From positions 768,001 through 832,000 of the forward strand of contig CAVPQB010000004.1 in assembly GCA_963707505.1 (NCBI GenBank): a DNA stretch of 64,000 nt, in the 5' to 3' direction. Numbering within the stretch: position 1 is the first letter of the stretch; every line of letters begins with the position of its first letter. The DNA is from an uncultured Gemmatimonadales bacterium. Lineage in GTDB: Bacteria; Gemmatimonadota; Gemmatimonadetes; Gemmatimonadales; Gemmatimonadaceae. The notes under the pieces are model-generated. The model was not told the origin of the DNA. It worked only from the letters and a program-made list of their open reading frames with translations, and did not search any database. This document shows, piece by piece, positions 1 through 64,000 of this stretch. The position numbers and the translations under genes were made by a program.

Positions 1-2
1 GC

Positions 3-764
3 GATTATCGGGAGGGCCGGCACGCGTTTCGCATCACGGACACAGGGCTCAAGATATTTCCCCGCCTCGTAACGCCGACGTTCGAAACCTATACGCCACT
101 GCTGGAGCGGACGGGTACCGGGGTTGAAGGCCTGGACGAGATCATGGGCGGCGGCGTGTGGCGGGGCAGCACAACGCTTCTCATCGGACCGACAGGCGCG
201 GGCAAGTCGACCGTCGGCCTCCAGTTCGCACTGGAGGCGCATCGTCGCGGCGAGTCGGTGCTCTTTGTGAACTTTCAGGAGAATCCCGCGCAGGTGCAGC
301 GCATGATCCGGGCGCTTGGTGTGGATCCAGTACGTGCTTACGGAACGGGTTTTCATCACCTCTACACGTCACCTGTAGAGTTGCAGATAGACAGTGTCAT
401 CGTCGCGATCTTCGATTTCATCGAGACGGAAAAGGTGCAGCGTGTCGTGATCGATGCGGTCGGTGATCTCTCGACGGCGGCGAGTGATCCACAGCGCCTG
501 CATGATTTCCTGTATTCACTCGTTCAGCATTTTGTGGTCAGGAACGTGACCACACTACTCAACCTCGAGTCGGCACGGGGCGTCTCGGGCGGAAGGGAAG
601 ACCAGCAGCGCTGGAGTTACATGTCGGACAACGTGTTGCTGATGGAACGTGCAGACGGCGGCGCTGCGGAGCGGACCATACGAGTAGTCAAGACGCGCAA
701 CAGCGATCATGACCAGCTGCCACACCCTGTGGAGATTCGACCCGATGGCGTTCACGTTCTCTGA
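3..764 (+). CDS. KaiC/RAD55-like RecA-fold ATPase, 5'-truncated by the window edge
   Basis: The frame is open from base 3 (DYREGRHAFRITDTGLKIFPRL...TGVEGLDEIMGGG). Walker A GPTGAGKS, Walker B VVIDA, and VVKTRNSDH...VEIRPDGVHV match a KaiC C-terminal domain. Confidence 0.85.
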   Translation, partial: DYREGRHAFRITDTGLKIFPRLVTPTFETYTPLLERTGTGVEGLDEIMGGGVWRGSTTLLIGPTGAGKSTVGLQFALEAHRRGESVLFVNFQENPAQVQRMIRALGVDPVRAYGTGFHHLYTSPVELQIDSVIVAIFDFIETEKVQRVVIDAVGDLSTAASDPQRLHDFLYSLVQHFVVRNVTTLLNLESARGVSGGREDQQRWSYMSDNVLLMERADGGAAERTIRVVKTRNSDHDQLPHPVEIRPDGVHVL

Positions 765-821
765 GTTCTTGAGCGAGCGTACATATCATCTGGAGCGCGC
801 AGGACCGCGGTCCTCGATGCA

Positions 822-2123
822 ATGATGGACGACGTTGAGCGTCCTGGTCGCGTCGAGGACCTGCACGAGCTGACTCGACTCAGCCGGGAGTTCACGTACG
901 CCAAGTCGCTGGATGACATTCTCCATCTGGCGGTTGCGCAGGCGGCGCAGCTTTTGAGATCCGAGAAGGCCGTGCTGATGCTGACGGATGAGGACGGACT
1001 TCTCCGTGTACGTGCGGCTGTAGGCGTGGATGACCAAGTCGTTGAGCGTTTCGGGCACCCCGCAAATGAAGCGCTGGTGAGTCGCCTGAGTGGACTGCTG
1101 GGCGCCAATCTCGCTGGCGGCTTCGTCGGCGTCCCGCTGGTTTCGCAGGGAAAAGTCGTAGGACTTCTGGCGACGGTGCGGCCGGATGGACTTGCGCCCT
1201 CGGACGAGGACGAGTGGTTGCTCGCTGCGCTGGCCGACCAGGTTTCCGCCCCGCTCGAGAACGCCCGACTCGCGAAGCAACTCGCGAGCTCTGCGTTGCT
1301 CACAGACAACGTACGGCTTTATGAAGCCGAACGCGCGGCGCGTCTCACTGCAGAGGCGGCACTTCGCCAGGCCGAGGCGGCGCGCGACGCGGCATTGCAC
1401 GCGGATATGAGCAAGACGTCGTTTCTTGCAGCGATGAGCCATGAGCTGCGCACACCATTGAATGCGATCGGCGGCTACGTCGAGCTACTCGAAATGGGAC
1501 TGCGCGGCCCAATCACCGCGGAACAGGCAGACGACCTCACGCGCATCAAGGCGAGCCAGCGGCACCTGCTTCGCCTCATCACTGAGGTCCTGGATTACGC
1601 GCGACTCGGCTCCGGTCACACCGAACTGCGATTCGATGATGTCGATCTCAGCGAGATCCTGCGCGAAGCCGAAGTGATGACCATGCCGCAGATCCAGGCG
1701 CGCGAGCTGGAATATGCGTATGACGCGCCCGACTGTAACGTCATCGTCCGCGCCGATCCCCACCGGCTGCAGCAGATCGTGTTGAATCTCCTCAGCAATG
1801 CCATCAAGTTCACCGAACCTGGCGGCACGATACGCATGACGTGCGGGATCGGGAGCGATGATGCGTCCGGGAGCGGCAGGAGCGTGCGCGTTTCAGTGAA
1901 GGATACGGGAAGGGGGATACCGTCGGATCAGATCGATGGCATCTGGCAGCCATTCGTTCAGGTCGGGCGAAAGCTGAATCAGCCGGGTGAGGGAGTCGGA
2001 CTGGGGCTGGCCATCAGCCGGGATCTCGCACGGCGACTTGGCGGTGAGCTGAGCGTAACCAGCGAGCCTGGCCGCGGATCTGAGTTCACGCTCACGCTGC
2101 CGGTGTTACGCTTCGGTCGGTAG
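822..2123 (+). CDS. GAF-domain sensor histidine kinase
   Basis: N-terminal GAF-like region, H-box SHELRTPLN, N-box NLLSNAIKFT, G boxes DTGRGI and GVGLGL. Confidence 0.92.
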   Translation: MMDDVERPGRVEDLHELTRLSREFTYAKSLDDILHLAVAQAAQLLRSEKAVLMLTDEDGLLRVRAAVGVDDQVVERFGHPANEALVSRLSGLLGANLAGGFVGVPLVSQGKVVGLLATVRPDGLAPSDEDEWLLAALADQVSAPLENARLAKQLASSALLTDNVRLYEAERAARLTAEAALRQAEAARDAALHADMSKTSFLAAMSHELRTPLNAIGGYVELLEMGLRGPITAEQADDLTRIKASQRHLLRLITEVLDYARLGSGHTELRFDDVDLSEILREAEVMTMPQIQARELEYAYDAPDCNVIVRADPHRLQQIVLNLLSNAIKFTEPGGTIRMTCGIGSDDASGSGRSVRVSVKDTGRGIPSDQIDGIWQPFVQVGRKLNQPGEGVGLGLAISRDLARRLGGELSVTSEPGRGSEFTLTLPVLRFGR

Positions 2124-4493
2124 CCCAGTCGGCAGCATCGTGCTCACCGTGCTCGTCGTCAGGACCGTGTGCACAGCTTCGATCGGAGGCTGAAAGATCG
2201 AAAACTGATCCGCATCCGCAAACACGGTTGTGAAATCCAGGGGTGTGAATGCACGGGCGAGTCTCTGGGCATACGTCGTGTGCAGCAGCCTCACGTAATA
2301 GTCGATCGAATAGTCACGTGGATCTTCTTCAGCACTGTCTTCCTCGTGCGAAGAGAGCAGGCCGTACTCGCCGTTCTGCCTGCGATACACACGAATCCGG
2401 TCGCCGACGCTCCACGTCGTGCGACCGGCACCAATCAACGCCTCGTACGGGATCTCGCGGCGCCTCGTTCTGTTGGCGAGATAATCCTGCGGTGACTTGG
2501 AGAGACGGAGTCGTGCGGAAACCTCGTGCGTCGATAGCGTCCGCGTCTGAAGCGCGGTGATCGTGGACAGGTAAGCTTTCCTGACTCCCACCACATCGTT
2601 GGCGAGGAGTCGCGCGATTGCGTTCCGAAGAAAAGCTTCGCCGAATGGCTCCGAGCGACTCGATCTGAACGCGACCCCGCGAAGCAGCAGAGTCCCGTCG
2701 TATCCGAGCAGCGCATAGTTCTTGGGCTCGTGCGATAGCATCGCCGCGTATCGACCCTCGAACTCGAGCTGGACGAGCGGGGGCAGCAGCGTGGCGACCT
2801 CAGCGACGACGCGGCGCTCGTCCGCCTCGTCCCATGTTGCAGGCACCGCGAAGTACACGCCATCGGTATCAGCCTCGAGTAGCGTCACGCCGCGTACCGC
2901 GAGCTCCCGGCACAGTAGTGCAAGCACGTCACGCCCGCGGCGCGTGACCTCGTTGGCTGCGTGGATGTCGGCGAATCGCGTGAGGCCTCCGGCGGCGAGA
3001 TAGCCGTATGCGGAATTCACGACGATCTTGAGTGCGGCGGACATCGCCTCGTTGCTGTGCCGCTCAGTCGATTGCGGAGCCGCGATCCGGGCGCGAGCCT
3101 TGGCTTCGAGCCTGCGTTCGACGAGACCGTCGACGAGAGCAAGCAGCACGCCGAGCCGGTCGCGCGATGGACCGATGCGATATGCACGCATGAGCGAAGG
3201 ATACAGGCTCGCGACGTCGGTCTTCACGACGCGGTGCGCGACGCCGGCCGCGAAGAGATGCAGAGCCGCGCCGCTATGCGAAGTCCCGTCGCCCGGCTGA
3301 TGTGCGGGGAGCGCCGCGCCCGCGCGAATGTACGCGCGCACTATCAACGGATCGATGACACCGGTTGCCGCTCCGGCATCTGCGAGCCGTTCGTAACGAC
3401 GCGGAACCATCTGAGCCAGCGCATACGCCGCACCGCCGAGCAGGCGTGATAGCTGCGCGACTTCCTCGACGTCGTCCGTCGCGTAGCGTCGAACGCGGTC
3501 GGGGTCGGTACGAAATGTCGTGTAGATCTGATCGCCTCGGATGTACTCGCGATCAGGTGCGGCGATCCCGAGATGTTTCGCGACAGCCTTCAATCCATGG
3601 CTCGGCAGTTCGCGGGTCGAGAAGTCGTAGCGTCGTACCGCATCGAGCGTGTCGATCAACTCGCGGCCAGGGGCGACGAACCTTACGCGTCTTCGATCGC
3701 CAGGGTCGCTCGATCGGACGCCGCGCCGCGCAGCGCGTTGGCGCAACCCCGCGCTCGCGACTCGGCCAAGAGAAAGCGAAACGCCAAGCATGCGCGAGCG
3801 CTGGTCGAGGAAGGGAAGATCGAAGCCGTGAAGGTTGTGATTTTCGATCACGTCCGGATCGGCTGTACGAACGCGTTCGACGAGACGGCGGATCAGATCG
3901 GCTTCCGCTGCGTTGTCGTCGCCCGCTGCCTCGAGCACTTCCGTATCGCCGGTGTGGTAACGGATCGAGACCATGAAGATGCGATCGCGTCGTGCGTCGA
4001 GTCCCGTGGTCTCGAGGTCGAATTGCATGCGATGCAGGCGATCGAACGGAAGGTCGCGAAAGTAATTGCGGCCCGTCGCGACGAGATATTGCTCTTCCGG
4101 TGGCAGAGACAGCACACTCTGCTGTCCCAGCTCGCTTACATGATCGATGCGCCGGCCAATTCTTTCCGATGCGCCACGCAGGACAGCCGACGCGAGTGCG
4201 CGACCATCGTTCGCGCTTACGAGATGACGGAGTGCGCCGGGCCCATCCAGCTCGCGGTGGCGGAACGCAGCATTCGGGGCGTCACCATGATCGAGCCTGT
4301 CGCCAAGATGATTTAGATCCTCGATGTGCGCAAGCAGCATCCACGGGCGAAAGCGCTCCTGCTCGCGTACCAGTGTGTCGTTTTCCGCAACACGGCGCCA
4401 CACCGTCGCGTGTCCATCCTGATCCGCGTGGATGGATACGATTCCCGGTGTGGCGTCCCAGCCCCACAGCCACTCTGCCGTTGCCGCGTTCAT
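2106..4493 (-). CDS. Family B DNA polymerase with 3'-5' exonuclease domain
   Basis: ExoI FDLETTG, ExoII NHNLHGFDLPFL, ExoIII RYATDD; polymerase motifs A DVASLYPS, B KIVVNSAYGY, C EADTDG. Confidence 0.9.
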   Translation of the reverse strand: MNAATAEWLWGWDATPGIVSIHADQDGHATVWRRVAENDTLVREQERFRPWMLLAHIEDLNHLGDRLDHGDAPNAAFRHRELDGPGALRHLVSANDGRALASAVLRGASERIGRRIDHVSELGQQSVLSLPPEEQYLVATGRNYFRDLPFDRLHRMQFDLETTGLDARRDRIFMVSIRYHTGDTEVLEAAGDDNAAEADLIRRLVERVRTADPDVIENHNLHGFDLPFLDQRSRMLGVSLSLGRVASAGLRQRAARRGVRSSDPGDRRRVRFVAPGRELIDTLDAVRRYDFSTRELPSHGLKAVAKHLGIAAPDREYIRGDQIYTTFRTDPDRVRRYATDDVEEVAQLSRLLGGAAYALAQMVPRRYERLADAGAATGVIDPLIVRAYIRAGAALPAHQPGDGTSHSGAALHLFAAGVAHRVVKTDVASLYPSLMRAYRIGPSRDRLGVLLALVDGLVERRLEAKARARIAAPQSTERHSNEAMSAALKIVVNSAYGYLAAGGLTRFADIHAANEVTRRGRDVLALLCRELAVRGVTLLEADTDGVYFAVPATWDEADERRVVAEVATLLPPLVQLEFEGRYAAMLSHEPKNYALLGYDGTLLLRGVAFRSSRSEPFGEAFLRNAIARLLANDVVGVRKAYLSTITALQTRTLSTHEVSARLRLSKSPQDYLANRTRRREIPYEALIGAGRTTWSVGDRIRVYRRQNGEYGLLSSHEEDSAEEDPRDYSIDYYVRLLHTTYAQRLARAFTPLDFTTVFADADQFSIFQPPIEAVHTVLTTSTVSTMLPTGLPTEA

Positions 4494-4529
4494 GCGTACG
4501 GTGTGAGAGCCGACTTCCGCCCTGACGTG

Positions 4530-5327
4530 CTAGGGGATCTGTGCGGGATCGAATATCGCGGGCGGGGCGTCGATGTTCGCCTTGATGTCGCGATAGACTT
4601 CGCGCTGGAGCAGCTTGCCGCCCTCCTCGATGGAGACGTCGCGCGAGATCCATCCGCCGCCGAGCGGTGCGTAGTCGCCGAACGTCACCGTGGCCGTTTT
4701 CGTCGTGTCGCGGATACCGCGCATGATGGAGTGGACGTAGACGAGCCGCTCCTTGTCGATCCAGAATTGCGGAGTCGTCGTATCGCCAGCCTTGGCACCG
4801 ACGATCCATACCGGCCGCCCATCCCAGCTTCCTTGCGATAGCACGTTCAGATCGTATCCCTGTTCGCGCAGCACCGCGGCGGAAGTATCGACCGGCTGGC
4901 GATAGACGTCGAAGCCGAGCACAAGGAGATCATTCCGCAACTTGCGTCCCTGCCACGGGCCACCGTTGCGCCGACTGTAGAGGGAATCCTTGCGGTAGAT
5001 GCTGACGTTCCTGTCGTCATTCGCGAGACGACGGATGCGCAGATAGCCAGGCACGGACGCCGTTTCCCACCACGTCTGACGTACGACGGAATCGTTGGGG
5101 AGATGGACCTCTGTCGATTGCGTGAAGCTGAGCGAGTGATACCAGCTCGTGGCGTACCGGTCGTGCATGCGTTGAAGCAGCTCTACCCCTGAGGATGGAG
5201 CCTTCGCTGCATTCTGGGCACCTGCTACGCGAACGCTGGCACCGGTCAGGCACAAGAACGCCAACGCCGTCACCAGGGATAGCGCGCGTAGATGGCGTTG
5301 GGCTGGACGACCGCTGGTGGGTAGCAT
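4530..5327 (-). CDS. Exported hypothetical protein (possibly LolA/lipoprotein-sorting-like fold)
   Basis: ORF with a signal-peptide-like segment (ALSLVTALAFLCLTGASVRVAGA) and a beta-rich body (QFWIDKERL). Start is uncertain; the ATG of MLPTSG was chosen. Confidence 0.6.
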   Translation of the reverse strand: MLPTSGRPAQRHLRALSLVTALAFLCLTGASVRVAGAQNAAKAPSSGVELLQRMHDRYATSWYHSLSFTQSTEVHLPNDSVVRQTWWETASVPGYLRIRRLANDDRNVSIYRKDSLYSRRNGGPWQGRKLRNDLLVLGFDVYRQPVDTSAAVLREQGYDLNVLSQGSWDGRPVWIVGAKAGDTTTPQFWIDKERLVYVHSIMRGIRDTTKTATVTFGDYAPLGGGWISRDVSIEEGGKLLQREVYRDIKANIDAPPAIFDPAQIP

Positions 5328-5454
5328 GTCTGTGATCGGTGGGGGTGATTGCCACGATGTCACCGCGGCACGACTCTCGTTCAACTTACGTATCTGGCGA
5401 CCGGCGCAGCAAGTTGCGATAGACGCGCGTTACTCGCCGATTGTCAACGCAAGA

Positions 5455-5477
5455 AGGGCCACCTTGTGGGTGGCCCT
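5455..5477 (-). terminator. Probable intrinsic terminator after tRNA-Asn
   Basis: 9-bp stem agggccacc/ggtggccct followed by TCTT on the minus strand, about 30 bp downstream of the tRNA. Confidence 0.55.
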
Positions 5478-5508
5478 CGAGTCGATCGGACTGCGATTGT
5501 GTGACTAG

Positions 5509-5582
5509 CTCCCCAGGTAGGACTTGAACCTACGACCCTTCGATTAACAGTCGAATGCTCTAACCAACTGAGCTACTGGGGA
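5509..5582 (-). tRNA. tRNA-Asn (GTT); CCA not encoded
   Basis: Reverse complement TCCCCAGTAGCTCAGTTGGTTAGAGCATTCGACTGTTAATCGAAGGGTCGTAGGTTCAAGTCCTACCTGGGGAG forms a cloverleaf with anticodon GTT and T-loop GTTCAAGTC. Confidence 0.97.
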
Positions 5583-5663
5583 ATGTCCCACCGGATCTGT
5601 TCCGGTGGAGACCTACCAATTTAGCGCGGCACCCGGCCAAGCTCAACTGCAGACGCGATCGAG

Positions 5664-8561
5664 TTATCCGGCCCGTAACGTCTTTGATCCGCCACGCGTT
5701 GTACCCCGCTGAGACGCGGCCGGTGCTTCGCGGATTGGATCTCCTGCCGCCAGCAGCGGTGCGAGCCATCGGCCGGTATGCGACCCCTTCACCTTCACGA
5801 TCTCCTCGGGCCGGCCCATCGCCACCAGCTGGCCACCTCCATCCCCGCCTTCCGGGCCCATGTCGATGACCCAATCCGCCAGCTTGATCACGTCGAGGTT
5901 GTGCTCGATAAGCACCATCGTGTGACCCGCGGAGACGAGACGATCCAGCACGAGCACGAGCTTGCGGATGTCGTCCAGGTGCAGACCTGTGGTCGGCTCG
6001 TCCATGATGTAGAGCTTGCGGCCGCCCTTCTTGCTCGCGACCGCAAGCTCGCGCGCGATCTTGATGCGCTGAGCCTCACCGCCGGATAGTGTCGTTGCTG
6101 GCTGTCCGAGTCGGAGATAGCCGAGTCCGACTTGTTGCAGATGCCAGAGTGCCTGACCGAGTTTTTCCTCGCGCGCAAAGAACCGTATCGCCTGATCCAC
6201 TGTAAGCTGCAGCACGTCGTCGATGTTCTTTCCGTTGACGCGCACTTCGAGCACGGGTGCCTTGAAGCGCCGGCCGCCGCATTCGTCGCATGGAACGAAC
6301 ACGTCGGCCATGAACACCATCTCGACTTCCGTGTAACCCGCTCCCTCGCACTTGCTGCAACGCCCGCCTTCGACGTTGAAGCTGAACGTGCCTGGCGTGT
6401 ACTTGCGTTGACGCGACAGCGGCGCGTCCGCAAAGATCGCTCGAATCTCGTCCATCGCCTTGATGTACGTCACCGGATTCGACCTCGGCGAGCGTCCGAT
6501 CGGACTCTGATCGATCATCACTACGTCGTCGATTGCCTCGACGCCGCTGATGCTCTCATATGCACCGACGGCCTCACCGAGATGGCGCTTCGCCGAATGC
6601 TCACCCTGCGTGTGAGTTTCGAGCGCGTGGTACAGAACGTCGTGCACGAGCGTGCTCTTTCCGGATCCTGATACGCCGGTGACTACGGTCATCGCGCCGA
6701 CCGGAATCTTCACATCGACGCCGTGAAGGTTGTGCTCGCGCGCACCGTTGAGCGCGATCCAGCGCGGCCCCACCCGTCGTCGCTCTTCCGGTAGTGGAAC
6801 AGACAGCTCACCACTCAGATATTTTCCGGTGAGTGGACTCTCCGCGATTCGCGACATGGGTCCGGCGAACATCACGGATCCTCCATGCGCACCGCTGCCA
6901 GGGCCCAGCTCCACCATGTAGTCTGCGACTTCCATCGCTGCGGGATCGTGCTCGACGACGATCACAGTGTTACCTGCGTCGCGCAGCCTGCGTAGCAATG
7001 ACAGCAGCCTGTTCATGTCGCGCGGATGCAATCCGACCGACGGCTCATCCAGCACGTACAGTGTATCGACGAGACGCGAGCCGAGCGAATTGGCGAGTCC
7101 GATGCGCTGCGCCTCACCGCCCGAAAGTGTACGCGTCGAGCGGTTCAGCGTGAGATAGTCCAGTCCCACGTCTCGCAGAAAACGCACGCGGTCGCGCGAC
7201 TCGCGGAGAATCATCTCAGCGATCGCAAGCTCGTAATCGCTGAGCTCCAGCGTCTCGAGCCACTCGCTCAACCTGTCTATCGGAAGCTCGGCGACCTGCG
7301 CGATGTTTCGGCCGCCGATCAGCACGTTCAGAGACTCCGGCTGAAGCTTGGCACCATGGCATGCAGGGCATTCCTGTGCGGTCTGGTACTGCCTGAGAAA
7401 GACGCGTATGTACTGCTTGTACCGCTTCTCTTCCAGCGCGCGAAGGAACGGGAATATGCCGACGTATCCGCGACGCGCTTCGGTGTTCAGAAGCATTTCA
7501 CGTTGCGGCGACGACAGCTCGGCCCACGGTACATCCATCGGTATGCGATTCTTCTTCGCGAATTCCGCAAGCGTCCTGCGCTTGTTGTCGTAGCGCGGCT
7601 TGGTCCACGGCTCGATCGCACCATCACGAAGCGATCGCTCGGGATATGGAATCACGAGCGATTCGTCGTACTCGAGTATCGCGCCGAATCCATTGCAACG
7701 CGGACATGCGCCGCGCGGATTGTTGAACGAGAACAACTGCGGAGTCGGAGCCGGAAGACGCGTTCCGTCGTTGGCACACTCGAAGCGATCCGTGAATCGG
7801 AGCCGCGTGACCATCTCGCCATTCAATGGGGAACGCACCGGCGTGGTGAACACGATCACTACGTCGCCGTCACCTTCGCGGAACGACGTTCCGATCGATT
7901 CCGCGAGGCGACTGCTTGCATCGGGCTTCACCGACAGTCGGTCGACGACGACGAGCAGCTCCTTTGCGCGAGTGAGGTCCTCGTCTGCGCCGATCTCATC
8001 CAGCGACTTGATGGTACCATTCACCGACACACGCAGAAATCCCTGCGCGCGCAGATTCTCGATCACGACCGGCGTGGTAACGCGCGCGGAAAGTTTGAGC
8101 GGAAATGTCACCGCAAAGCGCGTTTCCGGCGCAAGCGACAACACTGTATCCGTAACTGATGAAACCGAATCGGGTCGCATCTCCCGGCCGCACCTGGGAC
8201 AGAACGTGCGGCCGATCCGGGCCCACATCAAACGCAGGTAATCGTAGATCTCGGTTGCCGTTCCAACGGTGGACCGCGATGTCTTGGTAGGATTCTTCTG
8301 CTCGATCGCTACTGCTGGCGACAGGCCCTCGATCGAATCGACGTCCGGCTTTTCCATGCGCTCGAGGAACTGGCGCGCATACGCGGACAGCGACTCGACG
8401 TACCGGCGCTGCCCTTCGGCGTAGATGGTATCGAACGCGAGCGATGACTTCCCGGAACCTGAAGGCCCCGTGATCACCGTATAGCTTCGCCTCGGTATCT
8501 CGAGGTCGAACCCTTTCAGATTATGCTGCCGAGCCCCACGGACAACCAGATGATCCTTCAC
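5664..8561 (-). CDS. uvrA: Excinuclease ABC subunit A (possibly a second UvrA paralog)
   Basis: [31 protein letters not shown], two ABC ATPase cassettes (LSGGEAQR twice) and CxxC zinc modules. Confidence 0.95.
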   Translation of the reverse strand: MKDHLVVRGARQHNLKGFDLEIPRRSYTVITGPSGSGKSSLAFDTIYAEGQRRYVESLSAYARQFLERMEKPDVDSIEGLSPAVAIEQKNPTKTSRSTVGTATEIYDYLRLMWARIGRTFCPRCGREMRPDSVSSVTDTVLSLAPETRFAVTFPLKLSARVTTPVVIENLRAQGFLRVSVNGTIKSLDEIGADEDLTRAKELLVVVDRLSVKPDASSRLAESIGTSFREGDGDVVIVFTTPVRSPLNGEMVTRLRFTDRFECANDGTRLPAPTPQLFSFNNPRGACPRCNGFGAILEYDESLVIPYPERSLRDGAIEPWTKPRYDNKRRTLAEFAKKNRIPMDVPWAELSSPQREMLLNTEARRGYVGIFPFLRALEEKRYKQYIRVFLRQYQTAQECPACHGAKLQPESLNVLIGGRNIAQVAELPIDRLSEWLETLELSDYELAIAEMILRESRDRVRFLRDVGLDYLTLNRSTRTLSGGEAQRIGLANSLGSRLVDTLYVLDEPSVGLHPRDMNRLLSLLRRLRDAGNTVIVVEHDPAAMEVADYMVELGPGSGAHGGSVMFAGPMSRIAESPLTGKYLSGELSVPLPEERRRVGPRWIALNGAREHNLHGVDVKIPVGAMTVVTGVSGSGKSTLVHDVLYHALETHTQGEHSAKRHLGEAVGAYESISGVEAIDDVVMIDQSPIGRSPRSNPVTYIKAMDEIRAIFADAPLSRQRKYTPGTFSFNVEGGRCSKCEGAGYTEVEMVFMADVFVPCDECGGRRFKAPVLEVRVNGKNIDDVLQLTVDQAIRFFAREEKLGQALWHLQQVGLGYLRLGQPATTLSGGEAQRIKIARELAVASKKGGRKLYIMDEPTTGLHLDDIRKLVLVLDRLVSAGHTMVLIEHNLDVIKLADWVIDMGPEGGDGGGQLVAMGRPEEIVKVKGSHTGRWLAPLLAAGDPIREAPAASQRGTTRGGSKTLRAG

Positions 8562-8604
8562 CCTTGAAAGATAGCGAGTAGGGGCGAAGAAAGGCCGTAG
8601 GAAG

Positions 8605-8636
8605 GCGTGGAAGGCTGGTCGATCCGCCTTCCACGC
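8605..8636 (-). terminator. Hairpin downstream of the GlsB-family gene
   Basis: 11-bp inverted repeat gcgtggaaggc/gccttccacgc with a pyrimidine-rich tail on the minus strand. Confidence 0.5.
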
Positions 8637-8650
8637 GCCCTCCGATCAGG

Positions 8651-8917
8651 TCAGACCGTGGTGGTACGCCCGCGGACGCTCATGCGATAGATCCAGAGCA
8701 GGATCAGCGCGCCGACGATGGCCAGAACGAGGCTCCACAGCGAAAAGCCGGTGAGGCCTACGCCGGTGATCATACCACCGATCCAGCCGCCGATGAAGGC
8801 GCCGATGATCCCGATGATCATCGTTACGACTATCCCACCAGGGTCGGTCCCCGGCGAAATGGCCTTCGCGATGGCACCCGCCAGCAAGCCGAGTATGATC
8901 CAGGCAATGATGCTCAT
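8651..8917 (-). CDS. GlsB/YeaQ/YmgE family (transglycosylase-associated) membrane protein
   Basis: MSIIAWIILGLLAGAIAKAISPG..PGG...IIGIIGAFIGG pattern; GGAGG RBS upstream of ATG 8917. Confidence 0.9.
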   Translation of the reverse strand: MSIIAWIILGLLAGAIAKAISPGTDPGGIVVTMIIGIIGAFIGGWIGGMITGVGLTGFSLWSLVLAIVGALILLWIYRMSVRGRTTTV

Positions 8918-9002
8918 ACAACCTCCGATATGGTGGAAAGACGACACATATCAGCATGGCAACCACCGTACCACAATCGCGCGCGGTTAGATTGAAAGCC
9001 GC

Positions 9003-10811
9003 ATGACCGCGCCCGCCCTGTCATTCCACGAAGAAGAGGCGCTCGGCAAAGCTTACGACAGCAGGTTGATGCGGAGGCTCCTGGCCTTCGCCGCACCGTA
9101 CCGAGCGCTGATCGCCATCGCGCTGTTCTTCCTCATGATCGAAGGCGCCCTGCAGCTCGTGGGGCCGTTTTTGACGCAACGCGTCATCGACGTCGCAATT
9201 CCGCAGCACGATTATGCGACGATAAAGCTCGCGGTTGTGCTGTACGGACTCTCGCTCGTTCTGGAGCTCGGGACGTCGTACGGCCAGACCTGGTTCACGG
9301 CGCTGCTGGGCCAGAACGTGATGCGCGACCTCCGGCTGCAGCTCTTCAGTCACCTCCAGCGGCTGCCGATCGCGTTCTTCGACCGAAATCCTGCTGGCCG
9401 CCTCATCACGCGCGTGACGTCGGACGTCGAAACGCTGAACGAGCTCTTCACGGCGGGCGTGGTGAGCGGAATGGGCGACCTGTTCACGCTGCTCGCAATC
9501 AGCGTCGCGATGCTCGTGACCGACTGGCGGCTGGCGCTCGCGGCCTTCGGCGTGATTCCGCTCGTCGTTCTCGTCTCGCACGTCTTTCGCGTCAAGGTGC
9601 GCGAGGCCTATCGCGACATTCGCACTCGACTCGCCCGAATCAATGCCTTCCTGCAGGAACGGCTCGTTGGGATGCGTGTCGTTCAACTGTTCGGAAGAGA
9701 GCGAGACGAGGCTCGACGCTTCGACGAGCTGAACAGGAGCCATCTGGATGCACATCTGCGCTCGATTACGGTCTACGCGCTGTACTTCCCCGCGATCGAG
9801 ATCCTTACGTCGGTTGCCTTGGCAAGTCTCCTGGTCGCCGGCGCTGCGCGAGTCGAGGCGGCGACACTGACGGTCGGAACCGTAGCCGCTTTTCTGCAGC
9901 TGGTACGGCGCTTCTTTCAGCCCCTACAGGACCTCTCCGACAAGTACAACACGCTCCAGACCGCGATGGCCAGCTCGGAGCGGATATTCCATCTTCTGGA
10001 CACGGAGCCCTGGGTGGACGTATCAGGTGACGAGCACCTGACGCGAGAGCGTCCGAAGACAGTCCTCGTGGAATTCCAGAACGTCTGGTTCGCCTATGAC
10101 CGTCCGCACTCGGCGGCCTCCAGGGCAGCCGCCGAGCCTGAATGGGTGCTCCGCAACGTCAGCTTCACTGCGCGCCCCGGTCAGACACTGGCGATCGTCG
10201 GACACACCGGCGCAGGAAAGACGACGATCGTCAGTCTGCTGATGCGATTCTACGATCCGCAGAAGGGACGGATCCTCGTCAACGGAAAGGATGTGCGCGA
10301 CATGCCCGTGGAGCAACTTCGCGAGCTGATCGGATACGTGCAGCAGGACATCTTTCTATTCGCGGGGGACGTCGCCTCAAACATCCGTCTTTCGGCGCCG
10401 CTCTCGGATGAGCAGGTGCAGTCAGCGGCGGAGCAGGTGGGGGCCGACAGAATCATCCGCCGCCTTACAAATGGCTATCATCAGGTGTTGGGCGAGCGTG
10501 GCGCGTCGATAAGCGTCGGCGAGCGCCAGTTGTTATCGTTCGCACGGGCGGTCGCCGCCGATCCCGCCTTGTTGATCCTGGACGAGGCGACGAGCGCCGT
10601 GGATAGTGAGGTCGAAGCTGAGATCCAGCAGGCGCTGAGCGTCCTTCTGGCCGGACGGACGACGATCGCCATCGCGCACCGTCTGAGCACCATAGTAGAT
10701 GCGGACGATATTATCGTGATGCACCATGGCGAGGTGGTGGAACATGGGACACATGACGCACTTCTTGCGCTGGATGGCCTGTACGCACGCCTCTGGCGCT
10801 TGCAGATTTAA
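9003..10811 (+). CDS. ABC exporter, fused permease/ATP-binding protein (MdlB/MsbA-like)
   Basis: N-terminal TM domain, Walker A GHTGAGKT, signature ISVGERQ, Walker B LILDEATS, H-loop IAHRLST. Confidence 0.92.
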   Translation: MTAPALSFHEEEALGKAYDSRLMRRLLAFAAPYRALIAIALFFLMIEGALQLVGPFLTQRVIDVAIPQHDYATIKLAVVLYGLSLVLELGTSYGQTWFTALLGQNVMRDLRLQLFSHLQRLPIAFFDRNPAGRLITRVTSDVETLNELFTAGVVSGMGDLFTLLAISVAMLVTDWRLALAAFGVIPLVVLVSHVFRVKVREAYRDIRTRLARINAFLQERLVGMRVVQLFGRERDEARRFDELNRSHLDAHLRSITVYALYFPAIEILTSVALASLLVAGAARVEAATLTVGTVAAFLQLVRRFFQPLQDLSDKYNTLQTAMASSERIFHLLDTEPWVDVSGDEHLTRERPKTVLVEFQNVWFAYDRPHSAASRAAAEPEWVLRNVSFTARPGQTLAIVGHTGAGKTTIVSLLMRFYDPQKGRILVNGKDVRDMPVEQLRELIGYVQQDIFLFAGDVASNIRLSAPLSDEQVQSAAEQVGADRIIRRLTNGYHQVLGERGASISVGERQLLSFARAVAADPALLILDEATSAVDSEVEAEIQQALSVLLAGRTTIAIAHRLSTIVDADDIIVMHHGEVVEHGTHDALLALDGLYARLWRLQI

Positions 10812-10859
10812 CAATCACCTTTGAAACGATCACGCTTGTGAGCCTCTAGTGAGCCTCTA

Positions 10860-11651
10860 GTGCATTTTGCAGTAGCCGCCGGCTCGGACGTCGGACGAGT
10901 TCGGAAAGGGAACGAGGACAGCTTCTTTGCGGACGCCAACGAGTATCGCGGCCTGTTCATGGTCGCGGACGGGATGGGCGGGCACGCGGCCGGTGAGGTC
11001 GCGAGCCAGATGGCCGTCGAAGTGGTTTCGGTGGACCTGGAGAAGCTCAAGGACCTCGAGAGTGCGGACGCGCTCGAGATGGTGTCGCTTGCGCTGCGCC
11101 ACGCCAACCGATCCGTGTTCGAGCGGAGCGCCGCCGAGCGGGACAAGATGGGGATGGGGAGCACCGCATCGGTGCTTGTGCTGGGCGACGAGCGTTTCAT
11201 CATCGGTCACCTCGGCGACTCCCGGATCTATCTGTTTCGCGACGGCGAGCTGCGCCAGATCACGCACGACCATTCGGTTGTGCAGGAGCAGATCGACGCC
11301 GGCCTCATCACGCGCGATGCAGCCAAGAACCACAAGCAGAGCAACGTGATAACGCGCTGCGTTGGAATGGGCTGGGACGTGGAGCCCGACATCACTGACG
11401 GTGACGTTCGCCAGGGCGATGTGTTCCTGCTCGCCAGCGACGGTCTCACCGGCATGGTGGACGACTGGCGTCTTCAGCAACTGCTTGGCTCACGCGCGAC
11501 GCCGGACCGCCTGGTGGACGCGATGATCTCGGAAGCAAATGCGCGCGGCGGGGTAGACAACATTACGGTTGTCGTCGTGCGCGTGCATTCGTCGTCTGCC
11601 ATGGCGACAGGGGCGCATCCGACAAATCCCGGAGCCGGTTCAATTGGCTGA
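10860..11651 (+). CDS. PP2C-type Ser/Thr protein phosphatase (Stp1/PrpC family)
   Basis: SDVGRVRKGNEDS, VADGMGGHAAGEVAS, HLGDSRIY, LASDGLT, GGVDNITVV. Confidence 0.93.
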   Translation: MHFAVAAGSDVGRVRKGNEDSFFADANEYRGLFMVADGMGGHAAGEVASQMAVEVVSVDLEKLKDLESADALEMVSLALRHANRSVFERSAAERDKMGMGSTASVLVLGDERFIIGHLGDSRIYLFRDGELRQITHDHSVVQEQIDAGLITRDAAKNHKQSNVITRCVGMGWDVEPDITDGDVRQGDVFLLASDGLTGMVDDWRLQQLLGSRATPDRLVDAMISEANARGGVDNITVVVVRVHSSSAMATGAHPTNPGAGSIG

Positions 11652-11847
11652 AGAGCCTTTCGAACAAGTGTCCGAATCGACGCAGGATGTTGGCGAGTTG
11701 GCGCGACTCTACCTTGGAAATATTCTGTATGCGCTCGAGCTGGCCTCTCTCTCGCTGGAAGATCAGGGAAAGAGTCCCGACGCGCAGTTCTATCGCGGCA
11801 TAGCCCGGAAGCTGGCGGAGGCGCACGGCGCTTCCAGAAAGGGTTGA
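11644..11847 (+). CDS. Small hypothetical protein (67 aa)
   Basis: TTG start overlapping the phosphatase stop with GGAG upstream; helical-looking sequence ARLYLGNILYALE...FYRGIARKLAEA; fills the gap before hppD. Confidence 0.6.
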   Translation: MAEEPFEQVSESTQDVGELARLYLGNILYALELASLSLEDQGKSPDAQFYRGIARKLAEAHGASRKG

Positions 11848-11884
11848 CGATCGGGATCGGCATGTACCACAACGGAGGTACTAA

Positions 11885-13027
11885 ATGGCAACGGCGACAT
11901 TACCAGAGCAGGCAGCGACGGGAGACACGTTCCCGATCAACGGAACTGATTACATCGAGTTCTATGTGGGGAACGCGAAGCAGGCGGCCCATTATTACGT
12001 GAGCGCATTCGGTTTCAACGTGGTCGCGTACAGAGGTCCGGAGACAGGCGTTCGCGACCGGGCGAGCTATCTGCTGCAGCAGGACAAGATCCGTTTCGTT
12101 CTTACCACCGCGATTCGTCCCGATCTGAGCGATGAGGCCAAGACCATCGCCGATCACGTCTACAAACACGGTGACGGCGTGCGCGATCTTGCGCTCTGGG
12201 TGGACGACGCGCGTGACGCGTACGCAAAGGCGGTCGAGCGCGGCGCCGAGTCGGTACACGAGCCGCGTGTGATGCGTGATGACAACGGCGAGATTGTCAT
12301 CGCTGCGATCAAGACGTACGGTGAGACGATTCACTCGCTGGTGGAGCGAAAGAACTACAAGGGACTGTTCATGCCGGGCTTCCGGCCGGTGACGCAGGCG
12401 TACCAACCGCCGTCGGTGGGCCTCAAGTACGTCGACCACTGCGTCGGCAACGTCGAGCTGGGCAAGATGAACGTGTGGGTCGATTTCTACGCGACCGTGA
12501 TGGGTTTCCGCAATCTCCTCACGTTCGATGACAAGATGATCAGCACGGAATACTCATCCTTGATGTCGAAGGTGATGGCGAACGGGAACGATCGCATCAA
12601 GTTCCCGATCAACGAGCCGGCGGCCGGCAAGAAGAAGTCGCAGATCGACGAGTATCTGGAGTTCTACAAGGGGCCCGGCGTACAGCACATGGCGCTGGCG
12701 ACGGACGACATCATCGGAACGGTGAAGCAATTGGTGGCTCGCGGAGTTCAGTTCCTGAGCGGCGTACCTGGCACTTACTACTCCGACCTGAAGGAGCGCA
12801 TCGGCAAGATCGACGAGCCGATCGACGAGCTTGCGAAGCTCGGCATTCTGGTCGATCGGGATCCGGACGGATATCTGCTGCAGATCTTCACCAAGCCGGT
12901 CGAGGATCGGCCGACGGTGTTCTACGAAATCATTCAGCGCAAGGGAGCGAAGAGCTTCGGCGCAGGCAACTTCAAGGCGCTGTTCGAAGCGATCGAGAGA
13001 GAGCAGGAATTGCGCGGGAATACGTAA
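11885..13027 (+). CDS. hppD: 4-hydroxyphenylpyruvate dioxygenase
   Basis: DHCVGNV, SQIDEYL...GPGVQHMAL, LLQIFTKP, EIIQRKG..SFGAGNFKALFEAIE; GGAGG RBS. Confidence 0.96.
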   Translation: MATATLPEQAATGDTFPINGTDYIEFYVGNAKQAAHYYVSAFGFNVVAYRGPETGVRDRASYLLQQDKIRFVLTTAIRPDLSDEAKTIADHVYKHGDGVRDLALWVDDARDAYAKAVERGAESVHEPRVMRDDNGEIVIAAIKTYGETIHSLVERKNYKGLFMPGFRPVTQAYQPPSVGLKYVDHCVGNVELGKMNVWVDFYATVMGFRNLLTFDDKMISTEYSSLMSKVMANGNDRIKFPINEPAAGKKKSQIDEYLEFYKGPGVQHMALATDDIIGTVKQLVARGVQFLSGVPGTYYSDLKERIGKIDEPIDELAKLGILVDRDPDGYLLQIFTKPVEDRPTVFYEIIQRKGAKSFGAGNFKALFEAIEREQELRGNT

Positions 13028-13030
13028 CCC

Positions 13031-14230
13031 ATGCCTATCTATCACACGTTAGGCGAGATTCCGAGAAAGCGGCACATCGCGTTCCGGAAGCCGAATGGCG
13101 GTATATACGCCGAAGAGCTGATGGGACACGAAGGGTTCACTGGAACGTCCTCGCTGCTGTATCACACGTATCCGCCGACGACTGTCAAGTCGGTGCGACG
13201 CGTCAAGGAAATGAAGTTCGAGGAAGACAAGGACGTGACGCTTCGCCACCGCCACTTCCTCACGTCGCGCATCAAGAAGGGTGGCAGTCCGACGATGGAT
13301 CGCATTCCGCTGCTGTTCAATCAGGACGTGGCGATGCTGTACGTCGAGCCAAGTGTGGAAGACAGGCACTTCTACAGGAATGCGCAGGCCGATGAGCTGG
13401 TGTACGTTAGCAAGGGCAAGGGTGTGCTCGAGTCCATCTTTGGCGAGCTACCGTTTGGCGAGGGTGACTATCTCGTCATCCATCGCGGCATCATGCACAA
13501 GTATCGTTTCGACAAAAAGGCCGAACAGCCCAAGCTTCTCATCATGGAGAGCAGGGGACACATACGGTGGCCAAAGAGGTATCGCAACGAGTTTGGCCAG
13601 CTCGTGGAAGGCGCGCCGTATTCGGAGCGCGACATTCGGCGTCCCGTGTTCGTTCCACCACACGACGAGATGGGTGATTTTCCGATCTACGTAAAGCAGT
13701 ACGACGGAATCAACGAGCTGGTGTTGGATCACCATCCGTTCGACGTGGTTGGATGGGACGGATATTTCTACCCGTGGGCGTTCAACATCATGGACTTCGA
13801 GCCGATCGTGGGACGCGTGCACCAGCCGCCGCCGGTTCACCAGACGTTTCAGGGCGACGGTTTCGTGGTCTGCTCGTTCTGCCCGCGTCCGTACGACTTT
13901 CATCCGGAAGCGATACCGGCTCCGTACAACCACTCGAACGTCGATTCGGACGAGGTGCTGTATTACGCGTCGAGCGAGTTCATGTCGCGCAAGGGAATCG
14001 AGTTCGGCTCGATCACGCATCATCCGGATGGTCTGCCGCACGGTCCGCATCCGGGTCGCGCAGAGGCGTCGATCGGCGCCAAATACACCGACGAACTCGC
14101 GGTGATGATGGACACGTTCCGTCCGCTCAAGGTGGCGAAGCAGGCGCTCGACATCGAAGATCCGAATTACCACAAGTCATGGATCTCGGCGCAACACGAG
14201 CAGGCAGCGTTTTCTCCGCCGACGTCGTGA
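13031..14230 (+). CDS. hmgA: Homogentisate 1,2-dioxygenase
   Basis: HPFDVVGWDG, PYNHSNVDSDEV, HPDGLPHGPHPG, ELAVMMDTFRPL; directly after hppD. Confidence 0.93.
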   Translation: MPIYHTLGEIPRKRHIAFRKPNGGIYAEELMGHEGFTGTSSLLYHTYPPTTVKSVRRVKEMKFEEDKDVTLRHRHFLTSRIKKGGSPTMDRIPLLFNQDVAMLYVEPSVEDRHFYRNAQADELVYVSKGKGVLESIFGELPFGEGDYLVIHRGIMHKYRFDKKAEQPKLLIMESRGHIRWPKRYRNEFGQLVEGAPYSERDIRRPVFVPPHDEMGDFPIYVKQYDGINELVLDHHPFDVVGWDGYFYPWAFNIMDFEPIVGRVHQPPPVHQTFQGDGFVVCSFCPRPYDFHPEAIPAPYNHSNVDSDEVLYYASSEFMSRKGIEFGSITHHPDGLPHGPHPGRAEASIGAKYTDELAVMMDTFRPLKVAKQALDIEDPNYHKSWISAQHEQAAFSPPTS

Positions 14231-14319
14231 GTTTGCTCGCCGGTGCGCGTCGCTGAAGCTCGTCGTTACCGCGAATGTGGCTCGGGGACACGTCATACAC
14301 GCGAACGCCGCTCAGAGAC

Positions 14320-14425
14320 TCGTCATTCCCGCGAAAGCGGGAATCCATCTGCTGCCGACCAGGTTTGTGGTAACATCGCACTCAAAGATCGATAACATGG
14401 ATTCCCGCTTTCGCGGGAATGACGA
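14320..14425. repeat. Pair of inverted 29-bp palindromic elements (REP/RPE/dRS3-like) with a 48-bp spacer
   Basis: tcgtcattcccgcgaaagcgggaatccat (14320-14348) and its exact reverse complement (14397-14425). Each has the internal hairpin attcccgc-gaaa-gcgggaat. A degenerate copy lies at 14260-14280. Confidence 0.85.
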
Positions 14426-16455
14426 CGCTTAGCCCGCGAGTGGATTCCGAAGCAGTACAACCCATCTGGCGCCCGTCGCCGGAACAGGTTCGTGACGCGA
14501 ATCTCACGCGGTTCGTCGCGTCGCTGCGATCGCGCGGCGAGCTCGCCGCGGGCGAGAGCGGTGTCCCGCTACCGTACGGCGTGTTGCACGAGTGGTCCAT
14601 TCGCAACCGCGAAGAATTCTGGCGCGCGACGGCTGACTTTTGCGGATTGATCGCAGACGGTTTCGATTCGAGCAAGTGCATCGGACTCGATCGCATGGCG
14701 CCGCCGGACGCGGAGCTCGGACCGAAATGGTTCGATGGAACGACGCTCAACTTCGCCGAGAATCTGCTGCGGTTCAGAGACGACCGGCCTGCGATCATTT
14801 CATGGAATGAGAAGGGACGACAGCATCAGCTGACGTTCGCGGAGCTGGGCGGCGAGGTGAGCCGCATCGCAACCGCGTTGCGCGACATGGGCGTCGGAGT
14901 CGGTGACCGCGTCGCAGGCTTCCTGCCGAATATTCCTGAAACCATCATCGCCATGCTTGCGGCGACGACGCTCGGCGCAGTATGGAGCTCGTGCTCGCCG
15001 GATTTTGGAGTGCAGGGAGTGCTCGACAGATTCGGGCAGATCGAGCCCAGGGTGCTGGTGTGCGCTGACGGTTACCGCTACGCAGGGAAGGAGATCGACT
15101 GCCTTGCACGCGTGCGCGAGGTTGCGTCGCGCATTCCGTCGATTACCAACGTGATCATAGTGCCGTATCTCGACGACCGCGTGGACGCGGCGACAGTTCC
15201 GCGTGCCGTGCGGTGGGATTCGCTGCGACGCATCGGACGGTCGCCCGCGTTTGAGAGACTGCCATTCGATCATCCCGTGTACGTGATGTACTCATCCGGC
15301 ACGACGGGCCTTCCCAAGTGCATGGTGCACGGTGCTGGTGGAACGTTGCTGCAGCATCTCAAGGAACTGGTGCTGCACACCAACCTCACGCGCGACGACA
15401 GGATGTTCTACTTCACCACTTGCGGGTGGATGATGTGGAACTGGATGCTGAGCTCCCTCGCTGTCGGCGCGACGGTGGTGCTGTATGACGGCGCACCGCT
15501 GCAGCCGCGCGCTGATATCCTGTGGGATCTTATAGAGCGGGAGCGTGTTACGGTGTTCGGAACCAGCGCAAAGTACCTGGCGCTGGCGGAGAAAGCCGGT
15601 CTCGTTCCGAAGACGAGTCACAACATAACACGGCTACGCTCGATTCTTTCTACTGGAAGTCCACTCGCGGATCACAGCTACGACTACGTGTATCGGCAGA
15701 TCTGCGACGACGTTCACCTCGCGAGCATCAGCGGCGGCACCGACATCATCTCATGCTTCGCGCTGGGGAATCCAACGGCCCCGGTGTATCGCGGTGAGCT
15801 GCAGTGTCGCGGACTTGGAATGGCCGTCGACGTGTTCGATACTGCGGGGAATGGCGTCGCGCGATCGCCTGGCGAGCTCGTATGCACGCGCGCGTTCCCG
15901 AGCATGCCGGTGGGGTTCTGGAACGATCCGGACGGCTCCAGATATCGCGCGGCGTATTTCGAATTCTTCAAGAACGTGTGGCGGCATGGCGATTGGGCGG
16001 AGCTCACCGAACATGATGGGATGATCATCTACGGCCGCAGTGACGCGACGCTCAACCCGGGCGGTGTGCGCATCGGGACAGCAGAGATCTACCGGCAGGT
16101 GGAGCAGCTTCCAGAAGTGATCGAGAGCGTCGCCGTGGGGCAGGAGATCGGCGACGGCGCGCACGGGGATGTCAGGATCGTGCTGTTCGTGAGGCTGCGG
16201 GACGGGGCGACGCTATCGGACGATCTGGTACAGCGGATCAAGCTTCAGATACGGACCAATACGACGCCGTTGCACGTGCCCAAGGTCGTGGTTCAGGTCG
16301 CGGATATACCGCGCACCATTAGCGGGAAGATCAGCGAGATCGCGGTGAGGGAAGTGATTCATGGACGGCCGGTCAGGAACGTAGAGGCGCTGGCGAATCC
16401 GGCCGCCCTGGAGCTGTTCCGTGACCTCTCGGAGCTGGCCTTAACGCAACCGTAG
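14419..16455 (+). CDS. Acetoacetate--CoA ligase
   Basis: AMP-binding motif YSSGTTGLPKCMVH, SISGGTDIISCF, GRSDATLNPGGVRIGTAEIY, PRTISGK, ALANP. Start may be GTG 14440. Confidence 0.92.
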   Translation: MTTLSPRVDSEAVQPIWRPSPEQVRDANLTRFVASLRSRGELAAGESGVPLPYGVLHEWSIRNREEFWRATADFCGLIADGFDSSKCIGLDRMAPPDAELGPKWFDGTTLNFAENLLRFRDDRPAIISWNEKGRQHQLTFAELGGEVSRIATALRDMGVGVGDRVAGFLPNIPETIIAMLAATTLGAVWSSCSPDFGVQGVLDRFGQIEPRVLVCADGYRYAGKEIDCLARVREVASRIPSITNVIIVPYLDDRVDAATVPRAVRWDSLRRIGRSPAFERLPFDHPVYVMYSSGTTGLPKCMVHGAGGTLLQHLKELVLHTNLTRDDRMFYFTTCGWMMWNWMLSSLAVGATVVLYDGAPLQPRADILWDLIERERVTVFGTSAKYLALAEKAGLVPKTSHNITRLRSILSTGSPLADHSYDYVYRQICDDVHLASISGGTDIISCFALGNPTAPVYRGELQCRGLGMAVDVFDTAGNGVARSPGELVCTRAFPSMPVGFWNDPDGSRYRAAYFEFFKNVWRHGDWAELTEHDGMIIYGRSDATLNPGGVRIGTAEIYRQVEQLPEVIESVAVGQEIGDGAHGDVRIVLFVRLRDGATLSDDLVQRIKLQIRTNTTPLHVPKVVVQVADIPRTISGKISEIAVREVIHGRPVRNVEALANPAALELFRDLSELALTQP

Positions 16456-16501
16456 GCGTTTCCCAGTTGCGATTCCGCCGCGCCTTCGCGAGGTTACGCG
16501 G

Positions 16502-16999
16502 ATGCCAATTTTTATCGCCTTGTTCGCCTCCGCCACGATGGCCGTCGCGAGCCCGTCTCCGGTGCAGCACCCGGTGATGCATAGTGTGACAGTTACCGTC
16601 GCCGATACGGAGCCAGCCTGGCGGTCGGTGCGCGCCGATACGATCGGCGATCTGCTCTTCACCACCGAGACGCTGAACGGTCGCGTGCGCTTTGTTGCGG
16701 GTGGCCGCACTGGTGCCACCGCTGTCACGACCTCGGATTTCACTCCGGATTCCGTTCGGACCTGGACCGCTTCTGCAGCCGAGCTCGCGTCCAGCGCGAC
16801 ACCGAAGATGGGCGAGATGCGCGGACTCGGCCTCGCCCTCACTCTCAACGTCACCACGACGACGACCGGGGAGACGGCATTCGGATTCTACGTCGGCGAC
16901 GCGGTGAGCGATCAGCAGGTCGCGTTGGCGCTGACAAAGGACAAGGTCATGCAGCTGACGTCCGACGTGAACAAGGCACTGGATGCGATAGGGCACTGA
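16502..16999 (+). CDS. Exported hypothetical protein
   Basis: Signal-peptide-like N-terminus MPIFIALFASATMAVA; ends just before a terminator. Confidence 0.65.
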   Translation: MPIFIALFASATMAVASPSPVQHPVMHSVTVTVADTEPAWRSVRADTIGDLLFTTETLNGRVRFVAGGRTGATAVTTSDFTPDSVRTWTASAAELASSATPKMGEMRGLGLALTLNVTTTTTGETAFGFYVGDAVSDQQVALALTKDKVMQLTSDVNKALDAIGH

Positions 17000-17015
17000 C
17001 GCAATCCTTTCAACT

Positions 17016-17063
17016 GCAGCAAAGAGGGCGCCGATCGAGTGAGATCGGCGCCCTCTTTGCTGC
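17016..17063. terminator. Bidirectional intrinsic terminator between convergent genes
   Basis: Perfect 21-bp stem gcagcaaagagggcgccgatc / gatcggcgccctctttgctgc with a 6-nt loop. Confidence 0.85.
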
Positions 17064-17078
17064 CATCTATCGACGCCG

Positions 17079-17978
17079 TTACTGCTTTGTCACCTTGTGC
17101 GTGTCGAGGTTGAGCATGTACGCGGTGCCGTTGATGGTCATCGGTACGTTCACCGTTCCGTTGAACGTAACCACCACCTGTCGTGTCGCTGTGTGCGTCG
17201 TGGTGTCACTCGCTTCGCGAGTCCGTACCACTGTGTAGTTCTTCACGAACGTGCCGCTCAGCGGATACGGGTTGATGTCGCGCGGCTGCCGGAACTTGAT
17301 GGCGGACGCCGTATCGGTCGATGTGAAGGTGTAGTCCTTCGTTATCTGGCCCGTGCGAGTGGAGTGAACTGAACCGGTGCCGCTGCCATTCCAGGTGTGC
17401 ACTGTATCGCCGAGGAGCGTGGAGACGGTCCGGTTGTGCAACCGGTACGTGGTGTCGGAGAATGTGTTCTGGTTTGCGCTGAAGCTCGTCTGACCAGTGT
17501 CGGCAACGATGAAGTTTATCGACGCCGTCGTGGACTTGCTAAACGCAGACTGCGTAGTGCCGTTCGCATCGAACAATGCGTAGCTGACGGTATACGTCTG
17601 CGTACCGCGCTTCATCGGTGGGCAGTTGAATCGTCCGGTCGCAGCATTGAACACGCACGACGGACTGATCCATGCGGCCGATCCGCCTGACGGTGGCGTG
17701 TTGACTATCGGAGAAACGCCCGCGCCCACGATCGTTGCGCCGGGACTGTTCACGGAGAACGAAGCGCCAGATCCGGTTAGATCAGCGCCGGACATGAATG
17801 AATAATCAGTCGCGACATCCTCGCCGGCACTCGGCGCCAGGTCCGGCGTTACCGACGCCTCGAACGCAGCTGAGGATGATGGCGACGATGCGCCCGGTGC
17901 AGTCGAGTCGCTGCATGCTACGCCCGCGGCTACCACTAGCGCCGCTGTCAGCGTTGATAACAGGGAACGTGTTTTCAT
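17079..17978 (-). CDS. Hypothetical Thr/Ser-rich lipoprotein
   Basis: MKTR plus a hydrophobic stretch and lipobox GVAC; beta-strand-rich; GGAG RBS. Confidence 0.75.
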   Translation of the reverse strand: MKTRSLLSTLTAALVVAAGVACSDSTAPGASSPSSSAAFEASVTPDLAPSAGEDVATDYSFMSGADLTGSGASFSVNSPGATIVGAGVSPIVNTPPSGGSAAWISPSCVFNAATGRFNCPPMKRGTQTYTVSYALFDANGTTQSAFSKSTTASINFIVADTGQTSFSANQNTFSDTTYRLHNRTVSTLLGDTVHTWNGSGTGSVHSTRTGQITKDYTFTSTDTASAIKFRQPRDINPYPLSGTFVKNYTVVRTREASDTTTHTATRQVVVTFNGTVNVPMTINGTAYMLNLDTHKVTKQ

Positions 17979-18175
17979 CGTATAAGCTCCGTGCCACGAG
18001 GGCCAGGTTCACAATCCGCGCACCAACCGGTGTCTTGCGCGTCGTCGGCGTTTACCGACTTCGCCATCTATGACGCCAAGTCTCGTCAGTGTGTTAAGAG
18101 CCCTGCGATGATAGCGCATAAAGGAAGCGCTAACGTTTACGGGGGAGGGGGCTGCGAAATTCCGGTAGCGATAGA

Positions 18176-18194
18176 TAGTTGACTAAGTCAACTA
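18176..18194. promoter_or_regulatory. Perfect palindrome, candidate transcription-factor operator
   Basis: TAGTTGACT-A-AGTCAACTA (9-1-9) in an AT-rich intergenic patch upstream of the lipoprotein gene. Confidence 0.5.
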
Positions 18195-18216
18195 ATTTTG
18201 ACAGGGGCCGTAAGAG

Positions 18217-19437
18217 TCAGGAAGCCGCGATGCTCCGCATTATCTCGTCGGCTGATGCATCCACTCGGCGCGCGGTGAACACGCGGAGCCAGCGCGCGGA
18301 ACGATACAGTTCTTCGGACAGTCGCGGAAGATTTATCGCGCCGGAGATTCCGCGATTGGTGAGTGTCTCGACGGTTGCATCGCGTCGCAATACTGCTATG
18401 TCCAGTCCGAGCATCTGGGTCTTCTCGGGATAGTCCAGCAACAGCTCGCCGCTCTTCAACCCGAGCATCGAGCCCAGTGCATTCTCCGCGGCACGCGTGC
18501 GCTTTCGATCGTTGCCGATCCAGTCGCCGAATCCGTCGTCGAGCTCGGATGCAGGCCATTCGGCCACGCGCTTGAAGAGGTGGCGTGAGCGAAGCGCTGC
18601 GAGCAGTGGCGACGGCGCACGATCCTGCAGGAAGTAGAGCAACCCTTCATCGGTGAAGCTGACGAGCTTCTCCTGCGTCAGCGTTCCGCTCCCGCATGCG
18701 TCTTCCACCACACGCTTGTACATCGCCGTAGCGCTACGTACTGCGTGATGCCAGTAAACGTTGCGGTACATCTGGTACTTCGCGAACAGCAGTGATTCCA
18801 GCGCGGACAAGCCCTTCTCGGCGACTCCGACAGTCTGGAGTCCCGTGACTGGATCGCCGACGAGCACCATCGAGTTGATCAGCCGATCCACATCGATCTC
18901 GCCGTATGCGACACCGCACATGTGTGCATCGCGCTTCAAGTATTCGATCTTGTCGAGATCGAGCGATCCCGATACCAGTCCCTGAAGCGGGGAATCTGCC
19001 TCACCCCGGATGAGCGCGATGATGCGCTCGGGGGCGTTCTCCCCGATGCGCGAGCGGAGAATCGACGCGACGGGGCCGGTTGTCACGAGCGCTGTCGCTA
19101 CCTCCTCGTGATTGGTCGCGCCAATCTCTTCCAGAGCGTGCGAGAACGGATAGTGGCCGACGTCGTGCAGCAGCGCCGCAATGGTAGTTATCGTGCATTC
19201 TTCTTCGGGGACATCGGCGATCCCGCGCTCGCGCAGCAGGCCGATCGCAATACGACACAGGTGATACGCGCCGAGCGCGTGCTCGAAGCGTGTGTGCGTC
19301 GCGCCGGGATAGACGAGATACGCGAGCCCCAACTGCCGGACATAACGAAGGCGCTGGAATACCGGCGTGTCCACCAGTTCCAGCGCCAACGAGTCGAGGC
19401 GAATGTTGTTCCAGATAGGGTCGCGGATGATTTCCAT
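18217..19437 (-). CDS. HD-domain phosphohydrolase (SAMHD1/YwfO-like, putative dNTPase)
   Basis: IRDPIW, FQRLRYVRQLG, HTRFEHALG, LLHDVGHYPFSH, DKIEYLKRD, MYRNVYWH. Confidence 0.9.
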   Translation of the reverse strand: MEIIRDPIWNNIRLDSLALELVDTPVFQRLRYVRQLGLAYLVYPGATHTRFEHALGAYHLCRIAIGLLRERGIADVPEEECTITTIAALLHDVGHYPFSHALEEIGATNHEEVATALVTTGPVASILRSRIGENAPERIIALIRGEADSPLQGLVSGSLDLDKIEYLKRDAHMCGVAYGEIDVDRLINSMVLVGDPVTGLQTVGVAEKGLSALESLLFAKYQMYRNVYWHHAVRSATAMYKRVVEDACGSGTLTQEKLVSFTDEGLLYFLQDRAPSPLLAALRSRHLFKRVAEWPASELDDGFGDWIGNDRKRTRAAENALGSMLGLKSGELLLDYPEKTQMLGLDIAVLRRDATVETLTNRGISGAINLPRLSEELYRSARWLRVFTARRVDASADEIMRSIAAS

Positions 19438-19492
19438 GACCCGAAAGCTAACTCCGGCAGAGATGCACGGTGTTAGCCATGCTGTCCGTTCG

Positions 19493-21071
<1,579 letters not shown>

Positions 21072-21102
21072 CTATGTTCTCTTCAATTGAATGTGAATGT
21101 GG

Positions 21103-23376
<2,274 letters not shown>

Positions 23377-23562
23377 CTAAGGCTTCCAAAGATCGCACTC
23401 CGAGGGGTCGTGGCGCCACCCTGCGGCCATTTTGCGCGCGGTGACGGTGCCAGGGCGCCCTGGGATGAGGGAGACGGCTCCGCGGCGCGCAGCGAGCGGC
23501 GGCGCGGTGTAGCGTTTTGCCCACTGGTGCGTAATACGTGTGCTGGTATACGATTAGACCGG

Positions 23563-23922
23563 ATGCTCAGACCGACCCAAAGCGTACGACGTAATAGCGG
23601 GCGGTGGGGATGGCGGCTGGCAGCTGTGCTGGCCATCCTTGCCCAATGCTGGATAGCGGTGGCTCCTCTTTCAGAGAGCCGCGGCTTTGGGCTATCCGCG
23701 CACGTCGAGGCGACGGGAAACCATCGGGGTCATTTCACGCACGACGCTGCGTCGTGCGCCGCGTGCTCCGTGCTGTCGCTCCACGCATTGAGCTCGCATC
23801 CGGCGGCGGTCCCGGTGCCGCCCGGCCAGCCGGTCTTCCGGGCGGTCACTACCGCTGAAGCGTGGATCGAAGCAGTTCAGCTTAAATCGGTCCAGCCCAG
23901 GGCGCCTCCCGCGTCTGTGTAG
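23563..23922 (+). CDS. DUF2946/CruR/CutF-like exported His/CxxC leader protein with C-terminal RAPP motif (copy 1)
   Basis: Basic N-region and hydrophobic segment, HVEATGNHRGHFTHD, CAAC, Pro-rich linker, ends QPRAPPASV*. Lies directly upstream of the TolC gene. Confidence 0.8.
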   Translation: MLRPTQSVRRNSGRWGWRLAAVLAILAQCWIAVAPLSESRGFGLSAHVEATGNHRGHFTHDAASCAACSVLSLHALSSHPAAVPVPPGQPVFRAVTTAEAWIEAVQLKSVQPRAPPASV

Positions 23923-23996
23923 TCCACGTCCGGTAGTCCGCGTGCATTTCCGCACGCGTGTGCATGCGGGCGTGTCAACACAACGAGAGAGATCGC

Positions 23997-25268
23997 ATGT
24001 CCCTAGCACGCTGGACTGCGCTGCTCGCACTCTGTGCAAGCAGCGCGTCTGCCCAACAACGTCCCGATACCCTGCTACTGACTCGCGCGGCCGCGATCCA
24101 GCTGGCGCTGGAGCACAATCCGCAGCTCGACGTCGCGCGGGAGCAGATCGCCGAGTTTCGCGCAGCCAGGGTTCAGGCTGTCGCAATCCCCGATCCGGCA
24201 GTCACGGCTTCGCTGGATGGGCAGCCAGGCCTGTTCCGCTCTTCAGCCACAGGCCAGAAGAATGTCGGTGCAACGCTGCAGGTTCCCTTTCCTGACAAGT
24301 TCCGTTTGCGCGGTAACGTTGCCGGCGCCGACATACGCAACGCGCAGGCGAACTATACGGCGCTTCAGCGTCAGATCGCTGCGCAGACCGCCGAGCAATA
24401 CGATTCGCTGTTGGTGGCGCTGCGACATCGAACGGATTTTACCGAGGCACAGACGCTCGCGAACGACTTTCTCAAGCGCACCCAGGCGCGGTTCGACGCA
24501 GGAACGGCGCCGCGACTCGACGTCATCAAGGCGCAGGTGGACGTTGCGGCGGCGACCAACGATTTGATATCGAACGAGCGCGCGATCGCGAACGCCTCAT
24601 CAGGATTGAATCGCTTCATGGGGCGCTCGCTTGGCGCTCCAATTGTCGCGACGGATTCGCTGACGGTGCCGCCGTCGCTTCCATCGGTAGATGTGCTCGA
24701 GCGCGAGGCGTTGAACGCGCGGCCGGAGCTCGCAGGTCTGATGGCGCAGCGCAAGGGAGCACACTCGGCCACGACTCTCGCGCGTGAATTCTGGCTTCCC
24801 GACCTCACCCTCGGCGTTTCGCGCGACGTGTCAGGCAACAGTGGGCCGGGAGTTTTCTCTACCGGCCTCGCATTTCCGCTTCCGTTGCTGTTCTGGCAGC
24901 ACACTAAGGGTGAGGTGAGCCAGTCCCTGCACTTCGAGCGTGAGTTGGCCGCGTCGTACCGCGATCTCGAAGCGGAAGTTGGCCAGGACGTGCGAAACGC
25001 ATACGCGGCAGCGAGCACTTCACTACGGCAGGCGATCTACATACGTGATCAGCTGCTTCCATCCGCACGTGAAGCTTACCGGTCGACAGCGGCGAGCTAC
25101 GCGATCGGCGGATCGTCGGCGTTTGAAGTCATCGACGCGCGCCGCACTCTGCTCGATGCGCAGAGTCAGTATTCCGACGCACTGGCCGCGGCCAACACAT
25201 CCAGATCCGATCTGGAACGCGCGGTAAGTGTGCCACTCGAAACCATCGCTTCCGGACCGAACCAATGA
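23997..25268 (+). CDS. TolC/CzcC-family outer membrane efflux protein
   Basis: Signal peptide MSLARWTALLALCASSASA, LTRAAAIQLALEHNP, two OEP-like helical repeats; upstream of the adaptor and RND genes. Confidence 0.9.
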   Translation: MSLARWTALLALCASSASAQQRPDTLLLTRAAAIQLALEHNPQLDVAREQIAEFRAARVQAVAIPDPAVTASLDGQPGLFRSSATGQKNVGATLQVPFPDKFRLRGNVAGADIRNAQANYTALQRQIAAQTAEQYDSLLVALRHRTDFTEAQTLANDFLKRTQARFDAGTAPRLDVIKAQVDVAAATNDLISNERAIANASSGLNRFMGRSLGAPIVATDSLTVPPSLPSVDVLEREALNARPELAGLMAQRKGAHSATTLAREFWLPDLTLGVSRDVSGNSGPGVFSTGLAFPLPLLFWQHTKGEVSQSLHFERELAASYRDLEAEVGQDVRNAYAAASTSLRQAIYIRDQLLPSAREAYRSTAASYAIGGSSAFEVIDARRTLLDAQSQYSDALAAANTSRSDLERAVSVPLETIASGPNQ

Positions 25269-26413
25269 GCATGAAGTCATTCTGTTTGATTGCTGGCCTC
25301 GTTCTCTTGTCGGCTTGTGGAGGGTCGGATGAATCAGCGAATACGGTGACGCCGGCATCGGCCAAGCCATCCAACCTTACACTCACAGCGGAACAACAGG
25401 CGCGTATTCATCTGGACACCATTGCTCCGTCGAAGTTTTATCCCAGCGTATCGACGACCGGTACCGTCGCGTTCAACGGCGACAGGTCGACGCAGGTGCT
25501 GTCACCGGTTTCGGGTCCCGTGACCAAACTGCTCGTGCAGCCGGGTACTGTAGTCGCGAGCGGCACCGCACTGGCAACGGTTTCGTCTCCCGACTTCGCG
25601 GCAGCCGTAGGAAGCTATCGCAAGGCGGTTGTGACGGCGACCAACCTTCAGCGGATCGCCGACCAGGACGTGCAACTCTTCAAGACCGACGCGCTGTCGC
25701 GTCGGGATCTCGAGCAGGCCCAGACCGACGCCGCGTCTGCGGTCGCTGACAGAGAAGCGGCGCTGGAGCAGATCAGATCCCTTGGCATCGACCCGGCCGT
25801 AATCGCGAACGCGACGAACGGTGGCAGTACTGGAGCAGTGCCGGGTGTAATTCGTGCGCCGATTGCCGGAACGGTCGTCGAGCGACTCATCACACCAGGA
25901 CAGTTGCTCCAGGCAGGGGGAACGCCAGCGTTTACCATCGCGGACCTGTCGACTGTATGGGTGATGGCGAACGTGTTCGAGTCCGATCTCGCGAGCGTGC
26001 ACAAGGGCGAGCACGTGACCGTGACTAGCGCAGTGAGTCCAACGCCGTTCGACGGCACTGTCGACTACGTCGGTGCACTGGTCGATTCTTCCACTCGCGC
26101 GACATCCGTACGCCTTGTGGTGCGCAATCGCGATGATCTGCTGAAGCGAGACATGTACGTCAATGTCGCGATCAGGGGCGATCGCCAGAAGTCGGGAATT
26201 CTTGCACCGGTAGATGCCGTGCTTCGCGACGATCAGAATCTTCCGTTCGTCTTTGTCGCGACCGGCAATTCGCCAAATGTGCAGTACGCGCGGCGCAGCG
26301 TCACACTCGGCGCGCGTATCGGCGATGACTACGAGATACTGTCCGGACTGAATCCCGGTGACCGTGTGGTTGCAGAGGGTGCGTTGTTCCTGCAGTTCGC
26401 GGAGAGCCTGTGA
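25265..26413 (+). CDS. RND efflux periplasmic adaptor (CzcB-like lipoprotein)
   Basis: Lipobox LSAC, SPVSGPVTKL, IRAPIAGTVVER, IADLSTVWV, GLNPGDRVV; ATGA overlap with the TolC gene. Confidence 0.92.
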   Translation: MSMKSFCLIAGLVLLSACGGSDESANTVTPASAKPSNLTLTAEQQARIHLDTIAPSKFYPSVSTTGTVAFNGDRSTQVLSPVSGPVTKLLVQPGTVVASGTALATVSSPDFAAAVGSYRKAVVTATNLQRIADQDVQLFKTDALSRRDLEQAQTDAASAVADREAALEQIRSLGIDPAVIANATNGGSTGAVPGVIRAPIAGTVVERLITPGQLLQAGGTPAFTIADLSTVWVMANVFESDLASVHKGEHVTVTSAVSPTPFDGTVDYVGALVDSSTRATSVRLVVRNRDDLLKRDMYVNVAIRGDRQKSGILAPVDAVLRDDQNLPFVFVATGNSPNVQYARRSVTLGARIGDDYEILSGLNPGDRVVAEGALFLQFAESL

Positions 26414-29400
26414 CCCCTCCCGATTCCAATGGTTCGCCGGACGGGTCCGGCGCAAACCATCCACGGAGTGCGCTTCCACAGATAGAGGAGCCCGGTTTGG
26501 CGGAGGGCGCGGCACAATCGTTTGTGAATCGTGTCGTCGCGGCGTCGCTGGCACAGCCACTGTTGACCGGCATTCTCGCGATTGTGTTGATAGGCGTCGG
26601 TGCGTGGTCGTTTTCCCGCCTTCCTGTGGATGCGTATCCCGATGTTTCGCCGCCGATGGTCGAGATCATATCTCAGTGGCCCGGCCATGCTGCGGAAGAG
26701 GTGGAGCGACTGATAACCGTACCCGTCGAAGCTGGTATGAACGGCACGCCGAACCTGAAGGTCATGCGCTCGGTTTCGTTGTACGGACTGTCCGATGTGA
26801 CGATGACTTTCGAGGATCGGACCGACACGTATTTCGCACGGCAGCAGGTGTTCGAGCGCATACCGGATCTGAGCCTGCCTGACGGTGTGTCGTCGTCCGT
26901 CGCGCCGATGTCGTCGCCATCGGGGCTGGTTTATCGATACGTGGTCCAGAGCCCTGACCGCACGCCGATGCAGCTCAAGAACATTCAGGACTGGATCCTG
27001 GAAAAGCAGTACAAGGCGGTTCCTGGTGTTGCCGACATGTCGTCGCTTGGCGGCCAGACGATGCAGTATCAGGTGCTCATCGATCCCACCAAGCTTGCCG
27101 GCGCCGGACTCAACGTGTCCACGCTGGCGAACGCGCTTGGCAACAACAATGGGAACGCGGGCGGCGGCTTCTACTCTGAGGGCGGGCAGTTCTACTACGT
27201 TCGCGGACTCGGCCGAATCAACACTCTTGAGGACATCGCAAACACCGTAGTCGCCGTGCAGAACGGGACACCGGTGCTGGTGAAGGACGTCGGCTCCGTC
27301 GAGATCGGTTATGCGCCGCGGCTCGGTCAGTTCGGCTTCAACGACCAGAACGACGCCGTGGAAGGCGTGATCCTGATGCGCACGGGCGAGCAAGCGCAGA
27401 CGGTGCTCAAGCGCGTCGAACAGAAAACGAACGAGCTCAACACCACAGTTCTTCCGAAGGATGTGAAGGTCGTCCCATTCTACGATCGCAGCGATCTCAT
27501 ACAGCTCACGACCAAGACGGTGGAGGACAATCTCCTCCGCGGTATCATCCTCGTAGTGGTGATTCTGATCTTCTTCCTGTACGACATCCGCTCGGGGCTC
27601 ATCGTCGCGGTATCGATACCGCTGGCGTTGATGTTCGCGTTCATCTGCCTGGATCTCAAGGGCATTCCGGCGAATCTGCTGTCGATCGGAGCGATCGACT
27701 TCGGAATCCTGGTGGATGGCGCCGTAGTGATGGTCGAAAACATCCACCGGCAACTGGCGCGACGACACGGCACCGCGTATGACATAAAGACGGTGATAAC
27801 GGAAGCCGCCGCGGAAGTGGATCGTCCAATCGTGTACGCGATAGCTGTGATCATTGCAGGTTTCTCGCCGATCTACGTCCTTACTGGACCGTCAGGCAGG
27901 CTGTTCAAGCCGATGGCGGATACCACGATCTTTGCTTTGATAGGATCGTTACTGGTGACCATCACGCTTCTTCCGGTGGTGTGTGCGGTGGTGTTGCGCG
28001 GCGGTGTGAAGGAACGCCGGAACGCGACCTTCGAATGGATCCTCCTGCAATACAGGCGCGGTCTGGAATGGAGTCTCCGGCACGCGAAGCTCGTACTGTG
28101 GGGATCGATTGCGATCGGCGTTGCATGCTTGCTGATTATCACGCGGATCGGTGGCGAGTTCATGCCCAAGCTCGACGAGGGTGCGCTCTGGGTTCGAGCG
28201 ACTATGCCGTACACGATCTCGTTCGAGGAGTCCTCGAAGATCGTCCCGCAGATAAGGGCGATCATCAAGTCGTTCCCCGAAGTCACACTGGTAGCGTCTG
28301 AGCACGGACGTCCGGATGACGGAACCGACGCAACGGGATTCTTCAACGCCGAATTCTACGTTGGGCTCAAGCCGTACGGAGAGTGGCACGGCAAGTATCG
28401 CACAAAGCCGGAGCTGATCGCGGCCATCGATCAGAAGTTGCGCGCCTATCCTGGAATCACGTTCAACTATACCCAGCCGGCGGAAGATGCCGTCGACGAA
28501 GCCGAGACGGGCCTCAAGAGCTCGCTCGACGCGAAGATATTCGGGACCGATCTGAAAGTGCTGCAGGAGCGGGGAACACAGATCAAGAAGGTGCTTGATC
28601 AGGTGCGCGGTATCAATCAGGTTACGCTCGTTCAGGAGCTGGGCCAGCCGGCGCTGACTGTAACCGCGGATCGCGCGAAGATGGCGCGCTACGGTCTCAA
28701 CGTTTCGGATGTGAATGGGCTGATCGAGGCCGCTGTCGGCGGCGCGGCGGCAACGCAGGTCGTGCAGGGAGAGCAGTTATACGACCTGGTTGTGCGGTTG
28801 CAACCGCAGTTCCGTGAGACGGCCGACGAGATCGGCAACATTCTCATCGCGACGCCGAGCGGCGCACAGATCCCGCTTCGCGAGGTAACGACGCTCAAGA
28901 TCGATAACGGCGCGTCGTTCATCTACCGACAGGACAACTCGCGGTACATCGGTCTGCAGTATTCCGTGACCGGGCGCGATCTGGCCGGTGCAGTGGATGA
29001 TGCGCGAGCGCAGGTCGCGCGAAAGGTGAAGCTGCCGCCCGGTTACTCGATAGTCTGGGGTGGCGAGTTCGAAGAGTACACGGCCTCGCGTCGTCAGCTG
29101 CAGATAGTGTTGCCGCTGACGCTCGCGGTGATTTTCATCCTGCTATTCGCGTTGTATCGGAACTTCAAATTTCCATTCATCACCGTCGCCGGTGTGCTCC
29201 TCTCTGCGCCACTCGGCGGACTGGTTGCGTTGTGGATATCCGGGACTCCATTCTCGGTCTCGTCCGGGATCGGCTTTCTCGCGTTATTCGGTGTATCCGT
29301 GCAGACGGCCGTGGTCTACATCTCCTACGCCAACGAGCTGCGGATCGGCGGTCTTGGAATCTCGGAGGCGACGCTGGACGCTGCACTGCTGCGATTGAGA

Positions 29401-29598
29401 CCGATCATGATGACGGCACTCGTTGCGGCGCTGGGACTGCTTCCTGCAGCGTTTTCTACGGGAGTGGGATCTGATTCCCAGCGACCATTCGCGATGGTGA
29501 TCGTGGGCGGCCTCTTTTCGCGTCTTCTGCTGAGTGTGTTCCTGATGCCAGTATTGTACCTGATGGTGTCGCGCGATAACGACGAGCTGCACGTCTAG
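26410..29598 (+). CDS. CzcA/CusA-family heavy-metal efflux RND permease
   Basis: LPVDAYPD, AEEVERLITVPVE, TM4 GAIDFGILVDGAVVMVEN, GGEFMPKLDEG, RLRPIMMTALVA, GSDSQRP. Confidence 0.94.
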   Translation: MTPPDSNGSPDGSGANHPRSALPQIEEPGLAEGAAQSFVNRVVAASLAQPLLTGILAIVLIGVGAWSFSRLPVDAYPDVSPPMVEIISQWPGHAAEEVERLITVPVEAGMNGTPNLKVMRSVSLYGLSDVTMTFEDRTDTYFARQQVFERIPDLSLPDGVSSSVAPMSSPSGLVYRYVVQSPDRTPMQLKNIQDWILEKQYKAVPGVADMSSLGGQTMQYQVLIDPTKLAGAGLNVSTLANALGNNNGNAGGGFYSEGGQFYYVRGLGRINTLEDIANTVVAVQNGTPVLVKDVGSVEIGYAPRLGQFGFNDQNDAVEGVILMRTGEQAQTVLKRVEQKTNELNTTVLPKDVKVVPFYDRSDLIQLTTKTVEDNLLRGIILVVVILIFFLYDIRSGLIVAVSIPLALMFAFICLDLKGIPANLLSIGAIDFGILVDGAVVMVENIHRQLARRHGTAYDIKTVITEAAAEVDRPIVYAIAVIIAGFSPIYVLTGPSGRLFKPMADTTIFALIGSLLVTITLLPVVCAVVLRGGVKERRNATFEWILLQYRRGLEWSLRHAKLVLWGSIAIGVACLLIITRIGGEFMPKLDEGALWVRATMPYTISFEESSKIVPQIRAIIKSFPEVTLVASEHGRPDDGTDATGFFNAEFYVGLKPYGEWHGKYRTKPELIAAIDQKLRAYPGITFNYTQPAEDAVDEAETGLKSSLDAKIFGTDLKVLQERGTQIKKVLDQVRGINQVTLVQELGQPALTVTADRAKMARYGLNVSDVNGLIEAAVGGAAATQVVQGEQLYDLVVRLQPQFRETADEIGNILIATPSGAQIPLREVTTLKIDNGASFIYRQDNSRYIGLQYSVTGRDLAGAVDDARAQVARKVKLPPGYSIVWGGEFEEYTASRRQLQIVLPLTLAVIFILLFALYRNFKFPFITVAGVLLSAPLGGLVALWISGTPFSVSSGIGFLALFGVSVQTAVVYISYANELRIGGLGISEATLDAALLRLRPIMMTALVAALGLLPAAFSTGVGSDSQRPFAMVIVGGLFSRLLLSVFLMPVLYLMVSRDNDELHV

Positions 29599-29599
29599 G

Positions 29600-29980
29600 G
29601 TGCCGTTTCGGATGATGGCAACTGGTGCAGGCGCGCGCGGGCGGCCGCGGGGACTCAGAGTCTTCGCGCTCGCCTTCGCGTTGCTGCAGTTCGGCCTTCA
29701 GGGGACGTTTGCGGTCAGCGACGGCTACGAAGAGCAGGCCAGTTCGCACGTCGCGCCCGTTCACGCCGAGATACCGGGCAATCACCACCATCGCCTGCAC
29801 GACAGCGATTGTGTCGTCTGTCACGTCCTTGCGACTGGCTCGACGGTGCCCCCGCGCGCAGTTCCAGCGTGGCTCGACGCCGAGCGTGTTTCGGTCGCGC
29901 CTCCGACCGAGATCGGTGCACGTCCCTACGCCCTCGTTGCCGGCTCCCGGCTCGCTCGCGCACCGCCGGTGAAAGTGTGA
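29600..29980 (+). CDS. DUF2946/CruR/CutF-like exported His/CxxC leader protein with C-terminal RAPP motif (copy 2)
   Basis: Basic N-region and hydrophobic segment, HAEIPGNHHHRLHD, CVVC, Pro-rich linker, ends LARAPPVKV*. Start is GTG 29600 or ATG 29612; lies directly upstream of the TonB-dependent receptor. Confidence 0.8.
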   Translation: MPFRMMATGAGARGRPRGLRVFALAFALLQFGLQGTFAVSDGYEEQASSHVAPVHAEIPGNHHHRLHDSDCVVCHVLATGSTVPPRAVPAWLDAERVSVAPPTEIGARPYALVAGSRLARAPPVKV

Positions 29981-30055
29981 TCTGAAGGTGGAGGCAGAGC
30001 CTCCGCCATGGATTTACGTCGCCGCCACTTTCTGGCGGCGCGATCACACTATCGC
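29969..30055 (+). promoter_or_regulatory. Predicted multibranch mRNA structure linking the RAPP leader stop codon to the receptor initiation region
   Basis: Closing stem gtga-a-agtgtgatc (29969-29982) / gatcacact-a-tcgc (30042-30055) encloses hairpins at 29987-30007 and 30020-30040. Confidence 0.6.
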
Positions 30056-30066
30056 ATTCAAAATTC

Positions 30067-32478
30067 ATGTCAAATCAACGCGTTTCAGCGCGCGTGGTGG
30101 CGTGTGCGCTCTCCCTGGCCGCGTGCGTCGCCGCCGTTCCAGCGCACGCTTTCGCACTGTCATCAGTCGCGGAAGTCACCGATGCCGGCATCGGCCCGAT
30201 GGCACGTGGCGATCTCACCGGCACAGTAACCGATAGCGCATCCGGTCAACCGCTTCCCAGTGCCGAGGTGAGCGTGATGCAGGGTGGCCGCATCGTGCTC
30301 ACAGCAAGCACCGATGCTTTCGGCCGGTACATCGCGCACGACCTTCCATCCGGCACGTACACCATCAACGTGCGCCTGATCGGCTTTCGGATTCAATCGC
30401 GTGATGTAGCCGTTGGTCCCTCGGGCGACATTCGCGCAGACTTTCGCTTACCGGTGGTAGCGCTGAGTCTCTCTTCAGTTGCTGTAACCGCTGCGATTCC
30501 GCTCGCAGTCGATACGAGGTCCGGCGATCAACGCTTCAAGCAGGACTCATATCACGGCGCGCCGACCAACACCACATCGCAGATCCTTCAGCAGTCGATT
30601 GCCGGCGCAGCTCGTGCACCGACGGGTGAGGTACACATCCGCGGGCAGCACGCCGAGTACACGTATTATGTCGATGGTGTACCCGTGCCGGCTGGAATAT
30701 CTGGCAGCCTCAACGAGCTGTTCGATCCCAGTATCGTGAACCAGATCGATTTTCAGACAGGTGGCTGGGACGCAGAGTATGGAAACAAGAATGCCGCCGT
30801 TGTGAACGTCCAGACGCGCATTCCTGTCGGCGGATTTCATAGCACCATCTCCGGGTACGGCGGCTCGTTCAACACGAACGGCGAGGGAATCACGGCGAGC
30901 ACGAACAGCGGCCCGTGGGGATTCTTCGTTTCAGGCAGTCGCAAATCCACTGACATGCGACTGGAACCCGTAGTTTTCGATACCGCGCGCGACAAGGTGG
31001 TCAACTTCCACAACCATGGAGAGGATTACTCCGCCTTCGCCAAGGTGCAATACACCCCGAACGCATCCAACGTGTTCGACCTCGACGCGAGCCTCTCGAC
31101 GACGCGTTTCCAGGTGCCCTATGATTCGACCGGTAACGTCGTGCTGGATGACCATCAGCGCGATCGCAACGCGTTCGTGAACCTCGGCTATCGTCACATC
31201 TTCGGCGCTGACACGACCGCCGGAGTCGAAGGCGGTGCGACCACGCAGTCTCGCGTGGCGGAGCTGTTCGTTGGAGGCTTCGTGCGATCCGGTGGGTTGA
31301 TGTACATGCCGGGCGCTGGCGACTCTGCGCAATTCGTGTTCTTTCCAGATACGCTCAACGCGTACAACCTGCGCGAAAATCGCAATTTCACGACGTACGG
31401 CATCAAGGCCGACTACACCGTGCATCCTGCGCGCGAGTTGGAATTCAAGTTCGGAACGCTGAGCCAGTACACGACTGGCCACGAAGATTTCGTCACCACG
31501 ACGAATTCCGGCGCGTCGGGTCCTGCATCCAATTCGAATCTCAAGGGATACGATGTCGGTGGATACGCCCAGACCTCGTACTCTCCAATTGAGCGGTTCG
31601 AGATCAGAGCCGGTGTTCGCTACGACGCGCATAATGCACCATTTGCCGGGACACAGACTCAACTGAGTCCCCGTATTCGACTCAACTTCTTCCCGGACCC
31701 TGGCAACACATTCTACCTGTACTACGGGCGACTCTTCGTTCCGACCAACGTCGAGGATCTCCGCGCGATTACGAGCGTCGCACAGCAGGGAGTCACCGCA
31801 GCACCAACGCTGCCGGAGCGCGACAACTTCTACGAGGCCGGGTACATTCACCGCTTCCCGTTCGGCCTCGTGTCCAAGTTTGCGGGCTACCACAAGCAGA
31901 GTACGCCGGGCATCGATGACAACACGGTCCCAGGCTCAGCTGTCGTCACGTCGGTGAACATTGCGCAGGTACGCATCACTGGACTCGAGACTGTACAGGA
32001 CTTCCGCCCACCCGGTCCATTCTCGGCGTACCTCAACGTCGCGCTCAACCATGCGTATGGCCAGGGACCCATCACCGGAGGCTTTTTCCCGACTGATACG
32101 CCGCAGGGATACTTCGATCTTGATCACGATCAGCGGCTTTCCGGCACGATCAGCGCGACGTATGCACCGGGTCACTTCTACACGAGCTACACCGGTACGT
32201 ATGGATCGGGTCTTACGAACGGCCTCCAGCCGGCTGATTGCAGCTGCTCGTACGGCACGGCATTGCTCGACTTCAACAAGGGGACCCACGTGAGCCCGAG
32301 CTACATCTCGAATGTGAGCGTCGGCTATTCCTTCGCTGTGGGCGGCTCGTTGGTTCGGCCGGAACTGTACGTCGATAACCTCTTCGACAAGAAATATCTG
32401 TTGAAGGGTGCATTTTTCAGCGGCGCATCCGTCGGGCGCCCACGCAGTGTTCAGATCCGCGTCAACATCGCGCAGTAG
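30067..32478 (+). CDS. TonB-dependent receptor with N-terminal carboxypeptidase-regulatory-like domain
   Basis: Signal peptide, GTVTDSASGQPLPSAEV domain, plug motif HIRG...YYVDGVPV, TGGWDAEYG, and a barrel ending DNLFDKKY...GRPRSVQIRVNI. Confidence 0.88.
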   Translation: MSNQRVSARVVACALSLAACVAAVPAHAFALSSVAEVTDAGIGPMARGDLTGTVTDSASGQPLPSAEVSVMQGGRIVLTASTDAFGRYIAHDLPSGTYTINVRLIGFRIQSRDVAVGPSGDIRADFRLPVVALSLSSVAVTAAIPLAVDTRSGDQRFKQDSYHGAPTNTTSQILQQSIAGAARAPTGEVHIRGQHAEYTYYVDGVPVPAGISGSLNELFDPSIVNQIDFQTGGWDAEYGNKNAAVVNVQTRIPVGGFHSTISGYGGSFNTNGEGITASTNSGPWGFFVSGSRKSTDMRLEPVVFDTARDKVVNFHNHGEDYSAFAKVQYTPNASNVFDLDASLSTTRFQVPYDSTGNVVLDDHQRDRNAFVNLGYRHIFGADTTAGVEGGATTQSRVAELFVGGFVRSGGLMYMPGAGDSAQFVFFPDTLNAYNLRENRNFTTYGIKADYTVHPARELEFKFGTLSQYTTGHEDFVTTTNSGASGPASNSNLKGYDVGGYAQTSYSPIERFEIRAGVRYDAHNAPFAGTQTQLSPRIRLNFFPDPGNTFYLYYGRLFVPTNVEDLRAITSVAQQGVTAAPTLPERDNFYEAGYIHRFPFGLVSKFAGYHKQSTPGIDDNTVPGSAVVTSVNIAQVRITGLETVQDFRPPGPFSAYLNVALNHAYGQGPITGGFFPTDTPQGYFDLDHDQRLSGTISATYAPGHFYTSYTGTYGSGLTNGLQPADCSCSYGTALLDFNKGTHVSPSYISNVSVGYSFAVGGSLVRPELYVDNLFDKKYLLKGAFFSGASVGRPRSVQIRVNIAQ

Positions 32479-32487
32479 CCCGCACCC

Positions 32488-32536
32488 GCGATCGCGTGGG
32501 GAAGGGCACCGACACGCCCATTCCCCGCTCGATCGC
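32488..32536 (+). terminator. Long GC-rich hairpin after the receptor gene
   Basis: gcgatcg..tggggaa.gggc / gccc.ttccccg..cgatcgc imperfect stem with no U-tract; may be a stabilising or processing hairpin instead. Confidence 0.4.
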
Positions 32537-32672
32537 CCTCGTCACCGCAGTGAGCCGATTGTACCACATCCTGGCCATGCAATGCGTACATTGGACGGGT
32601 CGATCGCGGACTGGGTGAACGGATGCAAATCCTGCCGCCGCGAGGTGGAATTTTCATTCGGGGCGAACAGTC

Positions 32673-33467
32673 ATGTTACTGACACGAACAGTGTGTGCGG
32701 CGAGACGAACGGCGTTTGCGATGGCAGCAGTGTGCGCGATGACGAGTGCGGTCGCGGCGCAGGACAACACGGAGATTCAGGTCTACGGCGCGGAGACCGT
32801 CGCCGCCGGCCGTACGATGCTCGAGCTGCACAGCAACTTCACCGATCGCGGGAGATCCACGACCGAGGACGGCGTGCAGCCGACGCTACACGCGATGCAC
32901 GAGACGGTCGAGGTCACTCACGGCTTCACACCGTGGTTCGAGGTCGGTTTCTACACGTTCACCACCGTCCAGCCCGATGGACAGTTCGAGTACGTCGGCA
33001 ACCACGTTCGGCCGCGCTTCAGAATACCCGAGTCGTGGGGATTGCCCGTTGGACTCAGTCTGTCGCAGGAAGTCGGCTACCAGCGCAGTCTCTTCTCTGT
33101 CGATACATGGAGCTGGGAAATTCGCCCGATCGTCGACCAGACGCTCGGAAGATTCTACTGGGCTCTGAATCCGACCTTCGAGCGCACGCTCAAGGGGCCC
33201 GATGTCGTCAAGGGATTCGAATTCACACCGAACGCCAAGATCGCATTCGACGTTACCAAACTCGTCACGGCGGGCTTTGAATATTACGGGGCGATGGGCG
33301 ACGTGAGGCACTTCGATCCGTGGCAACAGCAGAGCCACGAGATCTATCCCGCGATCGATCTGAATCTCGGCCCTGACTGGGAAGTCAATTTCGGTGTGAG
33401 CGTTCCGGTCTCGAAGGGTGTCGAGGACCGGCGGGTAATCAAACTCATCACCGGCCGCCGCTTCTGA
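32673..33467 (+). CDS. Hypothetical outer-membrane beta-barrel protein
   Basis: Signal peptide ending AVAA-QD, alternating beta-strand pattern, C-terminal Phe (ITGRRF). Confidence 0.7.
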   Translation: MLLTRTVCAARRTAFAMAAVCAMTSAVAAQDNTEIQVYGAETVAAGRTMLELHSNFTDRGRSTTEDGVQPTLHAMHETVEVTHGFTPWFEVGFYTFTTVQPDGQFEYVGNHVRPRFRIPESWGLPVGLSLSQEVGYQRSLFSVDTWSWEIRPIVDQTLGRFYWALNPTFERTLKGPDVVKGFEFTPNAKIAFDVTKLVTAGFEYYGAMGDVRHFDPWQQQSHEIYPAIDLNLGPDWEVNFGVSVPVSKGVEDRRVIKLITGRRF

Positions 33468-35025
33468 GCTCCGGTATCGGATCTCCGTTGGGAAAAACGC
33501 GCGCTGGCGGCGACAGGTTGCCTGTTCGACCCACCGCGTAAACCCACACTTCGCGCGGTGACTTATCGCCACGTCCGGCAAGGAAGTGCGTCTGCTCCGA
33601 GCCAGGAATTATCTGTGTAGTCCAGCCGGCAGATGTGCGCGCCTGGACGACCCACAGCCACGGAGCTTTTTCGCCGTTGGCTGGATCCATGTCGATCACC
33701 ATCTCGCCCGATGCAGCGTCGAGCCGCGGCTGCGCGGCGGGACGTCCCGGAGCAATCGAGTCGAGCCACGGTGATGCCGGCACGAGCGCGGGTTGCGCGT
33801 AGCTGTCACGCGTCAGACGCTCGTCCAGGCTGTCCGGATCCTGCATCAACACGTTCATGCTGAACAGAACGTCACCACTCGCACCGGTCTGGGCGCGCGT
33901 GAGCCGGATCAAATCCAGAATTTCACGGGCACCGCGCCCCTTGGGCGCAGTATCCTTTGCGAGTCCGGCATTGAGACCGGCCCAGACATGACGCCGGTAA
34001 GTGTTCTGTGAGACCCACCACGCGAGCAATTGCGAGAAATTCTGCTGCGGCCTGCCAACCGGCCAGTACAGCTGCGGAACGAGATAATCGACCCAGCCAT
34101 TATTCAGCCACTTGCGCGAGTCAGCAAAAATTTCCTCGTACGAGTCGAGCCCTCGCACCGATGACGGATATCCCGGTCGCCAGATCCCGAACGGGCTGAT
34201 ACCGAAACGCACCCACGGCTTCACCGCATGGATCTCGGCGCCGAGGCGTTGCACGAGAGCGTCGACGTTGTTGCGCCGCCAGTCACTCAGCGACATCGTG
34301 CCGCCACCGCTCCTGTACCGCTTGTACGCCGCGGCGTCGGGGAAGGGAATCGTGCGCCCCGACCGGTCGCTCTCACGATACGGATAGAAGTAATCGTCGA
34401 CGTGAATCGCGTCGACATCGTACCGCCTGGTGACGTCAACGATGGCGCGAACAGTGCGAGCCACCACGGCGGGATCACTCGGATCCATCCATACCTGCGG
34501 TCCGTAATGGCGAATTACCTGTGGATCGGTACGCGACACGTGCGATGGCGCAGCGTCACCCGGACTTGCGGGCTGCAGCGCGCGGTATGGATTGAACCAT
34601 GCATGCACCTCCAATCCACGGGCGTGCGCCTCGCGCACGACGAAAGCGAGCGGATCGTAGTAGGGCTCCGGCGCGCGTCCCATCCGTCCGCTCAGGAACG
34701 GTGACCATGGCTCGTGGTCGGACTGGTACAGTGCATCCGCTTCCGGCCGCACCTGAAAGATCACCGCATTCAGGTGCATTTCCACCGCACGATTGAGCAG
34801 CGCGATCATCTCGGCCTGCTGCTCCCACGTGCTGAGACCAGTGCGCGAGGGCCAGTCCATGTTGTTGACCGTCGCGATCCACACTCCACGAAACTCGCGC
34901 GAGATTGGGGGCGGTAAGCTGTCCGGTCGTGCCGTGACTGGTTGTGCTGCAGAAGTTGCAGCGGCGACGAAAAATGCGGCTGGTGCCGCCGCCTTGCGAA
35001 GGAGCGAAAAGAAACTAATTGCCAT
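33448..35025 (-). CDS. GHL10-family glycosyl hydrolase (YddW/DigH-like)
   Basis: REFRGVWIATVNNMDWPS, AVIFQVRP, EAHARGLEVHAWFNPYR, YDVDAIHVDDYFYPY, FGISPFGIWR, DYLVPQLYW. Confidence 0.88.
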   Translation of the reverse strand: MAISFFSLLRKAAAPAAFFVAAATSAAQPVTARPDSLPPPISREFRGVWIATVNNMDWPSRTGLSTWEQQAEMIALLNRAVEMHLNAVIFQVRPEADALYQSDHEPWSPFLSGRMGRAPEPYYDPLAFVVREAHARGLEVHAWFNPYRALQPASPGDAAPSHVSRTDPQVIRHYGPQVWMDPSDPAVVARTVRAIVDVTRRYDVDAIHVDDYFYPYRESDRSGRTIPFPDAAAYKRYRSGGGTMSLSDWRRNNVDALVQRLGAEIHAVKPWVRFGISPFGIWRPGYPSSVRGLDSYEEIFADSRKWLNNGWVDYLVPQLYWPVGRPQQNFSQLLAWWVSQNTYRRHVWAGLNAGLAKDTAPKGRGAREILDLIRLTRAQTGASGDVLFSMNVLMQDPDSLDERLTRDSYAQPALVPASPWLDSIAPGRPAAQPRLDAASGEMVIDMDPANGEKAPWLWVVQARTSAGWTTQIIPGSEQTHFLAGRGDKSPREVWVYAVGRTGNLSPPARVFPNGDPIPELRSGGR

Positions 35026-35084
35026 TACATCTCTATCTCATTCAGGGGCACATGGTGCCCGCCTTGTTTTGTAAATGCCAACGA

Positions 35085-35969
35085 CTATTCGATGTAGCTG
35101 CGCAGACGCTCCAGCATCGTTCTGTCTGTGGTCTCGGCGTCGTTCCCCTTTGGAGTCTCGATCACCTTGGCCACGCGCGCGAGGCGCGGATCGTTCATGA
35201 CGTGCCGGAACGGGATCTCGCCAAGCTCGCCCTCAGCGATCAACGCATGGCGGTCCTTGTGAGTGCCGAGTCCGAACTTGGAGTCGTTGAGATGCATCAT
35301 GCGCAGGCGTCCGATGTCGAGTGTGTCACCGAACTTCTGCATGACGCCTTCATAATCGCCGACGACGTCGTACCCAGCCGCGTACACGTGACATGTATCC
35401 ATGCACACTCCGACGCGGCTTCGCACCTCGGGGGCAATTCGCTCGATTATGGTACTCAACTCCTCGAACGTCGCACCGAGCGCCGTGCCGCTGCCGGCTG
35501 TCGTCTCGAGGAGCAGAAGAGTGTCGCCAGGCGCCGCGGCCAGGCCGGCGCTTATCGAATCAGCATTCCGCGCGATTCCTGATGCACGATCGTCCATGTA
35601 GTTGCCCGGATGCGATACGAGATAGTGCAGTCCGAGCGCATTGCAGCGGCGCAGCTCCGAGATGAACGACTGGAGCGAGCGCTCCCGCAAGTCATCCTTG
35701 GGTGATGCAAGATTGATGAGATAGCTGTCGTGCGCACTTATCGCGCGCACTTCGGTTTCAGCGATTCCCGCGCGGAACGCCGAGCACTCTTCCGGCTCGC
35801 ATTCACGCTCCCGCCACTGATTGGCCATCTTGGTGAAGATCTGCATCGCCGTGGCGCCGACCGCTTTTGCGCGTCCTGGCGACGCGGGGACGCCGCCGGC
35901 GGTCGATATGTGTGCGCCCAGCAAGAGTGTTTCGTTATTCACACCGGCCTCCGGTGAAGACGGTTGCAT
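35085..35969 (-). CDS. nfo: Endonuclease IV (deoxyribonuclease IV)
   Basis: LGAHISTAGG, HDSYLINLAS, HPG, LETTAG, DTCH, HLNDSK...DRH, IETPK. Confidence 0.94.
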   Translation of the reverse strand: MQPSSPEAGVNNETLLLGAHISTAGGVPASPGRAKAVGATAMQIFTKMANQWRERECEPEECSAFRAGIAETEVRAISAHDSYLINLASPKDDLRERSLQSFISELRRCNALGLHYLVSHPGNYMDDRASGIARNADSISAGLAAAPGDTLLLLETTAGSGTALGATFEELSTIIERIAPEVRSRVGVCMDTCHVYAAGYDVVGDYEGVMQKFGDTLDIGRLRMMHLNDSKFGLGTHKDRHALIAEGELGEIPFRHVMNDPRLARVAKVIETPKGNDAETTDRTMLERLRSYIE

Positions 35970-35978
35970 CAGGTGTTG

Positions 35979-37163
35979 TCAGTGACCGCGCAGCCATGTA
36001 GCCGGATCTACCGCCGGCCCGCCGTGCCTGATCTCGAAATGCAGGTGCGGAGGAAGGTCAGGGTCCGACGTGCCGACCTCGCCCACTACCTGTCCCTTGG
36101 ATATGTGTGCGCCCTTCGCGACGTTGATCTTGCTGAGCGACCCGTACACCGAATAGTCGCCGCCGCCATGCTCGACGATGACGGTTTGCCCGTAAGTGCC
36201 GAGTTGCCCTGCGAGCACGACGTCACCCGCAGCTACCGCGCGCACCGACGTGCCCGGCGCCGCCGCGATGCCGATTCCATTCCAGCGGAGCGTCGTGTTG
36301 TCGGGACGCACTACACGGCCGAAGTTGTACAGGATGTTGCCGTCCACCGGCCAGTCCAGCTTGCCGTAATCCGACGTCTTGATCGAGCTTGCGCCGCGAG
36401 CGATGGCGCTCGCCTTGCTGCTTCCGCGTCGGCGCGCAGCCTCGATGGACGAGATGATGTCGTTCAGCTTGGACTCGCTGCGCTTGACCTGGGCCAGCCG
36501 CTGCTGCGTCTTGCGGGAGTCGGCCTGTACCTGCACCAGGCTCTTCTGGCGCTGGCTTTCGAGCGCCTGGAGCCGCGACTCTTCCTGCGCCTTCTCCAGC
36601 CGGTTCTGTTGCACGTCGCTCTGCAGGCTCACGAGCTGCCTTCTTCGTCCACGGATCGTGGTTCGAAGGTCGTCCATTCGCTTCACGAGCGCGCGATCGT
36701 GAACGGCAATCTCGTGCAGATACTTATATCGCGCGATGAGCTCGCCAAAGGAGTCGGCTGACAACAACGCCTGAAAATCGAATAATGGCCCGCGCTTGTA
36801 GATCTCGACGAGTCGGTGATTCAATATCGCGCGCTTCGCCTCCGCCTCGTCCTCGGCGCGGACGAGGCTCGACGTCGTTCCCTTGACCTCGTCCGTGATG
36901 AGGCCGAGCTGCTGGTCGAGCGACGTTACCACGCGTTTGGTGGCGTCGTGCTGCTTGTTGATGTTCTTCAGCTCGTCGTTCAGGGAGTGGGCGCTGGACT
37001 GCAGCTTGTTCATGCGCTGCTGAAGCTCCGCGCGCTCGCGCTTGATGCGGTCAAGCTCCTCGCGATTGCTCTTGAGACGCGCGTCGGTGTCCTGTCCGGC
37101 GAGCGCCATCGGCAACACAGGCAGCAACAGCATCGCGCTCAGCGCGATCACACTGTACTTCAC
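35979..37163 (-). CDS. envC: EnvC-like murein hydrolase activator (coiled coil plus M23 domain)
   Basis: Signal peptide, long coiled coil, LDWPVDG, WNGIGIAA (degenerate metal site), LHFEIR; follows ftsEX. Confidence 0.85.
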   Translation of the reverse strand: MKYSVIALSAMLLLPVLPMALAGQDTDARLKSNREELDRIKRERAELQQRMNKLQSSAHSLNDELKNINKQHDATKRVVTSLDQQLGLITDEVKGTTSSLVRAEDEAEAKRAILNHRLVEIYKRGPLFDFQALLSADSFGELIARYKYLHEIAVHDRALVKRMDDLRTTIRGRRRQLVSLQSDVQQNRLEKAQEESRLQALESQRQKSLVQVQADSRKTQQRLAQVKRSESKLNDIISSIEAARRRGSSKASAIARGASSIKTSDYGKLDWPVDGNILYNFGRVVRPDNTTLRWNGIGIAAAPGTSVRAVAAGDVVLAGQLGTYGQTVIVEHGGGDYSVYGSLSKINVAKGAHISKGQVVGEVGTSDPDLPPHLHFEIRHGGPAVDPATWLRGH

Positions 37164-38005
37164 AGCCGGCGCAGCTGCCGTCCCACGGCGAACGTGCTTC
37201 CCAGCAGACCGATTATCGCGCCGCCAATCACTCCCGCCGTAGCAAGCGCCGGATCGAAGAATTCAGTCCGCATGAACGAGTGACTGATGGCCGTACTCGT
37301 CGCCCACGTGAGACCGAGTGCGAGCAATCCGCCCATCACGCCCTGGATGAATCCCTCCAGTACGAACGGCATTCGGATGAATCCGTTGGTCGCGCCGACG
37401 AGTCGCATGATCTCGATCTCCCGGGCACGGGCCATCACCATGATCCGAATCGTCGCGCCGATGATGATCACGGCAACCGCCGCGAACGCGAGACCCAGTC
37501 CGGTGCCAACCAGCGTCGCGATCGTGCGCAGTCGGTACAGCTTCGCCACCCAGTCCTCGCCGTAGCGAACGTCATCCACGAAGTCGTAAGACTTGAGACG
37601 GTTCGCGACGGCCTGGACAGTGGTTGGGTCGCGATAGCCCGGCTTCAGCTTGATGTCCAGCGATGCAGGCAACACACCCGGCTCGAATACGTCGCTGAAC
37701 TCACCCAGCTCCTTGCGCGCACGCGCGTATGCGTCGTCCTGTGATACGTACGTCACGGACAGCACTTCCGGAAATGCGTGAATGTCACCCATGGCGGCGC
37801 TGGAGGCCTCGACTGGAGTGCCGTCGGCGATGAACGCTCTTATCTCGACGCGATTCTCGATCGCCTGCAACGCGTCGCGGATATTCACGGCAACGAGTCC
37901 GAACAGTCCGAATGCGAACAGTGAGAACGCGATGGTGACGACGCCCAGTACGCTCAGGAGCGGTGCGCGCCGAAACGCCGAGAATGCTTCGCGGAGCGCC
38001 ATCAT
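37160..38005 (-). CDS. ftsX: Cell division permease FtsX
   Basis: Four TM segments, REIEIMRLVGATNGFIRMPFVLEG. Confidence 0.92.
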   Translation of the reverse strand: MMALREAFSAFRRAPLLSVLGVVTIAFSLFAFGLFGLVAVNIRDALQAIENRVEIRAFIADGTPVEASSAAMGDIHAFPEVLSVTYVSQDDAYARARKELGEFSDVFEPGVLPASLDIKLKPGYRDPTTVQAVANRLKSYDFVDDVRYGEDWVAKLYRLRTIATLVGTGLGLAFAAVAVIIIGATIRIMVMARAREIEIMRLVGATNGFIRMPFVLEGFIQGVMGGLLALGLTWATSTAISHSFMRTEFFDPALATAGVIGGAIIGLLGSTFAVGRQLRRL

Positions 38006-38018
38006 ACGGGATTCCTGC

Positions 38019-38753
38019 TCATATCGGATTCTCGTCGTGATGGCTCGGTGCTACCACGCTCGGTGCCTTCTCGACCGGTGGCGCTTCCGCGCTGTCGTAA
38101 ACGAGACGTCCGTGGTTCAACTCGATCGTGCGGTATTCGGTGCGCCTGATCAGATCGAGATCGTGCGTCGCCATGATGACGGCGGTACCGGCGGTGTTGA
38201 TCTCGCGCAGAAGCTGAAAAACTCCGCGTGTCGCGCGCTCATCCAGATTGCCGGTCGGCTCGTCCGCGATGAGCACGAACGGATCGTTCACGAGTGCGCG
38301 CGCGATTGCGACACGCTGCTGCTCGCCGCCGGAAAGCTCCCGCGGCAGGGCGGTTCCCTTGGATGCGAGACCGACCTGCGTCAGTACGCGGCTCACGCGC
38401 TGCCTTATCATGTCGGCCGGTGTTCCGGTCACTTCCAGAGCGAACGCGATATTTGCCTCAGCCGAGCGGTCTTCCAGCAAACGGAAATCCTGAAACACGA
38501 TTCCCAGATGCCGGCGCACCATGGACACTTCCTTCCTCGACGCGTCGCGAGCGCTGACACCGTTGACCCACACGTCGCCAGCGGTTGGCCGCTCTTCCAT
38601 GTAGATCAGCTTGAGGATCGTGGACTTGCCCGACCCGCTCGGACCCGTGAGAAATGCGAATTCGCCCTTGTGCAACTGAAACGACGCGTGGCTCAGCGCC
38701 ACCCCGCCGCGCGTGTACTCCTTCGCGACGTTAAGAAACCGTACCAGACTCAA
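38019..38753 (-). CDS. ftsE: Cell division ATP-binding protein FtsE
   Basis: [40 protein letters not shown]; upstream of ftsX. Confidence 0.93.
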
Positions 38754-38760
38754 CCTTCAG

Positions 38761-39897
38761 CTACCTCAATGCCTGCTCAAAATCTGCAATCAAGTCGCCC
38801 GCATCCTCGAGTCCGACGCTGAAGCGCAGGAATCCGTCAGGAATCCCGATCTCGGCGCGCCCTTCCGGCGTCATCGCGGCGTGAGAAGTGTATCGCGGCT
38901 CACTCACCAGCGTATCCACCCCGCCCAGACTCGGCGCGTGCATCACCATCTCGAGCTTTTCAAGGAAACGCGTCGCGGCGTCGCCGCCACCGGCGAGCAC
39001 GAGCGCCATCATCCCGCCGAAGCCGTCGAGACACTGCTGCGCGATCTCGTGGTCCGGGTGTGATTCGAGGCCGGGATAGAGTACCTGGGCGAACTCGGGA
39101 CGCGTCTCGCACCACTGCGCCAACTTCATCGCGTTCTCGTTCTGTCGCCGCACGCGAACGTCCAGCGTCTTCATGCCGCGCTCCAGCAGCCACACGGAAA
39201 ACGGATCCGGCGACTGGCCCCATACGATCATCTTCCTGCGGACCTCTTCGACATAGGACGCAGTGCCGATCACCGCGCCACCCAGTACGTCGTGATGACC
39301 GTTGAGGTACTTGGTGGTGGAGTGAATGACGATGTCCGCGCCCTGTTCCAGCGGCCGGAAGTTGATGGGACTCGCAAAGGTGGAGTCGACTGCGAGCGCG
39401 ACGCCTTCAGCCTTGGCGAGATTGGCGAGCGAGCTCAGGTCGAGCACGCGACAGGTCGGGTTGACCGGCGACTCGACGAATATCGCGCGCGTCGTCTGGC
39501 GCAGCGCCTTGCGCCACATGCGCGGTGCAAGCGGATCGATCAGCGTGACTTCGATCCCCATGCCAGCCAGTTCCTGCGTGAAGAGCTTGTGCGTGCCGCC
39601 GTAAATCCACGAGCTGGAGAGCAGGTGATCGCCCGGTCGCAGCAGTGCCAGCATCGCGCAACCCGTTGCACCCATTCCACTCGATAGAGCGACCGCTGCC
39701 TCGCCGCCATCCAGCATCGCGAGCCTGCGTTCGACGACCTCCACATTCGGCGTGTTGCCGTATCGCCCGTACTTGAGACCTTCGGCGGTACCGAGCTCCT
39801 GAATGAAGCTCACCGACTGCGTGATCGGCGTGACAATCGGCGAGCCGGGCGGCAGATGCGTCGAGCCGCCGTGAAGCGGAATGGTTGACCGTCTCAT
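38761..39897 (-). CDS. PLP-dependent Cys/Met metabolism enzyme (cystathionine gamma-synthase/lyase family)
   Basis: YGRYGNTP, SSGMGA, ESPVNP, DSTFASP, HSTTKYLNGH, SLGGVDTL, RFSVGLED. Confidence 0.9.
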   Translation of the reverse strand: MRRSTIPLHGGSTHLPPGSPIVTPITQSVSFIQELGTAEGLKYGRYGNTPNVEVVERRLAMLDGGEAAVALSSGMGATGCAMLALLRPGDHLLSSSWIYGGTHKLFTQELAGMGIEVTLIDPLAPRMWRKALRQTTRAIFVESPVNPTCRVLDLSSLANLAKAEGVALAVDSTFASPINFRPLEQGADIVIHSTTKYLNGHHDVLGGAVIGTASYVEEVRRKMIVWGQSPDPFSVWLLERGMKTLDVRVRRQNENAMKLAQWCETRPEFAQVLYPGLESHPDHEIAQQCLDGFGGMMALVLAGGGDAATRFLEKLEMVMHAPSLGGVDTLVSEPRYTSHAAMTPEGRAEIGIPDGFLRFSVGLEDAGDLIADFEQALR

Positions 39898-39899
39898 TC

Positions 39900-40223
39900 T
39901 TACGTTCTGTCTGGAGTGTCCAGGTCCGGCTTCACTACCGTCACGGACTCGGAGGGAAGCACACCGGGGATGTCTCGCAGCCCGCAGGTGTGTTGTGGAA
40001 ACGAATCGTCGATCAGCACTTCCGCCAACTGTTGTCCGCGCCCGCCACGAACCCAGGCCAGCTCACCGTTGGACAGAATGCGAAACCGTGCGTCCACGCC
40101 TGACAGTCTAACCTGTGGACCGCGCTCGGGGTCGTCCTTCCTCGTAGCCACGTAATCGATAACGCGCAGCTCCGGTTGGAAACCCTTTATGTCCACGGTC
40201 GGACGCGAGCCAAAAAACTTCAT
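39900..40223 (-). CDS. Hypothetical protein (107 aa)
   Basis: Tightly packed in the operon, with a 1-bp overlap upstream and a 2-bp gap downstream. Confidence 0.7.
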   Translation of the reverse strand: MKFFGSRPTVDIKGFQPELRVIDYVATRKDDPERGPQVRLSGVDARFRILSNGELAWVRGGRGQQLAEVLIDDSFPQHTCGLRDIPGVLPSESVTVVKPDLDTPDRT

Positions 40224-40588
40224 CAGTGTGTGACAGCTATATAAGAATTGGAGTCAGCTTCATGTGAGACGAGCGACATCCCGTGGCGCTCGAGGACAAC
40301 ATCGATCGCTTCGATGTGTGACTCGCTGAGCCCCGTGAAGACGAACGTCGGCGTTCCCTTTTCGTGCTGCATGACCAGCTTTGCAACTATCTCGTCGGCG
40401 CATGAGAAATCCATCATCCCGACCTGGGAGAAGTCGATCACAGTGACCTCGCAATCGCTCGCGGCCTGGATTTGCGCCTCTATATACACGCGAACCGCCA
40501 CGCCGGTCGGGCGCGTGACGAGATTCGAGTAGGTCTCGGAAACTGCATGCCGCAGCACGCTGCTCACGTCGATGTGGTTCTTCATCAT
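40223..40588 (-). CDS. STAS-like (DUF4325-type) protein
   Basis: LVTRPTG...VIDFSQVGMMDFSCADEIV resembles the STAS DFxxVxxxxxS motif; overlaps the upstream gene. Confidence 0.65.
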   Translation of the reverse strand: MMKNHIDVSSVLRHAVSETYSNLVTRPTGVAVRVYIEAQIQAASDCEVTVIDFSQVGMMDFSCADEIVAKLVMQHEKGTPTFVFTGLSESHIEAIDVVLERHGMSLVSHEADSNSYIAVTH

Positions 40589-41469
40589 CGGTCAACGCGC
40601 TCTGGAATTGTGATCTGAATCTGGGCACCCGGAAATGCCGGGAGGTTTTCCTGTAGTGGTACGTCATCGTCCCACGTGGGGACGATCGCCAGGCGTGCGG
40701 TGCCGCTCCGCACCGAGAACTTGCCGTCCCACCTTCCTATGAATCTCCGGACGCCAGCGAGGCCCTGGCCGCGTCCCGTGTCCCGGAACCGGCTCACGCC
40801 ACGCATCACCGCCTCCTCGAGCGCCATTCCGTCGTCCCAGCGGTCGGATCTCGGACGGCCCGGTGCAGATTCGAGCGACGCTCTGAATCCGCGCCCGGCG
40901 TCGCAGACAGCGATCACCAGCACGCGACGTCCGCCCAGCCGCTTCTGCCAGCGGTAGCTGTTCACCGCGACCCAGCCGCCGTGCTCCGCGTGCTCCACGA
41001 TGTTCTGGCAGGTCTCCGACAGCGCCATCGTGAATCGCATGGTCGCCGTTGCATCCAGCTTGAGCTCGTTCACGAGGATCGACTGTGCCCGCTGCTGCAC
41101 CTTGTCCACGACGGTGTGAACGTCCTCGCTCGCGTTCACCGGCGTAACCTCCAGCAGCACAGCCGGCTCGCTCTGCCGTCCGCGTGGCACCGATCCCACT
41201 ATGTCGTACAGGTCCGCCGCATAGCGAAAGAATCCGGCGCGCGCCCAGTACAACGCGACGTCGTCAGCCTCCGGCACCGCAAGACTGGGGCGCTCCAGTC
41301 GCGTTTGTGCGAGCGCGAGCAGGGCGGTGAGGCCGTAAGGTGACGCCCACCGTGCATGACGCGCATCGATGAGAACCTTGTCATCGCGCTGGAGTCGCGA
41401 CAACGGCTCCAGTATCTGCTCGAACGTGGCGTCATCCAGAGATGGTGGAACAGTGATGACGTTCGTCAC
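40585..41469 (-). CDS. HATPase_c (anti-sigma-factor kinase-like) protein with STAS-like N-terminus
   Basis: N-box SETCQNIVEHA, G1 CDAGRG, G2 GRGQGL; no His-kinase H-box. Confidence 0.75.
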   Translation of the reverse strand: MTNVITVPPSLDDATFEQILEPLSRLQRDDKVLIDARHARWASPYGLTALLALAQTRLERPSLAVPEADDVALYWARAGFFRYAADLYDIVGSVPRGRQSEPAVLLEVTPVNASEDVHTVVDKVQQRAQSILVNELKLDATATMRFTMALSETCQNIVEHAEHGGWVAVNSYRWQKRLGGRRVLVIAVCDAGRGFRASLESAPGRPRSDRWDDGMALEEAVMRGVSRFRDTGRGQGLAGVRRFIGRWDGKFSVRSGTARLAIVPTWDDDVPLQENLPAFPGAQIQITIPERVDR

Positions 41470-42452
41470 GTTAGCGAGAGTTCTCCGCGCAGGTAGCTCG
41501 CGAGGCTCGTTGCCCCGCGGTGGGTAAGATTGCGCGACGCCGCAAGCATCGCGGCGTCGATCGCGTCGCCTAACTTATCACCTGCAAGCAGTCGTGCGAA
41601 ATGGGTTGCGCCCCAGACATCGCCACATCCGGTTGGATCACCTGTTCCGGTCACGATTGCCGGAACCGCCGGCACCCGCGCAGTTCGTATGGCGCCCCCA
41701 AGCGCGGCCGATGCCGGAAGTTTTGTCCGTTTGATATCGGACAGTTGTTCGAATTTCGGCGCGGCGAAGTAAATGACCCCCTTGGGTCCCAAGGTCACAT
41801 TTATGACGGAAACGCCAGAGGCCATTGCAGTCGCCGCCAGTGCCATCGCGTCGGGCGCCAGCAGCGCGAGCTCATCCTCGTTCACCTGGAGCAGATCGAA
41901 GCACTGCATCCAGCCTGCGATGTTCGGAACGAGGTGAGGCACGCGAAATCCCTCCGGATCCACTGCCAGCAGCAACGAATGCATGTCGCAGTAGATGACG
42001 CCGCCGAAATACTGCCGGATCAACTGAGCGGTCTCGAGTGACAGCTCCCAGCCGCTGATGAGATTGACATACAATGCGTCCAGTCCGACGAGCAGAGGCT
42101 TGAGCCCGAGCCAGTGCCAGCCCGGGATGCCGCCGGTGAGCTGTTCGGTGCGCCGCTCGCTGCTCTCGTAGCGCAACGTTACGCGGTTGTTTGGATAAGG
42201 CACTTCGATCACCGCCGCATCAGTCGCCAGATGCCGCAGTGTCGCGAGATAATCGCGCGCGCGTTGCGCCAGGTCGCTTCCGACCTTGATGAGTGGAACG
42301 ATCTCCCATTCTTCGCTCAGCGCCGCATCGAGGCCGGCGAGCGCGTAGGTGATTCCGCCCCACTCGTTGACAGGAGCCTGTGACGGATCTCTGCCGTGTA
42401 TCTCGTCCCAGACGAACGTGCCGATGACGCCAAGCCGGCGCCGCGCGCGCAT
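41466..42452 (-). CDS. PfkB-family carbohydrate kinase
   Basis: WGGITY, QVNEDE, VTLGPKG, DPTGCGDVWG. Confidence 0.82.
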   Translation of the reverse strand: MRARRRLGVIGTFVWDEIHGRDPSQAPVNEWGGITYALAGLDAALSEEWEIVPLIKVGSDLAQRARDYLATLRHLATDAAVIEVPYPNNRVTLRYESSERRTEQLTGGIPGWHWLGLKPLLVGLDALYVNLISGWELSLETAQLIRQYFGGVIYCDMHSLLLAVDPEGFRVPHLVPNIAGWMQCFDLLQVNEDELALLAPDAMALAATAMASGVSVINVTLGPKGVIYFAAPKFEQLSDIKRTKLPASAALGGAIRTARVPAVPAIVTGTGDPTGCGDVWGATHFARLLAGDKLGDAIDAAMLAASRNLTHRGATSLASYLRGELSLT

Positions 42453-43444
42453 CAGAGCGAGCCCAGCACTCGTTCCTTGAACGTCGCTACCGCGCCGACA
42501 ACGCCGGCCGACATCGGAAGCGAGCCGAGCACGATCTTGCAGGAATCCACTGCGGTCTTGAATGCGCGACGCTTCACCTCGGCCTGCAACGGTAGCATCA
42601 GCGCTTCGCCAGCCTGCGTCACGCCGCCGGCGAGCACGACCGTATCCGGATTGAAGATGTTGATGAGGTTCGACAATCCGGTGCCGAGAAAGCGCGCCGT
42701 GTCGCGGACAACTTCTCTCGCCACCGTATCACCGCGCCGCGCGGCCTCGTACACGATGTGCGCAGTCAGTCGCGATAGATCTCCATCCACGAGCGTATCG
42801 ATCGTTGGGCTCGGATCACTCTCCAGCGCCTCGCGTGCGCGCTCCGCAATGGCGGGACCCGAGCAGTACGCTTCCAGGCAACCATAATTACCGCACTTGC
42901 ACCGTCGCCCGTTCGATTCGATGGAAGTGTGACCGATCTCTCCGGCGGCGTCCGACACGCCGTGATACAATCTCCCATCGAGCACGAGTCCGCCGCCAAT
43001 TCCGGTGCCGAGCGTCATGCCTATCACATCGCGTCCGCCGCGCGCGGCGCCGCGCCAGAATTCACCGAACGTTGCGCAGTTGGCGTCGTTGTCGAGTGTC
43101 GCGCGCATGTTGACGCGGCTCGCGATCTCATCGCGCAGTGGATAGTCGCGCCATCCGAGATTGGGGGTGAATATCACCACGCCGCGCTCGCGATCGAGCG
43201 GACCCGGCGATCCGATTCCGACGCCGAGTATGTCGTCGCGGCTGGCACCGGTCTCCGTGTTGAGTGCGATGACCACGCTCTCGATCATCGCTGCGATCCG
43301 GTCTGAAACCGCGTTGGCGCCCAGATCCGCACGCGTCGGAAGCGTACGCAACCCGATCTCGCGACTCCCGTCGATCGGCATCGCGCCAACGGACAGATTT
43401 GTGCCGCCAAGATCGACGCCAATGATGTATTGCTCACGATTCAT
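42452..43444 (-). CDS. ROK-family sugar kinase (glucokinase-like)
   Basis: GVDLGGT, DNDANCA, TLGTGIGGG, GEIGH...CKCGNYGCLEAY. Confidence 0.92.
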   Translation of the reverse strand: MNREQYIIGVDLGGTNLSVGAMPIDGSREIGLRTLPTRADLGANAVSDRIAAMIESVVIALNTETGASRDDILGVGIGSPGPLDRERGVVIFTPNLGWRDYPLRDEIASRVNMRATLDNDANCATFGEFWRGAARGGRDVIGMTLGTGIGGGLVLDGRLYHGVSDAAGEIGHTSIESNGRRCKCGNYGCLEAYCSGPAIAERAREALESDPSPTIDTLVDGDLSRLTAHIVYEAARRGDTVAREVVRDTARFLGTGLSNLINIFNPDTVVLAGGVTQAGEALMLPLQAEVKRRAFKTAVDSCKIVLGSLPMSAGVVGAVATFKERVLGSL

Positions 43445-44457
43445 CGAACTGTCTCCTCGGAAATGACGGATCGCACAACGCCGGCCACCTCGTCAGCGGT
43501 AATTTCGTTCATGCAGCGCCAGTGGCCCAGCGGACACACGCGCGGTCCGTGCCTGTCACACGGCCGGCAGGCGAGCGACTTGTTGCCCACCGTGCGCGAG
43601 CCCGGCGCCAACGGACCGAAGCCGAACTCCGGCACGGTGGGTCCGAAGATCGTCACAGTCGGAGTGCCCATCGCCGAAGCGAGGTGCTGAGGCGATGAGT
43701 CGTTGGTCGCCAGCACCAGACTCCTCCGGATCAGCTCAGCCGATCCCAGCAAGGACAATTTATCAGTCGCGTCGACAACTCGCTCGCGATCTACGCACCG
43801 AGTGATCTCCTCAGCCGCTGCGAGATCGCCCGCTCCTCCGACTATCGCGATGTCATACTGATCGGCAAACATCGCTGCGAGCTCGCCGTATCCCGGCCAT
43901 TGTTTGGTCGGCCACGCACTGCCCGGTGCGAGCGCGATCATCGGACGATTTCGATGCCGCAACAATTCATCGACGGCGCTGATGTCGTGATCAGTCGGAT
44001 GGAGTCGCGGCCTGATCGCAGCGTCGCTCGGTCCGGTAGATGCTGCCGCGAGCGGGAGATCGCCGAGCGAGAGCAGGCGGCGCGCATGATGCCAGTCGTC
44101 CCGATATTCGACTCGCTCGGTGTATGTCCACCGCCCATCCGACGTTGTGAATCCGGTGCGCTCGCTGCATCCGGCGGCAAATGCGAGTGCGCCGCTGCGC
44201 GTTGAGCCCTGACAGAGAAATGCGCGACGCGATCCGCGGACTCGACGCGCCATCCGGAGAAAGCCTGCTATTCCGCTGTCGGATTTGCGTTTGTCGTAGA
44301 CGAACAGCCGCGATACGGATGGATGCGACGCCAGCAGCGTTGCGCCGGGCGGCGTGGTGACGACGTCCACTTCTCCGTCCTGCGCCAGCCGCGCGATGAG
44401 CGGCGTCGTCAGTACGACGTCGCCGATGAAGCTCGTCTGGACAACGAGCGACCGCAA
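43441..44457 (-). CDS. waaF: Glycosyltransferase family 9, LPS heptosyltransferase II-like
   Basis: IGDVVLTTP, APGSAWPTKQW, NDSSPQHLA, FGPT, CRPC...CPLGHWRCM. Confidence 0.8.
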   Translation of the reverse strand: MRSLVVQTSFIGDVVLTTPLIARLAQDGEVDVVTTPPGATLLASHPSVSRLFVYDKRKSDSGIAGFLRMARRVRGSRRAFLCQGSTRSGALAFAAGCSERTGFTTSDGRWTYTERVEYRDDWHHARRLLSLGDLPLAAASTGPSDAAIRPRLHPTDHDISAVDELLRHRNRPMIALAPGSAWPTKQWPGYGELAAMFADQYDIAIVGGAGDLAAAEEITRCVDRERVVDATDKLSLLGSAELIRRSLVLATNDSSPQHLASAMGTPTVTIFGPTVPEFGFGPLAPGSRTVGNKSLACRPCDRHGPRVCPLGHWRCMNEITADEVAGVVRSVISEETVR

Positions 44458-44460
44458 CGG

Positions 44461-46257
<1,797 letters not shown>

Positions 46258-46333
46258 TCGGGGCTTTGGGGAGATTTTCAGGCCTAGCCCTCAAATATAC
46301 CGGAAGGGAGGGTGATTCCCCCTACGGGCGCCC

Positions 46334-47286
46334 CTACGGGCGCCCCTGCGGTTGCATCGGCGGCCTCGGAGACGAATGCGGGCGGGGCAGTACCGGCGCC
46401 TGAATCTGCTGCTGGTCCAACCGCTGGCGGCCACGTTGCAGCGAACGCGGCCGCGCAAATGCCGCGCACGGCGTCGTGTACGGAGCGAGCGTGCCGTCCG
46501 GACAGTGTCTCAGGGAATGCGTGCGTGGATCGCGGCTGTACCGGCTGTCGGTCCCATAGCCGTACCCGTCACGGTTGTCGTATCCGCGGTTGTAGCTGTA
46601 ACACTGTAACCACTGTAACCACTGTAGCCGTAGCCGCCCTGATATCGAAAGTCATCGTAGCCGCGGCGATACGGCGACGCACCCCACGGGTCCTCGTAGC
46701 CGCCGTAGTAGCCGTAATTGTCGTCGTATCGCACTCCATGCTGATAGGACGCGCGTCCGCCGCCGTCGCGGCCGATCTCATACGGAGCGTAGGCGATCGA
46801 ATACGTTCCTCGCTGCCCCACGCTCGACCGCGCGAAGCGGTCGACGAGCTCGAATGGGTCGGCGCCGGCACGTTCGCCAAGGGTCCCCACATTCCAGCTG
46901 TTTCCGCGCCCACGGTAATTCCTGAAGTCGAACGGCGTGCTGGATGCCACCGCGAACACATAGCCAACGCCCTCCGTCGGATCCGCCTGGAACGGAACCG
47001 CCATACCCGAACGAGTCGCAGCGAATCTCGAACGCTCGTTCGGTTGGCGTGGAGACAGCACCGTAAGCCGGCCATCGGTGTCGACGCGGAGCACCGTCAC
47101 ATAGCTGCCGGCATCGCCCGAATACATGACGCGTCCGGGCTGGCCGCGATCGAATTCGTTCCCCTGCTCGAACCAGACGTCCACGTTCGGCGCGCGCTGC
47201 GCGGCGAGCAGCGCTGGCGTGGCCGCCGAGGCGCCGATCAGTAGCGGGAGCAGCAGGCGCGACGCGACAGCTTGCGTAAGGTTCAT
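46334..47286 (-). CDS. Exported DUF4384-like protein with Tyr/Gly-rich tail; one apparent frameshift at about 46602
   Basis: Signal peptide, YVTVLRVDTDGRLTVLSP, GYVFAVAS; GGAGG RBS. Adding one base in the GGTTACAGT repeat continues YSYNRGYDNRDGYGYG to a stop at 46334. As written it stops at 46510. Confidence 0.7.
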
Positions 47287-47375
47287 GTGATGCCTCCTCC
47301 AGAGACTACCCCAAATTATGTTGCAGTTTCCCGGTTCGGATCAAGTTTCCGGGCGGGGTCCTGTAAATAAGTGGG

Positions 47376-50300
47376 TTGATGGCCTTACCAACGATTATCG
47401 ACGCGGTAGAAGCGCTTCCCGCGTTCACGCGGTTGGCGAACACGGTGCCCGGCGCCGGAAAACGTCTTACCGTGGCTGGGTTGCATGGCTCGAGTGCTGC
47501 GGCGATGGTCGCGGCGCTGGCCCGAAGGATGGAGCGACGCTTCTTTGTGATCGTCGCCGAGAATGTCGGGGACGCCGAACGCTGGCTCGCCGACCTCGAG
47601 TCGTTGGATGGAGGCGACTCGGTAGCCTTCTATCCGCCGCGCGAGAGTTTTGGCGAAGCAGAGCCGCACGCGGAGGTCGCGGGCGAGCGCGTCGAGACGC
47701 TCGAGCGCGCAGCCCGCGGCGATGTGCGAGTACTCATCACGACCGCACGCGCGATAATGGAGCGCACGCGGCTCCCTGCGATTCTGCAGCACGGTCGTCT
47801 CGAATTGAAGAAGGGTGACGTACGCAAGCTGGGCGAGCTGATCGAGCATCTCGATTCCATAGGATTCGAGCGTGTCGACATGGTCGAGGATGTCGGACAG
47901 TTCAGCGTGCGCGGCGGAATCTTCGATGTGTACGGATTCGGAATGGCGAATCCGGTACGCATGGAGTTCTGGGGCGACGAGATCTCCGAGCTGAGACATT
48001 TCGATCTCACCACGCAACGCTCGACACGCGATGCGGAAGTCGCACTGATACTTCCGGCGGATGGCGTTGCAGCGAAGCGCGCGAGCGGCCGCAAGCGCGA
48101 CGTAAAGGCTGCGGAACGCGCCGGTGATCGTGTGGCGATAACCGATCTCTGGGCCGCCGACACTCTCGTCATCGTTCCGTCTGAGTCGCACGTTGCACCC
48201 GAGATGCGACGCACCTGGGATGAAGCGCAGCATCATCTACTGCTCGCGATGCGTCGCGGTGAGGATGTCCTGACGCGCGACGAGCTGTACGTCGCTCCGG
48301 CCACAGCCGCACGCACGCTCGGCTCGTTCGGCACCATCGCACTCGAGGGAGAAGGCGAGCCGGATGTCGGATTCCCATTCCGTGCGCCCGAAACGATCAA
48401 TCGCGATCTCAAATTACTGAACCGCATAGTGCGCGACGGCGTGCCGACTCTGATCCTGTGCGACAACGCGGGTCAGATCGAACGCCTTGAAGAATTGCTC
48501 ACGACGAGCGCGCGCGATCCGATGCCTGCGGGATTGGTACTCGGCGTACTGGCCGGCGGATTCTTTCTTCCCCCACGCGGAACGGATCCGGGTTTTCGCG
48601 TCCTCACGGACCACGAGATATTCAGGCGCGAGCGACGCATTCGGCGCGCGCGCAAGTACATCACCGGTGGTGGCATCGACACACTCGGTGCGATCACGCC
48701 GGGCGATTACGTAGTGCACCTGGAGCACGGCATCGGTATCTACCGCGGCATCGAGCAGCTTTTCGTCAAGGAAGCGACAGTCGAAGTTGCTGTGATCGAG
48801 TACGAAGGCGGCGACAGGCTCAACGTTCCGCTGTATCGCATCGATCAGATCGAGCGGTACCGCGCGGCGTCCGACGTTGGCGACGACGTTCCGCCGCCGC
48901 GCCTTCACAAACTCGGTGGACGGCGCTGGGGTCAACAGCGCGACCGCACGCGCGCAGCGATTCAGGAGATGACCGTCGAGCTGCTGGATCTGTATGCGCG
49001 TCGAAGCGTCGCGACGCGTTCTCCTGCATTGCCCGATACGACGTGGCAACGCCAGCTCGAATCGTCTTTTCTATTCGAGGACACCAACGATCAGCGCAAG
49101 GCGACGGTCGATGTGAAGGGCGACATGGAGCGTCCGCGTCCGATGGATCGCCTCCTTGTGGGTGACGTCGGTTACGGCAAGACGGAGATCGCGGTACGCG
49201 CAGCGTTCAAGGCGGTGCAGTCCGGACGGCAGGTCGCTGTGCTCGTTCCGACCACCATTCTCGCCGATCAGCATGCGCGCACTTTCGGCGATCGCTTCGC
49301 GGATTTTCCCATCAACGTGAAGGTGATGAGCCGGTTCCAGACGCATAAGGAGCAGCTCGAGACACTCAAGGAAGTCGCGGCAAAAAAGGTGGATGTCGTG
49401 ATCGGCACGCATCGTCTCTTGAGCCCCGACGTGACATTCGGCGATCTCGGTCTCATCATCATCGATGAGGAGCATCGCTTCGGTGTGAAGCACAAGGAAC
49501 GCCTCAAGCAGCTGCGACTGGAGACGGACGTGCTCACCCTTACCGCGACGCCGATCCCGCGCACGCTGCACCAGTCGCTGGCGGGGTTGCGCGACATGAC
49601 GCTGATGCAGACGCCGCCGCGCGACCGCTCACCGGTTCTCACCTACGTCGAGCCGTGGGACGAGGCATTGATAGAGGAGGGAATCTCACGCGAGCTGGAT
49701 CGCGGCGGACAGGTTTTCTTCGTGCACAATCGCATCGAGACGATCGACGCCATCGCGCAGCACATTGGCAGGCTCGTGCCTCGGGCGCGCATCGCAGTCG
49801 GTCACGGTCAGATGCGCGAGCGTGAGCTCGAAGAAGTGATGCGTCGCTTCGTTCAGGGTGAAGTGGATGTGCTCGTCTCGACCATGATCGTCGAGTCGGG
49901 TCTCGACGTTCCGAACGCGAATACGATGTTCGTGAATCGCGCCGACATGTTCGGCCTGGCGCAGCTGTATCAGCTGCGCGGACGCGTCGGACGCTCACAC
50001 AGGCGCGCCTATTGTTATCTGCTTGCCGCCGATGGAATGGACGACGATTCAGAGCGTCGTCTCAAGATTCTCGAGCATCATACAGAGCTCGGATCCGGCT
50101 ACAGAATCGCGCTCAAGGACATGGAGCTGCGCGGCGCCGGCAACCTGCTCGGTCCCGAACAGTCTGGCTTCGTGCACGCCGTGGGCTTCGATCTGTATCT
50201 CAAGATGCTCGAGGAAACCGTCCAGCGAGTGATGCGCGGCGCCGACGGCCCCAAGCTGCAACCCGCCGATATTTCGCTCGACGTCGCAGCGTACATCCCC

Positions 50301-50711
50301 GACGAGTACATGCCTTCGCAGGATGCCAAGCTCGACGTCTATCGCCGTCTCACCTCGATGACGGAGCCGGAAGAGATAGCCGGACTTCGCGCGGAAGTGC
50401 GGGACCGATTTGGGACATTGCCCCCCGAGGCGGCTCATTTTTTCATGGCCGCAACCCTGCGCGTGCTGGGGGGCCGGATCGGGATCGAAACTCTCTCGGT
50501 GCGGGGCAACGAGGCCCGTATTACCTTTAGAGGCTCGGCGGTCCCATCCATGAAGGGGATCTCTTCGGCGTTCCACGAGGTACAATTTCAGGCCGAGGTG
50601 CGCCGCGCGCATCCATTATCGCTCAAGCTCACCCGGCTCGGCGGCGCGTCCGTGCTGGATGGGCTCGTCCACGCACTCACGTTGATCAAACCCACTCCAA
50701 CAACAAGATGA
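47376..50711 (+). CDS. mfd: Transcription-repair coupling factor
   Basis: FSVRGGIFD, GDYVVHLEHGIG, GDVGYGKTE, IIDEEHRFG, TATPIPRTL, QLRGRVGRS. Confidence 0.97.
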   Translation: MMALPTIIDAVEALPAFTRLANTVPGAGKRLTVAGLHGSSAAAMVAALARRMERRFFVIVAENVGDAERWLADLESLDGGDSVAFYPPRESFGEAEPHAEVAGERVETLERAARGDVRVLITTARAIMERTRLPAILQHGRLELKKGDVRKLGELIEHLDSIGFERVDMVEDVGQFSVRGGIFDVYGFGMANPVRMEFWGDEISELRHFDLTTQRSTRDAEVALILPADGVAAKRASGRKRDVKAAERAGDRVAITDLWAADTLVIVPSESHVAPEMRRTWDEAQHHLLLAMRRGEDVLTRDELYVAPATAARTLGSFGTIALEGEGEPDVGFPFRAPETINRDLKLLNRIVRDGVPTLILCDNAGQIERLEELLTTSARDPMPAGLVLGVLAGGFFLPPRGTDPGFRVLTDHEIFRRERRIRRARKYITGGGIDTLGAITPGDYVVHLEHGIGIYRGIEQLFVKEATVEVAVIEYEGGDRLNVPLYRIDQIERYRAASDVGDDVPPPRLHKLGGRRWGQQRDRTRAAIQEMTVELLDLYARRSVATRSPALPDTTWQRQLESSFLFEDTNDQRKATVDVKGDMERPRPMDRLLVGDVGYGKTEIAVRAAFKAVQSGRQVAVLVPTTILADQHARTFGDRFADFPINVKVMSRFQTHKEQLETLKEVAAKKVDVVIGTHRLLSPDVTFGDLGLIIIDEEHRFGVKHKERLKQLRLETDVLTLTATPIPRTLHQSLAGLRDMTLMQTPPRDRSPVLTYVEPWDEALIEEGISRELDRGGQVFFVHNRIETIDAIAQHIGRLVPRARIAVGHGQMRERELEEVMRRFVQGEVDVLVSTMIVESGLDVPNANTMFVNRADMFGLAQLYQLRGRVGRSHRRAYCYLLAADGMDDDSERRLKILEHHTELGSGYRIALKDMELRGAGNLLGPEQSGFVHAVGFDLYLKMLEETVQRVMRGADGPKLQPADISLDVAAYIPDEYMPSQDAKLDVYRRLTSMTEPEEIAGLRAEVRDRFGTLPPEAAHFFMAATLRVLGGRIGIETLSVRGNEARITFRGSAVPSMKGISSAFHEVQFQAEVRRAHPLSLKLTRLGGASVLDGLVHALTLIKPTPTTR

Positions 50712-52196
50712 AATCAGCTTCGCTCGCCCTTGCCGCTGCCGCGGCTTTCGTTGTAACCGCGACAGCGTGTGCGGGCCTCAAGGAAGCGATGAGCGCGCAC
50801 GTCGATACGGCAGCAAAGGCCGGATCCCAGGAACTCTCCGTCGATCGTCTCGCCAAGCTGCTTGGTGAAGCGACGGTACCGCCTCGCAAGGACGTCGCGC
50901 AGGCGATCGCCAATGCGTGGGTCGATTACGAGCTGCTCGGCCAGACCGCCGCGAAGGGCGACACCGTCGTCACCGACAAGGCGCTCGACTCGGCGCTGTG
51001 GGCACCGATCTCATCGCTCAAGGCGAAGAAGTACTACGAGATGGTCTCGAAGGATTGGGGTACGCCGGATACCGCATCTGCACGCAAGATGTTCGAGAAC
51101 GGCGACATTCTCGCTGCATCGCACATCCTGATCCTCACCAAGGGTGAGCCAGCCGACCAGAAGGCGGCTGCAAAAAAGAAGATCGACGCACTGCGCGCTC
51201 AGGCAACGTCGGCGAATTTCGCCGCACTCGCCAAGGCCAACAGCCAGGACACGCCGTCAGCAGCGCGCGGCGGCTCACTCGGCTTGTTCAAAAAGGGTGC
51301 AATGGTTCCGCAGTTCGAGCAGGCGTTGCTCGCGCTCAAGCCTGGCGAGATCTCGCCGGTCATCGAAACCGAGTACGGCTACCACATCATTCGCCGCCCG
51401 ACGTACGACGAAGTGAAGGATGAACTGCTTCAGGCGTCCAAGGGTCGCTCGATGCAGGTCGCCGAGAGCACGTTCGTCGCGAAGCTTCAGTCGGATGGCA
51501 AGATCGACATGGAGAAGGATGCCGCCACAACCGCGCGCGTCGTAGTGGCAGACCCGGATGCACATCGCAACGACAAGACGCACGATTGCAAACTCGACAG
51601 CGGGCAAGTTCACCGCCGCCGAGCTGGCACGATGGATCGCGACGTTCCCGCCGATGCAACAGTCGCAGCAGCGTGGACAGTTGCAGAACGCGCCGGATTC
51701 GATCGTCGTGATGTTCGTCAAGAATTTCATCACCAACGATCTCGTTCTGCGCGCCGCGGACAACGCCAAGATCGGACCGACGCCGGAAGAGATGACCCAG
51801 CTTCACAACGCGTTCTTCCAGTCGCGCGATGCGGCGTGGACGCAGCTCGGTATCGATCCCAAGTCGCTTGCGGACAGCGCGAAGACCGAAGCCGATCGCA
51901 TCAAGCTCGCCTCGTCTCGTGTTGACAAGTACATGGATGCTCTCGTCGGTGGCCAGGCTCAGTTCGTTCAGATTCCGGAGCCTGTCGCGCGCGTGCTGCG
52001 TGACCAGACCACGTCCAGCGTCAATTCAGCTGGCATCGATCGCGCAGTGGAGCGCGCGGTGAAGGCGCACGCGACGGCGGATTCCGCTTCTCGCGCCAGT
52101 ACGCCCGCGACCGCTGTACCAATGCCTAACGGCGCAGCGCCTGGAAGCGCCGCGTCGCCTGCACAGCCAGCCAACCCAACTCCGAAGAAGCCGTAG
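50708..52196 (+). CDS. Parvulin-type peptidyl-prolyl isomerase lipoprotein; one apparent frameshift at about 51581
   Basis: Lipobox ATAC, ASHILI, GGSLG.F..GAMVPQFE, ETEYGYHII. Deleting c51581 gives NDKTTIANSTAGKF and joins ORF 51558-52196. Confidence 0.85.
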
Positions 52197-52201
52197 TCAT
52201 C

Positions 52202-53551
52202 ATGTCGTTGAAGTCAGTCGTTGCGTTTCTCCTCGCCGCCGCGCCAGTAGTTGGCGCGGCGCAGAGCGTGGTGCCGGTCCCGGCGGCAAGCGCGGCCTCG
52301 GCGCCGAACACCCACATGGTGGATACCGTCGATCGCGTGGTCGCGGTCGTCGGTAGCTCTGTCATCACGTGGAGTGATCTTGCCGCGGCTGTCAACGAGC
52401 AGCGCGCTGCGGGCCTCAAGCTTCCCGAAGATCCCGCGGGACAGCTTGCTGTAGCGCGCGGCGTCCTGAACGACCTCGTCGATCAGGAAATTCTGGTTCA
52501 GAAGGCAAAGGACGTGAAGGTCGATGTCACCGACGCGGAGGTTACACCGCAGGTCGATCGACAGATCAAGGAAGTGCGCTCACACTTCCAGAGTGACATC
52601 GAATATCGCAATGAGCTGAAGAACGCGGGTTTCGGATCGCCGGAAGAATATCGGCGCACACTGTTCGACCAGTTTCGCCGTCGCCTGATTCAGCAGAAGA
52701 CGTTCGCCGAGCTGCAGAAGCGCGCGAAGCCAGCCAGTGTGACGGAAGAGGAGGTGACTGCCGCGTTCGACAAGGTGAAGGATCAGCTGAAGAAGCGGCC
52801 GGCGATGGTTTCATTCCGCCAGATCGTCATCGCGCCGCACGCATCCAAGTTCGCCGATTCGGTAGCGCTCGCGAAGGCAGAATCATTGCTGGTGCAGCTC
52901 AGAAAAGGCGCGAACTTCGAAGAGATGGCGAAGCGCGAGTCGATGGATCCCGGCACCAAGAACGTCGGCGGGGATCTCGGATGGAACCGTCGTGGTTCCG
53001 ATCTGGTTCCACAATTCGAGGCGGTGATGTTCTCGCTGCGTCCCGGCGAGCTCAGCCCGATCGTCAAGACGTCGTTTGGATACCACATCATCCGCGTCGA
53101 TCGCGTGCAGCCGGCCGAAGTGAAGGCACGCCACATTCTCATCGCTCCGGTGATCGATTCGAACGACGTGCACCTCGCGTATCTACGCGCCGACAGCGTC
53201 GCAAATCTCTGGCGCAAGGGTGCGAACTTCGATACGCTCGTAGCGAAGTATCACGATCCCGCGGAAGAGAAGGGAATCCTGCAGCCGTATCCGGTGGATT
53301 CGCTGCCGGCGTCGTACAAGAGCGTGGTAGCCGATCTCAAGGTGAACGACGTAAGTGCTCCGTTCGCGCTCGTATCGCAGACGGGAAGCACCAAGTACGC
53401 GATCATACAGATCGTTGCCAAGACGGCGGAGGGCGAGTACTCGCTTCCCGAAATGCGCGAGAACATCCGGCGGCAGTTGGCGGACGAGAAGCAGGCGCGC
53501 GCACTACTCGACGATCTGCGAAAGCAGACCTACGTGTCGCTGAGGCTGTGA
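52202..53551 (+). CDS. surA: SurA-like periplasmic chaperone/PPIase
   Basis: VDRVVAVVG N-domain, GGDLGW, KTSFGYHII, ARHILI; directly upstream of pdxA, the typical surA-pdxA order. Confidence 0.8.
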   Translation: MSLKSVVAFLLAAAPVVGAAQSVVPVPAASAASAPNTHMVDTVDRVVAVVGSSVITWSDLAAAVNEQRAAGLKLPEDPAGQLAVARGVLNDLVDQEILVQKAKDVKVDVTDAEVTPQVDRQIKEVRSHFQSDIEYRNELKNAGFGSPEEYRRTLFDQFRRRLIQQKTFAELQKRAKPASVTEEEVTAAFDKVKDQLKKRPAMVSFRQIVIAPHASKFADSVALAKAESLLVQLRKGANFEEMAKRESMDPGTKNVGGDLGWNRRGSDLVPQFEAVMFSLRPGELSPIVKTSFGYHIIRVDRVQPAEVKARHILIAPVIDSNDVHLAYLRADSVANLWRKGANFDTLVAKYHDPAEEKGILQPYPVDSLPASYKSVVADLKVNDVSAPFALVSQTGSTKYAIIQIVAKTAEGEYSLPEMRENIRRQLADEKQARALLDDLRKQTYVSLRL

Positions 53552-54465
53552 CCGCGCGCGGTGGCGTCAACCGACCGCGCCTTGCGGTAACGGTCGGCGA
53601 CCCGCGCGGCATTGGTCCCGAAATAATCCGCGCAGCGCTGGAAGATCCGGCGCTGCGTGACGTATGTGACATCGTAGTGGTCGGTGCCGAAGGCGCCGAT
53701 GTGCCTGTCGATATTGCCGCCGGATCGTGGACCGTCGGCGACACTACCGCAGCGGCCGGCAAGGCAAGCGGCGACGCAATCGCACTCGCTGTAAAGCTCG
53801 CGCTCGCTGGCGAGGTCGATGGAATCGTTACCGCACCGATCGACAAGTTCGCGCTGCTGGCCGGCGGATACGATTATCCCGGTCACACGGAGATGCTCGC
53901 CGAGCTGACGGATTCGCGCGTGGCGATGATGCTCGCGTCCGACCGACTGCGCGTGGTGCTCGCTACCACGCACATCGCGCTGCGCGACGTTCCGCGTGCG
54001 CTCACGCGGGAGTCGATCGACTCCGCGGCGCGAGTTACGCGGGACGGATTGCGCGACTGGTTCGGGATCGCGTCGCCCCGCATCGCGCTCTGTGCGCTGA
54101 ATCCGCACGCCGGCGATCACGGCCGCTTCGGCGACGAGGACGATGTTCTGCTCGCGCCAGCTGCAAGGGAATCCGGACTGCTCGGGCCGTTTCCGGCGGA
54201 TACCGTGTTCGTTCGCGCAATTCGTGGTGAGTTCGACGCTGTGATCGCACCCTATCACGATGTGGGCATGACCGCGATCAAGGTCGCGTCGTTCGGAAGC
54301 GCGGTCAACGTGACGCTCGGTCTGCCGTTTCCGCGCACCTCACCGGATCACGGCACCGCCCTCGACATCGCCGGACGCGGCATCGCCGATCCTTCCAGCT
54401 TTATCGCGGCGACTCGGCTGTGCGCTGAGATAGTTCAGCGTCGGCGGCGAGCTTCGCAGCAGTAA
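53548..54465 (+). CDS. pdxA: 4-hydroxythreonine-4-phosphate dehydrogenase
   Basis: TVGDPRGIGPE, TAPIDK, PGHTE, LNPHAG, PADT, YHD, NVTLGLPFPRTSPDHGTALDIAG; GTGA overlap with surA. Confidence 0.93.
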   Translation: MTARGGVNRPRLAVTVGDPRGIGPEIIRAALEDPALRDVCDIVVVGAEGADVPVDIAAGSWTVGDTTAAAGKASGDAIALAVKLALAGEVDGIVTAPIDKFALLAGGYDYPGHTEMLAELTDSRVAMMLASDRLRVVLATTHIALRDVPRALTRESIDSAARVTRDGLRDWFGIASPRIALCALNPHAGDHGRFGDEDDVLLAPAARESGLLGPFPADTVFVRAIRGEFDAVIAPYHDVGMTAIKVASFGSAVNVTLGLPFPRTSPDHGTALDIAGRGIADPSSFIAATRLCAEIVQRRRRASQQ

Positions 54466-55750
54466 ACTCGACGGCCAGCGAATCGATCTTTCGTCCGTCC
54501 ATCTCACGCACGACGAAGGTCACATCGCCGCTGGCGAGTCTGTCGCCGGCCACCGGGAGACGACCGAGTGCGCCAAATACATAACCGCCGACCGTCGTGT
54601 AATCGTCTTCCGGGATCGACGTTCCGAACTCCTCGTTGAACTCCGAGATGCTCGTTGCTCCGGAGATGATCGTCTCGCCGTTGCTCGTCGTGCGCACGTC
54701 GACTTCCTCGCCCACGTCGTACTCGTCCAGAATCTCGCCAACTATCTCTTCCAGCAGATCTTCCATCGTCACGATCCCGGCCGTGCCGCCGTACTCGTCC
54801 AGCACGATCGCCATGTGCTCCTTGCGACGCTTGAAGTCGGCAAGAACATCCTCGACTTCGCGCGAGCCCGGTATGAAATACACCGGCCGCATCAGCGGAC
54901 GTAAGGTGAATTCGGCTGGACGATGTGCAAGAACCGGAATCAGATCCTTGGAAAGGATGATCCCGATGATGTCGTCGATCGTCTCCTCGTAAACCGGGTA
55001 GCGCGACAGGCCGCTCTCGCTCACGAGCTCGATGATGTCTTCCAGTGTCGCCGTTGCGTCGATCGCAACGATTTCCGTGCGCGGAGTCATCACCTCGCGC
55101 GCATTCTTCTCCGAGAATTCGAACACGGCGTCGAGCAGTGCCGCGTCGTGCTCCTCGATCGCGCCGCCCTCCTCGCTCTGCTCGACCAGCATGCGGAGCT
55201 CTTCGGGCGAGTGCACCGATTCAGCGGTCGGAACCGGACGCTGGCCGAGTATCCGCATCACGCGAACTGCAGACTTGTTGAGCAGCCAGGTGAACGGACG
55301 CATGATCCACGCGAACGCGAGTAGCGGTGGAGTGAGGTAGCGGGCCCAGCGCTCCGGTTGATTGAGCGCGAAGGTCTTGGGCGTGAGCTCACCGAACACG
55401 ACCGTCAGGTACGTCACGAATGCGAGCGCGATGACCGTCGCGATGGTCACGCGAGTGGCGACGTCGATCCCCAGTGGCAGGCGCGCGAACGACTCCGCGA
55501 ACGACTGCACCAGGAGCGACTCGGCGATCCATCCGAGCAGGAGACTCGTAAGGGTGACGCCAAGCTGGCTCGCCGAGAGCGCCGCGGAGAGATTGTTGGT
55601 GGCTTTGAGCGCAACGCGGGCCAGCCCGTCGCCGCCACGCGCCATCGCCTCCAGGCGCGTCTTTCGGGATCGGACCAGAGCAAACTCCGCGGCCACGAAA
55701 AAAGCGTTGATCAGGACCAGCCCGAGAACGGCCGCTATGCGTAGCAACAC
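54401..55750 (-). CDS. HlyC/CorC-family (CNNM-CBS-CorC) membrane protein
   Basis: [53 protein letters not shown]. Confidence 0.92.
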
Positions 55751-55888
55751 CCTCGAAAGATAGTCGGCAGGGGCGACGGGGCCGATGCGTCGCCCCAACG
55801 GGCGTCGCCCGTACGCCGCGCACATCCGAGCCGTCTGGTCGGCACCCGACCCACGTTTGGATCACCCGACCCGTTAAATTTCAGGGCT

Positions 55889-57741
55889 ATGTCAGAAAGC
55901 AGCAAATCCGAAACATCGCCATCATCGCGCACGTCGATCACGGCAAGACTACGCTCGTGGACAAGATGCTCCGGCAGGCCGGCGCATTCCGCGATAATCA
56001 GGTCGTCGTCGAGCGCGTGATGGATTCCAATCCGCTCGAGCGCGAGCGCGGAATCACGATCCTGGCCAAGAACACGTCGGTGCGCTGGCACGGGACCAAG
56101 ATCAACATCGTCGACACGCCCGGCCACGCCGACTTCGGTGGCGAGGTCGAGCGCATTCTGCGCATGGTCGACGGCGTTCTGCTCGTCGTCGATGCGTTCG
56201 ACGGACCGATGCCGCAGACGCGCTTCGTGCTCGGCAAGGCGCTCGCGCTCGAGCCGCACGCCGATCGTCGTCATCAACAAGATCGATCGGCCCGGCGCCG
56301 ATCCGATGCGCGTGCACGACGAGGTGCTCGATCTCTTCATCGAGCTCGAGGCCGATGCGGCGCAGCTCGACGCGCCGGTCGTCTATGCGTCCGCGCGCGA
56401 AGGCGTCGCGACGATGGACATGGATGTGACGCCCGTCGATCTCTCACCGCTGTTCGAGACGATCGTCGACCACGTTCCGCGCGCCGCCGACGGATGCGAA
56501 CGGTCCGTTCCAGATGCTCATCTCGACGATCGATCACTCACCGTATCTCGGCCGCCTCGGCGATCGGGCGCATCGAGCGCGGCACGGTGAACGTCGGCGA
56601 CAGCGTGGCGCTGCTTGCCGATGGATACGACCGCAACGCCGAGCAGTCGCGCGTCACGCAAGCTGTTCACGTACGACGGACTCGATCGCATCGAGGTGAA
56701 CAGGCGTCGGCTGGCGACATCGTCGCGCTGGCGGGACTCGAAGGCGTCGAGATCGGACTCACCGTCACCGACGTCGAACACTCCCGAGCGACTTGCGGGC
56801 ATTTCCGTCGAGGAGCCGACCATCTCGGTCGACTTCCTCGTCAACAATTCGCCGTTCGCCGGCAAGGAAGGGAAGTTCGTCACGTCGCGCCAGCTGCGCG
56901 AGCGGCTGTACAAGGAGCTCGAGCGCAACGTCGCGCTGCGGGTCGAGGACACCGAGTCCACCGACACGTGGACCGTGTCCGGTCGCGGCGAGCTGCATCT
57001 CACGATTCTGATGGAGACGATGCGGCGCGAGGGTTACGAGTTTCAGGTTTCGCGTCCGCGAGTGATCACGCGCGAGGGTCCGAACGGCGAGCGGCTCGAG
57101 CCGTACGAGGAGCTTGCCATCGACGTGCCCGAGGAGTTCCTCGGCGCCGTGATCGAGAAGCTCGGACCGCGCCGCGGCGAGATGCTCGAGATGAAGAACC
57201 CCGGGCAGGGAATGATGCGTCTGACTGTACCGAATTCCGGCGCGCGGACTGTTCGGCTATCGCTCGGAGTTTCTGACCGACACTCGCGGCACGGGCATCA
57301 TGCACCATCGGTTTCTGGAGTACGGACCGTGGGCGGGTCCGCTGGCCGGGCGTATGCGTGGAACGCTGGTCTCGATGGAGGGCGGCGTGATCGTTGCATT
57401 CGCGCTTGCAAATCTCGCGGAGCGGGCTACCCTATTCGTTTCGCCAGGCGATCCGGTTTACGAGGGGATGATGGTCGGCGAGAATTCACGGCCGGGTGAC
57501 ATGGACGTCAACCCGACCAGGGAAAAGAAGCTGACCAACATGCGATCCAAGTCGACCGACGAGAACATCCAGCTCGAGCCACCGCGGGTAGTTGACGCTG
57601 GAAAGTGCGCTGGAGTATATCGAGGAGGACGAGCTGATCGAGGTGACGCCGCGGTCGATCCGTCTGCGGAAGCGTCATCTCAGCGCGAACGATCGAAAGA
57701 AGATGTCGCGTGAGGCAAAACGTGAGCGTGCCGCCGGTTGA
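55889..57741 (+). pseudogene. typA: Translational GTPase TypA/BipA, broken as sequenced by about 9 single-base indels (probably sequencing error, not true decay)
   Basis: [65 protein letters not shown] and ELIEVTP are spread over all three + frames. Confidence 0.9.
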
Positions 57742-57882
57742 CGTGACCGGCGGAACTCACCCGTTTTCCGGGTTGCACGTTTGTTGCACGACCGCTGCGC
57801 TTCTGTGTGACAGGTATTGACTTCGCGAGTGGCTGCTCGATTAACTTCCCGTGAACCCCGTGTAATTCAGATGGAGAAGGAA

Positions 57883-58227
57883 ATGCTGTTGGATGATCTC
57901 GACGTGCCCGGCATGATTGGCATGCGCACCGATTTCGCTGGCTATGACCTGGCGAGACCGTTCGAGGAAGACCCGGAGGACGAGGGTCCGCCGAACGCGT
58001 TCGACGACGACGAAGACGACGCTGATGACTTCGACGACGACCTGGATGACGACGACGACGATGACGAGGATGATGATGAGCTCGACATCGACGAAGATGA
58101 TGACGAGGACGAGGTAGACGACGACTTCGATGATGATGACGAAGACGACGATGAAGACCTCGATGATGATCTGGACGAGGACGCTGACATCGACGATGTG
58201 GACGACGGCGAGGACGCCGATCTCTAG
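57883..58227 (+). CDS. Hypothetical protein with an extremely acidic Asp/Glu tail
   Basis: GGAGAAGGA RBS before ATG 57883 (alternative ATG 57871). GAC/GAT/GAG codons are mixed, so it is not a simple DNA repeat. Followed by a terminator. Confidence 0.7.
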   Translation: MLLDDLDVPGMIGMRTDFAGYDLARPFEEDPEDEGPPNAFDDDEDDADDFDDDLDDDDDDDEDDDELDIDEDDDEDEVDDDFDDDDEDDDEDLDDDLDEDADIDDVDDGEDADL

Positions 58228-58272
58228 AGTCGTGCCGGCGTGAGCCGGCGCTTCGCTCCGCTCAATAATTCG

Positions 58273-58308
58273 CAAAAAGGGCGGCCCGTGACAGGGCCGC
58301 CCTTTTTG
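58273..58308. terminator. Bidirectional intrinsic terminator
   Basis: caaaaagggcggccc-gtgaca-gggccgccctttttg between convergent genes. Confidence 0.9.
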
Positions 58309-58325
58309 TCTGCGCGCGATTCGCG

Positions 58326-58562
58326 CTAGCGTTTCTTCAGTGCGGGTCGCGGAGTGCGTCCGAATACTTCTGCGACCGACCGGCCGATCATGGCAGAGAT
58401 GGCCTCTTCCAGCCGCGCACTGCCGACGCGCTCACCGCCGATGACGAGGGTGAGGTGGTTGTAGGAGACCCCAAGTTCCGCGGCGGCCTCCGCCATGGTC
58501 AGCTCGCGGAGCGTCACCGCGGCCCTCAACGCCGCCTTGCGTTCGAGTGGCGTCATAGCCAT
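58326..58562 (-). CDS. Small Cro/Ner-like helix-turn-helix protein
   Basis: LTMAEAAAELGVSYNHLTLVIGGER HTH pattern, 78 aa, divergent from the XRE regulator. Confidence 0.75.
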   Translation of the reverse strand: MAMTPLERKAALRAAVTLRELTMAEAAAELGVSYNHLTLVIGGERVGSARLEEAISAMIGRSVAEVFGRTPRPALKKR

Positions 58563-58585
58563 TCTTGGCTACCAATACGTTGCAT

Positions 58586-58667
58586 TTCTAACGGTTAGAA
58601 GTATCACGCCTCATGCGGTGTGGAATATGATACGCGGGCGTAGCAAGTCAAGCAATCTATGATACGC
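58586..58667. promoter_or_regulatory. Divergent promoter/operator region
   Basis: Palindrome TTCTAAC-G-GTTAGAA (58586-58600); direct repeat TATGATACGC (58626 and 58658); minus-strand TTGCTT-N17-TATCAT (58655-58627). Confidence 0.55.
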
Positions 58668-59207
58668 AGTCGGATCAGGCGCAGGGTCTCGCTCGGGGAT
58701 CGGGTGAAATCTGCGAGGGAAGGCCTTCGCGTCGGCGGTCAGAAGGTGACGCAGGGCGATCTGGCGAAGGCTGTGGGCGTAAACCGGAACACCGTTAGCC
58801 GGTGGGAGAACGGAGCGATGGCGCCGAGCGATCCGGCGGTGCTCGCGTCATTGGCGGGCGCGCTGGAGGTATCGGTCGAGTGGCTGATCAGTGGCGACGC
58901 TGCGGCGGTTCCGGCCGGCAAGGCGGAGCTGCACGAGAGCTCGGGACGCCGGTACCTGGATCCGGCGACCGCCGAGCTTCCTGAGCGGGCAAGGTCGGTC
59001 GCGCTGGGCTACCTTGACCGGTTGCGGGCATGTGGTTGCACGCAGGATCAGCGGCGAGGCGCAGAATCCCTGTTGTTGGCCGGTGCGCGCAATGCGGTTT
59101 CGTCGACTCCATTCCACGAGCGCGATGATGCGGACGTATGCGCAGACGTCGATGCCGCGTGGGACGGGGTGGTGCGAATCCTGAGGCGCGAGGGGAAGCG
59201 TCCGTAG
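58659..59207 (+). CDS. XRE-family HTH transcriptional regulator
   Basis: LGDRVKSAR...TQGDLAKAVGVNRNTVSRWENG...LAGALEVSVEWL; C-terminal domain unrecognised. Start may be the downstream in-frame codon. Confidence 0.85.
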   Translation: MIRSRIRRRVSLGDRVKSAREGLRVGGQKVTQGDLAKAVGVNRNTVSRWENGAMAPSDPAVLASLAGALEVSVEWLISGDAAAVPAGKAELHESSGRRYLDPATAELPERARSVALGYLDRLRACGCTQDQRRGAESLLLAGARNAVSSTPFHERDDADVCADVDAAWDGVVRILRREGKRP

Positions 59208-59239
59208 CGGATTACGGAGTGCGGATGCGGCGCAGTCGC

Positions 59240-59268
59240 TTGCTCGGGGGTGTGGGCTCTTTTATCTT
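59240..59268 (+). promoter_or_regulatory. Sigma70-type promoter for tRNA-Ile
   Basis: TTGCTC-N17-TATCTT about 50 bp upstream of the tRNA. Confidence 0.55.
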
Positions 59269-59321
59269 CAAGGGCTCCCGGTCGCTTTCCGCGTCGCTGT
59301 TCGAGGCGGAAGATGGATCGA

Positions 59322-59395
<74 letters not shown>

Positions 59396-59402
59396 TGTAC
59401 AC

Positions 59403-59445
59403 AACCATGGCCATGTCGACAGTACGACATGGCCATGGTTTTTTT
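59403..59445 (+). terminator. Intrinsic terminator after tRNA-Ile
   Basis: 16-bp stem aaccatggccatgtcg/cgacatggccatggtt plus a T-run. Confidence 0.9.
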
Positions 59446-59542
59446 GTTTTCGCGGCGCGGCGACTTGGCGCGGCGACTTATGGAACAACGCGCTGTCGCA
59501 AACGTCTTAACAGATCCACAATCCGGCCAGTCAACCCAATTC

Positions 59543-60142
59543 ATGACAAGACTCCTCACTGCAGTTCTTTTCCTCGCAGGCGCAGCCACACCCGGACTTG
59601 CGATGGCGCAAGGCAGTCGCGGCGGATTCGGTGGTGGACGAGGACGCGGCGGGCGCAGCCAGGGTGACACCACTGCGACCGGCGCACCACGACCTCAAAT
59701 GAGTTTCGCGGAGATCGTCTTCGCGCATCGGTCCGATCTTCAGCTCGCGGATTCGCAGACAACCAGGGTGAGCGAGATCCGCATGCGGGCGATGAGCAGG
59801 CGCGTCACGCTCTCCGCTACGCTGGACTCCGTGAAGGCGATCATGGCGATGAATCCATCCAACATCGCGACTCCAACCTCCGACTCGTCACGCAAGGAGA
59901 TGGCAGCCCAGCGCCGCGAGCTTGCATCGGTACTCGGCGATCTTCACGATGTGGATGTGACCGCGCGCAACGCGACGCTGCTTGTACTCAATCCCGATCA
60001 ACAGAAGAAGGCCGAGCAATTGGAAGAGCAGGCAGATGCGCCAGTTGCGCCAGGCAACGGGGCCGGACGCGGAGCGGGTGGCGGCGGCCGCCGTGGCGGG
60101 GGACGGCCCGGCGGCGGAATGGGCGGAATGGGTAATCCGTGA
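59543..60142 (+). CDS. Periplasmic Spy/CpxP-like helical protein with Gly/Arg-rich tails
   Basis: Signal peptide ending AMA-Q; LQLADSQ and VLNPDQQ resemble LTxxQ motifs. Confidence 0.6.
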   Translation: MTRLLTAVLFLAGAATPGLAMAQGSRGGFGGGRGRGGRSQGDTTATGAPRPQMSFAEIVFAHRSDLQLADSQTTRVSEIRMRAMSRRVTLSATLDSVKAIMAMNPSNIATPTSDSSRKEMAAQRRELASVLGDLHDVDVTARNATLLVLNPDQQKKAEQLEEQADAPVAPGNGAGRGAGGGGRRGGGRPGGGMGGMGNP

Positions 60143-60473
60143 CCGCTCGCGCGACAGCACTGGCAAACCCCGCCGTCTGACACGGTGAACGCAGGGCTAT
60201 GGGTTCGCGGATGTGCCAAACGCCCGCGCTTTGCGGCCGGATGCCTTTTCACGCCGCGCCGACGGGATGACACCGATTCCACAAATGGCAAACCCATGCC
60301 ATACGTGAACGATTGCAGCAATTTGGTGGCGACGTTACCGAGGTAATGATGCCGCGCAGTAATTCACGGAATCCATAAGTTCGCGTCGTAGTCCAACCGT
60401 AACGCGATCTACACGCGTCCCAGCCGCAACAACGCAATTGCGAGCACAACAGCGAGCATCGTGCAGCTGGCTG

Positions 60474-61367
60474 CTATTCTGCGACCGGCGGGTGCAGCAT
60501 CGTTACGAGCTCGCGCACAGTTGCCGGCGTGCGCGGTCCGAAGTACAGCAGCTCCTGCTCGCTGATTCGATAGATGCGCTTGTTCTTGCCGGCGGGTGTG
60601 AGATTCACACCCGGCAGCGCCGCGAACTTGTCGGCACTGCCCATGCGGTCGAACCCGACATCCGTCGCGATGATGACATCGGGCGCGAGCTGGGCGATGA
60701 GTTCCGGGGTGAGCCGCGTCATGGACCGCGTCGAGTCGATCGCATTCGCGGCGCCGGCCCAGCGCAGCATCTGAGTCGCAGGGCCTTCTCCGCCCACGGC
60801 GAGATAACTGTTACCGATCTGGCCGAAGTGCATGATGAGTACGCGCGGATGTGGCTTGCCGGTCCACTGCGCCGTGTCCTTCCAGACCGAATCCATTCCG
60901 ACGCGCCACTGCGCGATGACGCTGTCCGCAGCCTTCTCACGATGGAACTGCTTGCCGAGTTGCGTCATCAGTATCTGCGCGCTGTCGAGCGATTCGCCCG
61001 GCTTGATGACGAGCATCGGTATGCCGACCTTCTTCAGCTGATCGAGCACGGCGTCAGGTCCCACATTTCCGTCCGTAAGAAACAGCGTTGGCTTCATCGA
61101 TATGATGCCCTCGGCGCTCAACGCGCGATGGTAACCGACCGACGGAAGCGACCTGATTGCGGGAGGATAGATCGACGTGAGATCTCTGGCTACGAGATTG
61201 TCCTGCGCCCCGATCTCGTACATGAACTCGTTGATCTGTTTGGAGACGCCGACAACGCGATTGGGATTGCCGCTACTGTCGGATCTTCCGCATGCGGCGA
61301 TCGCGAGCGCGATGGCCGCCGCGGTTGCGATTCGCCCGGGATTGAACGAGGGAGCTGTCCGAAACAT
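60474..61367 (-). CDS. Heme/iron-chelate ABC transporter substrate-binding lipoprotein (HmuT/PhuT-like)
   Basis: Lipobox IAAC, RVVGVS, DLTSIYP, LPSVGYHRALSAEGIISMKP, TPAGKNKRI, FGPRT. Confidence 0.85.
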   Translation of the reverse strand: MFRTAPSFNPGRIATAAAIALAIAACGRSDSSGNPNRVVGVSKQINEFMYEIGAQDNLVARDLTSIYPPAIRSLPSVGYHRALSAEGIISMKPTLFLTDGNVGPDAVLDQLKKVGIPMLVIKPGESLDSAQILMTQLGKQFHREKAADSVIAQWRVGMDSVWKDTAQWTGKPHPRVLIMHFGQIGNSYLAVGGEGPATQMLRWAGAANAIDSTRSMTRLTPELIAQLAPDVIIATDVGFDRMGSADKFAALPGVNLTPAGKNKRIYRISEQELLYFGPRTPATVRELVTMLHPPVAE

Positions 61368-61538
61368 GTATGTGACGCATTGGCGTGTACTTGAGGATTG
61401 GCGACATCCCCGTCTGTCGCGGTGGCGGCCGGAGTCGCGCAACTAAGATTACGCTAAGGCCGATTACTCCGTTGCGCGCCGACTTGGCTCTTAGCAACTT
61501 CTTGCTAGGAGTACCAATTCCCTTCATGGAGAATGGCT

Positions 61539-62095
61539 ATGCGGCTCATATCACGCTCGTTCGCGATGGCGGCGGCAATCGCGATGGCATCGGCACTCAG
61601 TGTCGGTGCGGCAGGTGCACAGGGAACGGCTACAACGTGCAAGGACGGAACCACGAGCGCGACGTCTGGTCGCGGTGCATGTTCCGGACACGGCGGCGTG
61701 GCAAAGGCCGCCAGCGCGGCAAAGGCGCCGAAGGCTAGCAAGGCTGCAGGCGGCAACGGCGGCAGCGCCGGCCAAGGCTGCGACGAGCGCCGCCATGGTT
61801 ACATGCACTGATGGAACGATGTCGAAGGGCGGCCGCGGCGCATGCTCTGGTCATGGCGGTGTAAAGACGTCGGCAGCAGCAGCGGCTGCGGTTACCCCTG
61901 CGGCAGCGGCAACAGCCAAGCCCGCCAAGGCGGCCAAGGCTTCGACCGCGTCCAAGGCAACGGTCGGATCGGGCGCCAAGGAAGACAACAATCCGGTCGG
62001 TGCGATCGCCAAGTGCAAGGATGGTCTCTACTCGCACGCTACTCATCGCCAGGGCGCTTGCAGCCGGTCACGGCGGGGTCGCCAGCTGGACCTGA
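61539..62095 (+). CDS. Exported DUF3761-like repeat protein; two apparent frameshifts (about 61750 and 62065)
   Basis: Signal peptide and three CxDG...(R/Q)GACSGHGGV units with Ala/Lys linkers once two extra bases are removed; GGAG RBS. Confidence 0.75.
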
Positions 62096-62118
62096 CGGTA
62101 GCAATCGATTCATAGTGC

Positions 62119-62152
62119 TCGGGGGCGATCGACAAACATCGATCGCCCCCGA
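62119..62152 (+). terminator. Probable intrinsic terminator
   Basis: 14-bp stem tcgggggcgatcga/tcgatcgcccccga followed by ttgcttt. Confidence 0.7.
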
Positions 62153-62262
62153 TTGCTTTCCGGGAACACGCCACGCCGCGGTTTTGCGGGGTATCTTTCA
62201 CGGTGCGACTGCCGGTTTTGTCAGGCGCTCCAGGTCGCTGGCTAACGCGGGAGGGGAAGCCC

Positions 62263-63027
62263 ATGTCCGACTTCTATCGACGCCGACGCGTAGTAATCAA
62301 GGACGCGACTGCGCTGCTCACGTTCTTCCTCGGCTTCGTCTGGTCGGGCGCGTTCGCGTGGCCGTTTCTGGCCGACCAGGTGGATCAGGGCGACATGATC
62401 CGCGGACTCGCGTACTTCCTCTCGCTCGTGCTGGGCACCGGCATCGTCATGGGACTCATCGGCCTCGAGGCTGGTAATCTCCTTGGCGGAGTGTGGGAGC
62501 GATATCACAAACATCATCGCGACCATCGTGAATTTGCGGTCGCCGCCGGAACTCCAGCGCTCGCGTGGGCTGGGCCGATGGGAATCGCGCCAGTGCGCAG
62601 GGCTTCGACAGCTGGCGCACCCGCGCCGCGCGACCTCAGCAACGTTTACTACGACGAAGCAGGCGTGTACGCCGCTTCGTTCATACCGCTGGCGGAACGC
62701 GTGCGCCCGGTTCGCTACGAAATGGCGAAAGCGCGCGAGGCGCTCGCCAGGACGACAAACATCGGTGCGTGGGACGGCGGCCGCCTTGTTGGAGCCGTGC
62801 GCCTGCTCAGCGACGGCTACACGTTCAGCGTGATCGCCGATATCCTGGTCGATCCCGACTACCAGCGTCTCGGCATCGGGCGTGATCTCATGGCGCGCGC
62901 GCTCGCCGTCGCGCCCGACGCGCGCGTGTTGATCGAGGCACAGCCGGATTGCATCGGCTTTTTCGAGCGCATAGGATGCGTGCGCGGACCGACCGGGTTC
63001 ACTCTTACCGCGTCCGCATCGCGATGA
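62263..63027 (+). CDS. Membrane-anchored GNAT-family N-acetyltransferase
   Basis: Two N-terminal hydrophobic helices; C-terminal GNAT motif A IADILVDPDYQRLGIGRDLM and GFFERIG; GGAGGGG RBS. Confidence 0.8.
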   Translation: MSDFYRRRRVVIKDATALLTFFLGFVWSGAFAWPFLADQVDQGDMIRGLAYFLSLVLGTGIVMGLIGLEAGNLLGGVWERYHKHHRDHREFAVAAGTPALAWAGPMGIAPVRRASTAGAPAPRDLSNVYYDEAGVYAASFIPLAERVRPVRYEMAKAREALARTTNIGAWDGGRLVGAVRLLSDGYTFSVIADILVDPDYQRLGIGRDLMARALAVAPDARVLIEAQPDCIGFFERIGCVRGPTGFTLTASASR

Positions 63028-63143
63028 GCGGGCGCGTACGAAAGGACTTCGCTGCATCGTTCCTGACCGGGCGGTTTCTGGTTCCGTCGGGGATAGCGAT
63101 CCTGCTGATCGCGATCGTCGTCTGGCTGCTACGAGGCCGCTGA
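63024..63143 (+). CDS. Small single-TM protein (39 aa)
   Basis: ATGA overlap with the GNAT stop; hydrophobic FLVPSGIAILLIAIVVWLL followed by RGR. Confidence 0.5.
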   Translation: MSGRVRKDFAASFLTGRFLVPSGIAILLIAIVVWLLRGR

Positions 63144-63309
63144 TCGAAGCTGGATTTCCGGTCTGGGCGGCTCGTTTCCGCCCGAACGCTCGCGGCAACG
63201 CCGGAGCAGCCGAAACTGGGGATAGTGCGACTCGCCGACTGCGGTGATACTATACGTGCTCGGTGGCTCTCCACTGGAAGGTGCTTCCTCCCACCTGATC
63301 GGGACAACT

Positions 63310-63561
63310 GTGAACGAGTCAATTCAATTGACAGAGATTGACGAGGAGACGTACGGGTTGCGAGAAGTCGATCCGGAGCATGAACCGGAGGGTCCGCCGG
63401 CGCGCAAGCGTGCGGACTCCAGCGTCAAATTGTACGTCGCGTTGTGGTTGCCCGGCGCGGGCGCACTTCTCGCGTACGCGGTGACGCGTGGCAGCTTCTG
63501 GGCTGGATTCGTCGGAATAGAGTTGTTGCTGGTTGGACTGTACACTCTCGCAAAATTGTAA
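63310..63561 (+). CDS. Small two-TM hypothetical protein
   Basis: GTG start, acidic N-terminus then two hydrophobic segments; extended -10-like TGATACTAT at 63245. Confidence 0.55.
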   Translation: MNESIQLTEIDEETYGLREVDPEHEPEGPPARKRADSSVKLYVALWLPGAGALLAYAVTRGSFWAGFVGIELLLVGLYTLAKL

Positions 63562-63587
63562 GTGCTCAAAGCCCGGGTACGTCAGGG

Positions 63588-64000
63588 ATGAACACCGGCT
63601 CCTATCCTGTCCAGGAAGCGCCGACGGAGATGACCGAAGACGAGCCGCGTCGTGACGACCCCGCTCTCACCGGTGCCTCCGGCCGCCCCAGTGCGCCGGA
63701 TCGAGCGCGGGCTAGCGACGCGTACGCTCAGCGAGTCATCGCCGCGCAGCGATCCGAAGCGCTCAATCGCCTGCTCAACGTCTTCATTGCTGTACTTGCG
63801 CTGATAGTGCTCGGGCCGGTCATGCTGCTCATCGCGCTCGCGGTGAAGCTCACATCGCGCGGACCTGTCTTCTACGTTCAGGACCGTGTCGGCGTGGATC
63901 GTCGTCGTCGATCCGTTTCACCGGGCGAGGACAGGCGCACATCGAACGTCGGTGGCCGCCCGTTTCGCATCCTCAAATTCCGGTCGATGCGGCAGGACGC
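63588..64000 (+). CDS. Bacterial sugar transferase (priming glycosyl-phosphate transferase), 3'-truncated by the window edge
   Basis: Open frame from ATG 63588: RLLNVFIAVLALIVLGPVMLLIALAVKLTSRGPVFYVQDRVG...PFRILKFRSMRQD. Confidence 0.88.
   Translation, partial: MNTGSYPVQEAPTEMTEDEPRRDDPALTGASGRPSAPDRARASDAYAQRVIAAQRSEALNRLLNVFIAVLALIVLGPVMLLIALAVKLTSRGPVFYVQDRVGVDRRRRSVSPGEDRRTSNVGGRPFRILKFRSMRQD

Follow-up and report, generated by a model that had tools for sequence, protein, structure and literature searches.

Two CruR-like RAPP leaders, candidate sensors of a zinc-type metal, in one pump and receptor locus of a Gemmatimonadaceae bacterium

The locus described here contains two CruR-like upstream open reading frames, each directly before its own transport module: leader 1 before a heavy-metal RND efflux system and leader 2 before a TonB-dependent receptor. 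Both are very probably functional arrest leaders; stalling and its metal-dependent release are extrapolated from CruR. The preferred reading, given a probability of roughly 0.45, is that both leaders stall at low zinc and turn their modules on. Scarcity of zinc or of a similar divalent metal would make the ribosome stall at RAPP and open the structured mRNA junction, and the ZniA-like pump and the receptor would both be made. Once metal occupied the His/Cys site, the stall would end and both modules would be switched off; the leaders would probably act with the same sign. The pump would thus serve under metal limitation, in the cycling or sorting of periplasmic metal that has been proposed for ZniCBA, and not in detoxification.

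Gene content of the locus

The window is the whole 64,000-nucleotide stretch of DNA that was analysed. The gene order and shared orientation claimed in the original prediction were borne out, and the locus lies between a divergent malic enzyme gene and a convergent GHL10 gene. Its features are:

23510..23533, +, TAGCG-N15-CGTA element 5' of leader 1, a variant of CT[AG]GCG-N16-CGTA
23549..23554, +, TACGAT, candidate -10 box, 8 nt 5' of the leader 1 ATG
23563..23922, +, leader 1, 119 aa, efflux-clade DUF2946-like upstream ORF (H-x-E, H-x2-H-x4-CxxC, 44 residues, RAPP, 3 codons)
23755..23766, +, CxxC of leader 1 (CAAC), by motif
23897..24005, +, junction 1, 74-nt gap; a long stem is predicted between the RAPP codons and the Shine-Dalgarno sequence and ATG of tolC
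23899..23910, +, RAPP codons of leader 1, predicted pairing partners of the start codon and ribosome-binding site of tolC
23997..25268, +, TolC-family outer-membrane factor (Pfam OEP); ATG at 23997 preferred, longest ORF from GTG at 23958
25265..26413, +, RND periplasmic adaptor, by profile matches
26410..29598, +, HME3a-type, ZniA-like heavy-metal RND pump, CusA/CzcA family (TIGR00914, 912 bits, cut-off 701)
29600..29980, +, leader 2, 126 aa from GTG (alternative ATG 29612), uptake-clade DUF2946 upstream ORF (PF11162 above cut-off)
29810..29821, +, CxxC of leader 2 (CVVC), by motif
29957..29968, +, RAPP codons of leader 2, by motif
29969..30056, +, junction 2, 86-nt gap with a predicted three-way junction; the final codons and stop of leader 2 close it
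30067..32478, +, TonB-dependent receptor with an N-terminal carboxypeptidase-regulatory-like domain, by profile matches
32673..33467, +, small outer-membrane barrel-like protein, 264 aa, matching MetA-pathway-like 'transporter' clusters

A single base lies between the RND stop and the GTG of leader 2, as had been noted; eight of ten close relatives keep this GTG, and two of them have lost the alternative ATG. The locus had also been said to lack a metal-sensing transcription factor or two-component system, and no regulator gene was found within it. This does not exclude a trans-acting regulator, which can still be envisaged because an upstream motif specific to efflux leaders exists (see below). 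The barrel gene is deleted or eroded in close relatives and was therefore rejected as a core part; it is accessory.

The pump carries DFG-x3-DGA-x3-VEN; its TM4 sequence, IDFGILVDGAVVMVEN, agrees with the signature DFG-x3-D-x4-EN of HME3a pumps (ZneA/ZniA/HmvA). Among five reference pumps, a small set, it is closest to C. metallidurans ZniA (41% identity, SH-aLRT 99), with which it shares the TM4 signature, the D-x-x-G-F-F-N-A-E loop and four of the five proximal acidic ligands (PMC11647595; PMC7060636 Table S7). Its proximal site, L173/D640/E648/D693/E697, reads L/D/E/D/E against E/D/E/D/E in ZniA; the lost ligand, E136, is Leu in all 12 aligned Gemmatimonadota pumps. The modest identity, the small reference set and this substitution all speak against a ZniA-based reading. 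An HME4 (CusA/SilA) assignment was rejected, as the A(V/I)G TM4 signature and the Met sites are absent and identity to SilA is 32%.

The receptor has 11 conserved His, one conserved Met and no conserved Cys. Its substrate was sought by sequence, Atlas and fold searches, which returned a generic fold at 11-17% identity; it matched neither the NCBIfam ZnuD/TonB-copper profiles nor, at E 0.01, any PDB sequence. Identity with ZnuD or OprC thus failed by profile, PDB and fold comparison. A ZnuA/AztC-type binding protein was found neither in the genome itself nor in four relatives, although one of these searches had no positive control.

The leaders, their family and their relatives

Both leaders share a hydrophobic stretch near the N-terminus, H-x-E-x-x-G-N-H, H-D-x(2-3)-C-x-x-C and RAPP exactly three codons before the stop, which agrees with the original prediction. 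The distance from CxxC to RAPP is 44 residues in leader 1 and 45 in leader 2. A basic N-terminus precedes the hydrophobic stretch, whose 13-residue mean hydropathy is 2.33 and 2.25, respectively; judged from hydropathy, both leaders thus carry an export signal. The shared G-N-H is peculiar to this clade. Leader 2 has His where the uptake clade has a third Cys, and its RAPP reads RSPP in two of ten close relatives.

The proposed HMM comparison with DUF2946 (PF11162, gathering cut-off 23.7 bits) was positive for leader 2 (31.3 bits) and fell below the cut-off for leader 1 (12.5 bits). When the last ~107 residues of 46 of the 116 collected relatives were scanned, 24 matched at E<=0.05. Because just three of these 46 exceeded the cut-off, the leaders appear from their sequences to form a divergent branch of DUF2946. 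The motif combination is not due to chance, since it is so rare in a six-frame scan of the genome: 380 segments carry R[AGS]PP near a stop, 19 of them with CxxC as well, and of 39 longer segments with R[AG]PP, none but these two leaders combines a hydrophobic stretch with a long downstream gene.

That RAPP leaders resembling CruR and CutF are kept in relatives held up, as they occur at 37 of 38 TolC loci and 60 of 96 receptor loci under a strict test. The Cys-to-RAPP spacing is 43-46 in 85 of 86 leaders (pre-filtered at 41-48), with a tail of three after RAPP in 58 of 86. CxxC is present in all 36 collected efflux-type leaders, a collection that itself favoured CxxC, and relatives' leaders include CxxH and single-Cys variants. 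Leader 1 stands first in its module; leader 2 is internal here, yet first in its own unit in most relatives.

The closest characterised system is CruR (Bp2923) of Bordetella pertussis, a DUF2946/PF11162 protein that also has CxxC, a 45-residue spacer and RAPP three residues from its end, together with an export signal, first place in its module, a downstream TonB receptor and a long structured gap (PMC9426467). Its arrest at RAPP has been shown in vitro (PMC12992588). The leaders of the window differ in an extra conserved His/Glu site, in cargo that points to zinc and not copper, in standing two to a locus with one before an RND pump, and in belonging to Gemmatimonadota instead of Proteobacteria. 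CutF of Rhodobacter capsulatus is likewise a secreted upstream peptide with a Cys site, a proline stall and a stem-loop over the next Shine-Dalgarno sequence, the last predicted at junction 1 and not at junction 2. However, CutF has CxxxC and PPP, needs EF-P and its signal peptide, and is induced to stall by copper (PMC9973294; bioRxiv 10.1101/2025.02.05.636593). The CutF motifs are absent from both leaders, which carry CxxC and RAPP instead.

Each half of the arrangement is already published, RAPP/DUF2946 leaders before TolC/RND genes and TonB receptors being among the commonest surveyed classes. Fujiwara et al. 2025 list, in their source data, RAPP upstream ORFs before RND adaptors (620), TolC (530), CusA/CzcA (50) and TonB receptors (5450) (PMC12992588), and Caulobacter CC2720 precedes czrCBA (PMC4176598). 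Leaders ahead of efflux operons had thus been catalogued before (PMC9973294, PMC12992588 source data, PMC4176598), which weakens the original prediction. The parts and the general mechanism are known, which limits surprise. These surveys give leader-gene pairs singly, whereas here the pairs stand in tandem. No account of tandem RAPP leaders, of their sign or of a zinc-sensing RAPP leader was found in the open-access literature, although survey supplements may list such loci.

The pump-leader-importer tandem recurs in 6 of 29 loci with room for it, and its cargo varies: a receptor of the window's type, a ZnuD-like receptor (G071), a heme/ZnuD-like receptor (G298) or porin-AztC-AztB (G363). In G401 the leader ATG overlaps the pump stop. 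TolC and receptor genes occur together in 32 genomes and within 20 kb in ten, arranged as two adjacent tandems, two same-strand pairs with intervening genes, one reversed, one convergent and four divergent pairs; many of the remaining genomes have them on different contigs and are uninformative. In addition, a genome of the same genus (G072, 98% complete) has neither leader 2 nor the receptor. One conserved operon was therefore ruled out as a general rule. A single transcript, as had been suggested, is plausible in this clade and is not conserved elsewhere, because gene order is fluid.

Junctions, metal and sign of regulation

No intrinsic terminator was found at either junction, in a promoter and terminator scan of little information. 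Junction 1 has a folding z of -3.0 (23880-24020), with compensatory change in 6 of 31 pairs and an unfavourable covariation term; junction 2 has a z of -4.6, with compensatory change in 8 of 29 pairs. The ribosome-binding site is predicted to be hidden in junction 1 and exposed in junction 2, where the receptor start is A/U-rich, lacks a Shine-Dalgarno sequence and is predicted to be unpaired. Modelled stalling changed the opening energy from 7.2 to 6.0 kcal/mol at junction 1 and from 1.4 to 4.2 kcal/mol, that is, less open, at junction 2, which was not so in L031. Predicted pairing between leader and ribosome-binding site exceeded shuffled controls in both junction classes, with 7.4 nt against 5.3 nt (n=35) and 5.9 nt against 3.7 nt (n=55). 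As a possible sign of Rho-dependent termination, the C-over-G skew of leaders was 0.142 before receptors, only slightly above 0.116.

In a quick tree, the leaders of Gemmatimonadaceae form two groups that differ in their His/Cys patterns, an efflux clade with 35 of 36 TolC leaders and an uptake clade (74 of 80). The two leaders of the window fall in different clades and are 32% identical, which rules them out as recent duplicates of each other. In other genomes, the efflux and uptake leaders of one genome are often recent duplicates: they are mutual best matches in G266 (60%) and G363 (44%), and in G401 and G101 they form sister rows. Also, an efflux-type cassette (leader, 39-41-nt gap and first codons) precedes TolC in L042/L057 and porin-AztC-AztB in L048/L056, with an identical predicted hairpin.

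A common sign for both leaders is considered slightly better than an even chance, on account of the mutual-best or sister leaders in four genomes, the cassette swap, the tandem recurring with varied importers and the rise of ZniCBA under starvation. The ZniCBA/ZneCBA proteins increase in EDTA-starved and not in metal-shocked cells; zniBA RNA, on the other hand, rises eight-fold with metal challenge, and the authors regard Zni as a former excess-zinc exporter (PMC11647595). For the regulation of Zni/Zne in Cupriavidus, PMC11647595 and PMC7060636 describe promoters and antisense RNA and, in those passages, report no RAPP leader. The suggestion of opposite logic is thus not favoured, although it is a serious possibility of lesser probability. 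Under it, leader 1 would be CutF-like (metal promotes stalling, pump on) and leader 2 CruR-like (metal releases stalling, importer off). Both signs do exist within the family (PMC9973294), and the DUF2946 gene CC2720 heads czrCBA of Caulobacter, which zinc activates (PMC4176598). The two clades track cargo (9 label changes, where shuffling gave a mean of 43.5), and their motifs differ (H-x2-H in 29 of 36 efflux leaders, C-x3-H in 58 of 65 receptor leaders). Gaps are shorter before TolC than before receptors (median 72 vs 111 nt), the window's junctions are predicted to differ in hiding the ribosome-binding site and in the modelled effect of stalling, and the upstream motif is exclusive to efflux leaders. 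These points count against a common sign. However, simple linkage would also give clade fidelity, and duplicates and swaps cross the efflux/uptake line, starred branches of a 45-row tree forcing at least four changes. In addition, both leaders bear the motifs of CruR and not those of CutF, and codon pairing with the ribosome-binding site occurs before importers too.

A zinc-type metal rather than copper is fairly likely, the assignment coming from the neighbouring genes. Copper is disfavoured because the pump groups with ZniA and because zinc importers of AztC/AztB-like and ZnuD-like type stand behind sister leaders, which also supports the non-copper divalent metal of the original prediction. 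The same architecture sensing copper, nickel or cobalt, or different metals or thresholds per leader, is rather improbable. In its favour, CxxC is the copper sensor in CruR, on which zinc acted only moderately (PMC9426467). Pumps of the HME3a type export a broad range of divalent metals, the AztC/AztB matches lie below cut-offs with MntC-type models matching as well, and the window's receptor has no assigned substrate. On the other hand, the pump lacks the CusA Met sites, the receptor is poor in conserved Met and Cys, the leader sites are His-rich with Cys-poor variants, and the G071 receptor has ZnuD as its best match. The copper module receptor-CopCD in G095 carries another leader family.

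Less probable still is that the leaders monitor secretion or envelope state, like ApdA/ApdP/SecM, or are secreted metal-binding peptides, with a metal site that does not gate the downstream genes. RAPP leaders were first described as protein-localisation monitors (PMC10951233), a role as periplasmic modulator is discussed for Cupriavidus CzcI (PMC11647595), and roughly one in four receptor loci with room lacks a RAPP leader. However, the near-fixed Cys-to-RAPP spacing, the invariant first position in modules and the conserved structure across the stop codon fit regulation in cis, and the cargo is always a metal-type transporter. The claim that sensing is periplasmic found no support, as CruR, with the same geometry, dispenses with its signal peptide (PMC9426467).

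Fur-family genes, wider meaning and the upstream element

No Fur-family match was found in five genomes of the window's genus. A strong Fur match is absent from 44 of 64 TolC-positive genomes and from 44 of 137 others, counts in which 11 weak matches are taken as absent and kin are not independent. All five other tandem genomes tested hold Fur-family genes, and the leaders as a general replacement for Zur are not supported. It is unlikely, if conceivable, that Gemmatimonadota manage zinc through interchangeable ribosome-arrest zinc sensors, duplicated and swapped between importers and the ZniA-type pump, with the pump in a phylum-wide zinc-starvation response and the leaders doing Zur's job in the window's genus.

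To our knowledge, the characterised members of the RAPP/DUF2946 leader family sense copper only. With a zinc-responsive leader, if true, sensing by arrest peptides would cover a second metal, one for which no riboswitch was known according to PMC9426467. The preferred reading also bears on the question, left open in PMC11647595, of why ZniCBA-type pumps rise under metal starvation. With two leaders, two junctions and natural swaps and duplicates, the locus is a compact test bed, and the swaps and duplicates could show whether the sign of regulation resides in the peptide or in the mRNA.

Lastly, CT[AG]GCG-N16-CGTA precedes 19 of 35 efflux leaders, its N15 form four more, and neither any of 57 receptor leaders. 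The N16 motif showed no genome-wide enrichment, and no regulon for it was found in the window's genome or five others; the element before leader 1 may be a promoter or an operator. Among 35 efflux leaders, 31 have a TAnnnT box 4-9 nt ahead of their start, which suggests that the leader 1 mRNA is leaderless or nearly so. Housekeeping promoters resemble TTGAC/TAnnnT.

Leaders and conservation of the locus

The gene order and motifs that the original prediction had claimed for 23563..33467 were borne out on re-reading the window. The genes downstream of the leaders encode TolC, an adaptor, a CusA/CzcA-family RND pump and a TonB-dependent receptor.

23510-23533, TAGCG-N15-CGTA variant of the CT[AG]GCG-N16-CGTA motif that marks efflux-type leaders; motif also at compared loci L093, L098, L101, L115 and L117-L130
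23563-23922, leader 1, with CAAC, 44 residues, RAPP and three codons
29600-29980, leader 2, with CVVC, 45 residues, RAPP and three codons

Leader 2 matched the Pfam DUF2946 model at 31.3 bits, above the cut-off of 23.7, whereas leader 1 scored 12.5 bits and fell below it. R[AGS]PP occurred near the end of 380 six-frame segments genome-wide, 19 of them with CxxC. Among 39 longer R[AG]PP segments, only leaders 1 and 2 combined a hydrophobic stretch with a gene downstream, and they are the sole CxxC-RAPP leaders of this type in their own genome, a count taken from a genome that is 83% complete. Both belong to a divergent, probably zinc-linked branch of the CruR/CutF kind. CutF-like genes have outer-membrane efflux proteins as commonest neighbours and TonB-like proteins second, according to PMC9973294.

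Neighbouring records assign the genome to Gemmatimonadaceae. In the 201 genomes of this family, TolC relatives were found in 64 and receptor relatives in 43, tallies that take in genomes marked unpublished. The loci compared were the best 30 for TolC, the best 30 for the receptor and 80 of the 182 receptor loci of the genome collection, with some duplicates. The expected conservation of RAPP and CxxC was seen: a CxxC-RAPP leader preceded 37 of 38 TolC loci, the remaining one having a single-Cys RAPP leader, and 60 of the 96 receptor loci with room. Twelve more of the 96 had variant RAPP leaders, read by eye, and about 24 had none. About a quarter of receptor relatives (L004-L007, L012-L018, L026-L029 and others) lacked a RAPP leader.

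The synteny survey upheld the exact tandem within the window's clade, where an RND gene with a long match lay ahead of leader 2 in 10 of 11 metagenome loci, the eleventh showing a short end of it. The modules group near malic enzyme and ftsEX in freely shuffled order, and one genome of the same genus lacks the receptor module. A third module type consists of leader, porin, binding protein and permease, for which NCBIfam gave AztC and AztB as top hits, neither reaching the cut-off. The two-leader locus is a conserved, genuine feature, and the pump-leader-importer tandem is recurrent rather than unique to the window. Tandem or zinc-sensing RAPP leaders were not found described in open-access papers.

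In the leaders, 47-51 residues separate the P site from the cysteines, and because of this distance the metal site would, by typical ribosomal tunnel lengths, lie just outside the ribosome or inside the translocon. CruR has the same spacing. Its signal peptide is dispensable (PMC9426467) and that of CutF is required (bioRxiv 10.1101/2025.02.05.636593). Periplasmic sensing, as in the original prediction, would therefore be one possibility among others. In four loci from other families of the order (L238-L241), the first Cys alone is retained, 48 residues ahead of RAPP, in H-x-x-x-C or C-x-x-H-x-x-x-C patterns. The fixed point in the leaders may be the first Cys rather than CxxC.

The sensed metal

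A non-copper divalent metal, as first proposed, is favoured; the pump has a TM4 signature of the divalent-cation type and lacks CusA features; zinc is the best guess and a fairly likely one. The best PDB match of the pump was ZneA, and in a quick tree with five reference pumps it grouped with Cupriavidus metallidurans ZniA (41% identity, SH-aLRT 99). However, the E136 ligand of ZniA is Leu in 12 of 12 aligned Gemmatimonadota pumps (ligand-site positions from Table S7 of PMC7060636). The receptor has a generic TonB barrel fold, and across 53 sequences it keeps 11 His and a single Met, but no Cys, at the 90% conservation level. The leader His/Cys set, with its CxxH variants, resembles tetrahedral zinc sites. 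In one genome (G071) a leader and then a receptor come after the same pump, and ZnuD gave the best matches to that receptor, below cut-off; in G363 the cargo after the leader is porin-AztC-AztB; and the receptor of G298 is matched slightly better by heme receptors than by ZnuD. The receptor-CopCD module of G095 has a leader of a different type.

L151:8172-8561 (-), leader of another family in G095, with C-P-M-H, His/Met-rich, CxC..CC, ending P-F-A-N-G-P-P; it heads a TonB receptor-CopC/CopD copper module

No Fur-family protein was found in five genomes of the window's genus (G000, G072, G124, G163 and G194), four of them 96-99% complete. The window's own genome has one DtxR/MntR-type repressor.

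mRNA junctions and the direction of regulation

At junction 1 (23897-24005, leader 1 to tolC) structure prediction pairs the RAPP codons with the ribosome-binding site and start codon (ATG) of tolC. Over 8 close relatives most of these pairs do not vary, and covariation is weak. Junction 2 (29969-30056, leader 2 to receptor) is predicted to form a three-way junction closing across the stop codon; among 10 relatives, compensatory changes affect 8 of its 29 pairs. The receptor start, which has no Shine-Dalgarno sequence, is predicted to stay unpaired. Within 30008-30229, a GGAGG is buried in hairpin 1 of junction 2, 13 nt upstream of an out-of-frame ATG that is missing from some relatives.

A stall was modelled by blocking the ribosome footprint with the P site at the first Pro of RAPP, where it lies in the CruR toeprint (PMC12992588); starts were script-chosen and gaps above 200 nt dropped. 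The median opening energy before TolC (n = 35) fell from 11.1 to 5.7 kcal/mol, and that before receptors (n = 55) from 8.1 to 5.9 kcal/mol. In the window, junction 1 changed only from 7.2 to 6.0 kcal/mol and junction 2 rose from 1.4 to 4.2 kcal/mol. Pairing between leader and ribosome-binding site exceeded shuffled controls in both classes (12 shuffles each, one start hand-fixed). Given the class-wide energies and this pairing, the modelled mRNA favours a stall that switches expression on in both classes, so that an opposite sign, if any, must originate in the peptide. CruR and CutF, which differ in sign, are cited as precedent for this.

The original prediction had raised the possibility that the efflux and uptake leaders regulate with opposite sign, which is now the less favoured reading; the most useful lesson of the locus may be the reverse. 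Pump and importer would answer one signal, and probably do so in the same direction, with the full same-sign zinc model put at about 0.45. Opposite signs would suit the split between the classes, for in a tree of 116 leaders (a quick tree of few columns) one clade held 35 of 36 TolC leaders and another 74 of 80 uptake leaders, their His/Cys patterns differ, and CT[AG]GCG-N16-CGTA is confined to efflux-type leaders, lying 12-13 nt upstream of the start in 19 of 35 and in 0 of 57 receptor leaders. Other evidence speaks for the same sign. In L048/L056, porin-AztC-AztB is headed by the leader, gap and initial codons of efflux type that occur in L042/L057; the mean column identity of the four sequences is 80%, and the incomplete genomes of L048/L056 yielded no matching pump. 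Within each of the genomes G266, G363, G401 and G101, the efflux leader and the uptake leader are each other's closest relatives, 60% identical in G266 and joined over long branches in G401.

Gene order and a related system also argue for the same sign. A leader directly follows the pump stop, in some cases with stop-start overlap, in 6 of the 29 loci with room (from 33 loci, 4 hand-picked, one unpublished locus dropped). In Cupriavidus, ZniCBA and ZneCBA proteins were up in EDTA-treated and not in metal-shocked cells, although zniBA RNA rose eight-fold on metal challenge (PMC11647595).

Promoter-side elements and other genes

The N16-CGTA form of the efflux-leader motif resembles ECF sigma promoters; no regulon for the motif was found in the own genome and five others. 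In 54 of 92 loci a TAnnnT box lies 4-9 nt upstream of where the leader begins, a proximity that suggests leaderless leader mRNAs.

32673-33467, small barrel gene, intact in the window and L167; L154 and L164 compared
19473-21071 (-), split gene of two overlapping frames, 19473-21071 and 19493-19888

Several close relatives retain no more than remnants of the barrel gene or lack it altogether, and its Atlas look-alikes are mostly acidobacterial. The split gene, which we take to encode PEP carboxykinase, has a counterpart in G124 with one frame of 517-aa-plus, and from this comparison the split is probably a sequencing frameshift.
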